This document shows positions 1 to 64,000 of a DNA stretch of 64,000 bases, in pieces. How positions within the stretch are numbered: position 1 is the stretch's first letter; every line of letters starts with the position of its first letter. Under the pieces are notes generated by a model. That model ran no database searches. It had not been told where the DNA came from and saw only the letters and a list, made by a program, of their open reading frames with translations. The translations under genes were made by a program, and so were the position numbers. The stretch is from the sequence record DRR378314_405; one strand, given 5' to 3'.

Positions 1-256
1 GTAAACTCAGAGGAAGCCCTTTCTGCACAGAAGGTGACATATGGGAAGGCCGTCTTTATATTTCAAGAATCTTTTTTAGAAAAAACAATTAAAATGGCCA
101 AGGACGAGAAAAACTGCTCAATTTTGTGATCTATGCCACCCATTCCCCTGTATAAACAAGGAAAGTTTAATGTTATTAATTTTAAATTATCTAATATTTT
201 AAATAAGATAATATACAGATCCAAGCTGGCTCTGTTCGCCAGCCCTTGTAGAGTAT

Positions 257-997
257 GTGATGATACTGAACTTGAAATTCTTGATCCTCCTTCCTGTCTT
301 CATGTGCCTACAAGTGAGCAATTCACGGTCACAGGAAATAGACCCGGACTATTGCCTGAAAATGAACACCCTTAATGCGGTATCCGGGGAACTGAAATAT
401 CTCGGGCTCAATTTCAAAGCCCTGATGGAAAAATCCGGTATCTGCGTTGACCTGCTGAGCATACCCCTGGAGCGATCTGCCGAGATGCTTAAAGACGGGG
501 CAATTGACGGACAGGTCGTCATCACTGAGGATCTTGGCAATCTCATTCAGGATGTTGCAATTGCGGTGGACATTCCCTTTGGAAAATCCGTCGCGTGGAT
601 CATCTATTCGCCTGAACTTAAAACTGACATCAATACTATAGGGGTCGTGCGTGGCGCGAAATGGACGCAGCGAGTGCTGAGATCCAATCCCCCTGATTTT
701 TTGTCGGAAGACTACACGCTTGTTTACGGATCAACGCATCAAAACCTTGTTTCCATGCTGTCCCGAAACCGGCTGATGGCAATACTTGGTACGACGCGGG
801 AAATCCAAGCCATAGATACAGCGGGATTAGGACTGAGCAAGCAGAGACTTGGCGACCTCTTTGGCTATACTTATCTGCACAAACGTCACGCAGCCTATAT
901 CCCGCTTATTCGTCAAGCCTATCAAGCCTATAAGGAAAAAGGATGCCTGCTGGATGATCCACAGGGAATTCAAGACATATGCCTGGCCACGAATTAG
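257..997 (+). CDS. Periplasmic substrate-binding protein (family 3-like), orphan
   Basis: N-terminal signal peptide; 'PLERSAEMLKDGAIDG' and 'YTYLHKRHAAYIPLI' segments typical of PBP2/SBP_bac_3-like proteins. Confidence 0.65.
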   Translation: MMILNLKFLILLPVFMCLQVSNSRSQEIDPDYCLKMNTLNAVSGELKYLGLNFKALMEKSGICVDLLSIPLERSAEMLKDGAIDGQVVITEDLGNLIQDVAIAVDIPFGKSVAWIIYSPELKTDINTIGVVRGAKWTQRVLRSNPPDFLSEDYTLVYGSTHQNLVSMLSRNRLMAILGTTREIQAIDTAGLGLSKQRLGDLFGYTYLHKRHAAYIPLIRQAYQAYKEKGCLLDDPQGIQDICLATN

Positions 998-1077
998 ATA
1001 TTTAAAGCGCGCCAGGATCGAAGAGCCTTTGCCTCTGCAAAGGCCCTTCTCTCACCGGTCGGATGATCGCTTTCGGA

Positions 1078-1587
1078 TCACGCAGCCCGTAAATGGCTGA
1101 TCCGGCGGAACACCAGTTCCTGCCAGGCTTTCGTGCCATAACCGTGAACAGCGTCATGATGGATGTCCTGCCAAAACGGCGCACAATCTTCCTGCAGGTT
1201 GATGGCCTGCAAAAATCCGTCTTCCACCACAACGAACTGGGTCTTGTAGGGCACCAGATAATAACCGCTGTTGCGCAGCAGGAAGACCTTGGCCTCCTGA
1301 TAATCGGCGAACCAGTGGTTTAACAAAGGCGTACAGCGGTTGGAATACCAGAAGGTGCCACGGCTGGGCTCCAGGCTGGCGGTGCCTTCCAGAACATCAC
1401 GGGCATGGCACCAGTCCCGAAAGCCAAGCTCGGTGCCAATCACATTCAGGCAAAGCTTGCGTTTCAGCTCCCCCTCCCCGCGCCAAACGCGAGAGAGACG
1501 TTTCACGGCAGCGGGATCGCCAGCCAATGCGGATTTCTGTAATTTTTTCGCTCGGATTTTGAGCTCTTCAATCGACATGTTTGTCAT
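1078..1587 (-). CDS. Hypothetical protein with N-terminal 'ELKIRAKKL...ELGFRDW' (Glyoxalase_8-like) helical domain
   Basis: ORF 1078..1629; likely start ATG at 1587 after AAGGG; motifs LNHWFADYQEA and YLVPYKTQF look conserved. Confidence 0.7.
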   Translation of the reverse strand: MTNMSIEELKIRAKKLQKSALAGDPAAVKRLSRVWRGEGELKRKLCLNVIGTELGFRDWCHARDVLEGTASLEPSRGTFWYSNRCTPLLNHWFADYQEAKVFLLRNSGYYLVPYKTQFVVVEDGFLQAINLQEDCAPFWQDIHHDAVHGYGTKAWQELVFRRISHLRAA

Positions 1588-1589
1588 TT

Positions 1590-1740
1590 TAATAACCCTT
1601 AAGTCTACCCGGCACTCCCGCAATGCCAACTCAAAAGTCTTGTTCGTTCAAACAGTCGTTTTGCTCAAGTCTAAAAGAGGGTGATTTCATCTTTTGCGGG
1701 CAGGCCTCCCTCGCGGCCTGGCGAGTGTGTACCCGATATT
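1590..1740 (-). ncRNA. Candidate structured cis-regulatory 5' leader RNA
   Basis: Stems CAGGCC/GGCCTG (1701-1720), AAAAGA/TCTTTT (1673-1695), GGCA/TGCC (1611-1627); long-range complement CCCGCAA (1617-1623)/TTGCGGG (1694-1700). Confidence 0.45.
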
Positions 1741-1854
1741 TTAGAGAAAGGCAATAGAACTTTTTTAGAGCGCACCCGAAAGCCCTGTAATGGTGTTTGC
1801 CAAACAATTGACAAAGGGTCTATAGTGCTCTCAAAAAAGAACAGGATCAATTCA

Positions 1855-3081
1855 ATGACCACCCGCGCGGCCTTGCGGCCGGTAATGCCCATTCTGATTG
1901 CCGCTTCCTTTATGCTGACCATTGCTTTTGGTCTTCGGCAAAGCCTGGGGCTGTTCCTGCCGCAGATTACCGGGGACATTGCGGTCAGCATTACCCAATT
2001 TACCGCTGCCATCGCCCTGCAAAATCTCGTCTGGGGATTTTGTCAGCCGATCGCCGGAATTGCCGCTGATAAATGGGGATTTCGGCCCGTCATGATCGTC
2101 GGGGCCATTTCCTATCTGATCGGGATGCTGGCCATGGCATCGGCAGACGGGGTCTGGATGATCCTGTTTGGAGCGGGCGTTTGTGTAGGGATCGGCATGG
2201 CCTGCGCGTCCTTTGCCATGACGCTTGCCGTGACGTCCCGTCTGGTGCCTGTCTCGGTCCGCAGCACAGCCCTTGGGATTGTCTCTGCCGCAGGCTCGAT
2301 CGGGGCCATGGTCACCGCACCTTATGGTCAGTTCCTGCTCAATAGTTTTGACTGGCGGATTGCCGCCCTGGGCTTTGCCGTGCTGGCTTTGCTGATCATC
2401 CCAGCGGCGTGGATTGCCGGACGGGTGGACAAGGAAGCGCCGCTGGAACTATCAGCCGATAACGCTGATCGCCTGTCGGCAACCGGGGCCATGCAGATGG
2501 CGATTAGAAATCCCAACTTTGTGGTCATGGCCATGGCCTATCTGGTGTGCGGCATGCAACTGGTCTTCCTGACCACTCATCTGCCGTCTTACCTGCAGAT
2601 TTGCGGGATGGACCCTATGCTGGGGGCGACGGCTATCGGGATCATTGGCGGGTTCAATATTCTGGGCAGTCTGTTTTTTGGCTGGGCGGGCCAGCGATGG
2701 AACAAACAGGCGTTGCTCGGGCTGATTTATTGTTGCCGGTCTGTGGTTCTGGCGGTCTATTTCATCACCCTGCCGTCCGCGGAAAGCACAATCCTGTTTG
2801 CCGCCGTGATGGGCTTCCTCTGGCTTGGGGTGTCCCCGCTGGTCGCTGGATCGGTGATCGAGATGTTCGGTCTTCGCTGGCAGGCAATGATCCAGGGGTT
2901 TGCGTTCTTTAATCACCAGTTTGGCAGCTTTTTGGGGGCCTTTGGCGGTGGCTGGCTGTTTGATAAATTCGGCTCATACGATGTGGCGCTGATCATCGGT
3001 ATTTCCATGGGATTAACCGCCGGATTTATCCAAATTCTTTTTGCACTGGTGCGCCCGCCCAACAAACCGGTGGCCGCCTGA
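1855..3081 (+). CDS. MFS transporter
   Basis: About 12 hydrophobic segments; 'GIAADKWGFRPV' MFS motif A; start moved to ATG 1855 (AGGA upstream). Confidence 0.9.
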   Translation: MTTRAALRPVMPILIAASFMLTIAFGLRQSLGLFLPQITGDIAVSITQFTAAIALQNLVWGFCQPIAGIAADKWGFRPVMIVGAISYLIGMLAMASADGVWMILFGAGVCVGIGMACASFAMTLAVTSRLVPVSVRSTALGIVSAAGSIGAMVTAPYGQFLLNSFDWRIAALGFAVLALLIIPAAWIAGRVDKEAPLELSADNADRLSATGAMQMAIRNPNFVVMAMAYLVCGMQLVFLTTHLPSYLQICGMDPMLGATAIGIIGGFNILGSLFFGWAGQRWNKQALLGLIYCCRSVVLAVYFITLPSAESTILFAAVMGFLWLGVSPLVAGSVIEMFGLRWQAMIQGFAFFNHQFGSFLGAFGGGWLFDKFGSYDVALIIGISMGLTAGFIQILFALVRPPNKPVAA

Positions 3082-3144
3082 TCCCAAATTCTTTGCTTTT
3101 CCCGCATTTCACGATAAAACCGGTAAGGGAAAACTGGGGGACAA

Positions 3145-5016
3145 ATGAAGTTATCACTGGATCAGGAAATGGGGCTGGCAGCCCGATTGCAACGGGATGG
3201 CAATCTGCCAGCGGCGGAAAGCCTCTATCGGAAAATTCTCAAATCCAACCCCAAGCTGTCCACCGCTCATTATAATCTGGCGCTGATCCTCAAGCAGGTT
3301 GGCAAGACGGCCGCAGCGGACAAGTCCTTCAAACTGGCAGTCAAGGCCGATGCCAATTACACACTGGCCTGGCAAGGTTATGCCCGGTTCCTCAGCGATC
3401 GAGAGCGGCACAGAAACGCGGTCCATGCAGCCCTGCAGGCGGCGAAACTGTCAAACGGATCGCCCAGCAGCAGCCAGTTGGTGGCCGATCTGTTGCAGGC
3501 AGCGGATAAAGCACCCCTTGGCCGTGTGGCAGAGGATGCCCTGGCCTATGTTCTGCAACGATCCGATGTGGATGCGGACATCACGATCGAGCCTGCCCTG
3601 ACCCACCTGCGGGCCGATCCGGTTTTAAAAGGACCGCTTAACGATCCCTCAGCTGACCTTGGCGGGACTGATCTGTCAAAACTGATTTCCGCGCTCAACA
3701 ATCAGGTGACAGGGTTGATTTTCAGCAACCTGATCCTGCCCATTGCAGCCGGGGAAAACCTGATCAGGCAAGTGCGGGATGCGTTCCTTGCCATAAAAAT
3801 TGAGGCGGCACCGACGGGGGATGTGGCAGCTTCGACTGATCATAACGCCCTGCTGGAGGCGATGGCCATTACCGCCCTGCAGCTGGAATTAGGCGAATTT
3901 TGCCTGCCCTCACCGAACACCAGCGCCGCGCCTGACAGCGATGCATCGCTTGAAGCACTGGTACATGCCACCTTAAGAGGCGCAAGATCCATCAGCGCCT
4001 ATGAAGACGCTATAAAGGCAGAGGAGACGCGGCTGCAAACCCTGCCCTTCACCCGGCTTCTGCTAAACCGACTGGGACCGGACCGGCGACGGATCGAAGA
4101 GTTGAAAGCGGATTTTCAGCCAGATCAACCCCCCGCAGATCCGGTGTCCGAACGGGTTCGGGATCAATATGAGCAAAGCCCTTACCCACGCTGGCAAGGG
4201 GTGCGCCACGGGCAGCAAAAAACCCTGCCCGAACTGGTCCAATCGCTGTTTCCGCTGGTGACGGTCAAACGGTTGTCTGAAACCCCCAGGGTTTTGGTGG
4301 CCGGCTCCGGCACGGGCCGGCATGCCCTTCGAACGGCCCTGCGCCTGAAATCGGCGGAGGTCACCGCCATTGATCTGAGCGCCGCATCGCTGGCCTATGC
4401 GGAAATGAAGCGCCAAGCGCTGAACATATCCAATATCCGCTTTCAGCCGGGGGATATCACCCGTCTGCCAGAGGATCTGGGTCAGTTTGACCTGATCGAA
4501 TGTTGCGGGGTTCTGCATCATATGGCCGACCCGGAAGGGGGATGGCGATCGTTGCTCGGCCATTTGAAAGCCGACGGGGTAATGAAGGTCGCCCTTTATT
4601 CGCAAATTGCCCGTCAGGATGTCATCGCCGCGCGCACTTATCTGAACCTGGCACCGGAAACCGCAAGTTTGGATCAAATCCGCGCCGCCCGCACCGCCCT
4701 GCAGGCCCTGCCCGAAGATCACCCGGCCAAACCGGTCACGCGGGAACTGGATTTTTATTCCCTCAGCGGCTGCCGGGATTTTCTGTTCCACCGCCAGGAA
4801 CAGTGCTTTACCATCCCCCGAATTGCCCAGGCGCTTGAAGATCTGAAACTGGAATTTCTGGGATTTGAATTTGTCAGCACCGCCGCGATGGAGGCTTACC
4901 AACGAGCATTTCCCGGCGATCCGTTTGGACGGCATTTGGAAAACTGGGAAAAGGCGGAGGCCACAACCCCCCATCTTTTTCGCGCCATGTATCAATTCTG
5001 GTGCTGCCGCGCTTAA
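3145..5016 (+). CDS. TPR-repeat class I SAM-dependent methyltransferase
   Basis: N-terminal TPRs (AHYNLALIL); C-terminal 'QYEQSPYPRW', 'VLVAGSGTG' and 'GVLHH' motifs. Confidence 0.85.
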   Translation: MKLSLDQEMGLAARLQRDGNLPAAESLYRKILKSNPKLSTAHYNLALILKQVGKTAAADKSFKLAVKADANYTLAWQGYARFLSDRERHRNAVHAALQAAKLSNGSPSSSQLVADLLQAADKAPLGRVAEDALAYVLQRSDVDADITIEPALTHLRADPVLKGPLNDPSADLGGTDLSKLISALNNQVTGLIFSNLILPIAAGENLIRQVRDAFLAIKIEAAPTGDVAASTDHNALLEAMAITALQLELGEFCLPSPNTSAAPDSDASLEALVHATLRGARSISAYEDAIKAEETRLQTLPFTRLLLNRLGPDRRRIEELKADFQPDQPPADPVSERVRDQYEQSPYPRWQGVRHGQQKTLPELVQSLFPLVTVKRLSETPRVLVAGSGTGRHALRTALRLKSAEVTAIDLSAASLAYAEMKRQALNISNIRFQPGDITRLPEDLGQFDLIECCGVLHHMADPEGGWRSLLGHLKADGVMKVALYSQIARQDVIAARTYLNLAPETASLDQIRAARTALQALPEDHPAKPVTRELDFYSLSGCRDFLFHRQEQCFTIPRIAQALEDLKLEFLGFEFVSTAAMEAYQRAFPGDPFGRHLENWEKAEATTPHLFRAMYQFWCCRA

Positions 5017-5027
5017 GTCTATCCATT

Positions 5028-5057
5028 AAAAAAGGCCGGGGAAATCTCGGCCTTTTT
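5028..5057. terminator. Bidirectional intrinsic terminator
   Basis: AAAAAGGCCGGGG-GAAA-TCTCGGCCTTTTT between convergent genes. Confidence 0.8.
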
Positions 5058-5079
5058 CTGTGCAATAACAGCAAGATAA

Positions 5080-6741
5080 TTACTTGTCGCGAGCCGCTTC
5101 GCCAATATTGTCAACGCCCCGCTCTTCGAGCAGGGTGGTCAACCAGTTGGGATCCATTTCCGGAACAGATGACAACAGCAAATCCGTGTAAGGATGATGC
5201 GGTGGGGTGAACATTTCATCTTTCGGTCCCTGCTCGACAACCCGGCCTTCTTTCATCACCACAACTTCATCGGCGATAGAACGAACCGTCGCCAGATCAT
5301 GGGTGATGAACATATACGCAAGGTTCAGCTCTTTTTGCAGACGATCCAGTAACCGCAGGATCCCCTCCGCCACCAGTTGATCCAGCGCGCTTGTCACCTC
5401 ATCACAGATGATGAAAGACGGCTCCGCCGCCAACGCCCGGGCGATGCCGATCCGCTGCTTCTGGCCGCCCGAGAGTTCAGACGGATAGCGGTTATAATAT
5501 TGGGAGGGTTCCAGTTCGATCAAATCAAGCAGTTCATCAACCCGGCTTTTCAACTTGCCGCCGCGAAGTCCCTTATAAAACTGAGCCGGCCGGCCGATCA
5601 GTTCACTGATCTTCAGCTTTGGGTTCAGCGCAGTATCGGCCATCTGATAAATCATCTGGGCCTGACGCAACTGATCTTTTGATCGGTCCGTGTATTTGGC
5701 CGGCAATTCTTCGCCGTTAAACAGGATCTTTCCCTCTGTCGGGGGGAGCAGCCCGGTAATACAGCGGGCCGTGGTTGATTTACCCGAACCAGACTCGCCC
5801 ACCACAGCAACCGTACGGCCAGCATAAATGTCAAAGGACACATCATGCAAAACCGGCGTATCCCCGTAAGCGGCCGTGACGTTTTGAACGGACACCACAG
5901 GCGTTTCACTCTCTGCCGGGCGGGGTTTTTGATCCCGCTTATAGCTGCGAACAGCCCATAGGGATTTGGTGTAATCCTCTTCCGGTGATTTCAGCATGGT
6001 CGCGGTATCCGCTTCCTCAACCTCATCCCCTTTGAGAAGCACCTTGATCACATCGGCCATCTGCGCCACAACCGCAAGGTCGTGGGTAATGTAGATGGCG
6101 GCGGTGTTGAACTGATCGACGATATCGCGGATCGCGGCCAACACCTCAATCTGGGTGGTCACATCGAGCGCGGTTGTCGGCTCATCAAAGATGATCAGAT
6201 CCGGACGGCAGGCCATGGCCATGGCCGTCATGGCCCGTTGCAACTGCCCGCCTGACACCTGATGGGGATAGCGAAAGCCGATTTCCCGTGGGTTGGGAAG
6301 CCTAAGACGCGCATAAAGCTCCATGGCGTCTTCCTGACTTTGAACCCGCTTCTGGATGCGATAATGCGTGGGCGACTCCGTATACTGATCGATCAGCTTG
6401 TGCGCCGGATTGAAAGAGGCGGCGGCGGATTGTGCCACATAGGCAATGCGCGAGCCGCGCAGCGCCAGCAGATCCGCCTTGGAGCTGGTGGTCAGCTCCA
6501 TCCCGTCAAATTCCACCGACCCGCCGGAGATCCGGCAGCCATCGCGCGTGAAGCCCATGGCGGCAAGGCCAACGGTGGACTTACCCGCACCGGACTCGCC
6601 GATCAGACCGATCACTTCGCCGCGATGCAGGGTCAGATCGATGCCATGGACAATCTCCATCCATTTTTCGTCCGAGTAGCCTTCAATGCGCAGATCCTTG
6701 ATTTCAAGGAGCACTTCTTTATTGCTTGGTTTTCCAGACAT
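5080..6741 (-). CDS. Peptide/nickel ABC transporter, fused double ATPase
   Basis: Two Walker A motifs (GESGAGKS, GESGSGKS); SGGQ signatures; YPHQ and HPYT motifs. Confidence 0.95.
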   Translation of the reverse strand: MSGKPSNKEVLLEIKDLRIEGYSDEKWMEIVHGIDLTLHRGEVIGLIGESGAGKSTVGLAAMGFTRDGCRISGGSVEFDGMELTTSSKADLLALRGSRIAYVAQSAAASFNPAHKLIDQYTESPTHYRIQKRVQSQEDAMELYARLRLPNPREIGFRYPHQVSGGQLQRAMTAMAMACRPDLIIFDEPTTALDVTTQIEVLAAIRDIVDQFNTAAIYITHDLAVVAQMADVIKVLLKGDEVEEADTATMLKSPEEDYTKSLWAVRSYKRDQKPRPAESETPVVSVQNVTAAYGDTPVLHDVSFDIYAGRTVAVVGESGSGKSTTARCITGLLPPTEGKILFNGEELPAKYTDRSKDQLRQAQMIYQMADTALNPKLKISELIGRPAQFYKGLRGGKLKSRVDELLDLIELEPSQYYNRYPSELSGGQKQRIGIARALAAEPSFIICDEVTSALDQLVAEGILRLLDRLQKELNLAYMFITHDLATVRSIADEVVVMKEGRVVEQGPKDEMFTPPHHPYTDLLLSSVPEMDPNWLTTLLEERGVDNIGEAARDK

Positions 6742-6745
6742 GTGA

Positions 6746-7807
6746 TTAATCCTTCAAGCCAGAGGAACGGTGCAGCATCCAGTCAACAACGAAGTTGACG
6801 GCTACCGTCAAAAGGGCAATTGCCGCCGCTGGAATAAGCGGCGTAATGTCCCCAAAGGAGATCAGGGTCGCATTTTCACGAACCATGGCACCCCAGTCCG
6901 CGGTCGGCGGCTGGATCCCAAGTCCGAGGAATGAAAGACCGGCAATCAACAGGAATACGAAACAGAATTCCAGACCGAATTCAGCCACAAGCGGCGCCGC
7001 TGAATTGGGCAGGATCTCCTTGCGGATCAGATACCAGAGCCCTTCCCCGCGAAGGCGGGCCGCCTCGATATAATCCATGACAACGATATTCCCGGCGACC
7101 GCCCGTGTCAGACGATAGACCCGCGGCGAATAAATGACCGCAATCACGATCACCAGCGTCACCAGATTGGTGCCAAAGATACTGAGCAGCAACAAGGAGA
7201 AAATCAGCGATGGAATGGACATGATGACATCCACGATCCGTCCCATAAGCTGATCAATCCAGCCGCCCTTGGTTGCCGCAATCAAACCCGCAATGGCGCC
7301 CATCAGGAAGGCCAGCGAGGTTGCCAGCAATGCCAGCCCCACTGTGTTCCGCGCGCCATAGACAAGGCGACTGAAAACATCCCGGCCCAGCTGATCACCG
7401 CCAAGCAGAAGCTTGGCATCCGGCGGGGCAAAGGCCGAGCCGAGGACTTCCGCTTCGCCATAAGGCGCAATGATCGGGGCAAAAATCCCCGCGATGGCAT
7501 AGGTCATGATCACAAATAAACCGAAACTGGCCGTCAATGGCGCAGTTCGCATGATCTTTGACCCCTCCCGAGGGAGCAACAGGACCAGAAATTCCCGAAA
7601 CGCATAGGACGTTCCCGCCGCCAGGGCAATAACACCGGCCCCAACGGTAACGGCCCAAAGGGCACTTTCACCGCCGATAATCCCCATGATGAAGGAAGCG
7701 AGCGTGAGTGAGAACAACAGCAGGAAAACCTGCCGACGATTAAAATAGGCCGCTAAACACGAGAAGCCGATGAGTAGGGCATAATAGCCAATGACAAAAT
7801 AATTCAC
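6746..7807 (-). CDS. Peptide/nickel ABC permease (DppC/OppC-like) with N-terminal TM extension
   Basis: 'LGGDQLGRDVFSRLVYGAR', EAA loop, 'LSFLGLGIQPP'. Confidence 0.93.
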   Translation of the reverse strand: MNYFVIGYYALLIGFSCLAAYFNRRQVFLLLFSLTLASFIMGIIGGESALWAVTVGAGVIALAAGTSYAFREFLVLLLPREGSKIMRTAPLTASFGLFVIMTYAIAGIFAPIIAPYGEAEVLGSAFAPPDAKLLLGGDQLGRDVFSRLVYGARNTVGLALLATSLAFLMGAIAGLIAATKGGWIDQLMGRIVDVIMSIPSLIFSLLLLSIFGTNLVTLVIVIAVIYSPRVYRLTRAVAGNIVVMDYIEAARLRGEGLWYLIRKEILPNSAAPLVAEFGLEFCFVFLLIAGLSFLGLGIQPPTADWGAMVRENATLISFGDITPLIPAAAIALLTVAVNFVVDWMLHRSSGLKD

Positions 7808-7818
7808 TACAAGCCCCC

Positions 7819-8775
7819 TTATTTCGGATGCCGCAAACGCGGATTGGTGAGAATAGCCCCGATATCAGCCGCCAGGTTCAGCAGGATAAAGGTGGCTGCA
7901 AAGATGAGGCAGCAAGCCTGAACAACCGGGAAATCCCGCTTGGTCACACTGTCCACCAGCAATTGGCCAATGCCCGGATAAACGAACACCACCTCAACCA
8001 GCACCACACCCGTAATCAGGTAAGCCAGGTTCAAAGCCACCACATTGATGATGGGTGCCCAGGCGTTAGGCAGGGCATGTCGGGTAATCACTTTAAAGGC
8101 CGGAACCCCCTTGAGGCGGGCCATCTCGATATAAGGCGAGGCCAGCAGGTTGATAATTGCCGCCCGCGTCATGCGCATCATATGGGCAACAACCACCAGC
8201 ACCATGGTCAGGGCCGGCAGGAAGGTCCGGTAGAGTTGCTCGCCAAAGCTCATATCCGGGCTGACCTTGGCAATCGCCGGGAAGTATCCGGTTTGCACGG
8301 CGAAATAAAGGATCAGGATGTAGCCGAGGAAAAACTCCGGTGAGGAAATGGACGTCAGGGTCAGGATATTGGCAACCCGATCAAAGATTGAGTTGCGGAA
8401 CAACGCAACCAGAACCCCAAGAAAAATGGCAACCGGTACCGCAATGACAGCGGCATAAAGCGCCAGGAACAAAGTGTTATAGAAGCGCGGCCCGATAGCG
8501 GCCCCAACCGGTTCCTGGTTCACCAGCGAGATCCCGAAATCACCGGTAACCGCGCCGCCCAACCATTGGATATATCGAAGTGGCGCTGGCTGATCCAATC
8601 CCAGATTAGCCCGCATCGCTGCGACCGTTTCTTCTGTTGCGCCCATGCCGAGGACCGCTTCGGCGATATCCCCGGGCAGTAATTCAACAGCCCCAAATAT
8701 GATGATCGAGACAATAAACAGGGTAAATAGCCCCATGCCCAATCGTTTTAGAATAATTAGTCCTATGTCTTTCAA
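7819..8775 (-). CDS. Peptide/nickel ABC permease (DppB/OppB-like)
   Basis: 'LPGD', 'GLDQP', 'RHALPNA', 'RDFPVVQ'. Confidence 0.95.
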   Translation of the reverse strand: MKDIGLIILKRLGMGLFTLFIVSIIIFGAVELLPGDIAEAVLGMGATEETVAAMRANLGLDQPAPLRYIQWLGGAVTGDFGISLVNQEPVGAAIGPRFYNTLFLALYAAVIAVPVAIFLGVLVALFRNSIFDRVANILTLTSISSPEFFLGYILILYFAVQTGYFPAIAKVSPDMSFGEQLYRTFLPALTMVLVVVAHMMRMTRAAIINLLASPYIEMARLKGVPAFKVITRHALPNAWAPIINVVALNLAYLITGVVLVEVVFVYPGIGQLLVDSVTKRDFPVVQACCLIFAATFILLNLAADIGAILTNPRLRHPK

Positions 8776-8931
8776 GGTTTGTCTCCCCGCACCCGTAGCA
8801 GATCAAAGGGTGTTCCCGCATTAGGGATGTGATCTGCAGACATCTGTTCAGAACGAACGGATTGAAAGAGTACAAACAGGTCAGTTGACCTTTTCAAACT
8901 TTTCCCACTGAACAGCATGAAACGAAAAAGG

Positions 8932-8974
8932 GACCAACCATGCCCTCCTCCCCCCAAGGAGGAGAAGCCTGGTC
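8932..8974 (-). other. Intercistronic stem-loop downstream of the SBP gene
   Basis: GACCA...CTCCTCC-ccccaa-GGAGGAG...TGGTC inverted repeat; probably stabilises the SBP mRNA segment. Confidence 0.5.
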
Positions 8975-8995
8975 AGTCCCAGTTTCACCATCTTT

Positions 8996-10606
8996 TTAAG
9001 AGTCAAACCACCAGCGGCTTGCACCTCTTGCCCCGTCAACCTGCCAAGCACCGGACAGGTTTTCACCATGGGCTACGTTTTTGCGGCGGGCATAAACGAA
9101 GTTTGTGAACATCGGAATAATGGTTCCGCCATCATCTTTGGCCAGCATCTGCATTTCTTTATACATGGCTGCCCGTTTTTCCTGATCCAGTTCCGCCTTG
9201 GCCTGCAGCAGCAGTTCATTGAACCGCTTGTTCTGCCAATGGCTTTCGTTCCAGGCGGCATCGTCTTTATAGGCAAGAGACAACATCACATCCGGTGTTG
9301 GGCGGGCGCCCCACTGCACCATACAGAACGGTTTTTTCAGCCAGACATCGGAATAATATCCATCATTGGGCTCGCGCACCACATTGATGTTGATGCCCGC
9401 TTTCTTGGCTTGCTCCGCATAGAGCACGCACATATCAACCGCACCGGAATACACACTGTCGGCCGTGGACAGGCTGACATTGATGCTGTCATGACCGGCT
9501 TCTTTCAGATGGAATTTAGCCTTGTCCGGATCATAGGGCCGCTGCGGCAGATCCGCCCAATACGGCATGTTTGGAGACACATGATAATCATTGCCCGCAA
9601 TCGCCGTTCCAAACGCGATCTTTTCAATGATTTCATTCCGGTCGATAGCATATTTCATCGCCAGACGAACGTTCACATCATTGAACGGTGCCACATCACA
9701 GAACATCGGCATGGTGATCGCCGCGCCACTGGGGACGTTATCCACAAGAATGTTCGGATCCCGCTTCAGCAGAGACAGGGTTTTCAGTTCCAATTGGGTA
9801 ATGGCGTCCACATCACCGGTAACCAACGCTGTTTGACGGGCGTTTGGATCGTTAAGGACAACCAGTTCAACGGAATCAAAGTAAGCGCCTTCAAGATGCC
9901 AGCCATCATGACGGACCAGCTGGGTGCCCACACCCGGCTGATGGGATTCGATCTTATAAGGACCGGAGCCGTCGCCTGACTGCCAATCGATTGTCCCATC
10001 GGACTTCGCAGGACACATCGCCAGATGATAATCGGTCAACAGCCATGGCAAGTCAGCGTTACCCGTTGCCAGCTTGATGGTGACCGTATGGGAATCGTCT
10101 TTGACGATATCCGTCACGTCTTTGAGCAGGGCCTTGGCCGCTGAAGTGGTTTTATCACCCCGGTGATGGTTCAAAGAGGCGATCACGTCATCTGCGGTCA
10201 GTGGCTTACCGCTATGGAAAGACGCGCCTTTGTTAATTTTGAATGTCCACGCCGTCGCATCCGCGGAGGCAGACCAGGACTCGGCCACATCCGGACCCAA
10301 TCCATTTTCAGATGTAATCAATGTCAGATAGCTGCGGTAGGTATGCGCCAACTGGATCATTGAGAAACTCAGGTATGTTCCCGGATCATGCGAGTCCGAT
10401 GTGTTACCATCATGCGAGCCCAGCCGGAAATGTCCCCCTTTTTTCGGTGTCGCCGCATGCACTTCTTTCGTCCAGAGCGCAGAAGCCGCACTGATCGTTA
10501 AACCGGCGGCAGCAGAATACTGCATAAAATCACGACGGCTAATCCGACCTTTCCGACCATCCGCGAGAAGCTTCGCTGTTAGTTCGGAGTTCATATTATT
10601 TACCAT
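8996..10606 (-). CDS. Family 5 ABC substrate-binding protein, Tat-exported
   Basis: Twin-arginine 'SRRDFMQ'; 'GSGPYK', 'PFNDVNVRLA', 'YDPDKAK'. Confidence 0.95.
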   Translation of the reverse strand: MVNNMNSELTAKLLADGRKGRISRRDFMQYSAAAGLTISAASALWTKEVHAATPKKGGHFRLGSHDGNTSDSHDPGTYLSFSMIQLAHTYRSYLTLITSENGLGPDVAESWSASADATAWTFKINKGASFHSGKPLTADDVIASLNHHRGDKTTSAAKALLKDVTDIVKDDSHTVTIKLATGNADLPWLLTDYHLAMCPAKSDGTIDWQSGDGSGPYKIESHQPGVGTQLVRHDGWHLEGAYFDSVELVVLNDPNARQTALVTGDVDAITQLELKTLSLLKRDPNILVDNVPSGAAITMPMFCDVAPFNDVNVRLAMKYAIDRNEIIEKIAFGTAIAGNDYHVSPNMPYWADLPQRPYDPDKAKFHLKEAGHDSINVSLSTADSVYSGAVDMCVLYAEQAKKAGININVVREPNDGYYSDVWLKKPFCMVQWGARPTPDVMLSLAYKDDAAWNESHWQNKRFNELLLQAKAELDQEKRAAMYKEMQMLAKDDGGTIIPMFTNFVYARRKNVAHGENLSGAWQVDGARGASRWWFDS

Positions 10607-11069
10607 ACTATTTTTCTCCCAGTTTTCCTGTAAATAGCCCAGATTTTAATTAATTATTAACATGTTAGGCCAATCAAAGCTACTTGGTTTTTGGATTTTT
10701 TTGGAAACTATTTAAAATTTACTTATTCATTACCAATAGAAATACTAATAGATAGCATATCGTTACTATTTTTAAGTATATTTAATACTTTTACGAGGAA
10801 TAATTATTTTTATCTATTTAATTTTACTATTAAATAAGGAGGAATTTTGGCAAATAACTGCCCCTATTATTTAGATTTCCGAAAGAAATTTTTTGAAAAT
10901 TCAGTCTTTCTAATAAACAAAACCCCATACATAGAATCTATTCAGTTTTATAAACCGCACACCAAAAATAAATATTATGCTAGTTGTAACTGGCGGCAAA
11001 CTATACAAAATAAGGAACTGTTGGGCGCATCCAAACACAACGAGAGACAAGAACTCTGGAGAAGAACTG

Positions 11070-11948
11070 ATGATCGAAGACACCTCCTACACTCCGCCAA
11101 AAGTCTGGACATGGGAACAGGGAAATGGCGGCAAATTTGCCAATATCAACCGACCTATTGCCGGCCCGACACATGACAAAGTTCTGCCCAAAGGCAAGCA
11201 CCCGCTGCAACTTTATTCTTTGGCGACACCCAACGGCGTCAAAGTGACAATCCTGCTCGAAGAGTTGCTGGCCGCCGGTTACAGCGAGGCCGAATATGAC
11301 GCCTGGCTGATCAAGATCGGTGATGGCGACCAGTTCGGCAGCGGCTTTGTCGATATCAACCCCAACTCCAAAATTCCAGCCCTGATGGATTACAGCACGG
11401 AAAAGCCGACCCGGATTTTCGAGTCTGGCGCGATTCTTCTGTATCTTGCTGAAAAATTTGGCGCATTTCTGCCAGAAGATCCGTCCAAGCGGGCAGAACT
11501 GCTATCCTGGCTGTTCTGGCAAATGGGCAGCGCCCCCTATTTGGGCGGCGGGTTCGGCCATTTTTACGCCTATGCCCCGGTCAAGATCAAATATTGCATC
11601 GATCGCTTCGCCATGGAAGTCAAACGGCAACTGGATGTGCTGGATCGCCAACTTGCGGATAACGAATATATCAGCGGTGACACCTATACGATTGCCGACA
11701 TGGCCATCTGGCCTTGGTATGGCGCACTTGTTCAAAACAAAGTCTATGAGGCCGCAGAATTTCTGGATACAGCCTCCTACAAGCATGTGAACCGCTGGAC
11801 CGAGCAGGTCGGCAAGCGCAAAGCCGTTCAACGGGGCCGCATGGTCAATCGGGTCATGGGCGCACCGCAAGAGCAGTTGCATGAGAGGCATGATGCCAGC
11901 GACTTTGAAACCCGCACCCAGGACAAGCTGGAAGCAGCAGGCGAGTAG
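11070..11948 (+). CDS. yghU: Glutathione-dependent disulfide-bond oxidoreductase (Nu-class GST)
   Basis: 'YTPPKVWTW', 'LYSLATPNGVKV', 'INPNSKIP', 'LHERHDASDF'; start ATG 11070 after GGAG. Confidence 0.92.
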   Translation: MIEDTSYTPPKVWTWEQGNGGKFANINRPIAGPTHDKVLPKGKHPLQLYSLATPNGVKVTILLEELLAAGYSEAEYDAWLIKIGDGDQFGSGFVDINPNSKIPALMDYSTEKPTRIFESGAILLYLAEKFGAFLPEDPSKRAELLSWLFWQMGSAPYLGGGFGHFYAYAPVKIKYCIDRFAMEVKRQLDVLDRQLADNEYISGDTYTIADMAIWPWYGALVQNKVYEAAEFLDTASYKHVNRWTEQVGKRKAVQRGRMVNRVMGAPQEQLHERHDASDFETRTQDKLEAAGE

Positions 11949-11982
11949 GCCCAAGCCACCGCCCCTCAATGATACCCGCAAT

Positions 11983-12012
11983 AAAAAGGCCGCCCCAACC
12001 GGGCGGCCTTTT
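11983..12012. terminator. Bidirectional intrinsic terminator
   Basis: AAAAAGGCCGCCC-caacc-GGGCGGCCTTTT between convergent genes. Confidence 0.85.
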
Positions 12013-12035
12013 CAGTTTAGAATACCAGATCGAAA

Positions 12036-13625
12036 TCAGGATTTTTCTGAAGCACCGCCTTTAAAGCGGACGATCTCGTTCGATTTCAAACGGTTGAAGT
12101 AACTGTTCATCTCGCGCTTGACGATCGGCATCAGGAAGTAAAGAGCGGAAATATTCACCACAGCCATCGCAAAGATCATAGCATCGGAGAAATCAATAAC
12201 CGCGCCCAACTGAGCCGCAGCCCCGATCACGATAAAAATGCAGAAAATAACCTTGAAGATCGTTTCCTTGGTTTTTCCTTCACCGACCAGATATGTCCAG
12301 GCCTTAAGACCATAATAGGACCAACTGATCATGGTCGAGAAGGCAAAGAGAACCACCGCAATCGCCAGGACATACGGGAACCAGCCTATGGAAGATCCAA
12401 ATGCGGCTGAGGTCAACTGCACACCGGATGAGCCATCAACAGTCTTAATGGCACCGCCATCCAGCAGATAAAGACCAGTCGACGGATCCGCGACCAGAAC
12501 ACCGGAAATGGTGATGACCAAAGCGGTCATTGTGCAGATCACAACCGTATCGATGAACGGCTCCAACAAGGAGACAACACCTTCTGTAATCGGCTCTTTC
12601 GTGCGAACGGCGGAGTGAGCGATGGCAGCAGAACCAACACCGGCCTCATTTGAGAAGGCCGCCCGTTTAAAGCCCTGGATCAAAGCCCCGACAAAACCGC
12701 CAGCAACCCCAAGACCGGTAAAGGCACCTTCAAAAATCTGGCCAAATGCCCAGCCGATCATATCATAATTGGCAATCAGGATGATCAGTGCAGCACCCAC
12801 ATAAAGGACGCCCATCAGAGGGACAACTTTTTCCGTTACATTGGCGATGGACTTGATGCCCCCAACGATTACCAAAAAGACAACCGCAGCCAGGATCAAC
12901 CCGGTGATCCAGCCATTACCAGCCAGGAAACTGGCATCGCCACCCGTAATCCCGACAAGCTGGGCATGCGCCTGATTAGCCTGGAACATGTTCCCCCCGC
13001 CGAGTGCGCCGCCGATTGTGAAAATAGAGAAAACAACCGCCAAGATAGCGCCGCCGGGAAGTCCCCGCTCTTTAAAGCCCTTGGTCATATAATACATGGG
13101 ACCACCCGAGACGGTTCCATCTTCATATTCGTTCCTGTATTTCACACCCAGCGTACATTCCGTGAATTTGGACGCCATTCCCATTAGACCCGCGAGGATC
13201 ATCCAGAAGGTGGCACCGGGACCGCCGATCCCGACGGCAACCGCCACACCCGCGATGTTGCCAAGCCCCACTGTACCGGACAAGGCTGTCGCCAGGGCCT
13301 GGAAGTGACTGACCTCACCGGCGTCATTGGGATCGGAATAATCCCCTTTGACCAGAGAGATCGCATGCCCAAACGCGCGAAACTGAATGAAACCGAAGTA
13401 GATTGTGAAAATCGTTGCCGCAACAACCAGCCAAAGTACAATCCATGGAAAGGATGTGCCGGGCAGTGGCGCGAAAATCAAACTGACGAACCAGCCTGTT
13501 GAACTGGCAAAAATATCATTGACCTGCTGATCAAAGGTCATCGCCTCTTCCTGTGCCCAGGCGAGCCCCGGCACCACTGTCAGCAGAAGGGCAAAAAGCC
13601 CCCGCAGTTTAGTTTGTAAGGTCAT
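12036..13625 (-). CDS. Alanine/glycine:cation symporter (AGCS family)
   Basis: 'GTVGLGNIAGVA', 'GGPGATFWM', 'GGPMYY', 'FSNEAGVGS'. Confidence 0.95.
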   Translation of the reverse strand: MTLQTKLRGLFALLLTVVPGLAWAQEEAMTFDQQVNDIFASSTGWFVSLIFAPLPGTSFPWIVLWLVVAATIFTIYFGFIQFRAFGHAISLVKGDYSDPNDAGEVSHFQALATALSGTVGLGNIAGVAVAVGIGGPGATFWMILAGLMGMASKFTECTLGVKYRNEYEDGTVSGGPMYYMTKGFKERGLPGGAILAVVFSIFTIGGALGGGNMFQANQAHAQLVGITGGDASFLAGNGWITGLILAAVVFLVIVGGIKSIANVTEKVVPLMGVLYVGAALIILIANYDMIGWAFGQIFEGAFTGLGVAGGFVGALIQGFKRAAFSNEAGVGSAAIAHSAVRTKEPITEGVVSLLEPFIDTVVICTMTALVITISGVLVADPSTGLYLLDGGAIKTVDGSSGVQLTSAAFGSSIGWFPYVLAIAVVLFAFSTMISWSYYGLKAWTYLVGEGKTKETIFKVIFCIFIVIGAAAQLGAVIDFSDAMIFAMAVVNISALYFLMPIVKREMNSYFNRLKSNEIVRFKGGASEKS

Positions 13626-13634
13626 TTTACCCCC

Positions 13635-14075
13635 CTATGGAATGATCGTAACCGGCACGGACGCCGTTGCAACAAGGCGTCCACTGACCCCTCCAAACAG
13701 TCGCTCTTTCAAGCCACGGGATCCCACGCGACCAACGACAATCTGTTCCGCATTATGCTGCTTGGCGATCTGATCGAGAAGTTCTGCGGCATCCCCATGC
13801 CGGACAACCCCCTCAACTGCAAAGCCTTCCGCTTCGGTTGCCTTTACAGCCGGATCAAGTATCCGCTCCTTGGCAAGCGCGATTTCCTCCTCACGTCGCT
13901 TATGACGCTGGTCATTTTCTTCAGCAGTCTGAAAGGAGAAGGGTGACCATTCGATGACGTAGCAAATCAGGATTTTCCCATCCCCGATCAGCTTTGCCCG
14001 GCTTTTTGCAAAGGCTAATGCCTTTTCGCCGGATTGGGAGCCATCAATTCCAACGACAAATGTTGTTTGACTCAT
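13635..14075 (-). CDS. Universal stress protein (UspA family)
   Basis: 'VVGIDGS', 'IVVGRVG...LFGGVS'; start ATG 14075; co-oriented with the symporter. Confidence 0.9.
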   Translation of the reverse strand: MSQTTFVVGIDGSQSGEKALAFAKSRAKLIGDGKILICYVIEWSPFSFQTAEENDQRHKRREEEIALAKERILDPAVKATEAEGFAVEGVVRHGDAAELLDQIAKQHNAEQIVVGRVGSRGLKERLFGGVSGRLVATASVPVTIIP

Positions 14076-14384
14076 CTTCCTGTCCCTATTTTTTTCGCTT
14101 AAAGGCTGCAAAAGACCAAACAAAACGATACTAAATCGGACTCAAAAACACGATCACTCCACAGCCATCACAAAACCGTAACACGCTCTTCTCAGGAAAT
14201 CTATACATTCAAACGACTGAATTTAATGAAAAATTTCATGTGAAATAATTTTTACTTATTTCAATGAGGCCAAAAGGCTGTTTTATTTAAGAAAAATCAC
14301 ACATATAACGACTGTTTGATGCCAATTTATATTCGCAGCCATTAAATATTATAATACTATTATAGGGAGAAGGGTTGATCGGTT

Positions 14385-15926
14385 CTAAAGAGCGGTGCGC
14401 ACCTCGTAAATCACCACCGGATCTGCCTTGCCACGGATCGGTTGCGGCCCCCTTGAAACCACATCCAGATCAGCAATGCCGTCCCGTTTTAAAAGGCTCT
14501 CGGTCGCTTCGGTCATCAGAATTCGGCTGGCCAGTTCTTTGTTCATTTTCTCCAACCGTGAAGCCGTGTTCACCGCATCCCCATAAACGGTATAGATCGC
14601 CCGCTCCGGCGGTCCGACAACACCGGCGATTACCTCTCCGGTGCTGATGCCGATCCGACAGGCAAGCCGCTTGCCATGGGGGAATTCATAGTCCTTTAGC
14701 AATTCCTGGATCTGAGCGGCAGTTCGAACCGCCTTTTGCGCATGTTCCAGATCGACCACAGGCACATTAAAGGTGACCAGCATCGCATCGCCTTCAAAGT
14801 GATTGACCACCCCGTCATTACGGGCGACGATTTTGACCACCTCTCCAAAATAGACATTGAGGATCTCGGCGACGGTTTTGGGCTCATAGGTTTCACACAG
14901 ACTGGTAAACCCTTCAATGTCGATGAACATCAAGGTTGCCGTTCGAACCTGCGGCGTAAATCGATCGCGATTTTCCAGAATTAGCTCTGCCACTTTTTCC
15001 GGGACATACCGGCCAAAGGTTTGGCGGATAAAATTCCGATCACGGATCTGCGCAATCATGGTGTTCACCTGAACAGAGAGAATACCAAGCTCATCATCGG
15101 TGAGTGGTACTGCCTTTGCCGTCAGATTATCGGCCTGCACTTCCTCCACCACTTCTTTGAGGTTTTGGAGCGGTTGGGTTAGAGAGCGGCAAATAAAATA
15201 GATGCAGAAGAAAGAAGCAATGATCGTTGAACTGATATCCAGCAGCACGGCTTCGCGTAATGTCAGCCCCTGCAATCCGCGAATATCTTCAAAATAATAT
15301 AAATCGGAAATGATCAGGATGGCGGGTAGCAACACAATCGCCATTGTCCCGATCAGAAGCCGGATCAGAAGCGAATGATAAACGGAAGCCCGCTCCACCG
15401 GCAGGTTGGTCCTGCGGGCTAGCCAGCCCCGCCCATAAATGCTGGACTCCATTGTGATAAAATACGCATAGACAGAGAATTGGCAGGCATAGATCAGCGA
15501 AAACCAGAGCGCCGCGACTATCAGTTTTCCCTCCGCGGCGGTCGAGCTTTCAATGTCTTCGACCAGATATTCACCGCGAGAGATATTGATCAGTTGATAG
15601 GCAAAGGTCAGGACAAAAGCCCAGAAGGTAATCCGGGTGTGCAATTTATAGAAAATACTGCCAACCGATTTGCCATTGGGTAGATGTGATTGTTCCAGCC
15701 GCCGTAAATCTGACGATAACCAGTAGGCCAGCACCAGCAGAGCCGGCCCGAAGATCAGTAGACTTGTGAGAATTGACGAAAACGCCCCCGACCAGTTTCC
15801 CGAAAGCGCCCCGTAAAGCAGAAGAAAGGTCTGATCAATCGGAACTAATCCAACGAGGAAAATCCCCAGATACCAGGAGGGGCGAAGTCCGATAGCTTCC
15901 TGTTCTGTTTTTTCCTGTCCCGCCAC
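14385..15926 (-). CDS. Membrane class III adenylate/guanylate cyclase with HAMP domain
   Basis: About 6 TM segments; HAMP (PL..L...DELG); 'FIDIEGFT', 'GDA', 'GDAVNTASRLE'. Confidence 0.9.
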   Translation of the reverse strand: MAGQEKTEQEAIGLRPSWYLGIFLVGLVPIDQTFLLLYGALSGNWSGAFSSILTSLLIFGPALLVLAYWLSSDLRRLEQSHLPNGKSVGSIFYKLHTRITFWAFVLTFAYQLINISRGEYLVEDIESSTAAEGKLIVAALWFSLIYACQFSVYAYFITMESSIYGRGWLARRTNLPVERASVYHSLLIRLLIGTMAIVLLPAILIISDLYYFEDIRGLQGLTLREAVLLDISSTIIASFFCIYFICRSLTQPLQNLKEVVEEVQADNLTAKAVPLTDDELGILSVQVNTMIAQIRDRNFIRQTFGRYVPEKVAELILENRDRFTPQVRTATLMFIDIEGFTSLCETYEPKTVAEILNVYFGEVVKIVARNDGVVNHFEGDAMLVTFNVPVVDLEHAQKAVRTAAQIQELLKDYEFPHGKRLACRIGISTGEVIAGVVGPPERAIYTVYGDAVNTASRLEKMNKELASRILMTEATESLLKRDGIADLDVVSRGPQPIRGKADPVVIYEVRTAL

Positions 15927-16040
15927 CTGGCTTATCCCCTACAAGGATCAAATGACCTGATCCAAAAATTTTCCCAATCGACAAATCTGACCTACATATT
16001 GGACCGTATCATCACTGAAACCAAGAGCTGTTGTGTAACT

Positions 16041-17483
16041 ATGACCAATTCTAATACGCCGATAACCCTGCATTGGTTCAGACAGGATTTGAGACTGTCG
16101 GACAATCCGGCCCTGCTGGACGCTTGCCAAGCCGGTCAGATGATACCTGTTTTCATTCTGGATGACGAGAGTCAGAAGGAATGGAGGCAGGGCGCCGCCA
16201 GCAAATGGTGGCTGCACCGAAGCCTTCGCAGCCTGAATAAAAGCTTGAAGGGAAATCTGGTTTTTCGCACTGGAAATGCAGAGAAAAATCTGACGGAGCT
16301 GGCCCGGCAAAGCGGCGCGGTTAGAATAACCTGGAACCGAAGCTATGAGCCCGCGGCCATCAAACGGGATACCCAGATCAAGAAAACCCTGAAAGCCGAT
16401 GGCATTGAGGTACAAACGTTTAATGGCCGGCTTTTGTGGGAGCCATGGACCGTGCAAAAACCGGACGGAACGCCCTATAGGGTTTTTACCAAATTTTATC
16501 GCAATGGGTGCCAGAAGGCACCGGCACCGCGCTTTCCCGTCAAAGCGCCCGGCAAAATTTCCTTTGCAGCTCATGACCTGGAGATGCCGGATCTGGAAAG
16601 TCTGAAGCTGCAGCCCCTTCACAACTGGACCCTGCAGCAGACCCCCGAATGGCAGCCCGGCGAAGACGGCGCCTGGGCGCAAATTGACCGCTTCATCGAA
16701 CAGGGGTTGGACACCTACAAAAAAGGGCGAGATTTTCCGGCCCTTCACGCCACGTCCCGCCTCTCCCCCCACCTGCATTTTGGAGAAATTTCCCCAAATC
16801 AGGTTTGGCACCGGGTTCAGGCGCTGGTCAGCGCGGACGGGCTGGATCAGAATATGGATCAATTTCTGATGGAGCTGGCATGGCGGGAATTTTCCTATTC
16901 CCTGCTCTATTATAATCCGCAATTGCCCGACAAGAATTACCAATCCAAATTTGACAACTTCCCCTGGCGGTCCGATCCCAAAGCGCTGCAAGCCTGGCAA
17001 GTTGGAAAAACCGGTATCCCGATTGTTGATGCGGGTCTGCGCGAACTGTGGCAAACCGGATACATGCATAACCGTATCCGCATGGTTGTTGCCTCTTTCC
17101 TGACGAAGAACCTACTGCTGCACTGGCGAGACGGGGAAGCTTGGTTCTGGGACACGCTGGTTGATGCGGATCTTGCCAATAACAGCGCAAGCTGGCAGTG
17201 GGTGGCCGGATGCGGCGCCGATGCCGCGCCCTATTTCCGGATTTTTAACCCTGTCACTCAAGGTCAGCGGTTCGATCCGGATGGGGAGTATGTGCGCCAC
17301 TGGGTCCCGGAATTGGCAAAACTGGAGACCAAATACCTCTTCAGTCCATGGACGGCGAATGAGGAGATTTTGACCGCGGCCAAAGTCACCTTGGGAGAGA
17401 CCTATCCCCATCCGCTGGTTGACCTCAAATCCTCCCGCGCGGCGGCGTTGGACGCCTATCAGGCTGTCAAATCCACAACTTAA
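16041..17483 (+). CDS. phrB: Deoxyribodipyrimidine photolyase (cryptochrome/photolyase family)
   Basis: 'WFRQDLRLSDNPAL', 'TSRLSPHLHFGEIS', 'GYMHNRIRM', 'DAAPYFRIFNP'. Confidence 0.93.
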   Translation: MTNSNTPITLHWFRQDLRLSDNPALLDACQAGQMIPVFILDDESQKEWRQGAASKWWLHRSLRSLNKSLKGNLVFRTGNAEKNLTELARQSGAVRITWNRSYEPAAIKRDTQIKKTLKADGIEVQTFNGRLLWEPWTVQKPDGTPYRVFTKFYRNGCQKAPAPRFPVKAPGKISFAAHDLEMPDLESLKLQPLHNWTLQQTPEWQPGEDGAWAQIDRFIEQGLDTYKKGRDFPALHATSRLSPHLHFGEISPNQVWHRVQALVSADGLDQNMDQFLMELAWREFSYSLLYYNPQLPDKNYQSKFDNFPWRSDPKALQAWQVGKTGIPIVDAGLRELWQTGYMHNRIRMVVASFLTKNLLLHWRDGEAWFWDTLVDADLANNSASWQWVAGCGADAAPYFRIFNPVTQGQRFDPDGEYVRHWVPELAKLETKYLFSPWTANEEILTAAKVTLGETYPHPLVDLKSSRAAALDAYQAVKSTT

Positions 17484-17534
17484 CGATATTTCATAAAATA
17501 TAAATTTCTATCAAATCCCTTGACTCGTTATCGC

Positions 17535-17553
17535 GCTATTGATAATCATTCTC
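17535..17553 (+). promoter_or_regulatory. Fur box overlapping the heme-operon promoter
   Basis: GCTATTGATAATCATTCTC matches GATAATGATAATCATTATC at 16/19 positions; TTGACT at 17520. Confidence 0.75.
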
Positions 17554-17602
17554 AGTAGCAACGGAATACCGCCGTTTTCATAGCGTGTGAGCAGTTTTTT
17601 AA

Positions 17603-17776
17603 ATGAGTGCCGAACAGCCAAAAACCGATCCAAAGGTTCGCAATATTCCAGTCGTTGATAACTGCATTGAAAGTGGGGAAATCTTTCAGTCCAGTCGACA
17701 GCTGTGCATTTTGCATAATGGCGCGGAATACAAACTGCAACTCACCGGAAACGGCAAGCTTATATTAACAAAGTAG
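17603..17776 (+). CDS. hemP: Hemin uptake protein HemP/HmuP (57 aa, absent from the ORF track)
   Basis: Translates to MSAEQPK...LCILHNGAEYKLQLTGNGKLILTK*; the C-terminal 'GKLILTK' is the HemP hallmark; precedes the heme receptor. Confidence 0.92.
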   Translation: MSAEQPKTDPKVRNIPVVDNCIESGEIFQSSRQLCILHNGAEYKLQLTGNGKLILTK

Positions 17777-17780
17777 GTTA

Positions 17781-17833
17781 GTAGCAAGCCACCCAGCCAT
17801 CCTTCGACAAGAAGGTAGCAAGGCAGCAAGCCA
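17781..17833 (+). promoter_or_regulatory. Putative HmuP-responsive direct repeats in the receptor leader
   Basis: GTAGCAAGCCA (17781), CCCAGCCA, GTAGCAAGG (17815), GCAGCAAGCCA (17823) around a CCTTC/GAAGG hairpin. Confidence 0.55.
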
Positions 17834-17865
17834 TCGCCCTTTATATCCAGTCAGTGGGAATTAAC

Positions 17866-19902
17866 ATGCGAAGAGTGTCTTGCGTGCGCTATACGGCTGC
17901 GCTTCTAACAACAACAATTTTATCGTCTCAGGCCCTGGCCGAGGAACCCGCGTCCAGCTCAACCCTGGACACAGTCACCGTATATGCAACCAAAAGCGAG
18001 CAATCCACTTTTGACGTGCCGGTTATGGTCAATTCAATTGACGCCGAAGCACCGGGAACGGCCCTGTCCAACGACACGGAGGGTCTGTTGAAAATGACCC
18101 CTGGTGTGGATGTAATCAATGGCCCGCGCAGCAACGGTCAAACTGTTACAATTCGCGGCTTTGACAGCGAAGCGATCATTACCCTGATGGATGGCCGCCG
18201 CCAGAATTTTGAAGCTGCACATGATGGCCGCTTCTATTTTGACCCGCTGCTGCTCAAGCGGGTTGAAGTGGTCAAGGGGGCCTCTTCGTCGATTTACGGT
18301 GGGGGCGGTATCGGGGGCGTTGTTGCGTTTGAAACCAAAGACGCCTCCGATCTGTTGAAACCCGGCCAATCCATTGGCGCCATTGGCACCTTTGGCGGGC
18401 GTACAGCCAACGAAGAGATTTCCACATCCGCCAGCGTCTATGGCCGCACCGGAAATCTTGATTTGCTGGGCAGCCTGTCCCTGCGATCCTCTGGCGATAT
18501 CCGCGACGGTGACGGCGAGGATCTTTCAACCGATGAACAGATTGTCTCCGGCCTGTTCAAAGCCGGGTACACCATTGGGGATTGGCATACGGTTAAATTC
18601 CAGTATCAAGGCTTCCAGAATGACGGGCAGGAGCCAAACAATCCTGCGGGCGGTATTGGCACTTCCAACCCGGTTGTGGATAAGCTGGTCGATGATCATC
18701 AGTTCAGCCTGCGCTATGAATATGACAACCCGACAGATGAACTTCTCAATCTGAAAATTCATGCTTACCGGAACGACACCGAGGTAGAAGAAACCGACAT
18801 TAGCGGCACCAACGCCGGTCGGGTACAGGTTCGCGAACTGAATACCACCGGTCTGACAATCGACAATCAAAGCCTGTTTGATATCTCGGACAGTCACTCT
18901 CATACTTTCTCATACGGGGTGGAGATTTACCGGGATGTTCAGGAAGGCTTCAGCACGGCAACGGTCGACGGTTCCCGTCCGGGTGTTCCAGAGGCCAAAG
19001 CGCTCACCTGGGGTGCTTATGTCCAGGACGAAATCAAGTTTGACACCGCCGCAGGTCAGTTCCTGATCATCCCGGCCGTTCGGTTTGACCAGTATCGCAG
19101 CGACGATGATGCGGGCAACAGCCAGAATGAAAGCGCTGTTTCCCCGAAAATCGCGCTCAGCTACAAACCAACAGAAAATTTCGTTCTGTTCGGTAGCGTT
19201 GCGCAGGCATTCCGCGCGCCGAACATGACAGAGCTATACCCAAGTGGTCAGCATTTCCCAGCCATTCCGCCCATGTTCCCAGCCAACAACTTTGTGCCGA
19301 ACCCGGATCTGAAACCAGAGACGGTGACAACATTTGAGCTGGGGGCTGGCGTCAACTTTCAGCAGATCGCAACCCGTGATGATGAACTGCGGGTAAAAGG
19401 GGCCTGGCATTACAGCAAGGGTGAAGATTTCATCGCTCAGGACGTGGATATCTTTGCCGGAACGACAGAAAACTACAACGTAGACAACGCCCGCCTTTGG
19501 GGTTTTGAAGTCGAAGGTGACTATCGCATCTCCCAGTTCAGCTTCAAGACCGGCTTGAGCTATGTTGAGGCAGAGGATGAAGATACTGGCGAGTATCTGG
19601 GCAACAATGTTCCGCTCACCTTCACAACGGATGTCAGCTACCTGTTTACCGATATTTCGTCGACCTTGGGTTGGCGCGCCCGGTATGCGGATGAGAATGA
19701 TCATGCCAGCGCAAGTGAGCAAACCGCCGGATATGGCGTGCACGACATCTACTATCGTTTTGCACCAACAGAGGGCGATCTGCAAAATCTGTCGCTTGAT
19801 CTGGCCGTCGAAAACGTCTTCGACAAATACTACACCAAACGCTTTGCAGCCCTTCCCGAGGAAGGCGTAAACTTTGCGGCGAGGGTTCGGATTAAATGGT
19901 AA
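17866..19902 (+). CDS. hmuR: TonB-dependent heme/hemoglobin receptor
   Basis: TonB box 'LDTVTVYA'; plug 'VEVVKGASSSIYG'; FRAP...H...NPDL heme-receptor motif; terminal W. Confidence 0.9.
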   Translation: MRRVSCVRYTAALLTTTILSSQALAEEPASSSTLDTVTVYATKSEQSTFDVPVMVNSIDAEAPGTALSNDTEGLLKMTPGVDVINGPRSNGQTVTIRGFDSEAIITLMDGRRQNFEAAHDGRFYFDPLLLKRVEVVKGASSSIYGGGGIGGVVAFETKDASDLLKPGQSIGAIGTFGGRTANEEISTSASVYGRTGNLDLLGSLSLRSSGDIRDGDGEDLSTDEQIVSGLFKAGYTIGDWHTVKFQYQGFQNDGQEPNNPAGGIGTSNPVVDKLVDDHQFSLRYEYDNPTDELLNLKIHAYRNDTEVEETDISGTNAGRVQVRELNTTGLTIDNQSLFDISDSHSHTFSYGVEIYRDVQEGFSTATVDGSRPGVPEAKALTWGAYVQDEIKFDTAAGQFLIIPAVRFDQYRSDDDAGNSQNESAVSPKIALSYKPTENFVLFGSVAQAFRAPNMTELYPSGQHFPAIPPMFPANNFVPNPDLKPETVTTFELGAGVNFQQIATRDDELRVKGAWHYSKGEDFIAQDVDIFAGTTENYNVDNARLWGFEVEGDYRISQFSFKTGLSYVEAEDEDTGEYLGNNVPLTFTTDVSYLFTDISSTLGWRARYADENDHASASEQTAGYGVHDIYYRFAPTEGDLQNLSLDLAVENVFDKYYTKRFAALPEEGVNFAARVRIKW

Positions 19903-20885
19903 CCGCTCGGTCTTTGGAGATGAGTGATCTGGTGCGATGGGGTGGTGTTCTCACCCTGTCGCTCGTTGCTCATGGCTATCTTTTTAGCGCCATTGACCTG
20001 AGTGCAAAGCCCAATCCGATCCCCCCTGTTGAGCAGATCCAAATCTCGCTGCAAGCCTTAGCAGCCCCGAAATCAGAACCGGTGGCAGAAGCCACACCAA
20101 GCCACAGTGCACCGCCGGAACCGGTTGCCGCCGAAGAGCCTGTTGAAAAGGTGATCACACCCGCCTCCCTGCCAGAGCCGCCTGCTCCGGTAAAACCAAC
20201 CGTGGATGTGGAAACCCAGGAATTAGCAGCCGTTGACTGGACAAAATTCGAGCCGACCGAAGAGATAATCAAGCCAACGGAAACAGAAGCTGAACCCGTT
20301 CAGCAGACGCCGCCGGAGCCTGAGCTGGAACCTGTCCAGAAAAGTGAGCCGATTCCGACGCCGCACCGAATTGCCAAAAAACCATCTCTGCCGGAACCAC
20401 CCAAGCAAATCGCCCAGAAACCTGTGAGCAAGCCACAGCCCACGGTGGAGCCCGTCAAACTCGAAAAACCGATGCAAGAGCCGAAAATTACCAAGCTGGA
20501 TCCGGCACCCGTTACCAAACCCGTTGAGAAACCGGTTGAAAAGAAAGCTGAGCCCGCGTCTCCGCCGAGCCTGTCGTCGGTTTCAAACGATCACGGAGAG
20601 AGCAGTTCCACGGTTATCCAAAATGCCAAATACCGCAAACGCACTCCACCAAACTACCCCCGACGCGCCTATGATCTGGGCCAGCAGGGCATGGTGACGC
20701 TGACGGCGCTTGTCGAGCCAAATGGCAAAACCGGACAGCTTAAAGTCGAGACGTCTTCTGGCCACCGCATGCTGGATAAAGCCGCGTTGGCGGCCGTGAA
20801 GAAATGGGAATTTGAACCTCTGGTTCGCAATGGAGTGAGAGTTTCTAGCTGGGTCCGTGTACCCGTACGCTTTGTCATTAACTAA
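19896..20885 (+). CDS. tonB: Energy transducer TonB
   Basis: N-terminal TM with S-x3-H, Pro/Glu/Lys-rich linker, C-terminal 'YPRRA...G.V...SSGH..LD.AA'. Confidence 0.92.
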   Translation: MVTARSLEMSDLVRWGGVLTLSLVAHGYLFSAIDLSAKPNPIPPVEQIQISLQALAAPKSEPVAEATPSHSAPPEPVAAEEPVEKVITPASLPEPPAPVKPTVDVETQELAAVDWTKFEPTEEIIKPTETEAEPVQQTPPEPELEPVQKSEPIPTPHRIAKKPSLPEPPKQIAQKPVSKPQPTVEPVKLEKPMQEPKITKLDPAPVTKPVEKPVEKKAEPASPPSLSSVSNDHGESSSTVIQNAKYRKRTPPNYPRRAYDLGQQGMVTLTALVEPNGKTGQLKVETSSGHRMLDKAALAAVKKWEFEPLVRNGVRVSSWVRVPVRFVIN

Positions 20886-20900
20886 TTGGAGCAACCTCAA

Positions 20901-21971
20901 ATGACAGAAAAATTATCCGAGCTGACCGCACGCTATGAAGCGATGAGGACCGAAAATCCATCAGTGCGTATCCGCAACATGGCCCAGGAACTGGGTGTGT
21001 CGGAAGCTGAGCTTCTGGCGACCCGCATCGGGAAAGACGTGATCCGTCTGAACAACGTGCCCAAAGAAATTCTCGCCGATCTGGAGCCGCTTGGTGAAGT
21101 GATGGCGCTGACCCGGAATGAAAGCTGCGTCAATGAGAATAAAGGTGTCTATAAAGATGCCAAATTCTTTGAGCGGGGCAAAATGAACATTGGCCTGTTC
21201 GTCACGCCAGAAATTGATCTGCGCCTGTTTATGGATCACTGGACGTTTGCATTTGCCGTCACGGATGAGACAAAAGCCGGCACCAAGAAAAGCCTGCAGT
21301 TTTTTGACAAATCCGGTGAGGCACTGCACAAAATATACCTGACCAATCATTCGGATGACGCCGCCTATGAGGCAGTTGTCGCCAAATATCAGGCCGAAGA
21401 TCAGGATCCAGCTTTGGAACTGACAGCCTATCCGCCCGCAGCAGCCGATAAGCCTGATGAAGAGATTGACTGGGCCGGTCTTCGCACCTCCTGGGAAAAT
21501 TTGAAAGACACTCATGATTTCTTTGGCCTGCTGCGGAAATATAAAGTTGGCCGGGAGCAGGCTTTCCGTAAAGTCGGATCTGATCTTGCTTATGAAGTTG
21601 AGACAGATGCAGTGCGCAAAGTGGTTGAAATGGCCCGCGACAAAGACTGCGAGATTATGATTTTTGTCGGCAATCGGGGCTGCATCCAGATCTTCACCGG
21701 TGCTGTTAAAAAACTGATGGATTTTGGAACCTGGTTTAACATCATGGATCCTAAATACACCATGCATCTGAACGAAGAAGAAATCACCCGTTGCTGGGTT
21801 ACCCACAAACCAACGGTTGACGGCACTGTGACAGCACTGGAAGTGTTTGATAAAGACGGCGGCATCATCGCCACCCTCTTTGGCAAACGCAAACCGGGTG
21901 AAAAGGAACTAGATGGCTGGCGCGAAATTATTGCCGCCCTCAGCCCGAAGAAGGTGGCAGATGCCGCTTGA
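20901..21971 (+). CDS. hmuS: Heme degradation/storage protein HemS/ChuS/HmuS
   Basis: 'LGVSEAEL', 'VMALTRNE', 'IDLRLF', 'SLQFFD', 'DTHDFF', 'FGKRKPG'. Confidence 0.93.
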   Translation: MTEKLSELTARYEAMRTENPSVRIRNMAQELGVSEAELLATRIGKDVIRLNNVPKEILADLEPLGEVMALTRNESCVNENKGVYKDAKFFERGKMNIGLFVTPEIDLRLFMDHWTFAFAVTDETKAGTKKSLQFFDKSGEALHKIYLTNHSDDAAYEAVVAKYQAEDQDPALELTAYPPAAADKPDEEIDWAGLRTSWENLKDTHDFFGLLRKYKVGREQAFRKVGSDLAYEVETDAVRKVVEMARDKDCEIMIFVGNRGCIQIFTGAVKKLMDFGTWFNIMDPKYTMHLNEEEITRCWVTHKPTVDGTVTALEVFDKDGGIIATLFGKRKPGEKELDGWREIIAALSPKKVADAA

Positions 21972-22569
21972 AATCCTGTTTTCAGATAGTTTTGAAAAGC
22001 TAGGTGTTATGGGCTGGCCGCTTCTGGTCAGCTCAATCCTTGCGGCCATGATCATCCTGGAGCGGACGATCTATTTTCTGTTGGTGGATTTCAATGGCCG
22101 CAAACTGTCCAAGCGACTGGCCGGGATCCTGAACACCCATCGCAGCGAACCAAAAGTTCTGCGCGATGAGGTGGTCAGCCTGGCGGTCAGTGAAAATACC
22201 AAACCCCTTTCCCGGGGCCTCAGCCTGTTGAAACTGATTGCGGCGGTTGCGCCGCTTCTGGGACTTCTGGGAACAATACTCGGCATTATTGATGCGTTTC
22301 GGGTCATTGCTGCCGCCGATGGACCGGTTACACCAAACATGATCGCCGATGGATTATGGGAAGCGTTGTTGACAACGGCTTTTGGTCTGATGATTGCCCT
22401 ACCATCGGTGATTAGTGCCGGCATTTTCCAAAGTCACAAACAGCGGATCATTGAAAATGTGGTCGCCCGGCTGAACACCCAATCTCTGGCTTTCGAGTTG
22501 AAGACAACGTCCGAGAAACGAGACCCCGATCAAGGTGCAGCCTCCGCTCATCACAGGATCGCGTCATGA
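21961..22569 (+). CDS. exbB: MotA/TolQ/ExbB proton channel
   Basis: 'APLLGLLGTILG', 'ALLTTAFGL'. Confidence 0.9.
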   Translation: MPLEILFSDSFEKLGVMGWPLLVSSILAAMIILERTIYFLLVDFNGRKLSKRLAGILNTHRSEPKVLRDEVVSLAVSENTKPLSRGLSLLKLIAAVAPLLGLLGTILGIIDAFRVIAAADGPVTPNMIADGLWEALLTTAFGLMIALPSVISAGIFQSHKQRIIENVVARLNTQSLAFELKTTSEKRDPDQGAASAHHRIAS

Positions 22570-23000
22570 TCAGCGCGGGCGGAGCGGGCATTCAGGAACA
22601 GGATGAGGATGGGGGATTTCTCCCTGATCTAACCACCCTGCTGGATATCCTGTTTATCCTGCTGGTGTTTTTTATTCTGACAGCAGGTGCCGTTTATCGG
22701 TCCCTTGACCTGACGCTGCCGCAATCGGTTAGTGAGCAGAAAGCCCGCACGGCAGAGCAGAAACATATCATGCTGGAGCTGCGGGCTGAAAATTATGCGG
22801 TTGATGGAACAGCGTTTTCAGATCTCGATGCCCTGAAAGAAACCCTGGAAGAGGCCCTTGCCGAAAAACCGGATCACAAGCTGATCATTGCCGGAGACAA
22901 ATCTGTCTCGCTGGAGCGGCTTCTCGGCGTTCTGACCTATCTGCAGTCCCAAGGGATTGAGGCTGCAAATATACTGATGCAAAAAGAAAGTACCCCATGA
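22566..23000 (+). CDS. exbD: Biopolymer transporter ExbD
   Basis: 'DLTTLLDILFILLVFF', 'IAGDK'. Confidence 0.9.
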   Translation: MISAGGAGIQEQDEDGGFLPDLTTLLDILFILLVFFILTAGAVYRSLDLTLPQSVSEQKARTAEQKHIMLELRAENYAVDGTAFSDLDALKETLEEALAEKPDHKLIIAGDKSVSLERLLGVLTYLQSQGIEAANILMQKESTP

Positions 23001-23830
23001 AAAAGTTTTTAGCCGTTGCCTTGGTCTTATTAACCCCCCAGTTTGCACAAGGCGATGAGTTTAACCGGATCATCTCTATCGGTGGTAATATCACGGAAAC
23101 CGTTTATGCCCTTGGTCAGGAAAGTAAACTCGTGGGCAGTGATACCACCAGTTATTTTCCGCCTGCCGCAGCGCGCCTTCCCAAAGTCGGCTATATGCGG
23201 ACCCTGTCCACAGAAGGCGTTTTGTCCCTGAACCCGAAAGCAATCGTGCTGACCGAAGAAGCGGGTCCGCCGCCGGTTCTGGCCCAGTTGCAGGCTGCAA
23301 AGGTCAAACTGATCAAACTGAAAGCGGCCAAGTCACTGGCGGATATTAAATCCAACAATGTCGAACTTGCCAACCTGCTGGGTGTTCCGGCCAAAGGCCG
23401 GGAGCTGAACGCCCAGATGGATGCCGCGCTTCGAAACCTGCAGGCCATGAAGGCCAAACAGGATACCCAACCGCGCGTCATGTTTTTGATGAACCATAGC
23501 GGCGCGCCCATGGTCGCAGGGCAGAACACCGCTGCTGACAGTATCATCACCTTGGCCGGCGCAGTTAATGTGGTCAAAGACTATGATCGATATAAACCGC
23601 TCACCCCTGAGGCGGCCGTGAAATACGCACCTGATTATCTGATTGTATCGACCAGTTCGCTGGAGTCTGTTGGCGGTGTGGATAAATTGCTGCAATTGCC
23701 GGGCCTTGCCCTGACACCAGCCGGTCAAACACAGAAGGTCATTGATATGGATGCCTTGTTGCTGCTGGGATTTGGTCCGCGAACCGTTGATGCAGCTATG
23801 GTCCTTCACAAAAAACTCGCTGCGAAATGA
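22997..23830 (+). CDS. hmuT: Heme ABC transporter periplasmic binding protein
   Basis: 'RIISIGGNITETVYALG', 'VGYMRTLS.EG' (heme-ligand Tyr), 'FGPR'. Confidence 0.93.
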   Translation: MKKFLAVALVLLTPQFAQGDEFNRIISIGGNITETVYALGQESKLVGSDTTSYFPPAAARLPKVGYMRTLSTEGVLSLNPKAIVLTEEAGPPPVLAQLQAAKVKLIKLKAAKSLADIKSNNVELANLLGVPAKGRELNAQMDAALRNLQAMKAKQDTQPRVMFLMNHSGAPMVAGQNTAADSIITLAGAVNVVKDYDRYKPLTPEAAVKYAPDYLIVSTSSLESVGGVDKLLQLPGLALTPAGQTQKVIDMDALLLLGFGPRTVDAAMVLHKKLAAK

Positions 23831-24870
23831 GTGCCGTTTTACGAAGGTTCGGTCTGCCTGCCGGACTGGCGGGCGGCCCCTCAGTTATTTCCGTATTGAT
23901 CGGTCTGGCGATCCTTGTTTTGCTGGCATCTCTTCTGGGGGCCAGTATGGGCGCGATCGAAATTCCGCTGATCCAGCTGCTAACCGGTACGCTCTCTGAT
24001 TTTCATCATCAGGTGTTGATTAGTATCCGCCTGCCCCGTGTCCTGCTGGCCATTCTGGTTGGCGCTGCCTTAGGGGTTTCCGGTGCCGCTATGCAGGGCC
24101 TGTTTCGAAATCCGCTGGCCGATCCAACCCTGATCGGTATTACCGGCGGCGCCGCGTTAAGCGTTGCCTTTGTGATTGTTTTCGCCGGAACGCTGACGGG
24201 AATTGGCGGGCTTTACGGGCTCGGCTTTGCGGCATTTATAGGCGGCACGCTGACATCGCTTTTAATTCTGCGGCTGGCCAAGCTCTCCGGCGTCTTTTCG
24301 GTAACCCACATGCTGTTGGCCGGGATCGCCCTCAACGCCCTGACCTTTGCCGGGGTGGGGTTTTTAAGTTTTATCAGTAACGATCAACAGCTTCGGCAAA
24401 TTTCCATGTGGACCATGGGCAGCCTGGGCGGTGCCATGTGGGAGCCGGTCATCGTGACAGCAACGATTATTCTGCCCTGCGTATTTCTGATCACCCGAAA
24501 AGCCCGGGATCTGAATATTCTGCTGCTGGGGGAGGAAAACGCCACCTATATCGGCGTGGACACCCACAAACTTAAGCGCGTCATTGTCATTTGCTCTGCC
24601 CTTTGTGTTGGGGCGGCGGTTTCGGTAAGCGGCATTATCGGCTTTGTCGGGCTGGTCGTCCCCCATTTGATCCGGCTGATTTTTGGGGCAGATCACAAGC
24701 TTCTGGTGCCGGGATCGGCCCTGTTTGGGGCGGCCCTGCTGCTTTTTGCCGATACCATTGCAAGAACAGTTGCAGCGCCGACCGAAATTCCGGTAGGTAT
24801 CCTCACCAGTCTTGTGGGGGGACCGTTTTTCCTTTGGCTCCTCATCCGTCAAAGCAGAGGACAAATCTGA
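23827..24870 (+). CDS. hmuU: Heme ABC transporter permease
   Basis: 'RLPR', 'QGLFRNPLADP', 'GFVGLVVPH'. Confidence 0.93.
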   Translation: MSAVLRRFGLPAGLAGGPSVISVLIGLAILVLLASLLGASMGAIEIPLIQLLTGTLSDFHHQVLISIRLPRVLLAILVGAALGVSGAAMQGLFRNPLADPTLIGITGGAALSVAFVIVFAGTLTGIGGLYGLGFAAFIGGTLTSLLILRLAKLSGVFSVTHMLLAGIALNALTFAGVGFLSFISNDQQLRQISMWTMGSLGGAMWEPVIVTATIILPCVFLITRKARDLNILLLGEENATYIGVDTHKLKRVIVICSALCVGAAVSVSGIIGFVGLVVPHLIRLIFGADHKLLVPGSALFGAALLLFADTIARTVAAPTEIPVGILTSLVGGPFFLWLLIRQSRGQI

Positions 24871-24872
24871 GT

Positions 24873-25613
24873 ATGCTCAAAGCGCACAATCTTTCGTTTC
24901 AGATTGCCGGAAAAGAGATCCTTTCGGATATTTCCGTGGAAATGAACCCAGGTCAGATTTTTGGGATTTTGGGTCCCAACGGAGCAGGAAAATCCACCTT
25001 GATGAAATGCCTGTCGGGTTTTCATCAACCGACCACGGGAGAGATTTACCTGCAGGACCGGCCGCTTAATGACTATGCGTTATCCGACCTTGCCCATAAA
25101 CGGGCTGTTTTGACCCAGCAGGTGACCCTCAATTTCCCGTTCAAGGTTCTGGAAATTGCCGCCATGGGACGGGGACAGGAAAGCGGACTTGGTCACAGCA
25201 ATTCTGATCTTGAAATCGCCCGGGAGGCGTTGAAGCTGACCGATGTTCAGCATCTGGAGGATCGCCAGTTTACCAGCCTCTCCGGCGGGGAGCAGCAACG
25301 GGTTCATATGGCACGGGTGCTGGCGCAGCTATGGGATCAGGAAGATGCGTTCCTGTTTCTGGATGAGCCAACATCTGCGCTGGATCTCAAACATCAGTTT
25401 CATTTGTTTGATCTGTGCCGGGATTTGGCCCGGGATCGCAATTACGCCATTTGCGTTGTGCTGCATGATCTGCATCTGGCCCGGCAGGTTTGTGACCGGG
25501 TTCAACTGTTGCGCCATGGTCAGGATTTCGCCGCTGGAAACACCGAAGAGGTGCTGACAGTTGAAAAAGTCAGCACCCTTTATGAAATCCCCAAAGAAAG
25601 GGTCATTCTTTAA
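24873..25613 (+). CDS. hmuV: Heme ABC transporter ATP-binding protein
   Basis: GPNGAGKS, LSGGEQQRV, 'ARVLAQLW', DEPTSALD; start ATG 24873. Confidence 0.93.
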   Translation: MLKAHNLSFQIAGKEILSDISVEMNPGQIFGILGPNGAGKSTLMKCLSGFHQPTTGEIYLQDRPLNDYALSDLAHKRAVLTQQVTLNFPFKVLEIAAMGRGQESGLGHSNSDLEIAREALKLTDVQHLEDRQFTSLSGGEQQRVHMARVLAQLWDQEDAFLFLDEPTSALDLKHQFHLFDLCRDLARDRNYAICVVLHDLHLARQVCDRVQLLRHGQDFAAGNTEEVLTVEKVSTLYEIPKERVIL

Positions 25614-26071
25614 GCGGGGGTTTCGCTTTGCCCGCGCGTTTTGCGGATCACATTTTCCAGCTCAAGCGGGGCGCCCGTATTGGCATCGGTCAGCTCAGGT
25701 GCCAGCTTTTGCCCGCTATCGCGCGCGATAAACTCATACGGGGCTGGACCCTCTGTCGGGAATTGTTCATCCGCCCAGTTGATCAAGGTCATCAGGACCG
25801 GGAAAAAGGCTTTTCCTTTTTCGGTCAAATTATACTCATAGCGTTTAGGTCGATCCTGATAGCGGGTTTTCGTCAACACCCCCCGATCACATAACAGTTT
25901 GAGCCGATCCGCAAGGACATGACGGGTCACACCCAAATTCTTTTGAAACGCATCAAAGCGCTTTAGCCCGAGAAAACAATCGCGCAGCAGCAACAACGTC
26001 CAGCGATCGCCCATCACGGACAGGCCCCGTGCCACCGGGCAATCTTCATTTTCCAAATCGTTCCATTTCAT
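25610..26071 (-). CDS. HxlR-family winged-helix transcriptional regulator
   Basis: 'CPVARGLSVMGDRWTLL', 'EYNLTEKG'. Confidence 0.9.
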   Translation of the reverse strand: MKWNDLENEDCPVARGLSVMGDRWTLLLLRDCFLGLKRFDAFQKNLGVTRHVLADRLKLLCDRGVLTKTRYQDRPKRYEYNLTEKGKAFFPVLMTLINWADEQFPTEGPAPYEFIARDSGQKLAPELTDANTGAPLELENVIRKTRGQSETPA

Positions 26072-26095
26072 CGTGGCAGCTTAGCATGATTTGAC

Positions 26096-26147
26096 AAGTT
26101 CCAAAAGAGAACTTATATGATTTATCATAAAGTTCCTTTTCAGAACT
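26096..26147. promoter_or_regulatory. Tandem palindromic operators (AGTTC-N7-GAACT) in the divergent HxlR/hydrolase promoter
   Basis: AAGTTC-N7-GAACTT (26096-26114) and AGTTC-N7-GAACT (26131-26147); TTGACA at 26091. Confidence 0.65.
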
Positions 26148-26164
26148 CACTAAAGGCAAATCAT

Positions 26165-27103
26165 ATGCAGACGGAAATCCAAGCCCCACAAGACACGGCA
26201 TCCCGCGCCTATCCAACCCTGATTGATCGTTCTGGCCGGGCGGGCCAAAACCGAAAGCCCAAAAAGCCAGGTGCTGCAATCCTTGCCTTTTTAGCGCTGA
26301 ACCGAATGTCGGGAATGATTTCCACCCGCTGGGCAAGCAAGCGATTACAAAAGATTTTTGAAACACCCCAGCGCCATGCTATCCCAAAGGCAGAGCAAAC
26401 CTGGCTGAAGTCGGCATCCCGCGACTGGTTTGAGCATGCCGGATACCGAAGTGCCATTTACACCTTCGGTACCAGCTCCAAAAAAGCGGTTTTGCTGCAT
26501 GGTCTTTCCGGACGGGCGGGCCAGCTTTCAGCATTTGCAGAGCCTCTGCTTGAAGAGGGATATCAGGTCATTGCAATTGATCTGCCCGCCCATGGAAATT
26601 CCCCCGGAAAACGGATTTCCATGCCCGATATCGCCCGGTTTCTGGTTGCCTTTCAAAAAAGCCACGGGGAAATTGAAACCCTGATCGCCCATTCAAACGG
26701 GGCAGCGGCAACCACCCTTGCGCTGTCTTTCGGGCTGAAGGTTCACACTCTGATTTATCTGGCACCGCCGGAGGATTTAAAAGGCTATCTGTATCGCCTG
26801 GCAAAACTGATCGGGTTTAACCGGCGCGTTACCCAAAAGGCCGAAGCGGCGCTTGCCCAGCGATATGGCCTGCCTTTTGAAGCGGTTCGCGGATCAACCC
26901 TCGCCCAAGATTATCAGCAACCGGTGCTGATCTTTCATGATCTGAAGGACAGAATGGTGCCTTTTGCGGAAGGCGAAAGACTGGCCCAAAGCTGGACAGG
27001 GTCAACCTTTATTCGCACAGACGGGCTCGGCCATAACCGGATCCTCAAGGAGCCGGAAGTGATCGAAATTAGCCGAGAATTCCTGCGCTGCAATTCTAAT
27101 TAA
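26165..27103 (+). CDS. Alpha/beta-fold hydrolase
   Basis: 'LLHG', 'DLPAHG', nucleophile elbow AHSNG, 'HD..D..VP', 'GLGHNRIL'. Confidence 0.88.
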   Translation: MQTEIQAPQDTASRAYPTLIDRSGRAGQNRKPKKPGAAILAFLALNRMSGMISTRWASKRLQKIFETPQRHAIPKAEQTWLKSASRDWFEHAGYRSAIYTFGTSSKKAVLLHGLSGRAGQLSAFAEPLLEEGYQVIAIDLPAHGNSPGKRISMPDIARFLVAFQKSHGEIETLIAHSNGAAATTLALSFGLKVHTLIYLAPPEDLKGYLYRLAKLIGFNRRVTQKAEAALAQRYGLPFEAVRGSTLAQDYQQPVLIFHDLKDRMVPFAEGERLAQSWTGSTFIRTDGLGHNRILKEPEVIEISREFLRCNSN

Positions 27104-27159
27104 TGATGTTTTTCTAAATTTGATTTATCTGATACAATTCCTTCAAGACAGTCTGGAAA

Positions 27160-28905
27160 ATGGGGGGACCAGTGTCAGAGCCTATCACAGAAATTACCAT
27201 TGTCGGGGGCGGTACGGCGGGCTGGCTGACCGCCGCTTTCCTTGTTCGCTACATGAACACCGATAAAAGCGCCGAGCCCACAAAAATCACACTGATTGAA
27301 TCTCCGAACGTGCCCACGATCGGGGTCGGTGAAGCAACTGTGCCGAGCATGTCGGATCTGCTGAGAAGTCTGGGCATTCCGGAGCGGGAATTTTTCCGCC
27401 GCTGCAATGCGTCCTTCAAACTGGGAGTGCGCTTCGTCAACTGGTCCCATGATGAGAAAGGCAAGGGCACGTCCTTCATTCACCCGTTTGATGGCAACTG
27501 CACCCAGCTTGGTGGTCAAAACCCGGCCTATCATTTCCATAAATTTGGCGGCCCGGGTGGCACCCGCAATATTGACGACGTGCTGTCTGCCAGTGTGGGG
27601 GCGATCCGCGCTAAAAAGGGGCCCAAAACCCTGGATCAGGGAGATTACGAGAAGCAGCTCAATTACGCCTACCATCTGGATGCGGGAAAGTTCGCTGAGT
27701 TCCTCCGCGATTTGTCCATTGAACGGGGCGTGAACCATGTACTGGATGATGTGGAGGCGGTTAATCTGGATGAGCGGGGATTTGTCTCCAGCCTAAGCCT
27801 GCAGCGAAACGGCGATCACCCCATCCAGTTAGTGATTGACAGCACCGGATTTAAAGGGGTGATTATCAATGAAGCGCTTGGCGTCAAACGTCAGGATTAC
27901 AGCAAGTATCTGTTGAACAACCGGGCGCTTGCCGTGCAGATCCCGCATGAAGATGTCACGCAAATCGAACCCTGCACCACGTCAACGGCACTGGGCGCGG
28001 GCTGGGTATGGAATGTTCCGCTGTTCAATCGCGTGGGCACAGGATACGTGTTTTCCAGCGATTTCCGCTCCGATGATGAGGCGACGGCCGAATTCCTGGC
28101 GCATTTAGGGCCACGCGGTGAAGGGGCGGAGCCCCGCGCCATTCCTGTTCATATCGGCGGCATGGAAAAAACCTGGGAGAAAAACTGCATCGCCATTGGG
28201 CTGTCTGCGGGTTTCATTGAACCATTGGAATCAACAGCCATCTATATGATTGAAAATTCCATCAAGATGCTGCTGCTGAATTTTCCCGATATGTCTTTTC
28301 CGAGGTCCCTGGCCCGGCGATTTAATGAAACGACAGATCGGATGATGAATTCGATCCGCGATTTTATCGTGCTGCATTACTGCATCAACAACCGCGAGGA
28401 CAGTGACTATTGGCGCGTCGCGCGCGAGGAGATGGAAATTCCCGACAGTCTTGCAGAAATGCTGGAGGAATATCAACATACACTGCCGCTAACCACCCCG
28501 TTTGACCGCACCTTCCTGTTCAACCGGATGAGTTTCGAGACGGTTCTGTTTGCCAAAGATTATTTTAAAGGCACCCATTTTCCAGCCGAGCGGTTTATCC
28601 ACAAAGACCACTGGGTCAAGCGTGTAACCCAACTGAAAAACCGGGAGAAATCCATAATCGCCAAACTGCCGGGTCACTATGAGCTACTCACCGCATTTAG
28701 AGGGGAGGCAACCGCCAAACCGGTCGGGGCACCGGCTAATCCCTATGGAAATATGGCGGCACCCTATTCGGCGCAACCAACGGTCGGGGTACCCATGGGC
28801 GGCCAGCCGACGGTGATGTTTGGCGGACAAAGTGCCAAGCCCACTATCAGTTTCAAACCAAAAGAGAAATCCACCACAGATTTTACAGAGCCGAGCATCC
28901 TTTAG
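27160..28905 (+). CDS. Flavin-dependent (tryptophan halogenase family) halogenase
   Basis: GGGTAG, 'IGVGEATVP', catalytic Lys in 'ASFKLG', WVWNVP, 'FIEPLEST'. Confidence 0.9.
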   Translation: MGGPVSEPITEITIVGGGTAGWLTAAFLVRYMNTDKSAEPTKITLIESPNVPTIGVGEATVPSMSDLLRSLGIPEREFFRRCNASFKLGVRFVNWSHDEKGKGTSFIHPFDGNCTQLGGQNPAYHFHKFGGPGGTRNIDDVLSASVGAIRAKKGPKTLDQGDYEKQLNYAYHLDAGKFAEFLRDLSIERGVNHVLDDVEAVNLDERGFVSSLSLQRNGDHPIQLVIDSTGFKGVIINEALGVKRQDYSKYLLNNRALAVQIPHEDVTQIEPCTTSTALGAGWVWNVPLFNRVGTGYVFSSDFRSDDEATAEFLAHLGPRGEGAEPRAIPVHIGGMEKTWEKNCIAIGLSAGFIEPLESTAIYMIENSIKMLLLNFPDMSFPRSLARRFNETTDRMMNSIRDFIVLHYCINNREDSDYWRVAREEMEIPDSLAEMLEEYQHTLPLTTPFDRTFLFNRMSFETVLFAKDYFKGTHFPAERFIHKDHWVKRVTQLKNREKSIIAKLPGHYELLTAFRGEATAKPVGAPANPYGNMAAPYSAQPTVGVPMGGQPTVMFGGQSAKPTISFKPKEKSTTDFTEPSIL

Positions 28906-28921
28906 CCCAAAAAGTGCAGGA

Positions 28922-29434
28922 TCAACGTTGTTGACGCAGCTTTTGATATTTGCGCAGCAAATTATTGCGCTTCAAGCGGGAGAGATGATCCAAATAGGTT
29001 TGGCCCCTTAAATAATCCATTTCATGTTGGATCACCGTGGCCAGAAATCCATCAGCGGATATTGTCTGCGGGGCACCCGTTTCATCCAGATAGCGCACCT
29101 TGATTTTTGCCGGACGGGTAATCGATGCTGAGATCCCGGGAAAACTGAGGGACGCTTCTTCAAAGGTGTGGGTTTCTGTCGATTGCCACTCAATTTGTGG
29201 ATTAATCATCGCCAAGTGATCGCCTGCACCCCCATCCTTCATATCAATGACGATGATCTGCTGCGTCAGGCCGACCATGTTGGCACCGATCCCGATCCCC
29301 TTTTCCGCCGCAAGAATCTCAAACATCTGGCGAATATAATCTCGGGTTTCATCGGTAACCTTTGAAACCGGCGCCGCTTTTTGGCGAAAGACGGGATGCG
29401 GTGCAATGACCAGAGCAAGCTTTGGGGGTGTCAT
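28922..29434 (-). CDS. Peptide deformylase-like protein with a degenerate metal site
   Basis: PDF motifs altered: GIGIGANM (vs GxGxAAxQ), EASLS (vs EGCLS), QHEMDYL (vs HExDH). Confidence 0.85.
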   Translation of the reverse strand: MTPPKLALVIAPHPVFRQKAAPVSKVTDETRDYIRQMFEILAAEKGIGIGANMVGLTQQIIVIDMKDGGAGDHLAMINPQIEWQSTETHTFEEASLSFPGISASITRPAKIKVRYLDETGAPQTISADGFLATVIQHEMDYLRGQTYLDHLSRLKRNNLLRKYQKLRQQR

Positions 29435-29437
29435 GCG

Positions 29438-30091
29438 CTAAACCGCAAAGCTCAGCTTGATCCCATCCACAATATACTGAATGGCAAGCGCACCCAGAAT
29501 GACCCCGAGAACCCGGGAGACGATCTGTGTAAAAGTGACGCCCATCAGTTTTTCAAGCCGGGGTGCCAGCAGGAATAAAACAAAAGTCATCAGCAGAACA
29601 AAGGCCAAAACCACCAGTACGGTTCCCTGATGCACGATATTGTCGCGGTTGGCACTGATCAGCAGCATGATCGATGATATGGCACCCGGCCCGGAAATCA
29701 GCGGAATAGAGAGCGGGAAAACAGACACATCATCAAACTGATCATGGGTCTTTATTTCATCATGCATGGATTCTGCACTGCTTTCCCGTCGCTTGCTGCG
29801 CTTATCAAACACCATTTCCAAAGCCATTAGAAAAAGCATCGCCCCACCAGCGATCCGAAAGGAGGGCAAGCTCACCCCTAAAAGTCCCAGAAACTTGTCA
29901 CCAAGCAACGCAAAAAACAATAACATCGCCCCCCCGATCAGCGTTCCCTTGATCGCCATTTTGCGTTGATGGGCGCGGGTGGACCCTTTGGTCAGGCTGA
30001 TAAAAATGGGGAGCAACCCCAAAGGGTCGATAATCACAAAAAGAGTAACGAACGCGGTCAGCGCGACATCCAAAACGGCTGGCGTGATCAT
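29438..30091 (-). CDS. MarC-family integral membrane protein
   Basis: 'LFVIIDPLG', 'FRIAGG', 'PLSIPLISGPG'. Confidence 0.92.
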   Translation of the reverse strand: MITPAVLDVALTAFVTLFVIIDPLGLLPIFISLTKGSTRAHQRKMAIKGTLIGGAMLLFFALLGDKFLGLLGVSLPSFRIAGGAMLFLMALEMVFDKRSKRRESSAESMHDEIKTHDQFDDVSVFPLSIPLISGPGAISSIMLLISANRDNIVHQGTVLVVLAFVLLMTFVLFLLAPRLEKLMGVTFTQIVSRVLGVILGALAIQYIVDGIKLSFAV

Positions 30092-30133
30092 ATGAACGCC
30101 TCCTAACGGCTTAAGCAGAGATCAATCCCAATT

Positions 30134-31072
30134 TCAGATTGACCCTACCATCCAGTCCGGACGAATACCACTTTTGTCGATATACAGCGTTGGATCCAGC
30201 CCCTTGAACAGGCCATGATCGGTGACAAGTGCGGTTTTCCAACCCCGCGCCGCGCCGCCAAGCACATCGGTATGCAAGGTATCCCCGACCATACAGATCC
30301 GATCTAGCGGGATCCCGGATCCTTCCAGCCGATCTTCCACCAGTTCATAAACCGAAGGGAAAGGTTTGCCATGAAAATGCACATCAACCCCGTATAACCG
30401 GTCAAGCCGATGCCCAAAATATCCCGGCTCCACTGAGAAATAGCTGCCCCGGGGTGCGACAATATCCGGATTGGCAATTACCACAGGGCGCGGATTTTGC
30501 TGCAAAGAGGCTTCCAGTAAGGCCTGCCGCTTTTCCGTCCAGTTCTGCACGGATAAAAACAGAAAGGCCGATACATTTTCATATATTTCCGGATCGTCCG
30601 CAATTTCCAGCGTCTGATGCTCCAGATCCTGATCGGAGAACGTGTCTGTTGCGGCAACGCCCCAGCAATGCTCTGGCCCGAAACTGCCAAGATCCAGCTC
30701 AGCCGCATGACGGCTGGTAATCAGTTCGTCAGGGACAAAATCAAACCCAAGTTTTTTGAATTTTGCGTCTGTCTCCGCCCGATTGAAACTGGCCGCGTTG
30801 GTCAGCACAAAAACCTTTTTCCCGCGTTGACGCAACGCCTTGATACAGTCGTCAGCGCCAGGGATCGGCTGCGATCCCACATTCAGCACGCCAAAGGCAT
30901 CAAAAACAAACGCATCAATGTCGTCCGCAACGTCCAAAAGAGTGGCATGGCGGACTGTTTGCGCCGGATGGGATGCCGCAGGCAGACGGGTCTTGACCGC
31001 TTCGTATAACGTGAAAGCCTGTTCCCCATCCAAAGAGGGAAACAGATCTTCAAACAGATTAGATGATTGCAC
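30134..31072 (-). CDS. HAD-superfamily subfamily IIA hydrolase
   Basis: 'FVFDAFGVL', 'LTNAA', 'ANPD', 'GKP', 'MVGDTLHTDVLG'. Confidence 0.9.
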   Translation of the reverse strand: MQSSNLFEDLFPSLDGEQAFTLYEAVKTRLPAASHPAQTVRHATLLDVADDIDAFVFDAFGVLNVGSQPIPGADDCIKALRQRGKKVFVLTNAASFNRAETDAKFKKLGFDFVPDELITSRHAAELDLGSFGPEHCWGVAATDTFSDQDLEHQTLEIADDPEIYENVSAFLFLSVQNWTEKRQALLEASLQQNPRPVVIANPDIVAPRGSYFSVEPGYFGHRLDRLYGVDVHFHGKPFPSVYELVEDRLEGSGIPLDRICMVGDTLHTDVLGGAARGWKTALVTDHGLFKGLDPTLYIDKSGIRPDWMVGSI

Positions 31073-31877
31073 CGCGCACCTTTGCAGAAACCCACTCGCC
31101 GATCACGACAGCCACCAGGATCACGATCAGGATCAGGGCAACCTGTGGCCAGGCCAGAACATTCAATGAGGATTGCAGTTGTAAGCCAATACCGCCCGCG
31201 CCGACAAGGCCCAGAACCGTTGATTCGCGAATATTAATGTCCCACCGAAACACGGAAATCCCGGCGAAGGCAGGCAGCACCTGCGGCACAATACCATATA
31301 CCATCACCTGCCAACGAGAGGCTCCGGTCGCCGAGATTGCCTCGATCTGTTTGGGATCGATTTCTTCAATCGCCTCATAGAGAAGCTTGGCACAAAACCC
31401 GATGGAGCGAATGGCAATGGCCATCAGCCCGGCGACCACGCCGGGTCCGATAATAGAGACCAGTAACAGCGCCCAGATCAGCGAATTGATAGAACGGGTA
31501 GAGACAATAATGATCAGGGCAATAGGCCGAATAAACAGTTTGCTGGGGGTCGTATTGCTGGCCGCCAGAAAAGCCACCGGAACCGCCATCACAAGCGCTA
31601 ATAAAGTTCCCAGTGTTGCGATATTCAGGGTATCCCAAATGGGCTCCCACAGCTCATTTATATATTCCCAGCGCGGCGGAAAGGCCCGCCCACCAATGTC
31701 GGCCGCAATGCGCGGCGCATCCCAGACGAAATACCAGGTCGTGGATTTTGAAATCTCTGCCCAGCACCACATAAAGGCCGCAACGGTTACCAGATAGGCG
31801 AACCAGCGGATCAGGGTTTCATTGCGGTTTCGCAGTTGCCAGATTTTCTGACCGGTCGAGGTTTCGGTAACTGGCAT
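31059..31877 (-). CDS. phnE: Phosphonate/organophosphate ABC permease
   Basis: '[21 protein letters not shown]'. Confidence 0.9.
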   Translation of the reverse strand: MPVTETSTGQKIWQLRNRNETLIRWFAYLVTVAAFMWCWAEISKSTTWYFVWDAPRIAADIGGRAFPPRWEYINELWEPIWDTLNIATLGTLLALVMAVPVAFLAASNTTPSKLFIRPIALIIIVSTRSINSLIWALLLVSIIGPGVVAGLMAIAIRSIGFCAKLLYEAIEEIDPKQIEAISATGASRWQVMVYGIVPQVLPAFAGISVFRWDINIRESTVLGLVGAGGIGLQLQSSLNVLAWPQVALILIVILVAVVIGEWVSAKVRGAII

Positions 31878-32692
31878 TACTGTACCCGCTTTCTGATGAT
31901 GCCGGAGAGGTATTCCAGAACCATCACCGTTCCAATAATAATCAACAAAATAGCCGCCGCCGTATCAAACTCATAGCGATCGAATGCGGTATTCAAAGTC
32001 GCCCCGATACCGCCCGCACCGACAAGCCCCAAAACCGCAGATTCCCGAAAATTAATATCCAGACGGTAGATGGAAAGCCCCACAAGACGTGGCATCACCT
32101 GCGGCTGAACGCCGTAATTAATCCATTGCATCCAGGTTGCCCCGGTGGATTTGACAGCCTCCGCCTGAGCGCGGGACATATCTTCAATATCCTCAGCCAT
32201 CAATTTGGCAAGGAAACCGATGGTCGCAAAGCTGAGGGTGATAAAACCTGCCAGCGGGCCAAAGCCAAAAATAGCCACCATCAGGATCGCCACAATAATT
32301 TCATTCAGCGCCCGCGAGAGGGCAACAATACCCCGGCAGACCAGATAAACCGGCAAGGGCGCAATATTCCGTGCCGCCCCCAGTCCAATGGGAATAGAGA
32401 TGATGATCCCGACGATGGTCGAGGTGATCGTCATGATCACACTTTCGATCAACCCGTCGCGAATATCTGTCCCCCGGGAAATGAAATCCGGTGATGCGAA
32501 CGCAGCGATAAAATTCCAGCCACGGATCAAACCTTCACTAACCCGCGCCCAGTTAACCTCCAGCGATCCGGTGGCCAGCCCAATATAGACCAGCGAGCCA
32601 ATAATCAGGCCCCAGCGCAGCACCGGGTTTTTGATAAAATGCGGTTGTTTCCAGGGCTTACCCAGCCGCATATCGAGCGTGACGTCACTCAT
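31877..32692 (-). CDS. phnE: Phosphonate/organophosphate ABC permease
   Basis: '[21 protein letters not shown]'. Confidence 0.9.
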
Positions 32693-33486
32693 ACAGCGGC
32701 CTCGTCCAACTGGTCTTCGTCATCCACCTTTTCAATAGTGGCTTCCCAGTCTTCTTCTCCGTAGATGCGGGTCAATACATCTGGTGTCAGTTCGTCGGGA
32801 GAGCCGTCAAACTGCAATTCTCCCAGCTTCAGACCGATGACCCTTTGCACAAACATTTTGGCCAGCGCCACATCATGAATATTGATAATCGCGGCAAGCT
32901 CCCGCTCGGCGCAAAGTTCACAAATCAGGCGCATGATCTGACGGGATGTTTTCGGATCGAGAGAGGCGGTGGGTTCGTCAACCAGCAGCAGTTCTGGATC
33001 CTGCATCAGGGCACGGGCAATCCCGACCCGCTGCCGCTGACCTCCGGAAAGCTCATCTGCGCGTTTATCCGCCATCGCCAACAGACCAACCCGATCCAGA
33101 AGGCGAAACGCCTCATCAATATCTTTTTGAGGATATTTGCGAAGCAGGCTCCGCCAGAACCCGACATATCCAAGACGGCCGGAGAGAACATTTTCCATCA
33201 CCGTCAGGCGCTCCACCAGGGCGTATTCCTGGAAAATCATGCCCATTTTCCGGCGCGCTGCGCGAAGGCCGCCACTGCCCAGTGCCGTGATATTCATACC
33301 GCTGAGAACGGCATGGCCGCTTGTTGGTTCAACCAACCGATTGATACAGCGGATCAGGGTACTTTTACCCGCGCCGGAAGGACCGATCAGTGCGATCACC
33401 TGACCTTTGGGGATTTCCATACTGACAGCGTTCAGGGCCAGATCCCCGGTTGGGTATCTTTTGGTCAGTTTTTCGATTTGAAGCAT
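32689..33486 (-). CDS. phnC: Phosphonate ABC ATP-binding protein
   Basis: GPSGAGKS, 'ENVLSGRLG', 'DEPTASLDP'. Confidence 0.92.
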
Positions 33487-33515
33487 AATTACCTACACCA
33501 GGCACAAAATAAAAA

Positions 33516-33543
33516 ATGCCGCAGGAACGAACTCCTGCGGCAT
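33516..33543 (-). terminator. Intercistronic hairpin / partial terminator after phnD
   Basis: ATGCCGCAGGA-N6-TCCTGCGGCAT followed by a U-tract on the minus strand. Confidence 0.7.
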
Positions 33544-33554
33544 ATATTCACGAC

Positions 33555-34529
33555 TTATTTACAGGTGTATTTGACACCATTTGCAGTATCGATTTTGCGG
33601 ATCACATCCCAAAATTCCTTGTAAGTCATTTTCAGGAACTGACCTTCGTTGGATTTTTCGAACTCTTCCTGTAGGGAGGTTCCTTCCCACTCGAAGGAGA
33701 AGAAAGCCTCTTCGATCTTCGCTTTAAGTTCTGGCTTCAGGTTGTAGACAACGCCAAAACCGGTTGTTGGGAAAGTCTGTGATTTATAGATGGATTTAAC
33801 CTGATCGGCCTTGATCACATCGCGTTTAATCATCCGGTTCATCACAGAGTTCGCGATGGACGCGGCTTTATAATCTTTATTGGCAACGCCCAGAATGGAG
33901 TTGTCATGCTTACCGGAGAAAGCAGGTTCAAAATCCCGTTCCGGGATCATGTTAAAGTCCGCTTTCAGGATCGCAGATGGCGCCTTGAAGCCGGAATTTG
34001 AAGTTGGTGATGTAAAGGCAAGCTGTTGCCCTTTAATATCTTCAACTTTTTCAATTCCGCTGCCTGGATAGGTGATGATTTCCATCTCATATCCAAAATT
34101 GCCGTCCTTGGACGCCATAATGGTAAAGGGGTTGAAACCCGCACAGTTCACAGCAAGAGGATTTGAGCCGGTGTTAAAACCAGCAATATGCAGACGGCCA
34201 GAACGCATGGCTTCGATTTGCGCTGCGTTGCTCTGGACCGGGAAGAAAACGACACTTTTGCCGGTGACCTCTTCCAAATGTGTCAGGAAATCGCTCCACG
34301 CTTCTTTATACACAGCAGGATCTTCCACTGGTGTGTAAGCAAACACAAGTGTATCCGGATCCAGTTGCTGAGATGGGTCCGTTGGCGTATCTGCCACAAG
34401 GTCACCGTCACGATCGCAGAACCGTGCATCCAGCGTACCCCGTGGGCATTCTTCTGCTACGGCAGCGCCGGCCATAAAGGATGAAGCAATTAAAGCGCCC
34501 GCGGCGCCCATCAGAATTTTACCGAGCAT
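33555..34529 (-). CDS. phnD: Phosphate/phosphite/phosphonate-type substrate-binding protein
   Basis: Signal peptide; 'FTSPTSNSGFKAP', 'GKHDNS'; first gene of phnDCEE. Confidence 0.88.
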   Translation of the reverse strand: MLGKILMGAAGALIASSFMAGAAVAEECPRGTLDARFCDRDGDLVADTPTDPSQQLDPDTLVFAYTPVEDPAVYKEAWSDFLTHLEEVTGKSVVFFPVQSNAAQIEAMRSGRLHIAGFNTGSNPLAVNCAGFNPFTIMASKDGNFGYEMEIITYPGSGIEKVEDIKGQQLAFTSPTSNSGFKAPSAILKADFNMIPERDFEPAFSGKHDNSILGVANKDYKAASIANSVMNRMIKRDVIKADQVKSIYKSQTFPTTGFGVVYNLKPELKAKIEEAFFSFEWEGTSLQEEFEKSNEGQFLKMTYKEFWDVIRKIDTANGVKYTCK

Positions 34530-34583
34530 AGTTTGTCCTCCAACATTTCGATATGTTTCGAAATTTCAAATTATTTTCGATTT

Positions 34584-34601
34584 ATGACAATCACATTACA
34601 C
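34584..34601 (-). promoter_or_regulatory. Pho box (PhoB site)
   Basis: Minus strand GTGTAAT-GTGA-TTGTCAT, two CTGTCAT-like repeats at 11-bp period upstream of phnD. Confidence 0.6.
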
Positions 34602-34694
34602 AGAGAAAATAAAACGACAAGTATTTTGTGTTACACTGAATTGGTGTGAAAGAGTAGCCCAAATATCATGAGAAATACAACTCATCGGGAGAAT

Positions 34695-35717
34695 ATGAAA
34701 AAACTAATAAAATCAGATGGAAGTCTTCCTTTTGGATTCTTAAGTTCACCCGCGGGATTGATCAATTTTCAAGATTATCCCCTTCGCGATCCGTTTCGAA
34801 ATCTCTTACCCCCATCGGAACGGGAAAAGCGCTTCGTTCATTTTCATTTTATCGGTTTCACAAATAGCGATTTTATCGGCGGTTGCTCTCTCTCGCTGGT
34901 TGGAACTGAAAAAACCGCTTTCTTCTATCTTTTTAACCGCAGGGATCAAAAGCTTTCCAAAAAAGGGCTGCGCCTTAGCGGTGCGGATGAAGGGCGGATT
35001 ACACTCGATCCGGACAGTGGTGTTTCAGCCTTATCGCGGCCCGGTTTTGCCGTTGAGTTTTCTGCGGATCACCAGAGCGCCACCAAGTCCCTCACCATCC
35101 AAGCCGGGGATGATCTGTCTCTTGATCTGCGGTTCAGTGACACAAAAGAGGCGTTTGAGACATTAAGACTGGTGACCCCAACCGGGCCAAATGGCTGGAC
35201 CTATTGCCAGAAAGTGGCTGGCATTCAGGCGTATGGAACGCTTGTCTTCAACGGACGAAGCATTGATCTTGCCGAAAGCGCAACAACGGCACATCATGAC
35301 TTCACAGCAGGCTTTCTGCGCCCCGACACCTTTTGGAACTGGGCATGTATCACCGGATTTGACCCGGCCGGCGATCTCATTGGGCTGAACGTGTCCAATG
35401 GTGTGAATGAAACAGGCTGGTCAGAGAACCGGATCTGGATCAACGGACAAAGTCATGAGCTTGACCTATTTTCCTTCTCCTATGATCCGGATGATCTTGA
35501 AAAACCCTGGAAGATCCTCTCGGACAACGGCTCTGAACTCATCTTCACATCAGAGGGAAAATATGCAGCCTTCAATGATCAAATTCCAACCGGCTTCGAT
35601 TTTCATCAATTATTCGGAACTTTTTGCGGTGTGATCAAAACCCGCCAAGGCACAGAAATCCACCTCCAGAATTTACCTGGATTTTGCGAAAGGCAGTATG
35701 CCGTTTGGTGGGCGTGA
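34695..35717 (+). CDS. DUF2804-family protein
   Basis: 'WTYCQK', 'DFTAGFL...TFWNW', 'GLN...GVNETG.SEN..W'. Confidence 0.7.
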   Translation: MKKLIKSDGSLPFGFLSSPAGLINFQDYPLRDPFRNLLPPSEREKRFVHFHFIGFTNSDFIGGCSLSLVGTEKTAFFYLFNRRDQKLSKKGLRLSGADEGRITLDPDSGVSALSRPGFAVEFSADHQSATKSLTIQAGDDLSLDLRFSDTKEAFETLRLVTPTGPNGWTYCQKVAGIQAYGTLVFNGRSIDLAESATTAHHDFTAGFLRPDTFWNWACITGFDPAGDLIGLNVSNGVNETGWSENRIWINGQSHELDLFSFSYDPDDLEKPWKILSDNGSELIFTSEGKYAAFNDQIPTGFDFHQLFGTFCGVIKTRQGTEIHLQNLPGFCERQYAVWWA

Positions 35718-35786
35718 AACGAACTCGCTGGACAGACTGATATTTTTCAGGGAACATTAGGCCAATAATAAAAATAAGGAATTTCT

Positions 35787-36719
35787 GTGCCAATCCCAGA
35801 AGCAATCCGAAGCAACAGAAAGTTGCAGGGCGTCCTTTGGATGATCTTAGCGACCCTGTTTTTTGTCGCTATGACCAGCGTCATTCGCTATCTCGGCTCC
35901 AATATCCCCAGCATTCAGGCCGCCTTTATCCGGTATGTGTTCGCAGTTATCATGACGATCCCGATCCTGATCCGTTACTGGCCGTTCAAATTATCCGCAA
36001 AAACACTGCAACTTTATTCCGCCAGGGCCATTGTCCATGCCGTTGGGGTCATGCTGTGGTTCTATGCCATGGCACGTATTCCCGTCGCAGAAGTCACTGC
36101 GATCGGGTATGCATCGCCGATTTTTGTGGCAATCGGGGCGGGGCTGTTCCTCGGAGAAAAACTTCGGGCACGTCGGATCATGGGTATTGTTTTCGGTTTT
36201 ATCGGAACACTTGTCATTCTAAGGCCCGGCTTTCAGGAACTGAACCTGGGACAGTTGGCGCAGCTTTCAGCAACCCCGCTGTTTGCGATTTCCTTTATTC
36301 TCGCCAAAAAACTGACCCATACCGAAAAATCCGTTGTCATTGTCAGTTTCCTGTCCATCGGATGTACCCTTGCGCTTCTGCCTGGCGCCCTTTACCAGTG
36401 GCAAAACCCAACCCTGGAAGAATTATTCTGGCTGCTACTGACAGCCATTTTTGCAACCGCAGGCCATTATGCCATGACCCGGGCCATTGAAGCGGCGCCC
36501 CTGACAGTGACGCAGCCGCTTGGTTTTTTGCAACTGATCTGGGCGATCATTGTTGGGTATGTGCTGTTTGGCGAAGAGGTCGATCATTTCGTCCTTTTGG
36601 GCGGCGCGATTGTGGTTGCATCAACGACCTATATTTCCCACAGGGAATTAAGATCAAGTCAGGCCGCACGCGACGAATATCTGAAAAAAGGAAAGTTTCC
36701 GGGCGGAACCCACGAGTAA
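35787..36719 (+). CDS. DMT/EamA-family transporter
   Basis: About 10 TM segments; 'LFLGEK', 'VILRPG'. Confidence 0.9.
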   Translation: MPIPEAIRSNRKLQGVLWMILATLFFVAMTSVIRYLGSNIPSIQAAFIRYVFAVIMTIPILIRYWPFKLSAKTLQLYSARAIVHAVGVMLWFYAMARIPVAEVTAIGYASPIFVAIGAGLFLGEKLRARRIMGIVFGFIGTLVILRPGFQELNLGQLAQLSATPLFAISFILAKKLTHTEKSVVIVSFLSIGCTLALLPGALYQWQNPTLEELFWLLLTAIFATAGHYAMTRAIEAAPLTVTQPLGFLQLIWAIIVGYVLFGEEVDHFVLLGGAIVVASTTYISHRELRSSQAARDEYLKKGKFPGGTHE

Positions 36720-36748
36720 CAGCCCATTGGTTGCATTGAATCCCATTA

Positions 36749-36850
36749 CAATCAAAGACCGCCAAGGGTACCAGCGTAGTTGCGACCTCTCCTCCTCCGG
36801 TAGAGTCTTTGGTTGGATTGCGCCCCGGCAAAAGTCAGAACAATCCAATC
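36749..36850 (+). ncRNA. Candidate structured sRNA with a CCUCCUCC loop
   Basis: CAATCAAAGAC/GTCTTTGGTTG helix, hairpin exposing CCTCCTCC, TTGGATTG/CAATCCAA hairpin. Confidence 0.35.
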
Positions 36851-36933
36851 GTCTATTGCGGCAAATCAATGCCGCGCCCGTCACATTAGAGTGAGATGGA
36901 ACCGTCGATTTTTAAATATGGATGGTGAAGATA

Positions 36934-37164
36934 ATGACACATGTACCGCACGAGTTAGCTGAAGAATTTCCAGAAGCAAAAGAGAAGATCCAGACCCTTA
37001 ATCAAAGCGATCAGCATTTCGCCAAGCTGACCGAGGAATATCATCAGCTCAACCGTCAGATCCACCGACACGAAACCAATGTGGAGCCGGTCGAAGAAGG
37101 ATTTGAAAAGCAGCTGCGCCGGCAACGGCTAGCGCTTCTGGATGAGATTAAAACCTACCTCTGA
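36934..37164 (+). CDS. DUF465/YdcH-family protein
   Basis: 'HVPHELAEEFP', 'HF.KL.EEYH', 'LRRQRLALLDEI'. Confidence 0.88.
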   Translation: MTHVPHELAEEFPEAKEKIQTLNQSDQHFAKLTEEYHQLNRQIHRHETNVEPVEEGFEKQLRRQRLALLDEIKTYL

Positions 37165-37189
37165 TCAGCGATCGATACAGTCCAGCATT

Positions 37190-37210
37190 AGGCCCGGTTT
37201 TTCCGGGCTT
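37190..37210. terminator. Hairpin between convergent genes
   Basis: AGGCCCGG-ttttt-CCGGGCTT. Confidence 0.55.
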
Positions 37211-38273
37211 AATTCATTTCTGCGATAAATTGACGGATCAGATCCACGCCTTGCTGATCAATGGTGGAACGGCCAAGTTCAGGCATCATGATTCCGGGAT
37301 CAATGCTGTTCATCCGGAACAGTAAAATGGATTTGTCCGGTGCGCCGGGATGAATGGCAACCCGCAATCCACCGGCCCCGCGCCCGGCGGCAACCGGGGG
37401 TTTATGAACGCCCCACTGAACCGCGCGATTTTCTTCAAAATTCAGGTAAAGCCCGCTGGTGTCCGCCGGATGACCCGGCGCGTGGCAATGGGCGCAGTTG
37501 CCGTCAAGATAGGACCGGGCCCGCGCCTCCAGCGATCCGTCATCTGGATTAAACGGCTCTGGCACCCGGGGGCTATCTTCCGGGTTTGGTGGCCCCCCGA
37601 CGAGGTAACCAACCTTCTGCAGGATATGAAGTTGGTTATCAGATTTGTCCCATGACGGCCGGTTCAGATTGCGAATTTTCGGACCAATGGGGCTTAGATC
37701 CTTTTCTGCATTTACATGACAGCCTTTGCACTGGTTCATATTGGGAACGGCATAGTCAACCACCTCGGAGCGACCATCAGCCCAGGTCACCGGTATTTCA
37801 AGCCGCTTTCCCGCAACCTTGAGCCGGGCTTCGGTCTGGGCTTCATTCCAGACATAGGGGTACGCCTTCCATCCGTCTTGCTTATGGATCAAAAGGCGGG
37901 TTTCGATAAACCGGATTTTTTGATCCGGGCTTTCAAAACTCTGTGGGTAGGCGAAAGTCTTGATCAGAACGGAGCCCACCGGAAAGTCCAAGACTCCGTC
38001 TTCCTGATAGGGTGCGCCTGCGCGGCCCCGGGGAATATAAAGATACCGGATTTTCAGGGCGTAATCGGTGAAAAGAGGGTTATTGAGCTCATACCGGATC
38101 AGGCCCGGCGCGGGCTTTCGCGCGCCTGTATCTTCAAACAAACCATAATCGGCAAGGGTCCGGGCGGGCTTGGCGGCCATCAATTTATCCTGATCAATGG
38201 CAAAGGCGGTTTGGCCCGCCAGCCCCACTGCAACCGCCAGAGCCCCGATCAGTTTTAACGTCCAGCTCTTCAT
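37209..38273 (-). CDS. SO2930-family diheme c-type cytochrome
   Basis: Signal peptide; two CxxCH (CKGCH, CAHCH); 'PLFTDYA.K', 'FPVG.VL.KTF', 'IETRLL', 'MMPELGR'. Confidence 0.85.
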   Translation of the reverse strand: MKSWTLKLIGALAVAVGLAGQTAFAIDQDKLMAAKPARTLADYGLFEDTGARKPAPGLIRYELNNPLFTDYALKIRYLYIPRGRAGAPYQEDGVLDFPVGSVLIKTFAYPQSFESPDQKIRFIETRLLIHKQDGWKAYPYVWNEAQTEARLKVAGKRLEIPVTWADGRSEVVDYAVPNMNQCKGCHVNAEKDLSPIGPKIRNLNRPSWDKSDNQLHILQKVGYLVGGPPNPEDSPRVPEPFNPDDGSLEARARSYLDGNCAHCHAPGHPADTSGLYLNFEENRAVQWGVHKPPVAAGRGAGGLRVAIHPGAPDKSILLFRMNSIDPGIMMPELGRSTIDQQGVDLIRQFIAEMN

Positions 38274-39592
38274 TGAGCGACAAGGTCCATAGCTGGTTTG
38301 CCCCGAATAACAACCTCCACCGCTGGCAGGGAGGGATAGGATTTTGCGTACGCGTCTCCCTCAAAATCCGGCGAATGGAATATCGGCGCCACCACATGCA
38401 TGATCATGTTGGCGTTACCATAAGGCTCAACTCCGCTCAGATGCTCATTATCATGAATGGCAAGGCTGTCTTCCTCATCCTGTCCGAAAAACAGATAGTC
38501 CATCAGCGGCAGCACACCGTCCCAGACAATGTCCGGCACCGGAACCCCGACAGTTTCCCGCAAGATCGTGCCGAATTCGCCGGTATCCGGATCCAGACCG
38601 GACTCGCCAAACTTATTATGATGGATATGGATTTTCTTCGGGGTTGGCTGGTAGGTCTCGTCGTCAAACTCATCTATATAACTGGCGACGACAATATTGA
38701 CCGTATCATTGCCATAAAACTCGTTTTCAAAGACTTCAACATTCTCATTTGCCATGATGATCATGCCGGTTCCCCGAGGGACGATCCCAACGATATTGCC
38801 CTCAGGCGCAAAATTATCCGTATCGTTATCAAATGACTTGTTTTTAAAAAACCGAACATTGTGCCCCCCCTGTTTGGGCAGGTTTGGCAAGTCAAAGACC
38901 AGCAGTCCACCGGTGTTTCGGGTCATCACATTTTCAAATACATCTGCCCGGTAACTATTTTCAATCTCAAGACCGGCGACATTGAATTCACCGCGGCTGC
39001 GGGTCACGATAATATCTTCGCTTTGACCGACATAAATCCCGGCATCCGACGCGCCAATTGCCACACATCCATATATGAACACATTTTTGGACTGGACCGG
39101 GTATAAACCATAGGCCCCGTTTGTGGGTTTGGGCCCACCGGTCCATTCGACCCGCAGATTGATCATCGCTATCCCGTCCACGCCTTTGGACTTGATGGCA
39201 TCTCCTTTGGAATCTTCCACTGCGAAATCGCTCAAGACCACCTGATCGGAGGTCACAAGCAAACCTTCAGATCCTCCCTTTTGCCCTTTGAAGGAGAGGA
39301 TAGTCTTGTCCATACCAGCGCCTTTTAGTGTCACATTTGCCACATCCAATGATAACCCATCTGTCAGATGATAGACGCCAGCTGCCATTCTGATCGTTTG
39401 CCCGGGCTCTGCCAGGATCAGCGCCTCCTGCAGGTCCTCCTGGGCATTTTCTCCCGGGGAAACCTGGATAACGTCCGCAGCAAACGCCATTCCCGCTGAA
39501 AAGATGAAAGCCAAAGTGATAATCCCGCGCGCGCAGCCGCTCATCCAATTCGCAGCGATCTGCCCTCTCCCCCTGATAAATTGCATAGGCAT
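38270..39592 (-). CDS. Parallel beta-helix repeat protein (usual partner of SO2930 cytochromes)
   Basis: 'NGAYGLYPVQS', 'GASDAGIYVGQS', 'NVAGLEIENS', 'NTGGLLVFDLP'. Confidence 0.85.
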   Translation of the reverse strand: MPMQFIRGRGQIAANWMSGCARGIITLAFIFSAGMAFAADVIQVSPGENAQEDLQEALILAEPGQTIRMAAGVYHLTDGLSLDVANVTLKGAGMDKTILSFKGQKGGSEGLLVTSDQVVLSDFAVEDSKGDAIKSKGVDGIAMINLRVEWTGGPKPTNGAYGLYPVQSKNVFIYGCVAIGASDAGIYVGQSEDIIVTRSRGEFNVAGLEIENSYRADVFENVMTRNTGGLLVFDLPNLPKQGGHNVRFFKNKSFDNDTDNFAPEGNIVGIVPRGTGMIIMANENVEVFENEFYGNDTVNIVVASYIDEFDDETYQPTPKKIHIHHNKFGESGLDPDTGEFGTILRETVGVPVPDIVWDGVLPLMDYLFFGQDEEDSLAIHDNEHLSGVEPYGNANMIMHVVAPIFHSPDFEGDAYAKSYPSLPAVEVVIRGKPAMDLVAQ

Positions 39593-39721
39593 TCTTTCTT
39601 ATTTATTAGAAAACTTCTCAATTATTAATAGACACATTAGTTTTTTCGATTTATTGCTTATCGTCAAGAATTAATATGAAATATTTTCACTTTTATATGT
39701 GGCAAAATGTATAGTGTGACA

Positions 39722-40333
39722 ATGAACAAACGTAAGCAGCCCACCCAGTCCCGCTCTAAACAACGGGTCCAGAGGATTATTACTGCAACGCGGGAGTTGG
39801 CAGCGACAACAGAAATTTCCAAGATCACAACAAGCTCAATCGCCAAAGCGGCCGAAGTTCCAGTTGGATCTGTTTATCAATATTTTGAAGATAGAAATGA
39901 TGTGCTGCTGGCGGTTGCAGAACAACTGGTAAGCGAACAAGATCAAAAGCTGCAGGAGCTATACTCCGAGATCAGTGCCCACGCCCATTGGCGCCATATC
40001 GTCAAATCCGTCCAACTGACCTACATCAAAATCAACAGTGAAGATGTGCTGTATCAGCGCCTGAGCCGCGCTCTGGCCTGGACCCAACAATGGGATCAGA
40101 TGAATCTCCGCTCGACCAATAAAATGGTGGAATTCTTTGCCACACACGGCCTCTTTCTGGAGAGGGGCTTTGCACCAGCCGAAGCCCGCAATATCGTGCG
40201 CGTTGTGGTCACCATGACGTCGGCCCTGTCACGAGCCGCCCATGAACTGCCCACCAAAGAAGAAGCCAAGAACCTGCTGGAAGAACTCCCCAAAATGACA
40301 ATTGCCTATTTGGCGACCATCCTTGGAGACTGA
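39722..40333 (+). CDS. TetR/AcrR-family regulator
   Basis: 'RKQPTQSRS', HTH 'IAKAAEVPVGSVYQYF'. Confidence 0.9.
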   Translation: MNKRKQPTQSRSKQRVQRIITATRELAATTEISKITTSSIAKAAEVPVGSVYQYFEDRNDVLLAVAEQLVSEQDQKLQELYSEISAHAHWRHIVKSVQLTYIKINSEDVLYQRLSRALAWTQQWDQMNLRSTNKMVEFFATHGLFLERGFAPAEARNIVRVVVTMTSALSRAAHELPTKEEAKNLLEELPKMTIAYLATILGD

Positions 40334-41083
40334 TCAGCCCCGCCCGATAAACGGCATCGATGTCGCCATCACCGTCATGAACTGCACATTGGCATCAAGC
40401 GATAGACTGTCCATATAAAGAACAGCGGATGCCACATTGCTGACATCCATCACCGGTTCTGATTTGACTTCCAGATTAGCCTGCGGAACGCCTTTTTGCA
40501 TGACTTCCGTCATATCTGTGGCAGCGTTTCCAATATCAATCTGACCGCAGGCAATATTGAAGGCCCGCCCATCCAGCGACAGGGACTTCGTCAATCCGGT
40601 AATCGCATGTTTTGTTGAGGTGTAGGGCGCGCTGTAAGGGCGCGGAACATGAGCCGATATAGACCCGTTATTGATGATCCGGCCCCCTTGCGGCACCTGA
40701 TGACGCATTAGAGAAAAAGCTTCCCGAGCACAAAAGTAAGAGCCGTTCAAATTGGTATTAACGACATTGATCCAGGCATCTATGGACAGCTCATCACAGG
40801 GAACAGCAGAGGCCCCGATGCCAGCATTGTTAAATAACAGATCCAGACGTCCGGATTTTTCCCGTACCTTTTGAAACAGCTCCGACACACTGTCAGGGTC
40901 GGTTACATCCACGCCAACTACAATGGCTCTGCCCTCAACCTCACCGGCAAGGGTGGCGGTTTTCTCCAGCCGCGATAATGTTCGCCCCGCTAAATAAACC
41001 GTGTAGCCTTCTGCCAGCAACTCCAGAGCAACGGCACGGCCGATCCCTGTTCCTGCCCCGGTTACAACTGAAACTTTTGTCAC
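40334..41083 (-). CDS. Short-chain dehydrogenase/reductase
   Basis: [12 protein letters not shown], catalytic YTSTK. Confidence 0.93.
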
Positions 41084-41094
41084 GTCTGCCTCCC

Positions 41095-42471
41095 TTACCC
41101 TTTTAAACTCTCCGCCCGTTTTTCAGCCTGCCCGGCAACCAGCCGCCGCTTTCGAGGAGCGGTCATCCACACCGCCAGGCAGGATGTCAGGCAGATAACA
41201 ATAGCCAGTCCAAATGCAGCCCGATAATTGCCGGTTACATCATAAAGATATCCGGTCACCCACGGACCGATCCCACCGCCCAGCAAGGCGATCATACTAA
41301 ACACACCAAAGATGGCACCATAGCGCCGCCCCTGAAATAAATCAGCCGGCATGGAGCCAAACACCGCTGCCATGGCATAGCCCAGTCCGCCTTGCGCAAT
41401 GACCATCAGATACATCATAAACGGACTGGGAACCCATTCCATCACCAGCAGAAAAACATAGCAGAGCGTGAAGCCACTGACTGAAATGGTCCAGATCCAT
41501 TCACGGCCGATCCGGTCCGAGAGATGCCCCAGATAGATTTGCCCGATGACGCCGGCAAACCCGACAAAACCAAGCGCAAAAGACGCGTCCAGTTCTGAAA
41601 TCCCAATTTCAATCAGGTATTTTGTCTGATGAACCTGCACGGCATACCAAACATAAAGGGCGCTGCCGGCCGCCAGGCTCATCCACCAAAATTCTTTTGT
41701 CTTCAAGGCACGCGGCAGGGACCAGTCCGTTGCAGCCCATTGGTGATCAACGACCGGATCGGGATCAAGGGTCGGTGCCGGGGCGGGGGCCGCTGTCGGA
41801 TCATTGGTTTCACTCACCACGGTTATCCCATCCGGGTTTAACCCAAGGGTCGCGGGATTGCGCCGCTGAAACACCAAATTGAGCGGCAGGACAATAACCA
41901 TCAACAGGATCGCCATAAACCAGCAGGCATATCGCCAACCGTCTTCATTAATCATGCTTTGAATGACCGGCATCAAAATAATCGACCCGATCCCAACGCC
42001 GGAAAAGGCAATGCCAACAGCAAGGCCGCGCCGCTTTTCAAACCAGGTGGGCAAGAACATGGAATGCCCCACATATGTCATCATGATCCCTGCCCCGACA
42101 ACCAGTATCCCAAGGGTTCCATAAATGTGCCACGGCAGAGTGGCATAGGTCGCCAATATCATTCCGAGACTGACACAGAGCGCGGATCCGGAAATCAGGT
42201 ACCGGCTGTCCACGCTATCCATCAAGCGCCCCAAAATGGGAGAGATTAACCCGGCGAAGATAAACCCGACGCTAAAAGCAGCCGCCGTCGTTGCCCGGTC
42301 CCAGCCAAATTCATTCAAAATTGCCGGATAGAGAAGCGAGAATGCCGTTCGGACATTGACCCCAATCCCCATGGTCACAAACACAATGGCGACAACCACC
42401 CATCCATAGAAGATAGGTGAACGCGCCAAAAACTGATTGAACGAATTGAGTCCCCTGCCCTCAACTGCCAT
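41095..42471 (-). CDS. MFS transporter
   Basis: 'FYGWVVV', '[11 protein letters not shown]', 'LSDRIGRE'. Confidence 0.9.
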
Positions 42472-42556
42472 AAGCGTTTCCTTTTATTGTTTTGCGGAAA
42501 CTGTACCTGAGTTTTTCAAAACACTCAAAGGCTGTTGATGAATGCCGCTTGGAAGT

Positions 42557-43279
42557 TTATTCCTGAACCGGCGATAAGTGCGGTTCGGATTTTAACTGAA
42601 GGTCCTGGCAATTATGCAAATAGCCGGTTTTACTGATCACCTTGCCGTCCTGATTGCGGCCCTGGCTTCCATAGGCGATACAATATTTAACATGAGGTTT
42701 GCGGGCATTTGCAGCCGCGAACATGCCGCGCCACCAGATACTGGAACGCCGGGTCACACGCGCATTTTCGCCGCTGGGTAAATAAGTCTGGGATGAATAA
42801 TCCAGGACGTTACAGAACACGAACTTGTCGGCCGCCTGAAACAGACTTTCGATCACCCAATACAGATCTTCTTCTGGAATAAGGTCGAGGACATTTGTCG
42901 CGATGACCCCATCATAGGTCTTGAAAAGTCCCTGATCCTGTTCCTGATCGTTCAGCGCAGGATCGTAACAGGAAATCTGTTTCAACCGCCAATAGTCACA
43001 CAGGTTATCCGCAACCAGTTCGCCATTGAGAAACACTTCATCCATATACTGGCGCCCCTTGCCACTGCCATAATCCAGCAGGGTTTCAGCCTGGGTGGCG
43101 CGGGACAATTTACGGATGGTTTTGGCATGTTTGAAAACACCGCGGCCACTGAAGGTTTCCAGAGGGGTGAATTTAACAACATCACCATCTTTACGCCGCC
43201 ACACACCTTCTGAGTGCATCAGACGATAAAAATCAAGCAACTGCCGATACCGGGGGCTGGGACTATCAAACGAATACAT
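42557..43279 (-). CDS. Class I SAM-dependent methyltransferase-like protein
   Basis: 'LLDYGSGKG', 'YDPA', 'YDGVIATNVLD.IP'. Confidence 0.7.
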   Translation of the reverse strand: MYSFDSPSPRYRQLLDFYRLMHSEGVWRRKDGDVVKFTPLETFSGRGVFKHAKTIRKLSRATQAETLLDYGSGKGRQYMDEVFLNGELVADNLCDYWRLKQISCYDPALNDQEQDQGLFKTYDGVIATNVLDLIPEEDLYWVIESLFQAADKFVFCNVLDYSSQTYLPSGENARVTRRSSIWWRGMFAAANARKPHVKYCIAYGSQGRNQDGKVISKTGYLHNCQDLQLKSEPHLSPVQE

Positions 43280-43460
43280 ACAGGTCTATTAGCTACGAAG
43301 AACAAAATTTGTCAAATCAGATATTAACACAAAGTTAATCGTCAGAATGTGATTTTTGCAACTGGACAGCAAAAAAGTGAATGATAAATTGGGCATTTGA
43401 TATTCTTAACGGCCATTCCGGCCCCCCCGTTCGACACTTCACCCGCATTTGGAGCTACTT

Positions 43461-44681
43461 TTGGAAGACACACCCCGCTCGACAACCGTTGGCCCCATTG
43501 AACAGGTTATTCTGCTTGCCGTTCTGACGTCGCTAATTGCCCTATCCATCGACAGTATGTTGCCAGCCCTCGCGCAGATAGAGCGGGATCTGCAATCCAA
43601 CAGCCCCAATGGCCGCCAGTTTATTATTGGCAGCACCTTTGTCGGCATGGCAGTCGGTATGATGCTGTATGGTCCGGTCTCCGACAGCGTCGGACGCAAG
43701 CTTCCCATATATGCTGGCATCTTCATTTTTCTGGTCGGGTGCCTTCTGTCGATTTTCAGTCAATCCTTTACCGTAATGCTGGTTGGCCGTTTTCTGCAAG
43801 GGCTGGGCGCTGCCGGACCCCGGGTTGTCTCCATCGCCCTGATCCGAGATCAATATTCAGGCCGGGAAATGGCGCGCTTTACCTCGCTTGTGATGACTGT
43901 GTTCATTCTGGTTCCGGTGCTGGCACCGGCGCTCGGTCAAACTGTCATGCTCATTGCGTCCTGGCGGATGATCTTCGGGGCCATGTTCCTTTTGGGCGTG
44001 ATTGCCTTGATCTGGTTTGGATTTCGTCAAACGGAAACCCTTGAAAAACCAAGGCGCACACCGTTTTCCTTTTCCCGGTTAGGAATTGCCATTATGGAGG
44101 TTCTGACCACACCGGCCTCACTTGGCTATACCATTGCAACCGGTTTTATTTTTGCTGCTTTCCTCAGTTTTTTGAGCATGTCGCAACAGATTTTTCAGGA
44201 TCAGTATGGTGTAGGTGAATTATTTCCCCTTTACTTTGCCTCCCTCGCCCTGTCATTCGGCGGAGCCAGTTTTGCAAATTCGGCTCTGGTGATGAAGCTG
44301 GGGATGCGGAGCCTGGTTGCAAAAGGTTTGTGGACGCTGGTGATTATTTCCATCGCCTTCCTCGGCTACGCCTTTATGGTTGAAGGCCACCCACCTTTAT
44401 TCATCTTGTTGCCGTTTCTGATGCTGATCTTCTTCTGTGTCGGGATCCTGTTTGGCAATATGAACGCCCTTGCAATGGAACCGCTGGGTCATATCGCGGG
44501 GGTGGCGTCCGCAGTGATCACATCCGGCTCCACCTTCATTTCCGTCATTTTTGGAACCGTTGTTGCGCAATCCTATGATGGAACCGTAATGCCGCTTGTC
44601 ATTGGCTTTAGCATTTTCAGCCTGCTGTCACTCACCATTATGTATATCACCAACGCAAAAGGGGCCATTTCAGAAACTTAA
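43461..44681 (+). CDS. Bcr/CflA (DHA1) multidrug efflux MFS transporter
   Basis: 'SIDSMLPAL', 'GPVSDSVGRK', 'GRFLQGLG'; TTG start after GGAG. Confidence 0.9.
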   Translation: MEDTPRSTTVGPIEQVILLAVLTSLIALSIDSMLPALAQIERDLQSNSPNGRQFIIGSTFVGMAVGMMLYGPVSDSVGRKLPIYAGIFIFLVGCLLSIFSQSFTVMLVGRFLQGLGAAGPRVVSIALIRDQYSGREMARFTSLVMTVFILVPVLAPALGQTVMLIASWRMIFGAMFLLGVIALIWFGFRQTETLEKPRRTPFSFSRLGIAIMEVLTTPASLGYTIATGFIFAAFLSFLSMSQQIFQDQYGVGELFPLYFASLALSFGGASFANSALVMKLGMRSLVAKGLWTLVIISIAFLGYAFMVEGHPPLFILLPFLMLIFFCVGILFGNMNALAMEPLGHIAGVASAVITSGSTFISVIFGTVVAQSYDGTVMPLVIGFSIFSLLSLTIMYITNAKGAISET

Positions 44682-44747
44682 TGGTTCTTGTGAGAGAACG
44701 AAATCTCACCTAGCTTTCTTGGGATTTTGTCAAAGAGGATACCTGTT

Positions 44748-45935
44748 ATGTCTGTTCGAAACGGCCGCGAATTTCTGAGCATTCCCGGACCAACCAATAT
44801 CCCCGAACGGGTGCTGAACGCGATGCATCATCCCGCTATCGATATTCATCGGGCGGATTTTCCCGGGCGGACGGCCAGTCTACTTGAAAATCTGCAAAGC
44901 ACCTTTCAAACGAAAGGGCGAACTTTCATCTATATCGCAAATGGACATGGCGCGTGGGAAGCAGCGCTTAGTAATGTCTGTAGTCAGGGCGATAAGGTGC
45001 TGGTTCTGGAAAGCGGATTATTCGCCAATGGATGGGGTGAATTCGGAAGATCCCTGGGTCTGGAAATTGACATTCTCCCCGGTTCCTGGCGGAAATCTGT
45101 GGATCCGGAAAAAGTGAAAGCCCATCTGTCAAAAGATCAGGATCACACCATCAAAGCCATCCTGATGGTTCAGGTGGATACTGCATCAGGGATCTGTAAC
45201 GATGTGCAGACCGTTGGCAAAGCCATCCGGGAAATCGGTCATCCGGCACTTTTCATGGTGGATACCATTGCCTCCCTCGGCACCATGGCGTTTAACATGG
45301 ATGAATGGGGTGTGGATGTTGCTGTATCTGCCGCTCAAAAAGGCCTGATGTCACCGCCGGGTCTGAGCTTTAATGCCGCTGGGCCGCGGGCCATGGACAG
45401 TCATCAAACAGCCGGCCTTCGAACCGCCTATTGGGACTGGACCGCCCGGCTTGGCGATGCGCATTATCTGAAATACGCTGGAACGCCGCCCGAACATCTT
45501 CTGTTTGCCCTGGAGCAGTCTTTTGAGATCCTTAATGACGAAACGGTTGAAAAGGCAACCTTACGTCATCAGCTTCTGGCAGGCGCCTGTTGGGCCGCTG
45601 TTGAGAAATGGTGCGAAGCTGGTGTTCTGGAATTCAATGTTCCAGATCCGGCGGAACGATCCACCGGGGTGACTACAATCCTGTTCAACAAAGGCTACAG
45701 ACCAGAACCTCTCTTAAAATATTGCAATGAAAAATGCGGTGTGGTTGTCGGCATCGGAATCGGCGCACTGGAAGGGCTGGCCATACGCATTGCCCATATG
45801 GGTTACGCCAATGCTCCCATGCTCCTTGGCACGCTAAGTGCTGTTGAAATGGGACTTCAGGCACTGGATATCCCGCATGGAGAGGGAGGGACGAGCGCTG
45901 CGATCAAATACTTGTCTGAGAATGTTCCCAAATGA
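44748..45935 (+). CDS. Class V PLP aminotransferase (serine-glyoxylate / alanine-glyoxylate type)
   Basis: 'IPGPTN', 'VDTIASLG', PLP lysine in 'AAQKGLMSPPG', 'RIAHMG'. Confidence 0.9.
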   Translation: MSVRNGREFLSIPGPTNIPERVLNAMHHPAIDIHRADFPGRTASLLENLQSTFQTKGRTFIYIANGHGAWEAALSNVCSQGDKVLVLESGLFANGWGEFGRSLGLEIDILPGSWRKSVDPEKVKAHLSKDQDHTIKAILMVQVDTASGICNDVQTVGKAIREIGHPALFMVDTIASLGTMAFNMDEWGVDVAVSAAQKGLMSPPGLSFNAAGPRAMDSHQTAGLRTAYWDWTARLGDAHYLKYAGTPPEHLLFALEQSFEILNDETVEKATLRHQLLAGACWAAVEKWCEAGVLEFNVPDPAERSTGVTTILFNKGYRPEPLLKYCNEKCGVVVGIGIGALEGLAIRIAHMGYANAPMLLGTLSAVEMGLQALDIPHGEGGTSAAIKYLSENVPK

Positions 45936-46282
45936 CCATGCCTGATCGGCGGCTAGCCCCTTGAGCTTGAACGCTGCCGCGATTTCGGAAGAGAATGAGG
46001 CTGCTGGGCGGCCACTGGCCTGCTCAATCAGTATTTACGCAATCAATTTGGCATCCTCAGCAGGATTAGGTGGATGAGATGGCAGAAACCGACTGGAACA
46101 CGCCACTTATTTCAGAGTTTGACGGCGCACATGCGGCGGCGAAACTGAGCGTTTGAGAAATTTATGAACGTCCTTTTACACTGCCGTTCAGAGGACCGGA
46201 CCAATTCAATCACCTGTGACGGCGGGTCTATCCAAATTTTAGGCGGCGGGTTAAGCTGTGGTAATTCTGATGCGGAGAGGCC

Positions 46283-46777
46283 ATGCAAGATCATTTTTTA
46301 AAGTTCAGCCAGTATAATCAATGGGCCAATCAGACCCTTTATGCTGTCGTTTCAAAACTGACTGTGAAAGAGCAGACCACAGATTTAGGGGCTTTTTTTG
46401 GCACGCTTCTCAATACGCTCAATCATATTTTAGTGGCGGATCTTTACTGGTTGGAGCGGCTCGATGGACAAGGGCCCAGACCAGAGGCCTTAAACCAGAT
46501 TTTGCATGATCAATTTGCGCCGCTGGAAACGCACCGCATGGAAATCGATGAGCGGCTGGATCGCTATATCCAATCCCTGAAACCTGAGGCCTTTCATCAG
46601 TTTCTCGACTACACCACATCATCGGGCGAGCCGTGTCATGATCAAATCTCAGATATTCTAAGTCATGTCTTCAATCACCAGACACATCACCGGGGGCAGT
46701 GCCACCACATGCTGAACCAGCTTGGCAAGGCACCGCCCCCACTTGATATGATTTATTTCGTCCGAAGCCTTGCTTAA
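46283..46777 (+). CDS. DinB-family protein
   Basis: 'YNQWAN', 'TLNHIL..D..W', 'HVFNHQTHHRGQ'. Confidence 0.9.
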   Translation: MQDHFLKFSQYNQWANQTLYAVVSKLTVKEQTTDLGAFFGTLLNTLNHILVADLYWLERLDGQGPRPEALNQILHDQFAPLETHRMEIDERLDRYIQSLKPEAFHQFLDYTTSSGEPCHDQISDILSHVFNHQTHHRGQCHHMLNQLGKAPPPLDMIYFVRSLA

Positions 46778-47403
46778 GCTTTGGCGCTTGGACGGGCTGA
46801 AACCTCTTCATGCCAGCGCTTCAAGTTCAGGCAACTGTCGGGAATGGCCTGTTTCAACATGCCCGCAAAATCCACAGCGACCATGGCGTTGACATCAGCA
46901 ACTGTATATTTATCACCGGCGACATATTTGTGATTGCCAAGCAATGCGTCCAGATCCTCAAAGAAATAGCCGACACGTTCTACACCCCGTTTGCCAAGCT
47001 CTTCAATCTGGGCAAAATCCCGTGGTCCGGTCAGCGCTCTATTTTCAAAGTTTGGAATAGAGTTCCGAACCGCTTCGGCAACAGCCATATACCCGTCCAC
47101 CTCGATCATCCGCAGCCGATTGGTCACAATCGCCCGCTCTTCCGGTGTTTCACCGAATAATGGCGGATCTGGATACAGCTCTTCCAAATAGCGTTGGATC
47201 GCTTCACTTTCGGTCAGCACGACACCGCTATCCAATTGTAATGCTGGAATGGTCAGCCGTGGATTAATGCTGGAATATTCAGGTTTAAATTGCGCTTTTT
47301 CCCGAATATTGACTTCTTCGCGATCCAGCTCCAGACCTTTTTCAGCCAAAAACACGCGAACCCGCCGTGGACTAGGTGGTCCCGGCATATCATATAATTT
47401 CAT
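46774..47403 (-). CDS. Glutathione S-transferase
   Basis: 'PSPRRVRVFLAEKG', 'INP..TIP.L', 'ES.AI..YLE'. Confidence 0.9.
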   Translation of the reverse strand: MKLYDMPGPPSPRRVRVFLAEKGLELDREEVNIREKAQFKPEYSSINPRLTIPALQLDSGVVLTESEAIQRYLEELYPDPPLFGETPEERAIVTNRLRMIEVDGYMAVAEAVRNSIPNFENRALTGPRDFAQIEELGKRGVERVGYFFEDLDALLGNHKYVAGDKYTVADVNAMVAVDFAGMLKQAIPDSCLNLKRWHEEVSARPSAKA

Positions 47404-47493
47404 TGGTCCCTCATAATCTGTTGATTACTAAAGAACGCCCCAAAGCGTTCCTATCACATCACTCCTCAAAAAAATATGTCTTTACGGACAAAC

Positions 47494-48357
47494 TTAATGA
47501 TCCGGGTCAATTTCCAGTCGAAAACTACCGTCAGCCTCCCGTTTGACATAACCTGCGGAGGGGGAGGCGAAATGCGTTCCAAACATCAGCGTATCTGTAT
47601 CGGCAAGCCCGTCCAGAATACCGGTGCGTGTTTTGATGGCCTGTTCCTGATCGTCGTCTGCGTTGCTGGCCCAGTGCAGTTTGGCCATTTGGCAGGGATG
47701 ATGCATAGCATCGCCGGTGATATACGCACTCTCTCCGTTACTGGAAATCCGAATACTGACATGACCCGGGGTATGACCTGGTGTTGGACTTAAACTGACC
47801 TGCTCGCAGATTTGAGCATCAACGGATACCAGATCCACCAATCCGGCGTCGAACACGGGTTTGACAGAATCGTCAAAAGCCTCCCCATACTCATCTCCGC
47901 TTCCGCTATTCCAATGGTCCCATTCCTCATCAGCGATCAGATAACGCGCGTTGGGAAAGGTTGGCACCCATTTGCCATCAACCAGCATGGTGTTCCAGCC
48001 CACGTGATCCACATGCAGATGGGTACAGAGAACCGTATCAATGCTGTCAGGATGATATCCCGCAGCTTCCAGGTCTGTCAGAAACTGGGTCTGCAAGTTA
48101 TTCCAGCCAGGGATTTTCCGCTCTTTATCATTACCGATGCAGGTATCGACAATGATCCGACGATCACCAGTATCAATCACCAGCGCATGAACGCTCATGA
48201 TCAGGCGGCCCTTTTCATTCATGAAATTGGGATAAAGCCACTGGATAGGCAAAACCGCATCAGGGGCGGCATCCGGTAGAATAAAACGGGTACCGCCCAC
48301 CATTTCCAGCTCGACAATGCGCGTGACTTTAACATTTCCAATTTGCCAACTATTCAT
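47494..48357 (-). CDS. Metallo-beta-lactamase-fold hydrolase
   Basis: THLHVDHVGWN, PGHTPGH, GDAMHHP. Confidence 0.9.
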   Translation of the reverse strand: MNSWQIGNVKVTRIVELEMVGGTRFILPDAAPDAVLPIQWLYPNFMNEKGRLIMSVHALVIDTGDRRIIVDTCIGNDKERKIPGWNNLQTQFLTDLEAAGYHPDSIDTVLCTHLHVDHVGWNTMLVDGKWVPTFPNARYLIADEEWDHWNSGSGDEYGEAFDDSVKPVFDAGLVDLVSVDAQICEQVSLSPTPGHTPGHVSIRISSNGESAYITGDAMHHPCQMAKLHWASNADDDQEQAIKTRTGILDGLADTDTLMFGTHFASPSAGYVKREADGSFRLEIDPDH

Positions 48358-48487
48358 TTCTCTCCCCTGTTTTTTTTATTTTTAATCACGTTAAACTGAA
48401 GTTCTTCACGCAGCAAGAGAGAGACTTTTTATTCCCGCCCAGTTTGCTTTATAATGAGACGATGAACTCCAGAAGAAAGTCCCGACC

Positions 48488-49174
48488 ATGCCTTATCGTT
48501 TTGCCCCTGTCGCTCAGCCCGCCGTTCCTGTGATCGGAGGTGATGATCTATTTCCCGTTCATCGTATTTATTGCGTGGGCAGAAATTACGCGGAACATGC
48601 CCTGGAAATGGGTGGAAATCCGGATCGGGAACCGCCTTTTTTCTTTTCTAAACCGGCGGATACACTCGTGCCGTCGGGTAGTGAAATTTCATATCCACAA
48701 GCCACGGAAAATTTCCATTTCGAAATGGAGCTGGTCATCGCCATCGGCAGCGAGGGGAGAGATCTTGATCTGTCGCAAGCAGAAGCGGCAATTTTCGGTT
48801 ACGCAGCAGGGATCGACCTGACCCGGCGCGATCTACAGTCGGCAGCCAAGAAAGCAGGGCGCCCGTGGGACACCGCCAAGGGTTTTGACAACTCGGCCCC
48901 GTGCGCAGCGATTACCCCGAAAGATCAGATTTCAGATATAGAAAAGAGCCGGATCTGGCTTTCTGTCAACGACGAGGTCAAACAGGATGCCCGAATTTCA
49001 GATATGATCTGGAATCCCTTTGAAATTGTCGCTCACCTTTCCCATTTCTATACCATCAAGGCCGGGGACCTGATTTACACAGGAACACCCGCGGGTGTCG
49101 GTCCCTTGGTGTCCGGCGATGCGGTTGACGGCCAAATCGAGGGCCTGCCCCCGATTACCCTCAAAGTTCTATGA
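48488..49174 (+). CDS. Fumarylacetoacetate hydrolase family protein
   Basis: 'CVGRNYAEH', 'FFFSKP', 'EMEL', 'DLTRRDLQ', 'TGTPAGVG'. Confidence 0.92.
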   Translation: MPYRFAPVAQPAVPVIGGDDLFPVHRIYCVGRNYAEHALEMGGNPDREPPFFFSKPADTLVPSGSEISYPQATENFHFEMELVIAIGSEGRDLDLSQAEAAIFGYAAGIDLTRRDLQSAAKKAGRPWDTAKGFDNSAPCAAITPKDQISDIEKSRIWLSVNDEVKQDARISDMIWNPFEIVAHLSHFYTIKAGDLIYTGTPAGVGPLVSGDAVDGQIEGLPPITLKVL

Positions 49175-49186
49175 AAGGAGAATAGG

Positions 49187-49534
49187 ATGAAACGCTTAAT
49201 TATTGGACTGCTGGCCTGCCTGCCGTTCTTTTCAAGCGCTGCAATGGCAGAGAGTATCTATTCAAACCTAACGGCATACACGGCCAAAGATTGTGCCCCG
49301 GTTGTTGAAGACTATCTGGAAAAGAACAGGATCGACACCACAAAGATCACCGGGATCGAGTATATCACCAATGAATTGAACGGCGGTGAGCATGGGGAGG
49401 AAAAAGAATATGAGGCTTGGGCTAGCTTTTCCAACTGCACAGGAAATCTTGTAATCCGCATGGACAAAGCCTGTTTTATCCAAGCGGATTACGCGACTTA
49501 TGAATGCGATAGCAAAGGGATTTCCAAACGCTAA
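49187..49534 (+). CDS. Small secreted hypothetical protein (4 Cys in the mature region)
   Basis: AGGAG RBS; signal peptide ending AMA. Confidence 0.7.
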
Positions 49535-50157
49535 AGCCGAGGCTCAAGCCCGCCGGTTTTAACGATAAAATCGGCCACACCGGCAACCCCATCACCGGCC
49601 TTGATATTGGTAAAAACGAAAGGCCGCTCCCCCCGCATTTTCCGGGAGTCCCGATCCATGACCCCCAAGTCCGCACCAACCAGCGGGGCCAGATCAATTT
49701 TGTTGATGACCAGCAAATCAGATCGGGTAATGCCGGGCCCTCCTTTGCGCGGAATTTTATCCCCGGCGGACACGTCGATCACATAGATGGTAATATCGGC
49801 AAGTTCCGGCGAGAAAGTGGCCGCCAGATTGTCTCCGCCACTTTCAATCAGGATCAATTCAAGACCGTTGAAACTTTCGTTCAGATCGGCAACGGCCGCC
49901 AGATTTATGGACGCATCCTCTCGGATAGCTGTATGCGGGCAGCCCCCTGTTTCCACGCCGAGGATCCGTTCGGGGGGCAAGGCACCAGAGCGGGTCAGAA
50001 ATTCCGCATCTTCGCGCGTATAGATATCGTTCGTAATCACGGCAATATTGTACTGATCGCGGAGATATTTACATAAAGCATCGGTTAAGGCCGTCTTGCC
50101 GGAACCAACCGGTCCGCCGATACCAACCCGCAAAGGACCGTGAGCTGCTGCTGTCAT
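49531..50157 (-). CDS. ureG: Urease accessory GTPase UreG
   Basis: [26 protein letters not shown]. Confidence 0.97.
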
Positions 50158-50834
50158 GATCTGAATAACCTCGTATACTGTGTTTCATGGTTTGCCGAGC
50201 ACCAGTCCACCATTAAGGTAGCAGTGCCCAAATCATCAAGTGTTGCAAAAAGAGCGGATTGGACTTCGGCGGCACAACAGTCAGAAAGGGCGGCAATCGC
50301 TTTTTGCCCATCTGTCTGGCCCAAGGGGACAATCCGAACCGCTGCTGACACCAGGTTGGAAATAAACCCGTGCAAATAGGCTGTTAACGCCGCCTCCAGC
50401 GGAATATCTTTTCCGGCTGCTGCTGCGCCCACCGCAACTGGATAGGCAATAGGTCCTGACCAGACACCGCGAAGCTGCTGCAACGCAAAAGCTGGAAAAG
50501 CCGCATCTGTAATTGTTAAAAATGCCCGCCCCTGCGCCGTTGTCTCCAATTCCAACTCCTTGGTTGGTCGATTGGCAAACGCAAGCTCTGCGACCTCAGC
50601 CAGCTTTTCCAGATCCCCACCGGCAATGGCCCGATAGGTTTCTGCAAACAGTATGGCATCTGACCGCCCGGATCCGTAGGTCACGATATCAGAGATCCAC
50701 TCGACCAGTGTCTCCAGATCCTGCACGAAACCAGCCTCAACCGCATATTCAATGCCATGACTATAAGTGTAGGCACCCACGGGATAAGAGGGCGACATCC
50801 ATGACATTAATTCATACAGACCTGCCAGTTTCAT
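50154..50834 (-). CDS. ureF: Urease accessory protein UreF
   Basis: '[16 protein letters not shown]', '[11 protein letters not shown]'. Confidence 0.96.
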
Positions 50835-51403
50835 ACCGCTAGACCCGTCTTAGACGTTTCAGTCCCCAACGCGTCAGGATCATCAGACTGGGAATGATCG
50901 TGGCCGTGGCTATGATCATGGGAATGAGAAGGGGAGCGGCTGTGGGAATGATCATGACCTTCCGTTTCGCCGTGCCCATAGGCGCCGCCTTCGGGGTTAA
51001 ACGGCGCGTCAACCCGAACAGGGATAGCCCCAAGGATGACCAGCATTTCTTCGATCACATGGTCCTGACGAATGCGGATCTTATCGCCCATCAACTGTGT
51101 TGGCAGATGCCGGTTTCCCAGATGCCAGGCAACCCGGACCAGCTCCGCCGTACTGTTGCAGGTTACATCAACCACAGGCTCCGGCGCGGCTTTAACTTCA
51201 ACCCCTTCATCTGAAGAGAGCTGCAGAATGTCGCCGTCCCGTAATGTTGCAACGTCTGCAAGATTGAGCAAAAACGGCTCTCCCTGATCCGTCTGAAGCC
51301 GAATGCGGCGGCGGCGGCGACTATCGAAATCAAGCGTGACCGTCCCGATCAACTGCCCTGCAAACTGGTCAGGGTTTTTAAGAAGCTGAAGCGCTGTTTT
51401 CAT
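50831..51403 (-). CDS. ureE: Urease nickel chaperone UreE
   Basis: 'AWHLGNRHLP', 'PEGGAY', His-rich tail. Confidence 0.96.
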   Translation of the reverse strand: MKTALQLLKNPDQFAGQLIGTVTLDFDSRRRRRIRLQTDQGEPFLLNLADVATLRDGDILQLSSDEGVEVKAAPEPVVDVTCNSTAELVRVAWHLGNRHLPTQLMGDKIRIRQDHVIEEMLVILGAIPVRVDAPFNPEGGAYGHGETEGHDHSHSRSPSHSHDHSHGHDHSQSDDPDALGTETSKTGLAV

Positions 51404-51406
51404 ATC

Positions 51407-53119
51407 TCAATACATAAAATAGAGTTGCGACATGGGAAGGGTTGAGGCCGGCTCGCAACTCAGAATTTCCCCATCCGCCTTCACAATATACGTCTCCGGA
51501 TCCACTTCAAGATGCGGGGTCGCGTCATTCAGCAGCATGGCGGCCTTACCAATGCCGCCCCGGGTATTTTTAACCGGCAACAAATCCCGCTGCAGCCCAA
51601 GGGCGTCTTTCAGCCCCGCTTCGACAGCATACTGGCTGACAAAACTGACCGAACTGGCCGTCAGACTTTTTCCGTAAGATCCAAACATCGGCCGATAATG
51701 CACCGGTTGCGGTGTCGGAATGGAAGCGTTTGGATCCCCCATCGGCGCCATTGCAATGGTTCCGCTTTTCATGATCAGGTCCGGCTTCACCCCAAAAAAT
51801 GCAGGCGACCAAAGGGTCAGATCAGCCAGCTTTCCAACCTCAATAGAACCAACATAACTATCGATCCCTTGGGCGACTGCAGGGTTGATGGTGTATTTGG
51901 CGATATAGCGCCGAACCCGGAAATTGTCATTATCTCCAGACTCCTCTGCTAATCGGCCCCGTTGTTTCTTCATTTTATCGGCTGTCTGCCATGTGCGGAT
52001 CAAAACCTCTCCAACCCGGCCCATGGCCTGACTATCCGACGAGATGATCGAAAATGCCCCCATATCATGCAGAATGTCTTCTGCTGCAATTGTCTCTTGC
52101 CGAATTCGGCTTTCAGCAAAGGCAACATCCTCTGGAATGTTCGGGTCCAGGTGATGGCACACCATCAACATGTCCAAATGCTCTTCAATCGTGTTGACAG
52201 TGAACGGGCGCGTTGGATTAGTTGAAGATGGGATGACGTTGGGCTCACCAGCCAGACGGATAATATCAGGCGCATGCCCACCGCCTGCCCCTTCGGTGTG
52301 GAAGGCATGAATGGTTCTGCCTTTGAAGGCCGCGATTGTGTCTTCGACAAACCCGCTTTCATTCAGGGTATCGGTGTGGATCAACACCTGCACATCCAAT
52401 TCATCTGCAACGGATAAACAATTGTCTATGGCTGCCGGTGTTGTGCCCCAGTCTTCATGAAGTTTGAGACCGCAGGCCCCTGCCTGCACCTGTTCAATCA
52501 GGCCGTCAGGCAAACTAGAATTCCCTTTGCCAAAAAATCCGAGGTTCATGGGAAAGGCTTCAGCGGCCTGCAGCATGCGGCTGATATGAAAAGCACCCGG
52601 CGTACAGGTCGTCGCATTTGTGCCGGTTGCAGGTCCGGTTCCGCCGCCCATCATGGTGGTCACGCCACTGGCCAGCGCCTCTTCTATCTGCTGCGGACAA
52701 ATGAAATGGATATGGGCATCAATCCCGCCCGCTGTCAGGATTTTCCCCTCCCCGGCAATCACCTCGGTAGAGGGTCCGATGATGATGGTCACGCCAGACT
52801 GAATATCTGGATTACCGGCTTTTCCAACGGCGGCAATCTTACCATCCCGGATCCCGACATCCGCCTTCACAATTCCCCAATGATCGATAATGGTTGCGTT
52901 GGTGATCACTGTATCGACAGCACCGGCTGCGCGGGTCACCTGGGATTGGCCCATGCCATCGCGAATTACCTTGCCGCCGCCAAACTTGACCTCTTCACCG
53001 TGAGTGGTGAAATCCTTCTCCACTTCGATAATCAGATCCGTATCTGCAAGCCGGACTTTATCTCCGACAGTAGGGCCGAACATGTTGGCATAGCCACGCC
53101 GTGAAATCGTTGTTGGCAT
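51407..53119 (-). CDS. ureC: Urease subunit alpha
   Basis: 'DAHIH', 'LKLHEDWG', 'MVCHHL', 'SDSQAMGR'; start ATG 53119 after GGAGG. Confidence 0.98.
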
Positions 53120-53120
53120 T

Positions 53121-53435
53121 TTATTCCTCCCCCAAAGGTCCCATAAAGTCGCCTCTGAACCCGTAAATTGTCCGTTTCCCGCCAATCGCTGTCAGATTAA
53201 CCGCGCGCCTTTGACCCGGCTCAAACCGAATTGCAGTTCCCGCGGCAATATCCAGCCGGAACCCCGTGGCTTGAGCACGATCAAATTCCAGACCTGCATT
53301 GACTTCAGCAAAGTGATAATGACTGCCGACCTGCACCGGCCGATCCCCTGTATTGGCAACTTCCAAAGTCCGCTTTTCCGCCCCGACGTTGAGTTCAATT
53401 TCCCCATCAGCAGGAATGATTTCACCTGGTTTCAT
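53121..53435 (-). CDS. ureB: Urease subunit beta
   Basis: '[13 protein letters not shown]', '[15 protein letters not shown]'. Confidence 0.97.
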
Positions 53436-53447
53436 CTCTATTTCCCC

Positions 53448-53750
53448 TTAGCGAACCGGATTATGGACGGTGACAAGTTTGGTTCCATCCGGAAACGTGG
53501 CCTCCACCTGCACATCATGCAGCATGTCCGCGACACCTTCCATCACCTGGGATTTGGAAATGACCTTGCCACCTTCGCTCATCAGATCGGCGACAGACTT
53601 TCCATCCCGTGCCCCCTCAATCACGTAATCGGTAATCAGGGCAATGGTTTCCGGATAGTTCAGTTTAACGCCGCGCTCCAACCGCCCGCGGGCAACCATG
53701 GCCGCCAGGGAAACCAGCAACTTGTCTTTTTCTCTTGGTGAAAACTGCAT
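53448..53750 (-). CDS. ureA: Urease subunit gamma
   Basis: 'PREKDKLL', '[14 protein letters not shown]'. Confidence 0.97.
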
Positions 53751-53762
53751 CCTTTATCCCTC

Positions 53763-54632
53763 TCATACTTCCCACACTGCAGGCATCTTCATGTTCAGGC
53801 CTGTCATTTTTTCCCGTAAGTCTGACACAAGTCCGACAATAGATTTTCTCAACCGATACGGATCTGTATCTAATCCGCGAATGATCAGTGGCCCTTTATC
53901 CAACAGGGTCAATCCAAACAGACTTTCCCGTTCTGCCAGTTGCGACCGCAACGGATCGACTGACGCTTCTATCCCATCCGCATACGCAATGATTGTGGTC
54001 ATGGCCCTGGCCCCATTCAGCAATGCAGGACGGCTTAAGACCTCATGCATCAAACCATCAAAGTGAAACCGGTCGAACCAGATCAATTTGCCATCCACAC
54101 GGATTTTCCATCCATCGCTCAGCGCGGCTTCAAGAACCGTTTCCCCATGGGCTTGACGCCCAAAAACTGTGGTTTCCAGCGCCAGAAGCCGGGAAGTTGG
54201 CGACAGATTTACATCATTCACCCGGTTCAGGCGGGCTTGATTAAACAGGATCGTTTCCTGCGGCAGCCATTCCAGATAACTGTTTTCGGCCAAATCCATT
54301 CGGCCTTCAATCAAAACATCCGGACCGACGGATTTATATATTTTTTCTGCCGCCTGACCGGTAACGGTCAGCGACGCCCCCGCTGCCAGGGACACCGCAT
54401 ACGTCATATGATCCCCACCCGTCAGCCCGCCAGCCGTATTGATTAATACGGCCTCTGGCAGGTGGGGGTTATCTATATCCGGAAACCGGACGCGGCCACA
54501 GCCCGATTGAAACAGATGATCAAGCGTGCTGTCCGTCGCCGCCTGCCGAAAAGACATTTCGACACAGCCGACAGAGCGAACCAGCTTTGAGGTGTCCAGC
54601 TCTTCAAACGGTAAGATATTTGCGAACGACAC
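53763..54632 (-). CDS. ureD: Urease accessory protein UreD
   Basis: 'NTAGGLTGGD', 'QAAEKIYKS', 'WLPQETI'. Confidence 0.95.
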   Translation of the reverse strand: MSFANILPFEELDTSKLVRSVGCVEMSFRQAATDSTLDHLFQSGCGRVRFPDIDNPHLPEAVLINTAGGLTGGDHMTYAVSLAAGASLTVTGQAAEKIYKSVGPDVLIEGRMDLAENSYLEWLPQETILFNQARLNRVNDVNLSPTSRLLALETTVFGRQAHGETVLEAALSDGWKIRVDGKLIWFDRFHFDGLMHEVLSRPALLNGARAMTTIIAYADGIEASVDPLRSQLAERESLFGLTLLDKGPLIIRGLDTDPYRLRKSIVGLVSDLREKMTGLNMKMPAVWEV

Positions 54633-55299
54633 TTTCCTGCATATCCTTTTTCAATCCTTCAAGGACGACCTCCCCCCGATCCATAACCGCAAAACGGTCT
54701 GCCAGATCCCGGGCAAATTCAAAATACTGCTCTACAAGTAAAATTGCCATCCCCCCTTTATCGCGGAGCATAGAAATAACACGTGCAATATCCTTGATGA
54801 TTGACGGCTGGATCCCCTCTGTTGGTTCATCCAGAACCAGTAGCCGGGGTTTGGTGACCAACGCGCGACCGATTGCAAGCTGCTGCTGTTGCCCACCGGA
54901 CAAATCACCACCCCGACGGCCAAGCATGTCTTTCAACACAGGAAAAAGATCGAAAATCTCCTCATCGATTTTCCGTTCCGAGCGCGGCAGGCAGGCAAAT
55001 CCGGTTTTCAGATTTTCCTCCACACTCAGCAATGGAAAGATATCTCGTCCCTGAGGGATCACGGCGATCCCGCGCCGTGCCCTGTCTGATGCCCCAAGGG
55101 ACGAGATATCTTCTCCCTCCCAGGTGATCGTCCCCGATGAGATCGGATGTTGCCCCACAACACCGCGAAGCGTGCTGGTCTTCCCAACACCGTTTCGCCC
55201 CATCAATGACGTCACCTCTCCCATGTTCACTTCCAGAGAAACATTTCGAAGCGCCTGGCTGGCGCCATAAAAAAGATCAACATTTTCAACTTTCAACAT
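54604..55299 (-). CDS. urtE: Urea ABC transporter ATPase
   Basis: GRNGVGKT, LSGGQQQQL, DEPTEGIQP. Confidence 0.95.
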   Translation of the reverse strand: MLKVENVDLFYGASQALRNVSLEVNMGEVTSLMGRNGVGKTSTLRGVVGQHPISSGTITWEGEDISSLGASDRARRGIAVIPQGRDIFPLLSVEENLKTGFACLPRSERKIDEEIFDLFPVLKDMLGRRGGDLSGGQQQQLAIGRALVTKPRLLVLDEPTEGIQPSIIKDIARVISMLRDKGGMAILLVEQYFEFARDLADRFAVMDRGEVVLEGLKKDMQESVVRKYLTV

Positions 55300-55301
55300 G
55301 A

Positions 55302-56075
55302 TCAGCGCCCCAAATAAACTTCAATAACTTCTGGATCATTGGCAACCTTGTCCAAAGACCCCTCTGCCAGCACGCTTCCCTCATGCAGAACCGTCACACG
55401 GCATTCCAGGGAGCGTACAAAATCCATGTCATGTTCGACCACGACAACGGAATGGTTGCGGGCAATGACCCTTAACAAATCTGCCGTCTGAACGGTTTCG
55501 GCGTCGGTCATACCGGCAACGGGCTCATCAACCAGCAACAACTCTGGGTCCTGCATAAGCAGCATGCCAATTTCCAGCCACTGTTTCTGACCATGTGATA
55601 AATTGCCAGCCAGCCAGTCTTGCTTCTCGGTCAGGCGGATGGTTTCCAACACGTCTTGAATACGGGCTCGATCCTCTGTGGAGAGAGAGGAAAACAGTGA
55701 TTTTAACGGCGACTTGTCGCATTTGAGCGATAGCTCCAGATTATCAAACACCGTGTGGCTTTCAAACACCGTCGGCTTTTGAAATTTCCGACCGATCCCC
55801 AGATTGGCTATGCGGGCTTCATCCATCCGGGTCAAATCAACGCTGTCGCGAAAAAACACTTCCCCCTCATCGGGTCTTGTTTTACCCGTGATGACATCCA
55901 TCATCGTGGTTTTACCCGCGCCGTTTGGGCCGATAATCGCCTGCATTTCCCCTGGCCGCGCCGTAAAACTCAAACTGTTGAGCGCTTTGAAACCGTCGAA
56001 ACTGACACTCACCCCATCCAGATAAAGGATCGATGTGACAGTGTCGGATCTTCGCTGTGTAAGTTGTGGCTCCAT
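55302..56075 (-). CDS. urtD: Urea ABC transporter ATPase
   Basis: GPNGAGKT, 'GRKFQKP', 'LSHGQKQWLEIGM'. Confidence 0.95.
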   Translation of the reverse strand: MEPQLTQRRSDTVTSILYLDGVSVSFDGFKALNSLSFTARPGEMQAIIGPNGAGKTTMMDVITGKTRPDEGEVFFRDSVDLTRMDEARIANLGIGRKFQKPTVFESHTVFDNLELSLKCDKSPLKSLFSSLSTEDRARIQDVLETIRLTEKQDWLAGNLSHGQKQWLEIGMLLMQDPELLLVDEPVAGMTDAETVQTADLLRVIARNHSVVVVEHDMDFVRSLECRVTVLHEGSVLAEGSLDKVANDPEVIEVYLGR

Positions 56076-57253
56076 CAGGCTTCCCCTTCTTTTACGGTCG
56101 GAGTGCCTGGCGTCGAAGACAGTTTCTTTTTAATCTTGCTGACCAGTTCAGGAACGGTTCCGACAATTCCCTTGGGCAGCGCCAGAGTTGAGAAAACAAA
56201 CAACCCGCCCAGCAGATAAAGCCAGGCTTCTGGGAAAGCACCGGTGAAATAGCTTTTGCCCCAGTTCACAAGAACCGCACCCAGGATCGCCCCCCAAAGA
56301 GTTCCGCGCCCGCCAATGGCAACCCAGATCACAATCTCGATCGAGGTGGCCGGAGAGAATTCAGAAGGATTGATAATCCCCACCTGCGGCACATAAAGCG
56401 CGCCGGCGATGCCCGCCAGCACAGCAGAGATTACAAAAACAGTAAGCTTGTAATATTCCACCCGATATCCAGTGAAACGGGTTCGGCTTTCCGCATCGCG
56501 AATGGCGATCAACACCCGGCCAAATTTAGACTGGGTCACAAAGACACAGACAAAATATCCGATAATCAGCGCCACGACCGACCCGATAAAAAGCCCAATT
56601 CGGGTTCCATTGGATCTTAAGTCAAAGCCCAGCAGGTCTTTAAAATCTGTCAGCCCGTTATTGCCGCCAAATCCCATGTCATTGCGGAAGAACGCCAGCA
56701 ACAGGGCATATGTCATGGCCTGGGTAATGATTGAAAAATACACGCCCGTCACGCGGGAGCGAAAGGCAAACCAGCCAAACACAAACGCAAGAATACCCGG
56801 AACCAGCATGACCATAAGGGCTGCCACAAAAAAGTTATCAAACCCAAGCCAGTACCAGGGGAGTTCCTGCCAGTTCAGGAAAACCATGAAATCCGGCAGT
56901 TCAGGATTTCCATACACCCCCCGGTCACCGATCTGGCGCATCAGGTACATCCCCATGGCATAACCGCCAAGGGCGAAAAAGGCTCCATGTCCCAAACTGA
57001 GAATACCGCAATATCCCCAGATCAGATCCACACTCAGGGCAAGCAACGCATAACACAAATATTTCCCGAGGAGACTGACCATATAGGTTGGGACATGGAA
57101 GAAGCTGTCAGCAGGAATGAACATATTCCCGATGACCACATAGATGGCGGCGACAAAGAGTATCCCCATAAACACTTTGCCACCGCCAGGAAGGCCCGCC
57201 AATAGAGACAAGAACGGACCTTTTTCTGTTGGTGAAGATTGAAGAGTTGTCAT
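56075..57253 (-). CDS. urtC: Urea ABC transporter permease
   Basis: 'GKYLCYA', 'WGYCGILSLGH', 'GVYFSIITQA'; start ATG 57253 after GGAGG. Confidence 0.95.
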   Translation of the reverse strand: MTTLQSSPTEKGPFLSLLAGLPGGGKVFMGILFVAAIYVVIGNMFIPADSFFHVPTYMVSLLGKYLCYALLALSVDLIWGYCGILSLGHGAFFALGGYAMGMYLMRQIGDRGVYGNPELPDFMVFLNWQELPWYWLGFDNFFVAALMVMLVPGILAFVFGWFAFRSRVTGVYFSIITQAMTYALLLAFFRNDMGFGGNNGLTDFKDLLGFDLRSNGTRIGLFIGSVVALIIGYFVCVFVTQSKFGRVLIAIRDAESRTRFTGYRVEYYKLTVFVISAVLAGIAGALYVPQVGIINPSEFSPATSIEIVIWVAIGGRGTLWGAILGAVLVNWGKSYFTGAFPEAWLYLLGGLFVFSTLALPKGIVGTVPELVSKIKKKLSSTPGTPTVKEGEA

Positions 57254-57257
57254 TGGC

Positions 57258-58895
57258 TTAACCCTCCACAGACCGACCTTTAAGGGCGAACAGCCCCCGC
57301 GGTCTTTTTTGAATGAATAGAATAATCGCGACCAGGACGAAAATTTTGGCAAGAACGGCCCCGGAATAGGGCTCCAGGAACTTGTTTGCGATCCCAAGAC
57401 TTCCGGCACCAACCAAGGTTCCCCACAGATTGCCAACACCGCCAAAAACAACAACCATAAAACTGTCGATGATGTAGGCCTGCCCGAGATTTGGACTGAC
57501 ATTGTCAATCTGGCTCAGTGCAACGCCGGCCATCCCGGCAACACCGGAACCAAGCCCAAAGGTCATGGCATCGACCTTGGCGCTTCTGATCCCCATTGAA
57601 TTGGCCATCATGCGGTTCTGTGTGACCGCCCGCATCTGCAGACCAAACAAGGTTTTCCTGAGAACAAGCATGAGGAAAAACAACACGATCAGGGAGAAGA
57701 AAATAATGGCCAGACGGTTGTAGGTGAGCGTCAGTCCGCTGGTAATTTCCCAGGCACCGCTGAGCCAACTGGGTGTACTGACCTCTTTATTGGTTGGACC
57801 AAAAATGGTTCGCACAAATTGCTGCAAAATCAGGCTCACACCCCAGGTCGCCAGCAAGGTTTCCAGGGGCCGTCCATATAAGAACCGAATAACACTCCGC
57901 TCCAGCACAATTCCAAAAAAACCGGAGACGACAAACGCCATCGGGATCGCCACAATCAGGGCATAATCCAGAAAACCGGGAATATAAAGACGGCAGGTTT
58001 CCTGAATGACATAGGTCGTATACGCACCCAGCATCACCATTTCACCGTGAGCCATGTTAATCACGCCCATAACCCCGAAGGTGATCGCCAGACCGATCGC
58101 GGCCAGCAACAGGACCGAGCCCAGAGACAGTCCCTGAAACAGGTTTTCAACCATCCCGTAGGTTTCCAGTTGCCGCTCGACGGAGGCAAGCCCTTCCTCG
58201 ATCGCATTTTTGAGCTCGCCCGCCTCTGGCGTGTCCAGATCCTGCATTTGCAGAAGTGTGCGCGAGAACAAGGCTTTTACGTCAGATCCGCCGGTTTCCA
58301 CCAGAACATCCACAGCCGCAATCCGGGCTTTCAAATCTGAACCTTTGGTTAGCTGAACCGCAGAAGCCGCACTTTGAAAGGCAATGCGAACCGCCTCTTC
58401 AGGTTCTTCTTCGATCAACCCCAGTAGAACCGGCAGCATTTCCGGATCCGCGTTTCGAAAGACCTCATTCGCGGCCTTGATCCGCCGGGCCGGATCCGGA
58501 TGCGCCAGATTCAATCTTCCAAGTCCTGCCTTGATGGCCCCGCGGACTTTGTTGTTGATCCGGATTTTTTTAAACTCGGATTTGGTCGCCTCTGCGATAA
58601 CAGTGCCGGTAACAGGTGCCAGTGCTTTCAGGCTCCCTTCCTGCTCTTTCAGCAGAACAACGGTCTTATCCGATTTTTGATAATAAAGGTCGCCCTCCAT
58701 CAGGGCATTCAAAATAAGTACAGCCCGCTCATTTCCAGTGCTGGCGATTTCCTCAACGATTTTTGCTTTCTTGGTGAAGTTTCCTTTACCCAGCTGTTGC
58801 ACCAGGTCCTCTGCCGGTGCCGCATGGGCCAGGGAGGTGAGGCAAACAGACACCACAAGCAAACAATTTATTATTGTTATTTTCAGTAAATTCAT
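57258..58895 (-). CDS. urtB: Urea ABC transporter permease with N-terminal periplasmic domain
   Basis: 'GLAITFGVMGVINMAHGE', 'RPLETLLATWG'. Confidence 0.95.
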   Translation of the reverse strand: MNLLKITIINCLLVVSVCLTSLAHAAPAEDLVQQLGKGNFTKKAKIVEEIASTGNERAVLILNALMEGDLYYQKSDKTVVLLKEQEGSLKALAPVTGTVIAEATKSEFKKIRINNKVRGAIKAGLGRLNLAHPDPARRIKAANEVFRNADPEMLPVLLGLIEEEPEEAVRIAFQSAASAVQLTKGSDLKARIAAVDVLVETGGSDVKALFSRTLLQMQDLDTPEAGELKNAIEEGLASVERQLETYGMVENLFQGLSLGSVLLLAAIGLAITFGVMGVINMAHGEMVMLGAYTTYVIQETCRLYIPGFLDYALIVAIPMAFVVSGFFGIVLERSVIRFLYGRPLETLLATWGVSLILQQFVRTIFGPTNKEVSTPSWLSGAWEITSGLTLTYNRLAIIFFSLIVLFFLMLVLRKTLFGLQMRAVTQNRMMANSMGIRSAKVDAMTFGLGSGVAGMAGVALSQIDNVSPNLGQAYIIDSFMVVVFGGVGNLWGTLVGAGSLGIANKFLEPYSGAVLAKIFVLVAIILFIQKRPRGLFALKGRSVEG

Positions 58896-58924
58896 GGGGA
58901 TTGTCCAGGTTAGACTAAGAAGCT

Positions 58925-58948
58925 GGAGGCGAGGGAAACCCCGCCTCC
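58925..58948 (-). other. Intercistronic stem-loop after urtA
   Basis: GGAGGCG-AGGGAAACCC-CGCCTCC inverted repeat. Confidence 0.6.
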
Positions 58949-58964
58949 CACTCACACGCTACTT

Positions 58965-60254
58965 TTAGTTCATTGGCTTTTCACAGCCACCGCAGACATA
59001 TGGATATGTCCAGTCTGCGACCAGTTTTGCACTTTCTGGAATAAAGTTACTCCATGCATCCCCTTTAACGAGACCATCTGTGCTCCAGACAGTTTCGACC
59101 ATGCCATCATCCTGAATCTCGCCGATCAGAACCGGCTTGGACAGGTGGTGGTTTGTGTTCATGACAGCCATGCCGCCGGTCAGGTTCCTAACTTCCTGGC
59201 CATACATTGCCTGACGAACCGCATCAACTTCAGTAGTTCCAGCCTGCTTTACAGCCTGCACCCACATGTTAAAGCCGATGTAGGTTGCTTCCATTGGATC
59301 ATTTGTGACGCGCTTGTCATCCCCAATAAAGGCTTTCCATTTGGCAATGAACTCTTCATTTTCAGGAGATTCGACGCTCATGAAATAGTTCCAGGCGGCC
59401 AGATGACCAACCAATGGTTTCGTATCCAGACCTGCCAGCTCTTCTTCACCAACGGAGAACGCAACAACCGGAATGTCGTCTGCTTTCAAGCCCTGGTTTG
59501 CCAGTTCTTTATAGAAAGGCACATTGGCATCACCGTTAATGGTTGAAACAACTGCCGTTTTCTTACCAGCAGAGCCAAATTTCTTGATGTCAGATACAAT
59601 TGTCTGCCAATCGGAATGGCCGAACGGTGTGTAATTGATCATGATATCTTCTTGCGCGACACCTTTTGATTTCAAAAAGGCTTCAAGAATTTTGTTCGTC
59701 GTCCGTGGGTAAACATAATCTGTCCCTGCAAGCACCCAACGCTCTACGCTTCCGCCATCTTCGCTCATCAGATATTCAACAGCCGGAATCGCCTGCTGAT
59801 TTGGCGCTGCACCGGTGTAAAAGACATTGCGGGAGCTTTCTTCACCTTCATACTGAACAGGGTAGAAAAGCATGCTGTTCAGCTCTTCAAAAACAGGAAG
59901 CACTGATTTGCGGGACACAGACGTCCAACAACCAAAAACAACATCTACTTTTTCAACTTCAATCAACTCACGTGCTTTTTCAGCAAAAAGCGGCCAGTTG
60001 GAAGCTGGATCAACAACAACAGCCTCCACCTTTTTCCCAAGCAAACCGCCTTTTTTGTTCAGATCATCAACCAACATCAGAACAGAGTCTTTCAGGGTTG
60101 TCTCTGAAATCGCCATGGTACCAGACAGGGAGTGCAAAACCCCAACCTTGATCACATCAGCCGCGTTTGCAGATGGTGCTGCAACCCCCATTGCACCTGC
60201 AGCGATCACTGCCGCCGCCGATAATTTACTCACCACCTTTTTGAATTTGAACAT
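58965..60254 (-). CDS. urtA: Urea ABC transporter substrate-binding protein
   Basis: 'LHSLSGTMAISE', 'FGCWTSVSRK', 'YPVQYEG'. Confidence 0.96.
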   Translation of the reverse strand: MFKFKKVVSKLSAAAVIAAGAMGVAAPSANAADVIKVGVLHSLSGTMAISETTLKDSVLMLVDDLNKKGGLLGKKVEAVVVDPASNWPLFAEKARELIEVEKVDVVFGCWTSVSRKSVLPVFEELNSMLFYPVQYEGEESSRNVFYTGAAPNQQAIPAVEYLMSEDGGSVERWVLAGTDYVYPRTTNKILEAFLKSKGVAQEDIMINYTPFGHSDWQTIVSDIKKFGSAGKKTAVVSTINGDANVPFYKELANQGLKADDIPVVAFSVGEEELAGLDTKPLVGHLAAWNYFMSVESPENEEFIAKWKAFIGDDKRVTNDPMEATYIGFNMWVQAVKQAGTTEVDAVRQAMYGQEVRNLTGGMAVMNTNHHLSKPVLIGEIQDDGMVETVWSTDGLVKGDAWSNFIPESAKLVADWTYPYVCGGCEKPMN

Positions 60255-60297
60255 ATTCACCTCCGTTAGCTATTATTTTTGCACTGCAACAATATCC

Positions 60298-60312
60298 GCA
60301 AGGAACGTGCCA
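60298..60312 (-). promoter_or_regulatory. Sigma54 (-24/-12) promoter of the urt-ure operon
   Basis: Minus strand TGGCAC-GTTCC-TTGC. Confidence 0.85.
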
Positions 60313-60433
60313 GTTTCCTCAAATGAATTCAAAATCGAAGAAAGCCATTGGAATATATAGCGTTCTCAGAACAATGAAGGTCCCTTTGGGAGGCCCGCCA
60401 TCAGCTAGTTTTCTCGAACGCCCACAAATTAAT

Positions 60434-60450
60434 CGCCTATTTTTTAGGCA
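60434..60450. promoter_or_regulatory. Putative NtrC-type enhancer site
   Basis: CGCCTA-TTTTT-TAGGCA 17-bp palindrome about 120 bp upstream of the sigma54 site. Confidence 0.55.
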
Positions 60451-60673
60451 ATTAATTAAAAATTAACGCTTAGATTAAAATTTATGCGGTTCAGTATTTG
60501 CGAAAGAAGCTGAAAATTAACCATACTGCGACGCAACAAAAGAAATTCGGGTATTCTCATCAAGGCTAATCTGATTTAGACTGTGCCCTCTGAAATGGAT
60601 GCGGTTCCATTAGTGTATAGGACTCGGCAGGACTGAGACGGTGTGAAAGGGGGGCTTTCAAGTAAACACCAGA

Positions 60674-61573
60674 ATGAATTTTGCTGGCAAAAAGCTCAAT
60701 AACTATTACAAAGACCCGAGAAAGCTGTCTTCTCGGGAGCGGAAGCTTGTTGCCGAAAATACCCGCCTGAAAAAAAGAAACAGACGTCTATCGGGCGCGA
60801 TGGTGTATCTGGTCGGCCAGGTTGAAAAAAGACTACCGTTCTTTTCTGACAACTCGTCCACTCAAACCGCCTCGACGCCCCCTCAGCCTCTTCAAAAACC
60901 AACGCCCCGGCCAGCCGCAAATCCAGCCCCCCGGAAATCCCCCCAAAAACAGAAGATTGTTGGCGAGGCCTGGGAGCCGGAAAAACTCACCTCAAATCAG
61001 GCGGCACAAGCAGCAAAGCGAAAGCGCAAACCGCTCAATGAAATTCTTGAAACGACTTCATACAAAGTCGACATTTCTGAGGTCAGCTTTCATCAGGAGG
61101 CCGAAAAGAGAGTGCCCCTTTATGAGCGGGTTCAACATGAAACTGAACAGGAAATCGAGGCTGCAACGCCGGATGCGGTTGCAGAGGAAGCTGGTATCGA
61201 GGCTAAACCTCAGGACACTGATAACAGCCTACAAGAGGAGGCAGCGGGCATCGAGCATACGCCCGAGCTGGACCCGGACGAGATGAACCTGCTGGCGTCG
61301 CCAACCTGGGATAAAAAACAGGATGTTTTCCATCCACAACCTTCTGAGCTGATCACAGAAAGAAGCCCCAAGGCAACAAGTGCACAGGAAGCATCCGATG
61401 CCTACAAGGCCGTCGCTGTGTCCTCGCAACCGGTACCAGAGACACCGGTGAGCACCGAACCGGATGATGCAGATGCTGCGGATGAAGATGCACTATTAGC
61501 CGACCAACTGGCGCAGCAGCAGGATGTGATGCGCGCGGCCATGCTCCGTCGGGTCAACCGGCTTCGCTGGTGA
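60674..61573 (+). CDS. Hypothetical protein: basic coiled coil, acidic/Pro-rich disordered region, C-terminal helix
   Basis: 299-aa ORF filling the gap; compositional bias only. Confidence 0.65.
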   Translation: MNFAGKKLNNYYKDPRKLSSRERKLVAENTRLKKRNRRLSGAMVYLVGQVEKRLPFFSDNSSTQTASTPPQPLQKPTPRPAANPAPRKSPQKQKIVGEAWEPEKLTSNQAAQAAKRKRKPLNEILETTSYKVDISEVSFHQEAEKRVPLYERVQHETEQEIEAATPDAVAEEAGIEAKPQDTDNSLQEEAAGIEHTPELDPDEMNLLASPTWDKKQDVFHPQPSELITERSPKATSAQEASDAYKAVAVSSQPVPETPVSTEPDDADAADEDALLADQLAQQQDVMRAAMLRRVNRLRW

Positions 61574-61643
61574 CCCCTTTACATCCACCGACTTTTGCCA
61601 TAACTCAACACTAAATTCTTTCTGCCCAACTCGTGTATTTGCC

Positions 61644-62324
61644 GTGACCAATAGCCAACCTTATCCAGTTCTCTATAGCTTTCGAAGATGCCCCTACGCC
61701 ATGCGGGCCCGGATGATGCTTTTTTACGCCGACCTGAAGATAGAGTTGAAAGATATCCTGCTCAAAGACAAACCTACGGAAATGGTGAAGGTCAGTCCCA
61801 AGGCAACAGTGCCGGTTTTACTGCTGCCTACTGGCACCGTGCTTGAGGAAAGTCGCGATATCATGCTTTGGGCAGCCGAGCAAAACGATCCCCGCGACCT
61901 CTATCCGCAAGATGATCTGTTACGATCAGAAATTGCTGATCTGCTCGATGAAAATGATGGTCCCTACAAAACGGCTTTGGATAAATATAAATACCATGTT
62001 CGCTTCCCTGAACATTCCCGTGAATATTATCGCCAACAGGGAGAGCAGTTTTTCCAAAAACTGGAAGATCGCTTGAGCCGAGCAGCCTTCCTGATGGGTG
62101 AGCAGCCAACCCTGGCGGATGTTGGTATTTTTCCTTTCATCCGGCAGTTTGCCAACAGTGACCTGAACTGGTTTGACCAGGCACCCTATCCGCATCTAAG
62201 GGCCTGGCTTGCAGGATGGACCTCCTCAGAAGCGTTCATTCACCTGATGAAAAAACGTCCCATCTGGACAGAGGGCAACGCCCCTGTTTACTTCCCCGAT
62301 CTCACGACGACAGAGGCGGGTTGA
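61644..62324 (+). CDS. Glutathione S-transferase family protein
   Basis: 'LYSFRRCPYAMRAR', 'SPKATVPVL', 'LDKYKY', 'FPFIRQFA'. Confidence 0.9.
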   Translation: MTNSQPYPVLYSFRRCPYAMRARMMLFYADLKIELKDILLKDKPTEMVKVSPKATVPVLLLPTGTVLEESRDIMLWAAEQNDPRDLYPQDDLLRSEIADLLDENDGPYKTALDKYKYHVRFPEHSREYYRQQGEQFFQKLEDRLSRAAFLMGEQPTLADVGIFPFIRQFANSDLNWFDQAPYPHLRAWLAGWTSSEAFIHLMKKRPIWTEGNAPVYFPDLTTTEAG

Positions 62325-62821
62325 TGGAGGCGGTATATTTTGGCGAGAGTGATGCCATCTTCAGTGACTGCGAAAAATATCGCTATCGTCTTTGGCGGCG
62401 TTGGGATGATGGGCCGTCGATCGCTTTTTTAATGCTAAACCCATCAACTGCCGATGCTTTTCGCAATGATCCAACTGTTGAGCGATGCCACCGGCGGGCT
62501 GTTGCAATGGGATTTGGTGCATTGGAGGTTGTCAATATCTTCGCCTTTCGCGCTACAGATCCAAAAGATTTGAAAAAGGCTAAAGAACCAATTGGCCCCC
62601 TGAATGATCAAATCCTGCTGGAGACAAGCCAACATTGCGACATGACCGTTTGCGCCTGGGGCAGCCACGGCATTCATCGCGACCGGGATCAGGAAGTTCG
62701 GCATCTGCTGAAACAGTCCGGGGTCACTCCGCACATTCTGGCGCTGACAAAGTTCAATCAACCGCGCCACCCTCTTTATGTATCCTATTCCGAACGCCCA
62801 ATTCCCTGGACAGGTATTTGA
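62324..62821 (+). CDS. DUF1643-family protein
   Basis: 'YRYRLWRRW', 'FLMLNPSTAD...DPT', 'NIFAFRATDP', 'AWG', 'PRHPLY'; TGATG overlap with the GST stop. Confidence 0.85.
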   Translation: MEAVYFGESDAIFSDCEKYRYRLWRRWDDGPSIAFLMLNPSTADAFRNDPTVERCHRRAVAMGFGALEVVNIFAFRATDPKDLKKAKEPIGPLNDQILLETSQHCDMTVCAWGSHGIHRDRDQEVRHLLKQSGVTPHILALTKFNQPRHPLYVSYSERPIPWTGI

Positions 62822-62827
62822 ACCCAT

Positions 62828-63409
62828 ATGGCCAAGCTTTATTTCTATTATTCGACCATGAATGCCGGTAAATCGACCACGCTGCTGCAGTCGGCTTTTA
62901 ACTACCAGGAACGGGGCATGCAGACCCTTTTGCTGACGGCCGCGCTGGATGATCGATATGGACTTGGCAAGATCGCTTCGCGCATCGGGCTTGAGGCGGA
63001 AGCCAGCCTGTTCAGCGAGGATACCGATCTGTTACAACTGACCGAAGACACTCTTGAAAGTCGGTCCGTGGACTGCGTGCTTGTGGACGAAAGCCAATTT
63101 CTATCCGGTGACCAGGTTTTTCAACTTTCAGAGGTTGCGGACAAATTGAAAATTCCGGTTCTCTGTTATGGCTTACGTACAGATTTTCAGGGCAACCTTT
63201 TTGAAGGCAGCCAGCATCTGCTGGCTTGGGCGGATGAGCTGAAAGAACTGAAAACCATCTGCCATTGTGGACGCAAAGCAACCATGGTGATCCGGGTCGG
63301 GTCAGATGGAAAACCGCTTGTTGAAGGCGCGCAAAAGGAAATTGGCGGCAACGATAAATATGTCGCCCTTTGCCGCCTGCATTTTAAGCAAGCAACCTAC
63401 GGATCCTAA
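62828..63409 (+). CDS. tdk: Thymidine kinase
   Basis: 'MNAGKST', 'DESQF', 'YGLRTDF', Zn-binding CHC...CRLH. Confidence 0.96.
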
Positions 63410-63410
63410 G

Positions 63411-63797
63411 TCAGGTCCGATCCCGTTTGCGGATATCAACAAGGGCCGCCAATGCCAGGGAAGCCCACCCCAGAATTAAACAGATCCCGCCCGCCGGTGT
63501 AATATTAAACCCCAGATCAATATCGGACCAGGCCCGCAGATAAAGTGATCCGGAAAAAAGCACAATACCGAGGGTCGTCAGCAAAGCGGCAAGGGTCGCA
63601 AACCCATTGCCATATCGCCGCTTGATCAGAATATCAGCGACAACCAACGGCAGTAAGCTGAACATCTGATATTGCAAAGCCGTATTGTGAAAGCGGCTAG
63701 CTTGTTCATCACCGAGGACAATATGCGCGCCGACAGCTCCAAAAATAACGGCTGAGCCACCTAAAAGAGCCGCAAGCATCAACCAGGGAAATCGCAT
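63411..63797 (-). CDS. DUF423 (YgdD/TMEM256)-family membrane protein
   Basis: 'FGAVGAH', 'YQM', 'LFSGSLY', 'ITPAGG..LILGW'. Confidence 0.85.
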   Translation of the reverse strand: MRFPWLMLAALLGGSAVIFGAVGAHIVLGDEQASRFHNTALQYQMFSLLPLVVADILIKRRYGNGFATLAALLTTLGIVLFSGSLYLRAWSDIDLGFNITPAGGICLILGWASLALAALVDIRKRDRT

Positions 63798-63811
63798 CTG
63801 ACACCTTCAAT

Positions 63812-63843
63812 AAAAAAGCCGAAGCAAAATGCTCCGGCTTTTT
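63812..63843 (-). terminator. Intrinsic terminator
   Basis: AAAAAAGCCGAAGC-aaaat-GCTCCGGCTTTTT. Confidence 0.75.
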
Positions 63844-63862
63844 GAATAAGTCTCTTTAGCGC

Positions 63863-64000
63863 TTATGACAAGCTTGAAAACCGGCTCAAATGGAAATCCG
63901 TATTCCCAAACAGCATTTCCAGCGTTGTCAGCCGTTTGAAATAATGACCAATGGAATATTCATCAGTCATACCCATTCCACCATGCAGCTGCACCGATTG
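63863..64000 (-). CDS. Acyl-CoA dehydrogenase, C-terminal fragment (runs off the window)
   Basis: Minus strand reads QSVQLHGGMGMTDEYSIGHYFKRLTTLEMLFG...*; 'QLHGGMG' is the ACAD motif. Confidence 0.88.
   Translation of the reverse strand, partial: QSVQLHGGMGMTDEYSIGHYFKRLTTLEMLFGNTDFHLSRFSSLS

Follow-up and report, generated by a model that had tools for sequence, protein, structure and literature searches.

Structured leader RNAs that span several phyla are rare; most of those studied sense a metabolite or an ion, and several have revealed new biology. The ZTP riboswitch (pfl motif, RF01750) consists of two sub-domains which are connected by a variable linker and locked by a short conserved pseudoknot, and its conserved bases cluster at the interface of the sub-domains. 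The preQ1-II/III, SAM-II, and guanidine-III riboswitches are compact pseudoknots which lie at the ribosome-binding site or include it and which control translation without a terminator. The operators of ribosomal proteins and aminoacyl-tRNA synthetases are structured, sometimes pseudoknotted leaders at the start region of their own gene.

In the window, that is the whole stretch of 64,000 nucleotides analyzed here, the minus strand between 1582 and 1726 encodes a leader RNA of about 135–140 nt just 5′ of the gene for a 169-amino-acid protein. This leader is a copy of a widespread structured RNA class outside any Rfam 15 family and probably controls whether the gene gets translated. Its features, from the promoter to the gene, are the following:

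1749–1754, minus strand: −35-like hexamer TTGCCT, 17 nt from the −10 box
1726–1731, minus strand: −10-like hexamer TACACA, ending 5 nt before P1, with a final A rather than the T of TAnnnT
1582–1726, minus strand: match of the covariance model R1, leader RNA through the start codon (78.1 bits, E 2.6e-19)
1701–1720, minus strand: hairpin P1, CAGGCC (1720–1715) with GGCCUG (1706–1701), loop 1714–1707 (RNAalifold)
1708–1710, minus strand: 5′ strand of pseudoknot PK-a, GGG in the P1 loop, pairing with CCC 1681–1679; invariant in alignment A3
1696–1700, minus strand: 5′ strand of pseudoknot PK-b, CCCGC, pairing with GCGGG 1621–1617
1679–1695, minus strand: conserved core AAAAGA-UG-AAA-UCACCC, of which AAGA, G, and TCACCC are invariant in 56 sequences
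1633–1678, minus strand: variable linker, differing in length and sequence among copies
1601–1632, minus strand: bipartite hairpin P3, outer stem GAGU (1632–1629) with ACUU (1604–1601), inner stem GGCA (1627–1624) with UGCC (1614–1611)
1596–1600, minus strand: Shine-Dalgarno-like AAGGG directly past the 3′ strand of P3
1078–1587, minus strand: regulated gene with its ATG at 1587, coding for the 169-amino-acid protein of an uncharacterised family

With the ZTP riboswitch the leader shares the layout of two domains, a variable linker, and a pseudoknot. However, there is no match in sequence or model, the helices and the conserved bases differ, the 3′ domain adjoins the ribosome-binding site instead of a terminator, and the genes are unrelated to purine or folate metabolism. 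The leader resembles the preQ1-II/III, SAM-II, and guanidine-III riboswitches in its pseudoknotted fold beside the ribosome-binding site and in a putative control of translation without a terminator, but at about 135 nt it is larger, combines two pseudoknots with a long linker of variable length, and lacks a match in Rfam. The yjdF motif and other single-gene riboswitch candidates are similar in being tied almost exclusively to one uncharacterised protein family, with a gene context that is of little help for naming the ligand; the architecture of the yjdF motif is unrelated and it is found mainly in Firmicutes, whereas the present element occurs in at least six phyla and has GIY-YIG-like, DUF2087, dehydrogenase, SnoaL, and MatE partner genes. 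The operators of ribosomal proteins and aminoacyl-tRNA synthetases are comparable in the structure at the start region and in the one-to-one relation of RNA and protein, but for the protein encoded here neither an RNA-binding activity nor such a fold is known, and the conservation of the RNA core across phyla far exceeds what these operators usually show.

The original prediction, made from the letters of the sequence, could not assign the leader to a named Rfam family, and this agrees with our searches of Rfam 15. Between positions 900 and 2200 of the window, searched at E up to 10, three matches were obtained at E 1.8–9.9 with 9.6–19 bits versus gathering thresholds of 45–80, none of them on the structured part of the leader, and ten other loci bearing the element gave only two tRNAs at E up to 0.1. 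Our literature search found nothing that links riboswitch candidates with DUF2087 or GIY-YIG and nothing on PF20066/Glyoxalase_8. The main texts of PMC11109978 and PMC8632094 do not mention glyoxalase, GIY-YIG, DUF2087, or Legionella; their supplementary motif lists might include the motif.

Fold and covariation of the leader RNA

Two hairpins, P1 at the 5′ end and the bipartite P3, and two pseudoknots, PK-a and PK-b, make up the fold of the leader. We judge this structure to be real from the comparison with relatives and not from the folding of the single sequence, which is uninformative as evidence: the 153-nt leader alone has a minimum free energy of −39.8 kcal/mol (z = −0.26), 78 of 200 shuffles fold equally well or better, and for the 285-nt intergenic region the folding z is −1.89. 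In an alignment of 94 copies (92 of them distinct) 92.3% of the cells pair versus 80.1% in shuffles, and compensatory (double) changes are found in 22 of the 28 pairs. The covariation score is 0.330 versus 0.138 in shuffles, with none of 500 shuffles scoring as high, and slid controls yield 42–54% pairing. The model which built this alignment contained neither of the pseudoknots.

The inverted repeat CAGGCC/GGCCUG, which had already been pointed out in the sequence, is the conserved and covarying P1 (helix 1 in A4; 89.4% paired, compensatory changes in four of seven pairs). An alternation of U:G and C:G at one of its pairs is compatible with the minus strand only. In PK-a, GGG from the loop of P1 pairs with the CCC that ends UCACCC; this pairing is kept at 99.6%, with the double changes GAG:CUC and GGA:UCC in five sequences. 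The most conserved part of the element is the CCGCAAAAG..UCACC core. It contains a mini-hairpin of 3 bp (G1691–C1683, A1690–U1684, U1689–A1685) which is 95.7% paired in the 94-copy alignment and whose third pair covaries. About 21 bases are invariant in the alignment of 56 sequences, mostly in junctions and pseudoknots. A leader peptide inside the core was considered and rejected, as the AUG at 1689 occurs only where the core reads GAUG and the other classes have GAGG or GACG. A further hairpin had been proposed between AAAAGA (1695–1690) and UCUUUU (1678–1673); it is present in the window but is not conserved, the bases after UCACCC being different elsewhere.

The best-supported helix is PK-b. 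The original prediction had noted that the seven nucleotides CCCGCAA (1700–1694) are complementary to UUGCGGG (1623–1617), which is the case, and had proposed a long-range or pseudoknot pairing between them. In fact CCCGC:GCGGG is 100% paired in the 92 distinct sequences and four of its five pairs covary, with the variants CCCAC:GUGGG, CUCAC:GUGAG, and CCCGA:UCGGG, and three copies (L004, L034, and L042) retain it via wobble pairs only. RNAalifold predicts this helix de novo on a MAFFT alignment, in which 55–56 of 56 sequences are paired. The 3′ strand of PK-b, GCGGG, is carried by the apical loop of P3, whose helices (5–7) are 79–94% paired with compensatory changes in all ten pairs; the GGCA/UGCC hairpin that had been predicted near the ribosome-binding site is the conserved, covarying inner stem of P3. 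In P1 and in PK-b, G:U and U:G swap with G:C, and this alternation argues for a structure at the level of the RNA on the minus strand.

These results bear on the question whether the region might be conserved as DNA, as promoter or operator sites serving this gene or the divergently oriented gene of an MFS transporter, rather than as an RNA structure. A promoter scan detects TTGGCA-16-TAGACT (1629–1602), and similar hexamers are found in alphaproteobacterial relatives. However, outside the alphaproteobacterial copies this hexamer pair is lost while the pairing of P3 persists by double changes, the G:U-compatible changes are strand-specific, and the 5-bp complementarity of PK-b covaries over a long and variable distance. 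In addition, the divergent neighbor is not conserved, whereas the element accompanies the gene of the protein family in all contexts. Because the pairs covary, conservation at the level of DNA is contradicted and we regard it as highly improbable. The same hexamers, which overlap P3, were also considered as an internal sigma-70 promoter, and as such they show no conservation outside the alphaproteobacterial copies; a sigma-54 reading of TTGGCA..GC was rejected by hand, the GG-to-GC spacing being wrong.

A pair of mutually exclusive helices was not found family-wide. As to whether AAAAG and the ribosome-binding site compete for the pyrimidine tract preceding P3, we obtained 4.73 bp overall versus 4.54 bp in composition-matched shuffles (p 0.17). 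Such a competition stands out only in the CCCAC class, with further instances in some alphaproteobacterial copies; for the family at large, the idea that AAAAG imitates the ribosome-binding site was rejected, as there is no excess over shuffles.

Promoter and start region

The leader occupies a conserved place between promoter and start codon. Of 89 distinct copies, 69 have a TAnnnT hexamer whose end lies 3–9 nt upstream of P1, versus 0–4 per offset elsewhere, and 11 close relatives have TTGCnn at the position matching the −35-like hexamer of the window. Transcription would begin at about 1719–1722, a few bases before P1. The original prediction had named a transcription start downstream of the structure as an observation that would speak against it; the conserved promoter spacing places the putative start upstream. 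At the other end, a purine-rich ribosome-binding site after P3, followed by the ATG about 8 nt on, is conserved in the alignments. A scan of the window sequence found no terminator-like site in the leader.

The accessibility of the start region points to a control of translation. Between −14 and +6 the unpaired probability averages 0.31 in natural leaders and 0.44 after shuffling, the natural value being the lower one in 91% of 90 copies, and the linker pairs better with the start region than with coding controls (−13.6 versus −12.4 kcal/mol, Wilcoxon p 0.001); both statistics treat related sequences as independent and ignore the pseudoknots. The helix of linker and AUG is 64.6% paired versus 31–54% in slid controls, with 61 versus 27 double-change cells in shuffles. 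Measured against mononucleotide shuffles the duplex of linker and start region is weak (mean z −0.65). A family-wide pairing of the linker to the start region has moderate support from the first three of these comparisons. The window itself deviates, with an accessibility equal to that of its shuffles (0.48 versus 0.48) and a duplex z of +1.83, the latter because its pairing lies past the AUG: the linker segment 1658–1649 (CGACUGUUUG) is complementary to 1583–1573 (CAAACAUGUCG) directly past the start codon, and this pairing with codons 2–5 appears in the minimum free energy structure of the 285-nt intergenic region. In 11 copies the regulated AUG opens a frame of 22–39 amino acids which ends where the gene of the family begins, in one of them (L011) with stop and start overlapping as ATGA. 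Such an arrangement fits a translational control that is passed on by coupling.

A leader of this kind might also act without any ligand, as a 5′ stem or compact fold stabilizing the mRNA, as an RNA thermometer or another physical sensor, or as the target of a trans-acting RNA or a general factor. P1 starts only a few bases from where transcription is inferred to begin, as do 5′ protective hairpins, the start region is partly paired, as in thermometers, and the absence of family-wide alternative helices noted above would suit such a role. Stability hairpins and thermometers usually keep pairing strength rather than sequence. This leader keeps about 21 invariant bases and both covarying pseudoknots in six phyla or more, which goes far beyond the needs of a stability hairpin or a thermometer, and we consider a ligand-independent leader to be unlikely.

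Distribution and the encoded protein family

In the window the model R1 has its sole significant match at the leader. Among genomic homologues of the protein it finds the leader 5′ of 49 of 57 loci, each time on the strand of the gene, and weak divergent look-alikes stand at the matching place in three of eight misses checked and at one further locus. The original prediction of a module of protein and leader RNA is thus borne out, as the leader recurs 5′ of homologues with covarying stems; upstream regions of homologues lacking the core and these stems, which it had set as its own test, were looked for, and the finding stood. RNA and gene are conserved together across at least six bacterial phyla, and the leader is also found in metagenomes, where a pattern scan kept a leader-type match in 57 of 120 loci. 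About half of the 120 pattern matches were set aside as a protein-coding look-alike encoding GGLGPTEDDLT, which we take to be typical of CinA/MoaB-type domains.

Five of five whole genomes examined have exactly one copy of the leader. Among 151 sampled species of Burkholderiales, RNA and protein occur together in three; in a fourth genome the protein match is weak and no RNA match was scored. Every copy found sits in an operon holding the one protein family. The first regulated gene codes for the family protein in 50 copies, for a GIY-YIG-like protein in 17, for a short-chain dehydrogenase in four, and for a SnoaL protein and a MatE efflux protein in one each. Between phyla the 5′ domain of the RNA is 62–75% identical versus about 28–40% for the proteins.

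The protein belongs to a family of about 500 sequence clusters and consists of an N-terminal helical module and a C-terminal alpha/beta domain without a fold match. It had been called a Glyoxalase_8-like protein whose N-terminal module resembles that of such proteins, and the likeness holds for this module only. The N-terminal module (residues ∼5–70) is homologous to the first part of PF20066 Glyoxalase_8 (hhalign probability 96.7%, E 4e-10). The hhalign alignment covers only 82 columns, query 14–117 versus template 7–88 of 143, and comprises the module and a weak continuation; the C-terminal halves cannot be aligned. With the window protein itself no Pfam family is found at E up to 1, whereas the distant members P0217 and P0223 pass the Glyoxalase_8 gathering threshold (28.8 and 29.8 bits versus 23.7). 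Some longer proteins begin with the N-terminal part of the Glyoxalase_8 model alone. Members of the family are fused to, or neighbors of, DUF2087 and a GIY-YIG-like domain, and a free GIY-YIG-like protein of ∼120 amino acids shares 50% identity (E 2e-33) with the C-terminal part of the Myxococcus fusion.

The structure models are confident (pLDDT 95.4 and 89.3) and show a beta-alpha-beta-beta unit in the C-terminal domain. Searches of solved structures with the whole model and with the C-terminal domain gave a best Foldseek E of 0.38 and a best VIA Z-score of 4.5, with no glyoxalase/VOC entry among the matches listed in either search. A PDB sequence search with the protein returned nothing below E 0.88, a homology search among proteins of 329–2000 amino acids and tblastn against plasmid and phage collections gave no match, and PADLOC and PHROGs have nothing for the family protein.

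Could the encoded protein, alone or with its GIY-YIG-like partner, bind its own pseudoknotted leader and repress translation, as in the operators of ribosomal proteins and of threonyl-tRNA synthetase? The strict association of RNA and protein family, with one RNA per genome and always in an operon of the family, fits such an autoregulation as well as it fits a riboswitch. The start region lies within or beside the structure, as in translational operators, the domains DUF2087 and GIY-YIG-like to which the family is fused or adjacent act on nucleic acids, and the N-terminal helix carries a near-invariant lysine within a conserved ELK..A motif. Nevertheless, none of 30 loci of true Glyoxalase_8 genes, which share the N-terminal module, carries the RNA, which weakens this module as the general cognate binder of the RNA. 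The RNA core is also much more conserved across phyla than the protein, which is unusual for protein-binding leaders, and the first regulated gene is often another one, GIY-YIG-like or elsewhere a dehydrogenase, SnoaL, or an efflux pump. The fold searches show no recognizable RNA-binding fold either, although this is a weak point, as the fold matches nothing at all. Taken together, autoregulation appears to us rather improbable, yet it is the main rival of the reading that we prefer.

A putative ligand and its consequences

We favor, tentatively and at slightly under even probability, a translational riboswitch-like leader with a putative ligand. The leader has a conserved structured domain, in which pairs covary and certain unpaired bases are invariant, and with the transcription start where we place it, this domain lies in cis in the 5′ UTR beside the expression platform. 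The invariant bases of the junctions, the conservation of the RNA above that of the protein, and the varied first gene are riboswitch-like traits.

According to this proposal, the 5′ domain would comprise P1 and the near-invariant CCCRC-AAAGA-NG-NNN-UCACCC and would be closed by the GGG:CCC pairs of PK-a, the 3′ domain would be the long bipartite P3, with the variable linker between the two, and the 5 bp of PK-b (CCCRC with GYGGG in the apical loop of P3) would join them. The ribosome-binding site and the start codon follow directly past P3; in most copies, part of this stretch is predicted to pair with the linker or the base of P3. A small ligand might bind the conserved pseudoknotted core and alter how firmly P3 is docked, which would change the access of the 30S subunit to the start region and so set the translation of the first gene of the operon. 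Where another frame comes first, the family protein would follow by translational coupling.

A more specific form of this proposal, which we hold with a little less confidence, is that the RNA is the double-pseudoknot aptamer of a new riboswitch class for a metabolite or toxic compound. It would switch on the translation of a response system consisting of the family protein and a GIY-YIG-like nuclease partner, to which a dehydrogenase, SnoaL, or an efflux pump is added in some species, and which would have spread by horizontal transfer across the at least six phyla.

Several hallmarks come together in the leader: its junctions hold invariant bases, both pseudoknots covary, its position between the promoter and the start codon is fixed, and Rfam 15 has no match for it. 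It probably governs a protein family without annotated function or recognizable fold. With two domains bridged by a loop pseudoknot of 5 bp, the RNA is a clean case for structural study. The RNA also offers an experimental handle, as its ligand or partner can be screened for in vitro, and the identity of this ligand or partner would annotate the family together with its GIY-YIG-like partner and perhaps also the widespread N-terminal module of Glyoxalase_8. If the leader is indeed a new riboswitch class, its ligand would also reveal the function of the family and of the N-terminal module which it shares with Glyoxalase_8.

The leader and its pairings

The gene studied here codes for a protein which, together with its homologues, we call the family protein. 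The features of its locus are as follows.

1078–1587, minus strand: family gene, 169 aa, starting MTNMSIEELKIRAKKL
1582–1726, minus strand: leader RNA
1731–1726, minus strand: –10-like TACACA, at the position of a TAnnnT-type hexamer
1754–1749, minus strand: –35-like TTGCCT, 17 nt from TACACA
1855–3081, plus strand: MFS_1 transporter gene, divergent from the family gene (Pfam E 4e-37)

The two divergent genes are separated by 267 nt, and a promoter-like TTGCCA-18-TATAGT at 1797–1826 lies on the transporter side, back to back with the leader promoter. This MFS_1 neighbour is not kept at other leader loci. Convergent with the family gene, and facing its 3′ end, is a 246-aa reading frame (257–997, plus strand) for which Pfam gives nothing at E up to 1. 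The gene at 3145–5016 (plus strand) encodes 623 aa, with TPR repeats at the N-terminus and a SAM-methyltransferase domain of class I.

The complementary segments which the original prediction described upstream of the start codon were all recovered, with the positions given there, in an inverted-repeat listing of the window; its second hairpin, AAAAGA/UCUUUU, is not preserved in other copies. Folded alone, the window leader does no better than shuffled sequences (z –0.26). From a plain MAFFT alignment RNAalifold predicts both the 5′ hairpin P1 and a long-range helix, the pseudoknot PK-b, in which CCCRC pairs with the apical loop of the downstream bipartite hairpin P3. CCCRC nearly always has exactly one perfect complement 40–90 nt downstream and both change jointly (CCCGC/GCGGG, CCCAC/GUGGG, CUCAC/GUGAG, CCCGA/UCGGG); three sequences hold this helix solely via G:U. 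On A4, our alignment of 94 leader copies, 92.3% of cells pair when all proposed helices are taken together, with changes on both sides in 22 of 28 pairs. All 500 shuffles remained below the observed percentage paired, number of double-change cells and covariation score, and sliding the partners lowers pairing to 42–54%.

Table. Pairing in the proposed structural elements
P1: 89% of cells paired; compensatory change in 4/7 pairs
PK-a (P1-loop GGG with CCC of UCACCC): 99.6%; GAG:CUC (three Alteromonadales copies) and GGA:UCC (two unrelated copies)
PK-b (CCCRC with GYGGG): 100%; compensatory change in 4/5 pairs
Mini-hairpin GAN-NNN-NUC: 95.7%; third pair covaries
P3, three segments: 79–94%; compensatory change in 10/10 pairs

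Judged from these sequence comparisons, it is close to certain that a conserved cis-located leader RNA with two pseudoknots exists, and a reading of the conservation at the level of the DNA appears very improbable.

Distribution of leader and protein

The nearest relative of the window protein is a hypothetical protein of Sneathiella limimaris (85% identity), and a profile search (E up to 0.001) returned 503 representative clusters. By scanning one genome per species we found 57 homologue loci in Alpha-, Beta- and Gammaproteobacteria (with Legionella and Coxiellaceae), Acidobacteriota, Deinococcota (Trueperaceae), Myxococcota, Bacteroidota and Bdellovibrionota. An alignment of the 260 nt that precede the gene in 11 close relatives shows a strongly conserved leader, and by simple motif search the core CCCRC..AAAGA.G...UCACCC lies upstream of homologues in every group listed.

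The covariance model R1 was built from 56 diverse copies using P1 and P3, with both pseudoknots deliberately omitted. It has one match in the 64-kb window (1582–1726) and matches 49 of the 57 genomic loci, always on the gene strand and upstream of the gene, 12 of them in lineages distant from all seed sequences; the conservation and covarying stems which the original prediction proposed to look for upstream of homologues are both present. Among the eight missed loci, L033 (E 0.05) and L052 (E 0.16) give weak matches at the correct place, as does a further distant homologue, L188 (E 1.4), where inspection by eye shows a diverged leader whose pairings read CUCGC:GCGAG and UGG:CCA.

In an independent DNA-pattern scan of metagenomes at least 120 contigs matched, and 57 with the leader are among the matches listed. 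Most of the remainder is a look-alike that makes up about half of L058–L177 (e.g., L058, L060, L070), namely the conserved coding sequence for GGLGPTEDDLT, which we take to belong to a CinA/MoaB-type domain and which is a trap for pattern-only searches of the leader motif. One 4.4-kb contig (L080) has two leaders in opposite orientation near its ends (74–215, minus; 4152–4292, plus), both preceding identical coding sequence for an N-terminus; either an inverted duplication or a fault of assembly may explain this arrangement. Another (L065) has two equal-scoring tRNA genes (49–121 and 222–294) just 5′ of the leader.

All five whole genomes hold a single RNA copy, located at the family gene. Among 151 sampled Burkholderiales species the RNA occurs in three and the protein in four; the three coincide, and there RNA and protein gene are adjacent.

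Promoter, start region and first genes

Of 89 distinct copies, 69 have a TAnnnT hexamer that ends 3–9 nt 5′ of P1 (any other offset, 0–4 copies), a placement from which the transcript most likely begins at P1. Downstream of P3 a purine-rich ribosome-binding site and ATG follow at near-fixed distance in 56/56 seed sequences, and scanning found no terminator-like site in the window leader. The leader thus appears to span the entire 5′ untranslated region as far as the start codon, and this placement points to regulation of translation.

Three tests, which count related sequences as independent and therefore overstate significance, concern a possible occlusion of the start region: in a pseudoknot-free thermodynamic model, positions –14 to +6 are less unpaired in natural than in shuffled leaders (0.31 vs. 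0.44, with 91% of 90 copies showing the lower value), the variable linker preceding P3 pairs with the start region better than with three coding controls, and a helix between both is 64.6% paired on A4 vs. 31–54% in slid controls. In beta-type and Undibacterium-type copies this helix changes from UGACAG:CUGUCA to UGAUAA:UUAUCA, and in Legionellales-type copies AUUCAU and CCUU of the linker stand opposite AUGAAU and AAGG. The window leader is an exception, with the same accessibility as shuffles; in its MFE structure the linker (1658–1649) pairs instead with codons 2–5 (1583–1573).

A switch in which the conserved AAAAG and the ribosome-binding site compete for the pyrimidine tract before P3 was also considered. 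Copies of the CCCAC class have a perfect complement, averaging 6.6 bp; across the family it does not exceed shuffles, and a family-wide switch of this type is not supported. The direction and mechanics of any switching are therefore inferred.

Table. First reading frame after the leader (94 copies)
Family protein: 50
~120-aa GIY-YIG-like protein: 17 (family gene later in 14)
22–39-aa frame ending at the family gene start: 11
Short-chain dehydrogenase: 4
SnoaL-like protein: 1 (L028:2322–3005, Haliangium; family gene after)
MatE efflux pump: 1 (L030:1498–3017, Bowmanella; family gene after)
Broken or cut by contig ends: 10

Three Coxiellaceae copies (L040, L041, L043) likewise have SnoaL-like genes in their vicinity. 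The 22–39-aa frames begin with the start codon of the leader and are unconserved in sequence; in Undibacterium-type loci (L011, L019, L022, L024, L066, L097, L123, L158) they stop exactly at the start of a gene for a family protein fused to DUF2087, as some members are (ATGA overlap in L011), an arrangement that looks like translational coupling by way of a spacer frame. The GIY-YIG-like protein, for which no gene is found in the window, is 50% identical (E 2e-33) to the C-terminal portion of a Myxococcus protein that has the family domain at its N-terminal side. The fused form occurs in Myxococcus and Corallococcus (L044, L046, L054), the separate form as first gene after the leader at 17 metagenome loci (e.g., L112, L105, L062). 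Given the fusion, both proteins probably act together.

The family protein and the possible role of the leader

The window protein belongs to no family in Pfam, NCBIfam, PADLOC or PHROGs. In its confident AlphaFold2 model (pLDDT 95.4), four helices at the N-terminus precede a beta-alpha-beta-beta unit, after which more helices follow. Searches with the complete model, and with a separate model of the C-terminal domain (pLDDT 89.3), gave no match to a solved fold (best Z-score 4.5, best Foldseek E-value 0.38). The likeness of the N-terminal module to Glyoxalase_8 claimed in the original prediction is upheld: profile–profile comparison shows its homology with the beginning of the Glyoxalase_8 model (probability 96.7%, E 4e-10), and two distant members of the protein family exceed the Pfam threshold. 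Glyoxalase_8 is present in 41 of 401 sampled Pseudomonadota, often just as an N-terminal piece heading longer proteins, and its first ~55 positions match alone at the start of 180–440-aa open frames (L209–L218 and further matches), so that the helical module seems to be mobile and to combine with a variety of other domains. The leader RNA was found at 0 of 30 Glyoxalase_8 loci, which indicates that it is tied to the family-protein subfamily and not to the module at large.

RNA and protein strictly co-occur, and the domains that accompany the protein are ones acting on nucleic acids. For these reasons autoregulation by the encoded protein is the serious rival to the reading we prefer, even if we hold it to be rather unlikely; a role independent of any ligand is less likely. 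We tentatively favor a ligand-sensing translational riboswitch, because conservation across phyla is far higher in the RNA core than in the protein (62–75% vs. roughly 28–40% identity), because the invariant bases sit in junctions and pseudoknots, and because the first regulated gene differs among copies.

As the original prediction stated, no Rfam family can be assigned: a search with the window leader gave no match, and no family of Rfam 15 matches the leader. Nothing on this leader came up in full-text searches or in the main text of two extensive surveys of RNA motifs (PMC11109978, PMC8632094). Compared with the main text of these surveys, the leader would represent a new class among structured cis-regulatory leaders and riboswitch candidates. 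As a riboswitch, it would bind a small molecule and thereby set the translation of the downstream gene.
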